A stretch of DNA of 15,764 nt, taken from positions 1-15,764 of the forward strand of contig JAEOTZ010000011.1 in the NCBI GenBank assembly GCA_016839585.1, in the 5' to 3' direction. Position 1 is the first letter of the stretch. The number at the start of each line of letters is the position of its first letter. The stretch comes from Promethearchaeota archaeon. Its GTDB lineage: Archaea > Asgardarchaeota > Lokiarchaeia > Sigyniarchaeales > SOKP01. A program made the position numbers and the translations under genes. Under the pieces are notes generated by a model. The model saw only the letters and a list, made by a program, of their open reading frames with translations, was not told the origin of the DNA and ran no database searches. Below, piece after piece: positions 1 through 15,764 of this stretch.

Positions 1-2
1 AT

Positions 3-1016
3 ATAGCAAATATATACAAAAAAAGAGGGACTCCCAAATTATACATTACTGAGGAATTGCTTGACTTTTATTTAAGAAGCCTTTTTTTCTTTTGGATAAT
101 AGTGATTTCTATTAATATCATTGTTTCAGTTTTCCAGTTCTTTTTTGAACCTTGGTGGAATGTTCTAGGAACTATGTTTACTGGTATATGGATCAGTTGC
201 CTAATTACTGCTGTTGTTATAACATGTGTTTTTGTTTACTTTTCAATGGAAGGATTTTTACCCGAAGATTTTGGTGTATTCCCTAAAAGATTAGCTTTAA
301 TGTTTCCAATCCATTTTACAAAAAGGGATTTAGAAGAAACAAGACAATATACAAAATTTAAACTTGAAGAAGCAAAACAACGTGCCAAGGAAAGAATAAT
401 TAAAGCAAGAAGTCTTCCAGTCGAAGTTAAGGCTATTAGCGAGGAAAGATTAGCAATAGCAAAAATTCACAGAGAACAAAAGTTAGAAGAAGTAAAAATA
501 CGTAGAGAAGAAAGATTAGCAGCAGCTAAAGTTAAACGAGAATTAAGGAAACTTCAACCTATATCTATAGGTGAATTAATATTTGGTGCTGCTGGAGGTA
601 TTATTTTTGGATTATTCCTTATTCTTCAACCTTTTGCTGAATTTACAGAATTATTTGAAGAACCTTTTTTAGATTGGCTTATCATATTTGGATTGCTAAT
701 CTTCATTAGTGGATTATTTAATCTTGTTCGATTAATTGCTGGAGTAAGAAATTATACTACACAACAAGTTCTTATATTCTTTGAAGCACTCTTTAGCATA
801 GCATATATTCCTCTATTTATATATTTACTGAATAATCCTGAGATTTTCCCTATTTCTTTATTTTCTGGTGGAAATATTGATGTAATACCTTCTGATCCAG
901 AATCTATTGCATATATTATTTATTTCTGGGTAAATATAGGCATAATTATAGCCATCGTAGGTGGATTTGCCGGAAATATTTACAAAATCTATAAAATTCA
1001 AAATGTAAAATCTTAA
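3..1016 (+). CDS. 5'-truncated multi-pass membrane protein, possibly HAAS-signalling-domain type, with an internal charged coiled-coil insert
   Basis: The frame is open from position 3 (IANIYKKRGTPKLYITEELLDFY...), so the TTG at 57 is probably internal. It has about 6 hydrophobic segments. The 'IA..Y....P..YI.EEL..FY' stretch resembles the junction that follows HAAS-type N-terminal domains (recalled similarity, not searched). Stop is TAA at 1014-1016. Confidence 0.6.
   Translation: MANIYKKRGTPKLYITEELLDFYLRSLFFFWIIVISINIIVSVFQFFFEPWWNVLGTMFTGIWISCLITAVVITCVFVYFSMEGFLPEDFGVFPKRLALMFPIHFTKRDLEETRQYTKFKLEEAKQRAKERIIKARSLPVEVKAISEERLAIAKIHREQKLEEVKIRREERLAAAKVKRELRKLQPISIGELIFGAAGGIIFGLFLILQPFAEFTELFEEPFLDWLIIFGLLIFISGLFNLVRLIAGVRNYTTQQVLIFFEALFSIAYIPLFIYLLNNPEIFPISLFSGGNIDVIPSDPESIAYIIYFWVNIGIIIAIVGGFAGNIYKIYKIQNVKS
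441..539 (+). repeat. Three imperfect in-frame 33-bp (11-aa) tandem repeats
   Basis: EERLAIAKIHR / EQKLEEVKIRR / EERLAAAKVKR. Units 1 and 3 share ga(g/a)gaaagattagca at the DNA level. Confidence 0.7.
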
Positions 1017-1029
1017 TTTTTCTTTTTTT
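1017..1029 (+). terminator. Putative archaeal oligo-T terminator
   Basis: TTTTTCTTTTTTT immediately after the stop codon. The AT-rich background lowers specificity. Confidence 0.4.
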
Positions 1030-1139
1030 AATGATTCTGTTTAATATTTTTTTCCATCTTAATTATGCAAAAATGCGTTTTATGAGATCAAAACAATTAA
1101 ATAAATGTAATATAATTATTTATTAAAGAAAAACGGGTT

Positions 1140-1156
1140 AAGCTTAAATATTTAAA
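1140..1156 (+). promoter_or_regulatory. Putative BRE/TATA promoter of the DUF998-like gene
   Basis: AAGCTTAAATATTTAAA about 75 nt upstream of ATG 1227. The same TAAATATTT core lies upstream of three other genes. Confidence 0.35.
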
Positions 1157-1226
1157 CAGTTACTTGAGTTCGAATAACTTTAATATTTATGAAATGTTTA
1201 TAAAATTATAGTAATGGTAATTTGAA

Positions 1227-2003
1227 ATGAGCGAAAAAAATTCACTGGAATTTATGAATCCAATTCTTATAAAATTAAAAGAAAATAGTATATGGTTTTA
1301 TAATAAATTTACAGAACCAAAAATAGTGAAGATTAGTATATATGTAAGTCTCCTTACATTTTTACCGGGTTTGATATTGGGTTTAATAATTGCTATTAAT
1401 TTTGGTCCACTTAGCTATAATTTATTTTATAATTATATAAGTGATTTGGGTTCAATAAAGTACACTCCAGCTCCTTTTATTTTGGACCTAACCTGTATAT
1501 TAACTTCAATTTTCATTATTCCTTTAATCTTAAATCTAAGCCGATTATATAGTTCACATCAGAATCATACTATAGATAATTCGAAAAGGGAGCATCGTTT
1601 AATTGTATCTAGAAGGATATTTGGCTATATGGGAGTTGGATGTCTTTTTGTTGGAATTTTTGGAATGTTTTTTGTAGGAATTTTTAGTTTAGATCGCTCA
1701 ATTTTTGATTTACATTTTGTTTTTGCGACTCTAACCTTTGGAGGATTTGCTTTTGGAGCATTTTTCACTGGATTAGCGATTGTATTAAAAAGAAGAATAT
1801 TCCCTAAAATAATTGGTTATTTCATGATATTTGGTCCACCTGCAGCTTCTATATTTTTTATTATACCCCCAGAACCATTAACAAGAGCATTTCTTGAATG
1901 GCTAATGATGTTAAGTGGGATCGCATGGTATTATCCTGTTGTATGGATAACTATGCAAAAACTAAATACAATTCTGTTTTTTGATCCTAACTTTAAATGG
2001 TAA
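1227..2003 (+). CDS. DUF998-family integral membrane protein
   Basis: About 6 TM helices. YISDLG motif after TM1, then GIFSLD followed by a conserved His (LHFVFA), and a late Glu (FLEW). These match DUF998/Frag1-like proteins. Confidence 0.75.
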   Translation: MSEKNSLEFMNPILIKLKENSIWFYNKFTEPKIVKISIYVSLLTFLPGLILGLIIAINFGPLSYNLFYNYISDLGSIKYTPAPFILDLTCILTSIFIIPLILNLSRLYSSHQNHTIDNSKREHRLIVSRRIFGYMGVGCLFVGIFGMFFVGIFSLDRSIFDLHFVFATLTFGGFAFGAFFTGLAIVLKRRIFPKIIGYFMIFGPPAASIFFIIPPEPLTRAFLEWLMMLSGIAWYYPVVWITMQKLNTILFFDPNFKW

Positions 2004-2115
2004 TAATCTCTAATTTTTTTCTTTCTTATTTGTTTGATAAATATTATTAGGTTGTAATCATAATTTTTATTTTATTAGAGAATAATCTAAATTCTAAAGA
2101 ACTTATTAACTAATA

Positions 2116-2952
2116 ATGGAATTAACTGAAAATCTTAGAGAAAAATTAAATAATCTCATCTCTTTTTTAAAAGAGAAAAAAGTAATTGTTGCTTTTTCAG
2201 GAGGTATAGATAGCTCCCTTTTGGCATTTCTTTCAAAGAAACACGCTAAAGAAACATTACTTATAACAGAACGTTCTATACTTTATCCAGATGAAGAAAT
2301 TGAAGAAGCTATAAAATTTGCTAGAAAATTCGATATTTCTCATAAAATAATTCAAGGTAATCCTTTAAATAATGAAAAATTTACACAAAATCCTCAAAAT
2401 CGGTGTTTTATCTGTAAGAAAGATATATTTTCAAAATTTTTAATAATTAAGGATGAGAAAGACTATGATATTATTATCGATGGATCAAATTATGATGATT
2501 TAAACGATTATCGTCCAGGTTTACAGGCTTTAAATGAATTAAACATTATATCACCTTATATTAAATTTCAAATAGATAAACAAGAGATTAGAAAAATAAG
2601 TCAATATTTTAATCTCGGAATAGAATCCAAACCCTCCAATGCATGTTTTGCTTCACGAATTCCTTACAATCAAATAATTACTGAACAAAAATTGAATATG
2701 ATAAATCAAGGAGAAGAATTTCTAAAGAAAGTATTTGATCTAACTCAAGTAAGAGTAAGACTCCATGATAATAAGATAGCTCGAATTGAATTCTTAAAAG
2801 ATGACTTTCCTAAAATATTAACCCAAAGTAATCAAGAAATTATTACAACAAAATTTAAAGAATTGGGTTTTTGTTATATAACAGTTGACATAGAAGGTTT
2901 TCGTTCTGGATCAATGAATGAGGGTTTAACCCTAAATAAGATAAATGAATAA
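2116..2952 (+). CDS. larE: LarE-family ATP-dependent sulfur transferase (PP-loop, TIGR00268-like)
   Basis: PP-loop AFSGGIDS, RCFICK, DGSNYDDLNDYRPG, PSNACFASRIPY, QVRVRLH...ARIE and GFRSGSMN. Confidence 0.93.
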   Translation: MELTENLREKLNNLISFLKEKKVIVAFSGGIDSSLLAFLSKKHAKETLLITERSILYPDEEIEEAIKFARKFDISHKIIQGNPLNNEKFTQNPQNRCFICKKDIFSKFLIIKDEKDYDIIIDGSNYDDLNDYRPGLQALNELNIISPYIKFQIDKQEIRKISQYFNLGIESKPSNACFASRIPYNQIITEQKLNMINQGEEFLKKVFDLTQVRVRLHDNKIARIEFLKDDFPKILTQSNQEIITTKFKELGFCYITVDIEGFRSGSMNEGLTLNKINE

Positions 2953-3004
2953 CTTGGCTCAATAGATGATTCTATAATTTTTTGATATTTTTAGGTAAAA
3001 TTAC

Positions 3005-4402
3005 TTAGTTCTTTTGATTTTTTATAAATTTAAATATTTTCTCCCTCTTTTTTAACGCTTCTAATGCTGACTTTCCTACTCTATTTTCCATACCTTTTAT
3101 TGTTGATGGTGTTTCTTCACCAATTTCCTGTTTTATTTTAGTATACGCAGATTCTCGAAATCTAGGTAGTAAATCTTTCTCCTCCTTATCTTTGTATATC
3201 ATTGAAACTTGTTTCGAATCGTCAACAAATCCAATTTCTGCACATTTAATATTATGTTTAGCAAGGTCTGAAATTATTCTTCCTGATATCCTTTCTGAGC
3301 AATAAATAAGAAGCGCATCTAATGAAACTCCAAGATAATCAACATCAGTCTTTTTTAATAATTCAAAAACATTTAAGTTAACTAATTTTTGAACTTTATC
3401 TTCAAATATAGTTACTCCACATTTTGCTTCATAATTTATTTCATATAGATCTCCTCTAAGACCACCATTAGTAACATCACACATTGCTCGAATATCCTCT
3501 ATATAATCTGAATTTAGGATTATCTCGCATGCTTCAAGAAATTTTAAGTTCATAGTCTCTAATACTACATCGTGATTTCCTGAATAAATTGCCGTGGTTG
3601 TAATTGTTCCTCCCCCAGATCCTTCAGTCATTAATATTTTATCACCAATTTTAATATTTCTTCTTGCTAATAACTTTCTCTTAGCAAGACCAACAGCTGC
3701 AACTCCCCCAACTAATCGATCCCCAATGACCATATCTCCTCCAATTCTTAACGTTGATCCAGCTGTTATCGGGACTTTTGTTAGTTCTGAAACTACAGAA
3801 ATACCTGCCATAAAATCAAATAATTTTCCAACATCAGCATCATCACCTAGATGAACATCAATCATTATTGAAATAGGCTTTGCTCCTTTAACATACAAAT
3901 CTCTTAAAGCTGCCCTTGTTACATGAAAGCCACATATGAATGGGTAATCACTGAGGCGAGAATGAATTCCTTCCATTTTAGAGACAATAATTAAATCTTT
4001 TGTACTAAATAATTCTCTTTTAAATCCCTTTATATCTTGTAATCGAACAGCTCCCGCATCATCGAGAGAAGTTGGAGATAAAAATGCTTTATGTTCTGTT
4101 TCTGAAAAATTAGCCACAAGTTTATGAACAAAAAAATCCCCAGCACCTCTACATCCTACTCCTTGCTTTCCTACAGAGACATTTGACTTATTAACTTCTA
4201 ATAATTCTTTTATAAAAGGATCTGAGATACAATCAATATTGCTGTTTCTACATTCTTCCAAAATAGCATTTGCAAGTTTAAAAGCTAAATTCTCATCAAT
4301 ATCTTTAAAATCCAAATATTCCTGAACTAATCTTTCAAGGATTTGACTGTCAGAATATCTTTTTTTTATTAATCTCCTTGTTAGACTTTCTAAATCACTC
4401 AA
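3005..4402 (-). CDS. Archaeal AIR-synthase/PurM-superfamily ATPase (HypE/SelD/ThiL-like; MJ0640-like family), function unknown
   Basis: GVGCRGAGDFFVH, DDAG, EGIHSRLS..P...GFHVTRAALRD..VKGA.P, GD.ILMTEGSGGG and DVTNGGLRGD..E motifs. TTG start with a GAGAGGT RBS 7 nt upstream. Confidence 0.85.
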   Translation of the reverse strand: MSDLESLTRRLIKKRYSDSQILERLVQEYLDFKDIDENLAFKLANAILEECRNSNIDCISDPFIKELLEVNKSNVSVGKQGVGCRGAGDFFVHKLVANFSETEHKAFLSPTSLDDAGAVRLQDIKGFKRELFSTKDLIIVSKMEGIHSRLSDYPFICGFHVTRAALRDLYVKGAKPISIMIDVHLGDDADVGKLFDFMAGISVVSELTKVPITAGSTLRIGGDMVIGDRLVGGVAAVGLAKRKLLARRNIKIGDKILMTEGSGGGTITTTAIYSGNHDVVLETMNLKFLEACEIILNSDYIEDIRAMCDVTNGGLRGDLYEINYEAKCGVTIFEDKVQKLVNLNVFELLKKTDVDYLGVSLDALLIYCSERISGRIISDLAKHNIKCAEIGFVDDSKQVSMIYKDKEEKDLLPRFRESAYTKIKQEIGEETPSTIKGMENRVGKSALEALKKREKIFKFIKNQKN

Positions 4403-4652
4403 ATATAAAACCTCTCATAAAATAATTGATTTAATCCAAAAAATAATGATACATCTATCAAAATATAAAGAATTAGTTTATAGAAAAATTCTTTGGAATT
4501 TTATGAAAAGATAATAATAATTTATCAAGCATACTAAAAGAATAATTTTTAAGAATACTCTAAATCCTCTCGTTCTCCCATTATAGTATATAACACATTT
4601 ATATTGTTTTAAGAATTCATAATCATAGTTCATCATTCCTAAAAAAAAAATT

Positions 4653-5660
4653 ATGACTTCTATAAGAATCACGACTCCTTGTCGTATCCACCTTTCTTTA
4701 ATTGATGAGAATGGATATACTGGTAGGGTGGATGGAGGGATCGGACTTATGCTTGACCGTCCTAATGTAGTTCTTGAAGTATCTAATAGTGCTGATGAAT
4801 TCAAAATTGAATGTCATAAGTATTATAGAGAATCTGTTCATGTTATTAATGAGAAAGCCTCTCGAATTTTCAAGGAATTTAATATTAGTAATAAAAATTA
4901 TCATTTCAAACTTAAAAGATATTATCCTAGTCATGTAGGTTTAGGTTCAAAAACTCAATTAAGCCTTGCTATTGCCTTTGCAATAACAAGATTAAAGGAT
5001 ATAAATGTATCATTACAAAAATTAACAAAATTAGTAGAGAGAGGGGGTACTTCTGGGATTGGGTGGAGTGGTTTCGAAACAGGTGGTTTCATTCTTGATG
5101 GAGGTCATGATTTTGGCAAAGGAAAAGAAAAGGAAACATTTTTACCTTCTTCAGCATCAACATCAGCAAATCCAGCCTTAACAATCTCAAGATACGAAAT
5201 TCCTGAGAATTGGAGATTTGTTCTTGTAATTCCAAACGTAAAAAAGGGAGCATACGGAGATGAGGAAGTTTCAATTTTTCAAAATCATGCCCCAGTCCCG
5301 AGAATTGAGGTAAATGAAGTATCTCATCATATAATTATGAAAATAATTCCTGGAATTCTCAAAAATGATTTAAAATGTTTTGGTGAAGGATTAAAAAGAA
5401 TTCAGTCTATTGGCTTTAAAAAAATTGAAATTAGTTTACAACATGATATAGTAAAAGATCTACTAAAATTTTTTGATGAATATGGGTTAAAAGCTTATGG
5501 AATGTCATCATTTGGACCTAGTGTAATGGGCATTGTAGAAACAGATAACGAAGCAGAAGAATTATTGAAAGTGATTCAAAAAACTCAAAGATATAGGGGA
5601 GGCCATATCTACATATGTAAACCCAATAACTATGGAGCTAAATTTGAATATATAGAATGA
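4653..5660 (+). CDS. mptG: Beta-ribofuranosylaminobenzene 5'-phosphate (RFAP) synthase, GHMP family
   Basis: TPCRIHLSLID.NG..GRVDGGIG, HVGLGSKTQ, RGGTSGIG..GFETGGFILDGGH, FLPSSAS, GFKKIE and GMSSFGP motifs. Confidence 0.93.
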   Translation: MTSIRITTPCRIHLSLIDENGYTGRVDGGIGLMLDRPNVVLEVSNSADEFKIECHKYYRESVHVINEKASRIFKEFNISNKNYHFKLKRYYPSHVGLGSKTQLSLAIAFAITRLKDINVSLQKLTKLVERGGTSGIGWSGFETGGFILDGGHDFGKGKEKETFLPSSASTSANPALTISRYEIPENWRFVLVIPNVKKGAYGDEEVSIFQNHAPVPRIEVNEVSHHIIMKIIPGILKNDLKCFGEGLKRIQSIGFKKIEISLQHDIVKDLLKFFDEYGLKAYGMSSFGPSVMGIVETDNEAEELLKVIQKTQRYRGGHIYICKPNNYGAKFEYIE

Positions 5661-5666
5661 TTAAAA

Positions 5667-6062
5667 ATGACAAAAAATAATGAAAAAATCTACTTTTCAC
5701 CAGATCTCAGTATTAGAGAAAGAGCGTGTTTTGAATCTGGTATAAAGCTGGGTGCTCTTTATCATATTCTTTGTGGAATTCCTATTCATTCTGATGAAAA
5801 TATTATTCAATCTATTGAGAAAGGAATAGAAGCGGCTATTTCATGCCAACCATTTGTAAAATCAGTAAAAATAAATTTAGATCGAGGAAAAATTATTGGA
5901 GAAAAATCTACAGAATTCGATTATGACGAGATTTCAGGTAAAATTATCAGAGCAGAATTAATTATTCAATTTGAGTCAATAGAAATAGTTGCTAAGATTG
6001 ATTGGGTTGAAAATATGCAATATCCACTCATGTTTATAGAAAAAATCTATAAAGTAGATTAA
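5667..6062 (+). CDS. mptD: Archaeal dihydroneopterin aldolase (MptD, COG2098 family)
   Basis: RERACFESGIKLGALYH...G.P, IE.AI..QPFV and C-terminal YPLM motifs. Lies 6 nt downstream of RFAP synthase. Confidence 0.9.
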   Translation: MTKNNEKIYFSPDLSIRERACFESGIKLGALYHILCGIPIHSDENIIQSIEKGIEAAISCQPFVKSVKINLDRGKIIGEKSTEFDYDEISGKIIRAELIIQFESIEIVAKIDWVENMQYPLMFIEKIYKVD

Positions 6063-6790
6063 TCCATTAAAATATTGATAAAATTACTAGCAACTTTTAT
6101 TGCTTTAATAGCTCTTTCATTTTTTCCAAATCTTTCCACATTTTCCATATGATTGACAATTGTCTCATGAATTTTATAAAATAACGGTTTATCATTTTTT
6201 TCTTTGGCAACTTTCAATCGTGTAGCAAGTAAGATAATTTCTAAAGCTAAATTTTCTGCTCTATTAAACACTTTAAAAGATTCTTTATATTTATTTATAG
6301 ACATTATATCTAATATAAATTCAGAGAGTTTGACTTCTCCTAAACTATTTTTTTTAATTATTTGTTGTTCCTCTATTGCTTTACAAAAGATAACCGCCCA
6401 AGCTTTATTTATAAAAGGCATTGAAATATTTTTTAAATTTAAATCATCAATTTGATTTAATTCTTCAGTAATTTCATAATAACTATAATATTTAGAGGGA
6501 AATTCTATAAAGAATAAATTAGGTTTCAACTTTTTTAAAGCGGCTAGTGCATATAAATAAATGTCATCTATAAAATTAATCGAAATATATCCATTTGCTT
6601 TTAAATTTTTACTTGTTGTAGTATCTGGATAAGGAGTGATTTTAATTGTTGTGTCATTAATTAATCTAATACCCATACAAGCAGTATTAGGAATAATTTT
6701 ATTTTTTGATTTGCCAATAGAAAAAGTAGTAGCTAATATTTCATATAAATAATTTAAGTTTAACCCCAATTCTCTATAATTTAGACTCAT
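6059..6790 (-). CDS. DUF447-family protein (FMN-binding split-barrel plus helical C-terminal domain)
   Basis: YEILATT, PNTACMG, YPDTTT.KNL and FNRA...LE..L.ATR motifs. ATG 6790 is preferred over TTG 6799, because that TTG lies inside the RBS-like CGGTTG. The stop overlaps the mptD stop (shared TTAA 6059-6062). Confidence 0.8.
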   Translation of the reverse strand: MSLNYRELGLNLNYLYEILATTFSIGKSKNKIIPNTACMGIRLINDTTIKITPYPDTTTSKNLKANGYISINFIDDIYLYALAALKKLKPNLFFIEFPSKYYSYYEITEELNQIDDLNLKNISMPFINKAWAVIFCKAIEEQQIIKKNSLGEVKLSEFILDIMSINKYKESFKVFNRAENLALEIILLATRLKVAKEKNDKPLFYKIHETIVNHMENVERFGKNERAIKAIKVASNFINILMD

Positions 6791-6838
6791 TAATAACAAC
6801 CGTTTCTAGCTTATCAACTTACAATATAAAAATTGTTC

Positions 6839-6858
6839 AAAATTTTAAATATTTTAAC
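6839..6858 (+). promoter_or_regulatory. Putative TATA-like promoter in the divergent DUF447/orphan intergenic region
   Basis: AAAATTTTAAATATTTTAAC, about 85 nt upstream of ATG 6940. Confidence 0.3.
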
Positions 6859-6939
6859 AAAAAAGATTTTTCAGTAAAATTTTTTAATTTTAAATAAATT
6901 GATTTCATTATTCATTACTAAAGATAAGAGATCTATATT

Positions 6940-8367
6940 ATGGTCAGCAGAGTATTCAATAATAATATGCTTTTTGTAATTCCTAGTTGGGGGGATCTAT
7001 TAGGTTATCCTACTCTTGGTAAGTACGTAAATCACTATGTTTCAAAAATTGATTCAGACTTAGTTATATTCTTTGCAGGAATTGAATGTTCAATTCCAAT
7101 TAAAATTAAATTAGGAGATGTATCTGAGAAAAGATGGCTACATTATCTTTTTGGCTTAGGATATTACTATTCTAAATTTGAACTCAAATCTGGAAGATAT
7201 ATTACGGATGGTAGACAATTAACAGGATTAATTTTATCAGATTTTGTTTATGATCACTTGGCTTCACTAACAAATATTACGTTGGAAAATGACAGAGATG
7301 TTATTATCGGTGATAGATTAATCAAAGTTCCAATTGATTTATCATACAAATCGAATACTGAAAAATCTTTCATTCAAGGAGCGTTGATGAGGAATATTTT
7401 CATTCCATATAAAGATATTTTTTTAGAAGTGATGGAAACAATCCAAAATAAGGAATCTTATCAATTGGAAAACGGTCATATGATTTTAAGTACCCATTGG
7501 GATTTTTATAATACTATCTTAATTTCTTCTAAAATGAATGAAAATTTAAAGAGCAATTATTTATATCCAACAGCAGGTTTAAATAACATATCTCTTGGGG
7601 TTGATCAACATTTAAATGATATATTTTCAGCCTCAGAACTTAAGAAGATTGAAAAAAAAATATCCTCTTTACGAGATAATTTCTCAACTTTAGCCTATGA
7701 CCCTATGTATCTCTTTTCAATATTAGATAATGCATCAAGAGTCCTTATTTCCGAGCCATCCTTCGCTTTTAAAGAAAGAATTATTAAAACGACAAAAACA
7801 ATGTCAAAAGAATCAATTTTCTTTTCAGCTGAAAACCGTATGAATTCATATTTTTACTGGCCACCACAATTTAAAAGAAATACAAGAGAAGAACTGGAAA
7901 TGTCAGCTATTTTTAAAGAGTTAGAAACTCATCCTCCTGTAACACCAGCTATTAAACCTTCTGAAAGAAGTGCATCCGATATTAGCCAACTTGATACACA
8001 GAAAGGGCCTCTAGGAAAAAGATTTGAAATTAGGACTATGAAACATGAACCAGTTGAAGAGAAACTACTTCCGTATCCTCCTGAAGGTAATATTGAACAA
8101 ATACTACTTTATTTAAAAGATATTGTTAAAGGAAATTATGAAATGCGTTTAATTGGAAAAGCATTTGAACTTGCCAGAAATAATCTCCAGAGAATTATTC
8201 TTCAATCTAAATTTATGTGGGAAATGGGTAAATATGCTAATTTATACCAACGTAAAGACCCTCATCTTGGATTAAGCAAAAGAGAAATAGAAGAATTATT
8301 AGAGAAGATTGATAACTGGATTGATGATACAAGAAAAAATAGAGAGAAGTATATCCAGAAAAAATAA
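6940..8367 (+). CDS. Hypothetical soluble protein (475 aa): globular N-domain, Pro-rich linker, helical C-domain
   Basis: Long intact ORF with ATG start and upstream AAGAGA. No catalytic motif that I recognise. Confidence 0.8.
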   Translation: MVSRVFNNNMLFVIPSWGDLLGYPTLGKYVNHYVSKIDSDLVIFFAGIECSIPIKIKLGDVSEKRWLHYLFGLGYYYSKFELKSGRYITDGRQLTGLILSDFVYDHLASLTNITLENDRDVIIGDRLIKVPIDLSYKSNTEKSFIQGALMRNIFIPYKDIFLEVMETIQNKESYQLENGHMILSTHWDFYNTILISSKMNENLKSNYLYPTAGLNNISLGVDQHLNDIFSASELKKIEKKISSLRDNFSTLAYDPMYLFSILDNASRVLISEPSFAFKERIIKTTKTMSKESIFFSAENRMNSYFYWPPQFKRNTREELEMSAIFKELETHPPVTPAIKPSERSASDISQLDTQKGPLGKRFEIRTMKHEPVEEKLLPYPPEGNIEQILLYLKDIVKGNYEMRLIGKAFELARNNLQRIILQSKFMWEMGKYANLYQRKDPHLGLSKREIEELLEKIDNWIDDTRKNREKYIQKK

Positions 8368-8405
8368 ACTAAAAGTAATAAGTTAAGTTTTAAAATTTCT
8401 TATAA

Positions 8406-9290
8406 TTATAAATGAAAATCAGTTACTTTTGGAAGAGTTTTAATCTCAGGATAAATCTTTCCTACAACAACAGGGGAACTATTGTAAATTTCTTCAATTT
8501 CTATTACTCCAAATTTGATTCCTCTGAATCTTTTGAAACCAGTAAATGTACCCTTTACTACTTGATTTGCAAAATCAAAATTCATACCAAAAACAGCAAC
8601 TTTAGAATTGACGGGAATCTGATATAAATCTTCCTTTAAAATTGAAGGAGGAAACACTAATCTATTATGATCAGTTGCTTGAAGCTGAATACATGGAATA
8701 ATTATGGGGTACCCATCTGAAGGATCAATATAAACTATTGCCCTAACTGCAATAGCAGCTGTAAATAACTTATAACCTATTACATTTAAACGTTTTTCCT
8801 TCAGTTTTGTTTTTGCTCCTCCTTTACCAATTATATTCTTTAGAATCCCTTTTATAATACCAAATAATGGTAAATTTCTTACAGTAGTAGAAGCAATAAT
8901 GTTATTATAATAAGCTGTATGCACCCTATAATAGGTTAAATATCGGAATAGTTTTGTGTTATTAAAATACTCTAAATCTTCTCCTTCTTTTGATATATTA
9001 ATAAAATCTACCTTTAATTGCAGAAATTTAAATGGCATTTCTGCTGTCATATACAAAATCCCTTGTTTTGGATTTTTTAACACATTTTTTTTACTCGTAC
9101 CCTCTGTAAACGCCGCCCAGACCAATTGTGTCTTATTAATTACTCGATTACTTGCAATAAATGTTACATGTGGCCATCCCCTTTCATCTATCGTTCCTAC
9201 TAATTTTAGCATCATTTCAGGTTGAGTAAATTCAATAGCATCTTTCGAAGCTTCAGGAGACCATTCTGGTATTTTGTTTTTCTTACTCAT
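8406..9290 (-). CDS. Tandem pyridoxamine-5'-phosphate-oxidase-like (split-barrel, putative flavin-binding) protein
   Basis: Two repeats of the PNPOx-like signature: LKLVGTIDERGWPHVTFI...SKKNVLKNPK and RAIVYIDPSDGYPIIIP...NSKVAVF. Each half ends in an 'Y/I...Y.S/N'-type strand. Confidence 0.75.
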   Translation of the reverse strand: MSKKNKIPEWSPEASKDAIEFTQPEMMLKLVGTIDERGWPHVTFIASNRVINKTQLVWAAFTEGTSKKNVLKNPKQGILYMTAEMPFKFLQLKVDFINISKEGEDLEYFNNTKLFRYLTYYRVHTAYYNNIIASTTVRNLPLFGIIKGILKNIIGKGGAKTKLKEKRLNVIGYKLFTAAIAVRAIVYIDPSDGYPIIIPCIQLQATDHNRLVFPPSILKEDLYQIPVNSKVAVFGMNFDFANQVVKGTFTGFKRFRGIKFGVIEIEEIYNSSPVVVGKIYPEIKTLPKVTDFHL

Positions 9291-9349
9291 AGCTATTCAA
9301 CTCTATAATTATAATAATTCTTTAATTTTGTATTAATTTTTTTATTTTT

Positions 9350-10348
9350 TCAGCAAGTTAATGATTTAAATGTATTTTCTTTACATGTATTTTTATTACT
9401 ATCTTTTTTCGTTAAGCCAGACCAATGAGCATTTTTTACACCAGTAGATTTAGCAATTTCAAAAAAATGTTCCATTTCTTCCTTAGTCATAAGAGGTTCA
9501 TCTTTCAAAATCCAATCAAGATCTAAACGTTCATATTTGGCTGTGCATAAATTATTGAATGCAAGTAAATCCCATCTTGAAGGGAAGTTGTTTAATTCAT
9601 TTACAATAAATTCACCAATACCTCGTATATTTTCATCTGTAGCAGTATACTGAGGAATTAGAGGTGTACGTATCCACATTTCTTTTCCATCTTTTTTAAG
9701 AAGGCTCGCAAGCCATCTAGCATTTTCAAAGATTTTCTCGTTTGATACTCCTGTCCATCTCTCATGTTTTTCCGAATTAAATTCCTTAATATCTAAAAGC
9801 ACTAAATCAACATATGGTATTATTTTTTCATATGTCTTTTTAGAAGTATATCCGCAAGTATCTAAAGCTGTTAAGATGTCATTTTCCTTACATTTTTTTA
9901 AAAAATTTGTAACAAAATCAGATTGCACCGTAGGCTCACCACCTGAGGCAGTGACTCCTCCATTTGATTTAAGATAATACACTTTATCTTTATTAATCTC
10001 ATGGAATAACTCCTCTAAATCCCACCATTTACCAAACATATTTAATGCTGTACTTGGACATTCCTCAACACATCTTCCGCAACTATTACACTTTTCTCTA
10101 TCTATATGCATACCATCTTCATCAAGCATTAAAGCTTTTAGCTCACAAGTCTCTATACATGTCTTACATCCAATACATTTATGTTTAAACCATTGTAGCT
10201 GTTTTTTTATCAAGATTGATTCGGGATTATGACACCATATACATCTTAAAGGACATTGCTTAAAAAAAACGGTTGTCCTAATACCTGGTCCATCTTCAGT
10301 TGACATCTTTTGTATTTCAAAGATTAATCCCTTGTCTGCATCAATCAT
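9350..10348 (-). CDS. Glycyl-radical enzyme activase (radical SAM with ferredoxin insert)
   Basis: DGPGIRTTVFFKQCPLRCIWCHNPE (CxxxCxxC), two extra cluster motifs CIGCKTCIETC and CNSCGRCVEECP, GGVTASGGEP and DTCG. AGGTG RBS upstream. Confidence 0.96.
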   Translation of the reverse strand: MIDADKGLIFEIQKMSTEDGPGIRTTVFFKQCPLRCIWCHNPESILIKKQLQWFKHKCIGCKTCIETCELKALMLDEDGMHIDREKCNSCGRCVEECPSTALNMFGKWWDLEELFHEINKDKVYYLKSNGGVTASGGEPTVQSDFVTNFLKKCKENDILTALDTCGYTSKKTYEKIIPYVDLVLLDIKEFNSEKHERWTGVSNEKIFENARWLASLLKKDGKEMWIRTPLIPQYTATDENIRGIGEFIVNELNNFPSRWDLLAFNNLCTAKYERLDLDWILKDEPLMTKEEMEHFFEIAKSTGVKNAHWSGLTKKDSNKNTCKENTFKSLTC

Positions 10349-10380
10349 AAAAATTTTACACCTAATAAGATAAATTCAGG

Positions 10381-10393
10381 AAAAAAAATAAAA
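10381..10393 (-). terminator. Oligo-T tract between GRE and activase (possible leaky internal terminator)
   Basis: Minus strand reads TAA-A-TTTT-A-TTTTTTTT directly after the GRE stop. Confidence 0.35.
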
Positions 10394-10394
10394 T

Positions 10395-12893
10395 TTACAT
10401 TCTATGAGATTCTCGAGCAATTATTTCATCTTGAAGCTCTTTCCCAATTGCAGTAAAATAAGCATTATATCCTGTTACTCTGACTAAAAGGTTTTGATAA
10501 TTTTCTGGATGCTTTTGTGCGTCCTTTAACAACTCCGCATCTAACATGTTAACTTGTAAAGAAGTCCCACCATTCTCAATATATCCTTTTAAATAAGATT
10601 TAAATTTTTCTCGATGCTCAGGATCTCTAAGAATACTAGGATTAAACGTAATGGTGTGACTTGCTCCATTAGGTAGAAAATTCATATATTCTCCATCTTC
10701 AGTTTTTCCACCCAAAGCAATCCCTACTGAATTAGTAACTGCTGTAGGTCCTTTTTGATCCACACCATTAGTTGGACATATCGCATTAGAAAGAAAAATA
10801 CCTGTTTTTCTCCCATCTGGAGTTGCTACGGTAAATCTTGCATCAGCACCTGCCCAATAATTCCATGATAACATTCCTGGTCGATATTGAAAGTTAGTAG
10901 GTGTTTTATAGTTCCATGTTTCATCCGCCCATAGTTTCATTACTTTTCTTGCTAATTCATCAGCTTCATCATTATCATTTCCGTATTTTGGAGCTTTATT
11001 CTTTAATACTTTTTGTATAACTTCATATCCCTCGAAATCATTCATCAACGCCTCTTTAACTTCAGTAACTGTATATTTCTTATCTTCATATACTAGTTTT
11101 TTAATTGCTAATAAAGAATCAACAGTAGTAGCGAACCCAACACCTTCAATTGTAATGTATCGTAATTCAGGACCCCCATTTCTCACATCTAAACCCTTCT
11201 CAATGCAACCACGAACAAGAGTTGATACATATGGAGTTGGAATATATTCCCCTCGAAGTGTTTCACTCATATTGTATACATCAACAGTATATTTTATGAT
11301 AAACTTGATTTGTTCCTTCCAAGCAGCCCAGAATTCTTCCCATGTCTCAAAATTTTCAGGATTTCCAGTTTTTGGCCCGATTTGCTCTCCATCCTTCGTC
11401 CAAGGTTTTTTAAAGTTCCCTGGCATATTTTTACCGTTCCATAATGTTAGTTCAATGCTTTTAGCTAAATTAGGATTACAATTTACTGTGCCTGATCGAT
11501 CATTTCCTTGCATGGTGTTTTCTAAGCAACCAACACAAGCATAATTCCAAGCCTCTTCTTTTTGAATACCCTCTATAAGTAATCCAGCAATGGCTCTTTC
11601 ATCAAAATTTAGTAAAAATGGAGCACCTTGGGACCTTGAAATCATATCAATTATCTTATTTAAAAGTTTATCAGGAGAATTTCGATGTAAACGAATATTT
11701 GGTTTAGGTTCTAATATAGGAGACCATTCATCAATGACTTCTAAAATTGTATAAGTAAGTTCATTTGTTAAATCTTCACTATTAGGACCACAACCAGATA
11801 ATGTCATTAATTGACCCCAGCCACTGTTGATCCCTTGTTTTCCAACCATTATTTGGCCATCATATACAGTATTACAATGAAACCAAAAACTTCCCAAAAT
11901 ATCTTTTGCAAATTCTTTTGTAATATTTTTCTCATCAATAACATCCTTTTCATATAATGGCCATAAATATTGATCTGTTCTACCAAAAGATGCTCCTGCA
12001 CCAGGATATGATTCTTCTGACATAACTAACATATGGGTAAGCCAGAGTGCTTGAACTCCTTGCCAGAAAGTTTTAGCTGGCTCCCAGGGAACAAGTTCAA
12101 GATTTTTTGCCATTTGTTCGAGTTCTTCAACTCTTTCTGGTGTGGACTCTTCTGCTTTTAGGCGTCTACATTCTTCAGCATATTTATTTGCTAATTTTTT
12201 AGGTATTTTCGTGGCTCTTATCATTGCTTTAAGTTCTTGACCTTTTACACCTTGTTTTTCTTTTCTACTAAGTTTATCATATCTAGTTCTTGCTTTTTCA
12301 TAGATAAATTTAAAACCTTTCTTTATTATAGTTTCATAATCAGATATGATATGACCACCAGTAGCACCTAAATTACCAAAACCAGAATTGTGGAATTCAA
12401 AGACAGCTTTTCGTGTTTTTAAATTTTTTTTCCAAAATTTCTTAGCTTCCTTTTTTGTAAAACATTTACTTAATTGTGTTTGAAATCTTCCACCAGCTAT
12501 TAAATCATTCTCAGAAATTATTTCATGTGGAATATAGTTTAACATAGCTTCTTCAAAGAAGATTATCCTACGTTCTGGCAATGATAATTTCCAAAAATTC
12601 TCAATTAATTTGATTGGTATGGCCATTGATCGAAAACAACTTTCGAATACTCCTTTACCTTTATTTCCTAAATACAAGTGAGCTTCTGGAACAATATACA
12701 TATTACCTTCTTCATAAATTAGATCCCAATCAGTTGCAGTCGTAAATGGCATAAATTGATTATACCATTCTCTTTCATTTCCCTTAAAATAATAGTCTCT
12801 TAACCATTTTGATCGTTGAGAAAGATCATGAGGTTCTGCTATTCGATATCGTTGTTCCTTTATATCATCTGGACTTCCATTAATTTTACTCAT
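10395..12893 (-). CDS. Glycyl radical enzyme (PFL2/eliminase-like superfamily), substrate unknown
   Basis: Gly loop LLVRVTGYNAYF (Gly808) and Cys loop YACVGCLE (Cys456, Glu458). Also P.TFWQGVQ..W..H, SFGRTDQYL, APKYGND, ATPDGRK.G..LS and LQVN. Activase is adjacent. Confidence 0.96.
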   Translation of the reverse strand: MSKINGSPDDIKEQRYRIAEPHDLSQRSKWLRDYYFKGNEREWYNQFMPFTTATDWDLIYEEGNMYIVPEAHLYLGNKGKGVFESCFRSMAIPIKLIENFWKLSLPERRIIFFEEAMLNYIPHEIISENDLIAGGRFQTQLSKCFTKKEAKKFWKKNLKTRKAVFEFHNSGFGNLGATGGHIISDYETIIKKGFKFIYEKARTRYDKLSRKEKQGVKGQELKAMIRATKIPKKLANKYAEECRRLKAEESTPERVEELEQMAKNLELVPWEPAKTFWQGVQALWLTHMLVMSEESYPGAGASFGRTDQYLWPLYEKDVIDEKNITKEFAKDILGSFWFHCNTVYDGQIMVGKQGINSGWGQLMTLSGCGPNSEDLTNELTYTILEVIDEWSPILEPKPNIRLHRNSPDKLLNKIIDMISRSQGAPFLLNFDERAIAGLLIEGIQKEEAWNYACVGCLENTMQGNDRSGTVNCNPNLAKSIELTLWNGKNMPGNFKKPWTKDGEQIGPKTGNPENFETWEEFWAAWKEQIKFIIKYTVDVYNMSETLRGEYIPTPYVSTLVRGCIEKGLDVRNGGPELRYITIEGVGFATTVDSLLAIKKLVYEDKKYTVTEVKEALMNDFEGYEVIQKVLKNKAPKYGNDNDEADELARKVMKLWADETWNYKTPTNFQYRPGMLSWNYWAGADARFTVATPDGRKTGIFLSNAICPTNGVDQKGPTAVTNSVGIALGGKTEDGEYMNFLPNGASHTITFNPSILRDPEHREKFKSYLKGYIENGGTSLQVNMLDAELLKDAQKHPENYQNLLVRVTGYNAYFTAIGKELQDEIIARESHRM

Positions 12894-12952
12894 TCTATTT
12901 ATAACCTGGTCTTACTATTAAATAATAGTGTGAAATTAAATGTTAATTATTG

Positions 12953-12977
12953 TTAAAAATATTTATAGCTTATTTTT
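12953..12977 (-). promoter_or_regulatory. Putative BRE/TATA promoter of the GRE operon
   Basis: Minus strand AAAAATAAGC-TATAAATA-TTTTTAA, about 67 nt upstream of the GRE ATG. CAGGT RBS near the start. Confidence 0.45.
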
Positions 12978-13043
12978 ACATTTTATAACAAATTAATACT
13001 ATAAAAGAAAAGGATTAAAAAAATAATAATTTTAACTTTTATT

Positions 13044-13586
13044 TTATTTAAGTCTTTCTTCAGAAAGATGTAAGTGGTCTGTTTCAACTTCCACTAAAGC
13101 TTGGAAAATTTCTTTAACACGAGGATTTTTCGCTTCTTTTGCTGCTTGCCCATAGAATTTGATTGCTCTCTCTTCTCTTTGATGAGATTCTTCTAAATTT
13201 GGTGTATATTCTGATGCACATTTATCATATTCAGGAAAGTCAACTTTATCTAATTTAAGGATCTTTTTCCAGACTGATGCGTGTTCATTTTCTACTTTTG
13301 CCAAAATCTTAAATATTTTCTGACCTTCCAGTTCTGGTGTTTTCTTACTAGAACATTTATAAAAGATTGTATTTGAGACTTCCACTTCTAAAGCTTTCTC
13401 TGCATTTGCTTTGTCTTTTTCATTTAATTCGACATCCCATGCTCCAGTATCATCATAATCTTTTGTTTTAACGAAAAATTTCTTGAAAGCTCCACAAAAT
13501 GGGCAACGACTAGGAGCTTCTTCTCCAATATAAGCTTCTCCACAAATTTTACATACAAACACGTTTACTTTTGTAATTTTTTTCAC
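13044..13586 (-). CDS. Reverse-rubrerythrin-like protein (N-terminal rubredoxin-like site plus ferritin-like di-iron domain)
   Basis: CKICG...CPFCG followed by E..., ENEH, E..., ETDH di-iron ligand pattern. The start is uncertain because GTG 13586 lies inside the AGGTGA RBS. Confidence 0.88.
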   Translation of the reverse strand: MKKITKVNVFVCKICGEAYIGEEAPSRCPFCGAFKKFFVKTKDYDDTGAWDVELNEKDKANAEKALEVEVSNTIFYKCSSKKTPELEGQKIFKILAKVENEHASVWKKILKLDKVDFPEYDKCASEYTPNLEESHQREERAIKFYGQAAKEAKNPRVKEIFQALVEVETDHLHLSEERLK

Positions 13587-13633
13587 CTAAATTGTTTATA
13601 ATTCAAATCTAAATTATGTTATTTTTAAATTTT

Positions 13634-13653
13634 TATAAATATTTATACTTTTG
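13634..13653 (-). promoter_or_regulatory. Putative BRE/TATA promoter of the rubrerythrin-like gene (14-bp palindrome TATAAATATTTATA)
   Basis: Minus strand AAAAG-TATAAATA-TTTATA, about 55 nt upstream of the gene. Confidence 0.4.
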
Positions 13654-13854
13654 ACTTAAAATCTAAAAGTTATATGGCTAATCAGTTCAAAAAAGAAATA
13701 ATTTTAATTTGAGCTAATAATTAAAAAAACCAAAAATTATAATGAAATATAGATAATTTCTAGAAGTAGTAAAATATAATTAATCTGATGCTTTTTTTAT
13801 AAAAAGCTCCTTTTTTAAATAGATAATAATTGGAATCTTTAAATTTCAGAATTT

Positions 13855-14949
13855 ATGAAGCCACGTGTCTTAGGTGTGGATCCCGGATCTTTAAGTTGGG
13901 ACTTCTTTGCATTGGATGATGACACCATAATATTAGACACTTCAATACCAACAAAAGAGTTAATACAAGATCCCCAAAAAGCGATTAATATCATTAGATC
14001 AGTTGAAAACATTGATTTAATGGTTTCTCCTAGTGGATTTGGCCTTCCATTAAAAAATGTAAGAGATTTAACTGAAAAAGATATTTTCTTTACTCTTTTA
14101 AAATTTAATCAGAAAGATAAGGATAAATTAATTGGTCTTGGAGAAGTGCTAAGATTAATTAAAGCACAAAATATTCCAGGGATAATCGTCCCAGGAGTGA
14201 AACATTTACCGACCATTCCAAGATATAGAAAGATTAATAAGATTGATATGGGTACAGCAGATAAATTATGTACAGCTTTAACAGGAATAAGAGATCAAAT
14301 GGAGAGATTTAATGTCGCACCTAAAGGAACAAATTTTATTATGGTTGAAATTGGGTATGGATTTACTGCTGTTTTAGCAATCGAAAATGGTCAAATAATT
14401 GATGGTATTGGTGGTTCTAATATCATGGGATTTAGAGCTTGTGGTTCCCTTGATGGAGAATTAGCATATCTAATTAAAAATATCAGAAAGAAAAATATAT
14501 ATAAAGGTGGAGTAGCTTATATCTCTGGATATTCTGATTTAAGTTTAAGAGAAATAACTCTTTTAGCTGAAAGGGATGAACAAACCAAAACTGCCCTTAA
14601 AGCGTATATTTCAAGTGTTAAAAAAGCAGTGTTTGGAATTGCATCATCATTTTCACAAAAAGAAAAAATAGTGGAAGTTTTATTAGCTGGAAGGGGTGCT
14701 GAATTGAATTATTTAAGAGAACGGATGATTCGTGGTTTAAAAGATGTTGCTCCTGTTAAAATTATGAAATCTTATAGTCAAATAGCTAAACGTGCTGCTC
14801 AAGGTGCTGCTTTCATTGCCAATGGAATATTAGGAGGTAGATTCGAGCCAATTATAAATAACTTAAAAATTAAAGAAGCATCGGGTTCAATTCTTGACGA
14901 TATTTTTATTCCATTTGAAAAAGATAAACTAATACGTGATCTAGATTAA
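13855..14949 (+). CDS. DUF1464-family ASKHA-fold protein (predicted butyrate-kinase-like, COG2441)
   Basis: N-terminal LGVDPGS, PSGFGLP, PGVKHLPTIP.YRKINKIDMGTADK, EIGYGFTA...G.IIDGIGG, G.LDGELAY and KRAAQGAAFIANG. Confidence 0.88.
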   Translation: MKPRVLGVDPGSLSWDFFALDDDTIILDTSIPTKELIQDPQKAINIIRSVENIDLMVSPSGFGLPLKNVRDLTEKDIFFTLLKFNQKDKDKLIGLGEVLRLIKAQNIPGIIVPGVKHLPTIPRYRKINKIDMGTADKLCTALTGIRDQMERFNVAPKGTNFIMVEIGYGFTAVLAIENGQIIDGIGGSNIMGFRACGSLDGELAYLIKNIRKKNIYKGGVAYISGYSDLSLREITLLAERDEQTKTALKAYISSVKKAVFGIASSFSQKEKIVEVLLAGRGAELNYLRERMIRGLKDVAPVKIMKSYSQIAKRAAQGAAFIANGILGGRFEPIINNLKIKEASGSILDDIFIPFEKDKLIRDLD

Positions 14950-15764
14950 AATTCTTATAATTACAGGTCAAAATAGTTATCCAACTATTAAAAAGATTGT
15001 ACAACCCATTGAAGAACATTTTATTTCCGTATTTAAAGCTCCAATTTCAGTATCTGCATTTTTAACAGAAAAAATGACTGATAATATTCTGAAAAATCAA
15101 GATCTTTCTCAATTTAATTTAATTTTACTTCCTGGGTTCGTTCAATGGAATACAAGTAGTTTAGAAAAAAAATTCTATACTAAGATTAAAAAAGGACCAG
15201 AATTCGCTTCTGACTTACCTTCAATATTAAAAAATCTTGAAAATATTGATTTATCAAATACAATTCCAGCAAACAAATTAATAGAAATTTCTGGTGAAAA
15301 GTTGTACAATCAAATCCTAGAAGAGCGATTAGATATTGCAAAGAAGAATTTAGGATTTCACACATTTTATCTTAATGAAAAAAGTTCAAATATAATAATA
15401 GGGCGAAATTTGCCTCCCCCTATAATAGCTGAGATTGTAAATTGTACTGAAAAGTCTAAGAAAAGTATAATTAAGAAAGTGAAGCATTATATTAACTCAG
15501 GAGCAGATATAATCGATATTGGATGTGTTGCAAATAAACCCCACCCCCAGAGAGTTAAAGAAATTATTGATCTCATTAGAGACAATTTTAATATACTAAT
15601 AAGTATTGATTCAATGGATACTAACGAGATATTAGCCGCTGTAGAGAGTAAAATCGATTTAATCCTTAGCCTAGATTTAGGAAATTATATGGAATTTTCA
15701 GATATTCCAAGAAATATCCCTATTGTTATATTACCAACTAAAATTAATGAGGGATACTTTCCAA
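14945..15764 (+). CDS. Dihydropteroate-synthase-like protein (archaeal MJ0107/Orf20-type), 3'-truncated; absent from the ORF track
   Basis: Manual translation is open to the window end: IKILIITG...PISVSAFL...LILLPG...KGPEFASDLP...LS.TIPA...PIIAEI...SGADIIDIG...ISIDS...DLILSLD...IVILP. It overlaps the DUF1464 stop. There is no ATG/GTG/TTG until ATG 15074. Confidence 0.88.
   Translation, partial: MKILIITGQNSYPTIKKIVQPIEEHFISVFKAPISVSAFLTEKMTDNILKNQDLSQFNLILLPGFVQWNTSSLEKKFYTKIKKGPEFASDLPSILKNLENIDLSNTIPANKLIEISGEKLYNQILEERLDIAKKNLGFHTFYLNEKSSNIIIGRNLPPPIIAEIVNCTEKSKKSIIKKVKHYINSGADIIDIGCVANKPHPQRVKEIIDLIRDNFNILISIDSMDTNEILAAVESKIDLILSLDLGNYMEFSDIPRNIPIVILPTKINEGYFP

Follow-up and report, generated by a model that had tools for sequence, protein, structure and literature searches.

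The locus and its three genes

The window analysed here is a 15,764-nt stretch of a Promethearchaeota archaeon genome. It carries on its minus strand the genes for a glycyl radical enzyme (GRE), a radical SAM activase and a protein built of two tandem split beta-barrels, hereafter the partner (Table 1). Open reading frame coordinates agree with an earlier, sequence-only reading, which had reported three co-oriented genes separated by gaps of 46 nt (GRE/activase, 10349–10394) and 59 nt (activase/partner, 9291–9349). That reading had also noted the absence of fumarate-adding small subunits, decarboxylase small subunits and microcompartment shell genes. Domain searches recovered none of these in the window, and the two gaps are too short to hold them. 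The 150-nt spacer 5' of the GRE gene is AT-rich and contains several TATA-like strings; an oligo-T run lies in it just past the neighbouring upstream gene. A single TATA-like promoter had been proposed here. Such strings do exist, but they carry no evidential weight, because in a genome of 29% G+C they are indistinguishable from background.

Table 1. Features of the three-gene locus, with positions in the 15,764-nt window
Feature	Position	Strand	Basis
GRE (P0001), 832 aa, uncharacterised clade of the PFL2/eliminase-like group	10395..12893	-	Pfam, NCBIfam, AF2, VIA-align 2
Thiyl (Cys) loop V454-G455-C456-L457-E458-N459 of GRE	11517..11534	-	translation, ortholog conservation
Glycyl radical loop R805-V-T-G808-Y809 of GRE	10467..10481	-	translation, conservation, Gly_radical Pfam
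GRE activase (P0002), radical SAM, 332 aa, two-[4Fe-4S] ferredoxin-like insert	9350..10348	-	TIGR02494, Radical_SAM + Fer4
Activase radical-SAM cluster motif C32-x3-C36-x2-C39	10232..10255	-	translation: KQCPLRCIWCHNPE
Partner (P0003), 294 aa, two tandem split beta-barrels, PNPOx/FMN-binding-protein type	8406..9290	-	AF2, Foldseek, VIA-align 2
AT-rich spacer 5' of GRE, putative promoter region	12894..13043	-	sequence read directly

The GRE matches the Pfam profiles PFL-like (aa 177–678) and Gly_radical (aa 703–814). Its translation contains an RVTGY glycyl radical loop and a VGCLEN thiyl loop with a single Cys and a Glu two residues on, the latter aligning with C433/E435 of glycerol dehydratase (GDH). 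Among 27 archaeal and bacterial orthologues, all six residues of the thiyl loop are invariant, as are R805, T807, G808 and Y809 of the glycyl loop. Asgard homologues number in the hundreds, at 73–94% identity. The first ~175 residues found no match in Pfam profile or PDB sequence searches. Nevertheless, the predicted fold (AF2 model, pLDDT 85.7) superposes on other GREs from residue ~20 (VIA-align 2), and we therefore regard this segment as divergent in sequence rather than as a new domain. The description 'atypical GRE' thus holds for the sequence of the N terminus and not for its fold.

The activase scores 324 bits against TIGR02494 (cut-off 174) and contains Radical_SAM and Fer4 domains (Pfam). 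The same genome carries four GREs in all, and yet whole-genome tblastn found no second GRE activase in it. One of the four is a true HypD equivalog (1295 versus a cut-off of 1100), 32% identical to the GRE of the trio.

The GRE falls outside the characterised classes

None of the NCBIfam equivalog cut-offs is reached by the GRE. The best scores were for HpsG (395/1000), HypD (389/1100) and CutC (363/1050); for the eliminase models it attains 35–40% of the cut-off, and it also scores below that of the broad PFL2 subfamily model (434 versus 678). The best solved relative is glycerol dehydratase (DhaB1/DhaB2 of Clostridium butyricum, PDB 1r8w; phmmer E 3e-100, aa 173–832), and GRE 1,2-propanediol dehydratase (PD; 5i2g, 9rco) also ranks among the closest known systems. 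By fold, GDH, PD, CutC, HypD, PflD, YbiW and HplG are tied at Z 34.6–36.0 (36.0 for the DhaB1 type, with an rmsd of 2.9 Å over 719 residues), followed by IseG, IslA and HpsG (32.4–32.9). Across the 1,2-eliminases compared (HypD, CutC, IslA/IseG, HpsG/HpfG, HplG, PflD/YbiW and the N-methyl-hydroxyproline dehydratases) Z lies between 32 and 36, and the C-x-E loop and a two-gene core of GRE and activase are common to these systems and the trio.

The glycyl loop and the G-C-x-E thiyl loop are the same in the GRE and in GDH and PD, and a ferredoxin-insert activase is likewise encoded next to the GRE, as for DhaB1/DhaB2. However, identity to GDH in the fold alignment is only 28%, the TIGR01774 cut-off is not reached, and sequence searches fail to recognise the N-terminal 175 aa. 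Furthermore, GDH residues H281, S282, Y339, D447 and Y640, which we take to bind glycerol, align with A299, G300, L362, V470 and L675, while H181 (H164 of GDH), C456 and E458 are kept. Judging from these substitutions, the pocket is most likely unlike that of known eliminases and more hydrophobic than that of GDH. In a phylogeny the GRE and its relatives form a monophyletic clade with a long stem. With its own clade, unmet cut-offs and five replaced pocket positions, the GRE lies outside the characterised clades, a question that had been set beforehand as decisive for the proposal of a new class.

GRE, activase and partner are inherited together

Many Asgard archaea and anaerobic bacteria, Desulfatibacillum and Smithellaceae among the latter, have inherited the three genes as a unit. 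Of 301 Asgard genomes, 108 contain both GRE and partner and 171 lack both; a GRE without the partner occurs in 10, and a partner without the GRE in 12. When bacterial loci were selected on the partner alone, GRE and activase lay upstream in 69 of 80. Conversely, all 60 metagenome loci that were picked by the GRE alone, and that had room downstream of it, encode activase and partner, 975–1890 nt downstream. Start and stop codons overlap within the trio at other loci, and the trio is the sole gene set conserved across 21 loci. In a few GRE-bearing genomes the partner was undetectable; G077, which is 100% complete, and G012, a closed genome, are examples. Shorter versions also occur: in one Asgard family (f21), a single-barrel protein of 161 aa is encoded 3' of the activase at one locus, and four other sampled genomes have partner matches of 137–145 aa located 1.1 kb from the GRE.

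The PNPOx-like gene is thus kept beside GRE orthologues in Asgard archaea and bacteria, in searches from both directions. Together with the position of the GRE outside characterised clades, this supports the proposal that the GRE represents a new class, to which a split-barrel partner is dedicated. To our knowledge, none of the known GRE 1,2-eliminase systems is defined by such a protein, and the glycerol and propanediol dehydratases lack one.

The partner and its probable cofactor

In Pfam searches the partner itself matches PNPOx_N only weakly (E 6e-4, 20.5 bits versus a cut-off of 28.1). Members of its family match the profile at up to E 4e-11 (12/13 and 13/22 members), and the AF2 model (pLDDT 84.5) has two beta-barrels. 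The N-terminal barrel (residues 13–141) aligns with the FMN-binding protein of Desulfovibrio vulgaris (1axj), Swol_0183 (3in6), HupZ (5esc) and mycobacterial FDORs (3f7e, 4zky), with Z values of 12–14.3 (Foldseek, VIA-align 2). These data bear out the tandem split-barrel assignment made from the sequence. The arrangement mimics a homodimer of small split-barrel flavin, deazaflavin or haem proteins, except that here a single chain contains both barrels. Identity to those structures is 8–16%, and obligate linkage to a GRE is a feature of the partner.

Conserved in the N-terminal barrel are a helix motif (S66-K-K-N69...N73-P74), K29, R116 and Y117. In the conserved-column alignment, the phosphate-helix motif is absent from the C-terminal barrel. 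The partner probably binds a phosphate-bearing cofactor at the N-terminal barrel, for which FMN or FAD is a better candidate than F420. F420 had been suggested earlier, and it stays a candidate in the source archaeon, whose genome does make it. As a general cofactor of the family it appears unlikely, since CofE was not found in four of five trio-bearing bacterial genomes.

A proposed mechanism and the role of the partner

We propose that the activase, which has two extra ferredoxin-type clusters, would use S-adenosylmethionine to generate a radical at Gly808 of the GRE, from where it would move to Cys456. This residue would take a hydrogen atom from the substrate, and Glu458 would serve as general base, as in GRE 1,2-eliminases. 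The likely outcome would be radical elimination of a leaving group held by a C-O, C-N or C-S bond, yielding a carbonyl or enol product. The partner would most likely act in tight association, as redox partner or subunit, and reduce this reactive product or process it in some other way. We infer elimination-type chemistry solely from the C-x-E loop; decarboxylase-type GREs carry this motif too, and the chemistry is therefore unproven. Overall, we assign a probability of roughly 60% to a self-contained three-gene module for an unstudied GRE class, with a partner that acts on the GRE product as redox partner or subunit. In sum, the initial reading of this DNA is partly supported.

Alternatively, the partner may have no cofactor and serve the GRE as a subunit with a structural, regulatory or protective role, or it may bind haem or a hydrophobic ligand in the manner of HupZ. 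A subunit would fit the strict co-inheritance of the partner with the GRE and the coupling of the two, and it could dock on the 175 N-terminal residues of the GRE, whose divergent sequence is specific to the clade. The weak PNPOx_N score of P0003 and the degenerate second barrel point the same way, and HupZ-type proteins are among the best fold matches. There is also precedent for a small accessory protein that is co-encoded and co-inherited, in benzylsuccinate synthase (alpha-beta-gamma), (1-methylalkyl)succinate synthase and 4-hydroxyphenylacetate decarboxylase (beta-gamma). However, the small subunits of known GREs are Fe-S or HiPIP-like proteins unrelated to split barrels, and none is encoded here. 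Moreover, the N-terminal barrel keeps its K/R and S-K-K-N...N-P positions in archaea and bacteria, and the PNPOx_N matches of the family fit a retained cofactor site. We consider a cofactor-less role unlikely, if worth keeping in view.

A second possibility is that the partner is a dedicated flavin electron donor, a flavodoxin substitute that reduces the [4Fe-4S] clusters of the activase for radical installation. Small split-barrel FMN proteins are electron carriers, the activase and partner genes often overlap by a few bases, and a single activase accompanies four GREs in the source genome. In the split clusters of some Asgard genomes (L012, L018, L019) the partner lies beside the activase with the GRE 10–13 kb off, an arrangement that a role in activation could also explain. 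Other genomes argue against this idea, among them same-genus genomes whose orthologous activase is intact and which have other GREs but no partner. At a colinear locus in G243, of the same genus, an intact activase (71% identical) and a rubrerythrin are kept, while the flanking GRE and partner are absent there and elsewhere in the genome; the partner therefore tracks the GRE, not the activase. Similarly, no partner is present in G204 (100% complete), although its orthologous activase is intact and lies beside four other GREs. In G237 (L007), the partner adjoins the GRE with no activase in the surrounding 16 kb. Finally, the activase already has two ferredoxin-type clusters for electron entry. 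A donor role thus seems rather improbable, and the partner is most likely dedicated to the GRE clade.

Clues to the substrate

The Asgard and bacterial trio loci compared share no conserved transporter or downstream pathway gene, and therefore no substrate can be argued from context. One candidate is a lipid, for example an alkylglycerol ether lipid: the GRE could break a C-O bond of its glycerol moiety, with the partner handling the lipid or product. The pocket is hydrophobic and yet keeps the GDH-like His, Cys and Glu, and Desulfatibacillum and Myxococcota are ether-lipid producers. GntR/FCD regulators with a weaker FadR_C match lie upstream of the trio in 22 bacterial loci, and 5–6 loci have genes for an acyl-CoA ligase and a PlsC-type acyltransferase nearby. 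FCD regulators are not acyl-CoA-specific, however, and the acyltransferase and ligase neighbours that were checked come from Smithellaceae or unclassified delta-proteobacterial MAGs, and hence may not be independent. In Asgard archaea the neighbouring genes, insofar as they suggest any direction, suggest another one (MFS_2 glycoside transporter, sulfatase, GH2, galactokinase-like and NMO genes), and no lipase or lipid-transport genes are conserved at trio loci. These observations leave lipid cleavage a long shot.

Implications for Asgard GRE annotation

Clade members carry source names such as 'pyruvate formate lyase family protein' or 'formate C-acetyltransferase', and are usually mislabelled as pyruvate formate-lyase (PFL). 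A PFL or 2-oxoacid formate-lyase would accord with these NCBI names in MAGs, with the metabolic model of MK-D1, which assumes 2-oxoacid formate-lyases for that organism's GREs (Imachi et al. 2020, PMC7015854), and with the GntR/FCD regulators, often carboxylate sensors. PflB/PflA of E. coli belong to the same superfamily, but the adjacent Cys-Cys pair of PFL is G455-C456 here, invariant across the clade. The TIGR01255 score is 92.9 against a cut-off of 994, and by fold PFL lies farthest away among the PFL-family matches (Z 26.8 versus 35–36). In addition, the trio GRE and a HypD equivalog, neither near the PFL model, are the only GREs in one closed genome from the same order. This identity is highly improbable.

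An alkyl- or benzylsuccinate synthase that adds fumarate is hardly more credible. This function was put forward for Hermodarchaeota GREs, and single-Cys Asgard GREs were called Ass/Bss (Zhang et al. 2021, PMC8163825). Hermodarchaeota proteins do fall inside the clade (75–76% identity), and the hydrophobic pocket and the presence of the trio in Desulfatibacillum and Smithellaceae would agree, but the window lacks beta/gamma small-subunit genes, the thiyl Cys is followed by a conserved Glu, the score for the BssD activase model is 187 (cut-off 496), BSS/MAS are farther than eliminases (E 1e-51 to 2e-64 versus 3e-100; Z 29–31.6 versus 35–36, and 29–32.5 for the catalytic subunits of the multi-subunit GREs named above), and genes for beta-oxidation of succinate derivatives were not found near trio loci. 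Since metabolic models of Asgard archaea name their GREs 2-oxoacid formate-lyases or alkylsuccinate synthases, the trio bears directly on how these organisms are described.

Gene layout and surroundings of the trio

The three genes of the trio encode a glycyl radical enzyme (GRE), its activase and a split-barrel partner. They had been read from the sequence as co-oriented, and the ORF map agrees, with intergenic gaps of 46 nt and then 59 nt. The single TATA-like promoter proposed for them is indistinguishable from background in this DNA (∼29% G+C). GRE small subunits and microcompartment genes are, as claimed, missing among the window ORFs and domain matches. The nearest protein relatives come exclusively from Asgard archaea, namely Promethearchaeota/Lokiarchaeota MAGs and MAGs labelled Hod-, Hermod-, Heimdall-, Thor- and Odinarchaeota.

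Locations of the trio, its neighbours and related features (G, sampled genome, G000 being that of the window; L, fetched locus; C, contig; f, sampled family)
Feature	Location	Strand	Description
GRE	window 10395-12893	minus	832 aa; Pfam PFL-like and Gly_radical domains
Activase	window 9350-10348	minus	332 aa; TIGR02494, CxxxCxxC, two-cluster ferredoxin insert
Partner	window 8406-9290	minus	294 aa; tandem split β-barrels
Reverse rubrerythrin-like gene	window 13044-13586	minus	N-terminal rubredoxin-like and ferritin-like domains; 150 nt upstream of the GRE gene, co-oriented
475-aa ORF	window 6940-8367	plus	convergent on the partner gene
Pterin biosynthesis genes	window 3005-6799 and 13855-15764		methanopterin-type; surround the trio
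Single-barrel partner	L004:7424-7909 (G038, f21)		161 aa; after the activase
Four tandem paralogous GREs	L189 (G204:C26:199500-214500)		813-821 aa; 31-33% identical to the trio GRE; adjoin the orthologous activase
Other GREs of G000	C90:111402-113747; C63:27909-30248; C31:7748-10114		
FAD amine oxidoreductase-like and FNR-like 2Fe-2S reductase genes	L037:6860-9566		Myxococcota-type locus; directly after the partner, co-oriented

The surrounding pterin genes comprise an AIR-synthase-like gene, beta-RFAP synthase (NF040726, 343 bits versus a cut-off of 328), archaeal dihydroneopterin aldolase, DUF447, DUF1464 and a pterin-binding DHPS-like gene. We regard this neighbourhood as unrelated to the trio, because it is colinear in a genome of the same genus (G243) without the GRE and the partner. 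The reverse rubrerythrin-like gene also lies upstream of the activase in G243, where the GRE is absent; it is a local neighbour, perhaps engaged in O2 or peroxide defence. The 475-aa ORF has no match in Pfam, NCBIfam, PDB or the ESM Atlas. Its closest orthologues (57-94% identity) adjoin the partner in two genera (genomes G168, G213, G207 and G279), and distant paralogues occur in 52 of 71 genomes of the family, some of them trio-less. We rejected this ORF as a fourth component of the trio, since its family is also found in trio-less genomes and only one subclade, in those two genera, adjoins the partner.

The GRE lies outside the characterised classes

The glycyl loop, R805-V-T-G808-Y, is invariant in 27 orthologues and is recognised by the Gly_radical Pfam model (E 8e-23), which places the protein in the GRE superfamily. 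In the thiyl loop, V454-G-C456-L-E458-N, the finger-loop cysteine C456 aligns with C433 of B12-independent glycerol dehydratase (GDH). The predicted fold matches GRE structures with structural alignment Z scores of up to 36, and the adjacent gene encodes a cognate radical-SAM activase, scoring 324 bits on TIGR02494 (cut-off 174) and carrying the CxxxCxxC motif. The sequence-only reading had called this GRE atypical. That description stands for the sequence of the N-terminus, which is divergent to the point that Pfam and PDB sequence searches match only from about residue 175, but not for its predicted fold, which superposes on other GREs from residue ∼20.

To assign a class, we compared the GRE with curated NCBIfam models. 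The adjacent Cys-Cys pair of pyruvate formate-lyase (PFL) is absent, the corresponding residues G455-C456 being invariant across the trio GRE clade, and the score on the PFL equivalog TIGR01255 is 92.9 bits versus a cut-off of 994. On the PFL2/glycerol dehydratase subfamily model TIGR01774, the GRE scores 434 bits versus 678, with a match that begins at profile position 154; of the other GREs in the same genome, one paralogue scores 711 and two score 637-654. Scores also fall below the equivalog cut-offs for HpsG (395 versus 1000), HypD (389 versus 1100), HpfG (376 versus 1000) and CutC (363 versus 1050), and below those for the indoleacetate (279 versus 1100) and 4-HPA (209 versus 1150) decarboxylases. 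With respect to fumarate-adding enzymes, no ORF for a beta or gamma subunit is present in the window, where the gaps between the trio genes are short and the neighbours unrelated, and the activase scores 187 bits on the BssD model (cut-off 496).

Comparison with solved structures points towards the eliminases. By sequence, the best solved relative is GDH (E-value 3e-100, versus 2e-64 for MasD and 1.5e-51 for TutD). By fold, the best matches are tied at Z 34.6-36.0 and include glycerol and propanediol dehydratases, Archaeoglobus PFL2, CutC, HypD, N-methyl-hydroxyproline dehydratases, PflD, YbiW and HplG. More distant are IseG, IslA, HpsG and the decarboxylases (Z 32-33), fumarate-adding enzymes (Z 29-31.6), true PFL (Z 26.8) and NrdD (Z 18). 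The dyad C456-L-E458, the Cys-x-Glu motif of 1,2-eliminases, is invariant in the trio GRE clade. This motif is not exclusive to eliminases, as it is also found in some decarboxylase GREs.

The pocket differs from that of GDH. H164 of GDH is kept as H181, which is invariant like the dyad, whereas H281, S282, Y339, D447 and Y640 are replaced by A299, G300, L362, V470 and L675. These six GDH positions are the glycerol-binding residues, and of this set the His alone is retained. We also considered R671 as a sulfonate- or anion-binding Arg, but the same Arg occurs in HypD, which makes it uninformative.

In a quick maximum-likelihood tree (IQ-TREE) of trio GREs and outgroups, with CutC, GDH, IslA and other characterised GREs compared through HMM cut-offs and structural Z scores instead, the trio GREs form a monophyletic clade (support 100) on a long stem, apart from the other GREs of this genome. 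Wide misses on every NCBIfam cut-off, the separate long-stem clade and the replaced pocket residues bear out the claim that the GRE falls outside characterised clades. The trio GRE belongs to no known GRE class.

Bacterial orthologues form one clade in the quick tree, sister to Loki-type Asgard sequences, and this pair is nested in a grade of other Asgard families. The nesting, as far as this quick tree goes, hints at interdomain transfer in one direction or the other.

The GRE and its partner are inherited together

We searched 301 Asgard genomes, counting as GRE orthologues full-length matches at E ≤ 1e-150 (45-84% identity). The GRE was found in 118 genomes and partner relatives in 120; both are present in 108, the GRE only in 10, the partner only in 12 and neither in 171. 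Several of the discordant cases lie at contig ends (the contig of G040 stops 154 nt past the GRE), and others are weak matches to unrelated small proteins. In some four-fifths of these 108 genomes, the coordinate tables place the two genes on the same contig, separated by ∼1-2 kb in which the activase lies. No gene set other than the trio is conserved across the 21 loci examined, which represent 11 Asgard families. Variants occur: the order is GRE-partner-activase in two loci (L011, L014), and one (L007) has a GRE-partner pair with no activase within the 16 kb fetched.

The association extends to bacteria. When 1.84 billion representative proteins were searched with a profile, 708 partner-family clusters emerged, and the partner alignment, run against GTDB species genomes, yielded 544 bacterial places. 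Hosts include Desulfatibacillum alkenivorans DSM 16219, Syntrophales/Smithellaceae, Desulfomonilia, Myxococcota, Spirochaetota, Binatota and Gemmatimonadota, and the trio GRE clade is widespread in Thermodesulfobacteriota, Myxococcota, Spirochaetota, Binatota and other groups. Among 80 bacterial loci chosen by the partner alone and kept for inspection, 69 contain a full-length GRE orthologue (50-56% identity, N-terminus included) and 71 an activase. The bacterial order is GRE-activase-partner, with the GRE and activase genes directly upstream of the partner; among the other loci, several are truncated where the contig stops. Conversely, we chose 80 metagenome loci by the bacterial GRE alignment alone. 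All 60 that have ≥2 kb of downstream sequence encode the activase and the partner, the latter beginning 975-1890 nt past the GRE end. The proposal that the PNPOx-like gene is conserved beside GRE orthologues thus holds in both search directions. The trio represents a real and widespread GRE class, for which we found no prior study and whose defining feature is a tandem split-barrel partner dedicated to it.

The partner follows the GRE rather than the activase

Two genomes of the same genus as the window's own lack the trio GRE and the partner. In G243, contig C144 is colinear with the window, sharing ORF 2116 and the AIR-synthase-like, beta-RFAP synthase, dihydroneopterin aldolase, DUF447, DUF1464 and DHPS-like genes at 49-84% identity. 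It retains an intact activase (71% identical) and the upstream reverse rubrerythrin gene (84% identical), with no GRE between these two and no partner between the activase and DUF447. Trio-type GRE and partner are absent from the entire assembly, which is 95% complete. In G204 (100% complete), an intact orthologous activase lies beside four tandem generic GREs, and there is no partner. Both genomes keep the activase without the other two genes. The GRE and the partner are thus present or absent as a pair, next to a generalist activase that stays in place.

These two genomes also bear on the idea that the partner is an electron donor of the activase. In some split clusters of the window's own family, an activase-partner pair lies away from the GRE, at 10-13 kb (L012, L018, L019) or 51 kb (G109), and in the first three the partner stays beside the activase, as a donor might. 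However, G243 and G204 keep the activase without the partner, and it is the GRE and the partner that vary together, so we assign a donor role low probability.

The activase appears to be shared more widely. G000, the genome of the window, carries four GREs; one of the three besides the trio GRE is a bona fide trans-4-hydroxy-L-proline dehydratase (HypD) equivalog (1295 bits versus a cut-off of 1100). We found no second GRE activase in G000, so that the activase of the trio, as the sole one, apparently serves all four. In another genome of this order, closed at 4.36 Mb, the PFL-like GREs number only two; one is a HypD equivalog, the other is the trio GRE, and neither approaches the PFL model.

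Fold and candidate cofactor of the partner

An AF2 model of the partner (pLDDT 84.5, pTM 0.83) consists of two consecutive split β-barrels, as the sequence-only reading had proposed. The first barrel (aa 13-141) aligns to small split-barrel proteins that bind FMN, F420 or haem, with Z scores of 12-14.3 and a Foldseek probability of 1.0. On Pfam PNPOx_N (PF01243 clan), the window's partner scores 20.5 bits versus a gathering score of 28.1; among its relatives, 12 of 13 bacterial-type and 13 of 22 Asgard-type proteins match at E ≤ 0.01 (best E 4e-11). Residues conserved in archaeal and bacterial partners alike, all in the N-terminal barrel, are K29, P40, the S66-K-K-N69...N73-P74 helix and F115-R116-Y117. 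This pattern would fit a site for a phosphate-bearing cofactor, judging from the PNPOx fold in general. It is absent from the second barrel.

G000 encodes CofD and CofE, and hence F420 is available in this archaeon. Because four of five trio-bearing bacterial genomes, including the isolate D. alkenivorans DSM 16219 and a closed 4.97-Mb chromosome, have no CofE, F420 seems unlikely as the general cofactor of the partner family. FMN or FAD is the more likely candidate, and the partner may otherwise bind haem or no cofactor.

In family f21 (Asgard), the partner has just one split barrel, is ∼140-160 aa long and matches residues 27-123 of the window's partner. It lies ∼1.1 kb from the GRE in the other four sampled genomes of this family (G028, G047, G070, G088). 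This form fits a homodimeric ancestor of the tandem partner. Two f15 genomes (G023, G034) have only weak partner matches of 136-140 aa, in one case at a distance of 20 kb from the GRE. Our search recovered no fused, longer forms, which is weak evidence, and the ESM Atlas returned nothing beyond the partner's own family.

Proposed chemistry

By homology and motifs, the activase places a radical on Gly808 and Cys456 becomes a thiyl radical. Given the Cys-x-Glu dyad and the eliminase-like fold, Glu458 would act as the base in a radical elimination yielding a carbonyl or enol product. The split-barrel protein would then be a dedicated partner or subunit, probably flavin-binding, that processes the product of the GRE; its co-inheritance with the GRE, their coupling and the retained cofactor-site pattern are consistent with this role. 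A bolder version, to which we give only about a one-in-seven chance, is that the split-barrel protein is an obligate flavin-carrying subunit whose flavin itself takes part in catalysis. GRE eliminations have, to our knowledge, all been redox-neutral so far. If this version were true, a GRE would for the first time combine glycyl/thiyl radical chemistry with a flavin, and could carry out a net reductive or oxidative radical reaction, such as reductive cleavage of an inert ether, C-C or C-S bond. Such a reaction, as yet unrecognised, would be common to Asgard archaea and sediment anaerobes.

Neighbouring genes give little indication of the substrate: neither transporters nor pathway genes accompany the trio consistently, and recurrent neighbours are lineage-bound. 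A GntR/FCD regulator lies directly upstream in 22 bacterial loci. In eight Myxococcota-type loci (L037, L047 and relatives), the partner is directly followed by FAD amine oxidoreductase-like and FNR-like reductase genes, a pair that might feed electrons to the partner in this lineage. In genera g3, g4 and g8, which belong to the window's own family, there is an MFS_2 glycoside-type transporter in three loci, and sulfatase, NMO-like, molybdopterin-oxidoreductase and GH2 genes in single loci. A galactokinase-like neighbour occurs in one family and a GNAT neighbour in another. Cleavage of glycerol-lipid ethers by the GRE is compatible with the hydrophobic pocket, but the loci in its favour are a handful, and those checked belong to Smithellaceae or unclassified delta-proteobacterial MAGs.

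Existing labels and implications

A literature search returned no paper on this trio, or on any GRE accompanied by a PNPOx or split-barrel protein. A single parallel emerged: LssP, an expressed PNPOx-like protein without an assigned role, is encoded in the operon of limonenylsuccinate synthase, a GRE, in a Syntrophobacteraceae MAG (PMC12583861). Whether or not it is related to the partner family, LssP adds another example of a PNPOx-fold protein encoded alongside a GRE.

Members of the trio GRE clade in MAGs carry the NCBI name 'pyruvate formate lyase family protein'. For MK-D1, an Asgard archaeon in culture, 2-oxoacid-formate lyases were assumed, and formate hand-off in the syntrophy model has this basis (Imachi et al. 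2020, PMC7015854). Single-Cys GREs of Hermodarchaeota have been called alkyl/benzylsuccinate synthases, Ass/Bss (Zhang et al. 2021, PMC8163825). For the trio GRE clade, we reject the PFL label on the missing Cys-Cys pair, the TIGR01255 score and the low Z to true PFL, and the fumarate-adding label on the missing small subunits, the E-values and Z scores closer to eliminases and the BssD score. As both labels fail for this clade, those parts of the models that rest on its genes need re-examination; Asgard metabolic models are affected only wherever they do so.

Asgard archaea are the closest archaeal relatives of eukaryotes, and GREs perform difficult anaerobic reactions of gut and sediment microbes. 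The trio GRE clade is among the commonest Asgard GREs (118 of the 301 genomes sampled). Its presence in a cultured isolate, D. alkenivorans DSM 16219, opens the question to direct test. Every new GRE class that we know of has so far brought a new reaction, and we know of no precedent for a GRE with an obligate flavin-type partner. Such a combination may point to new radical chemistry.
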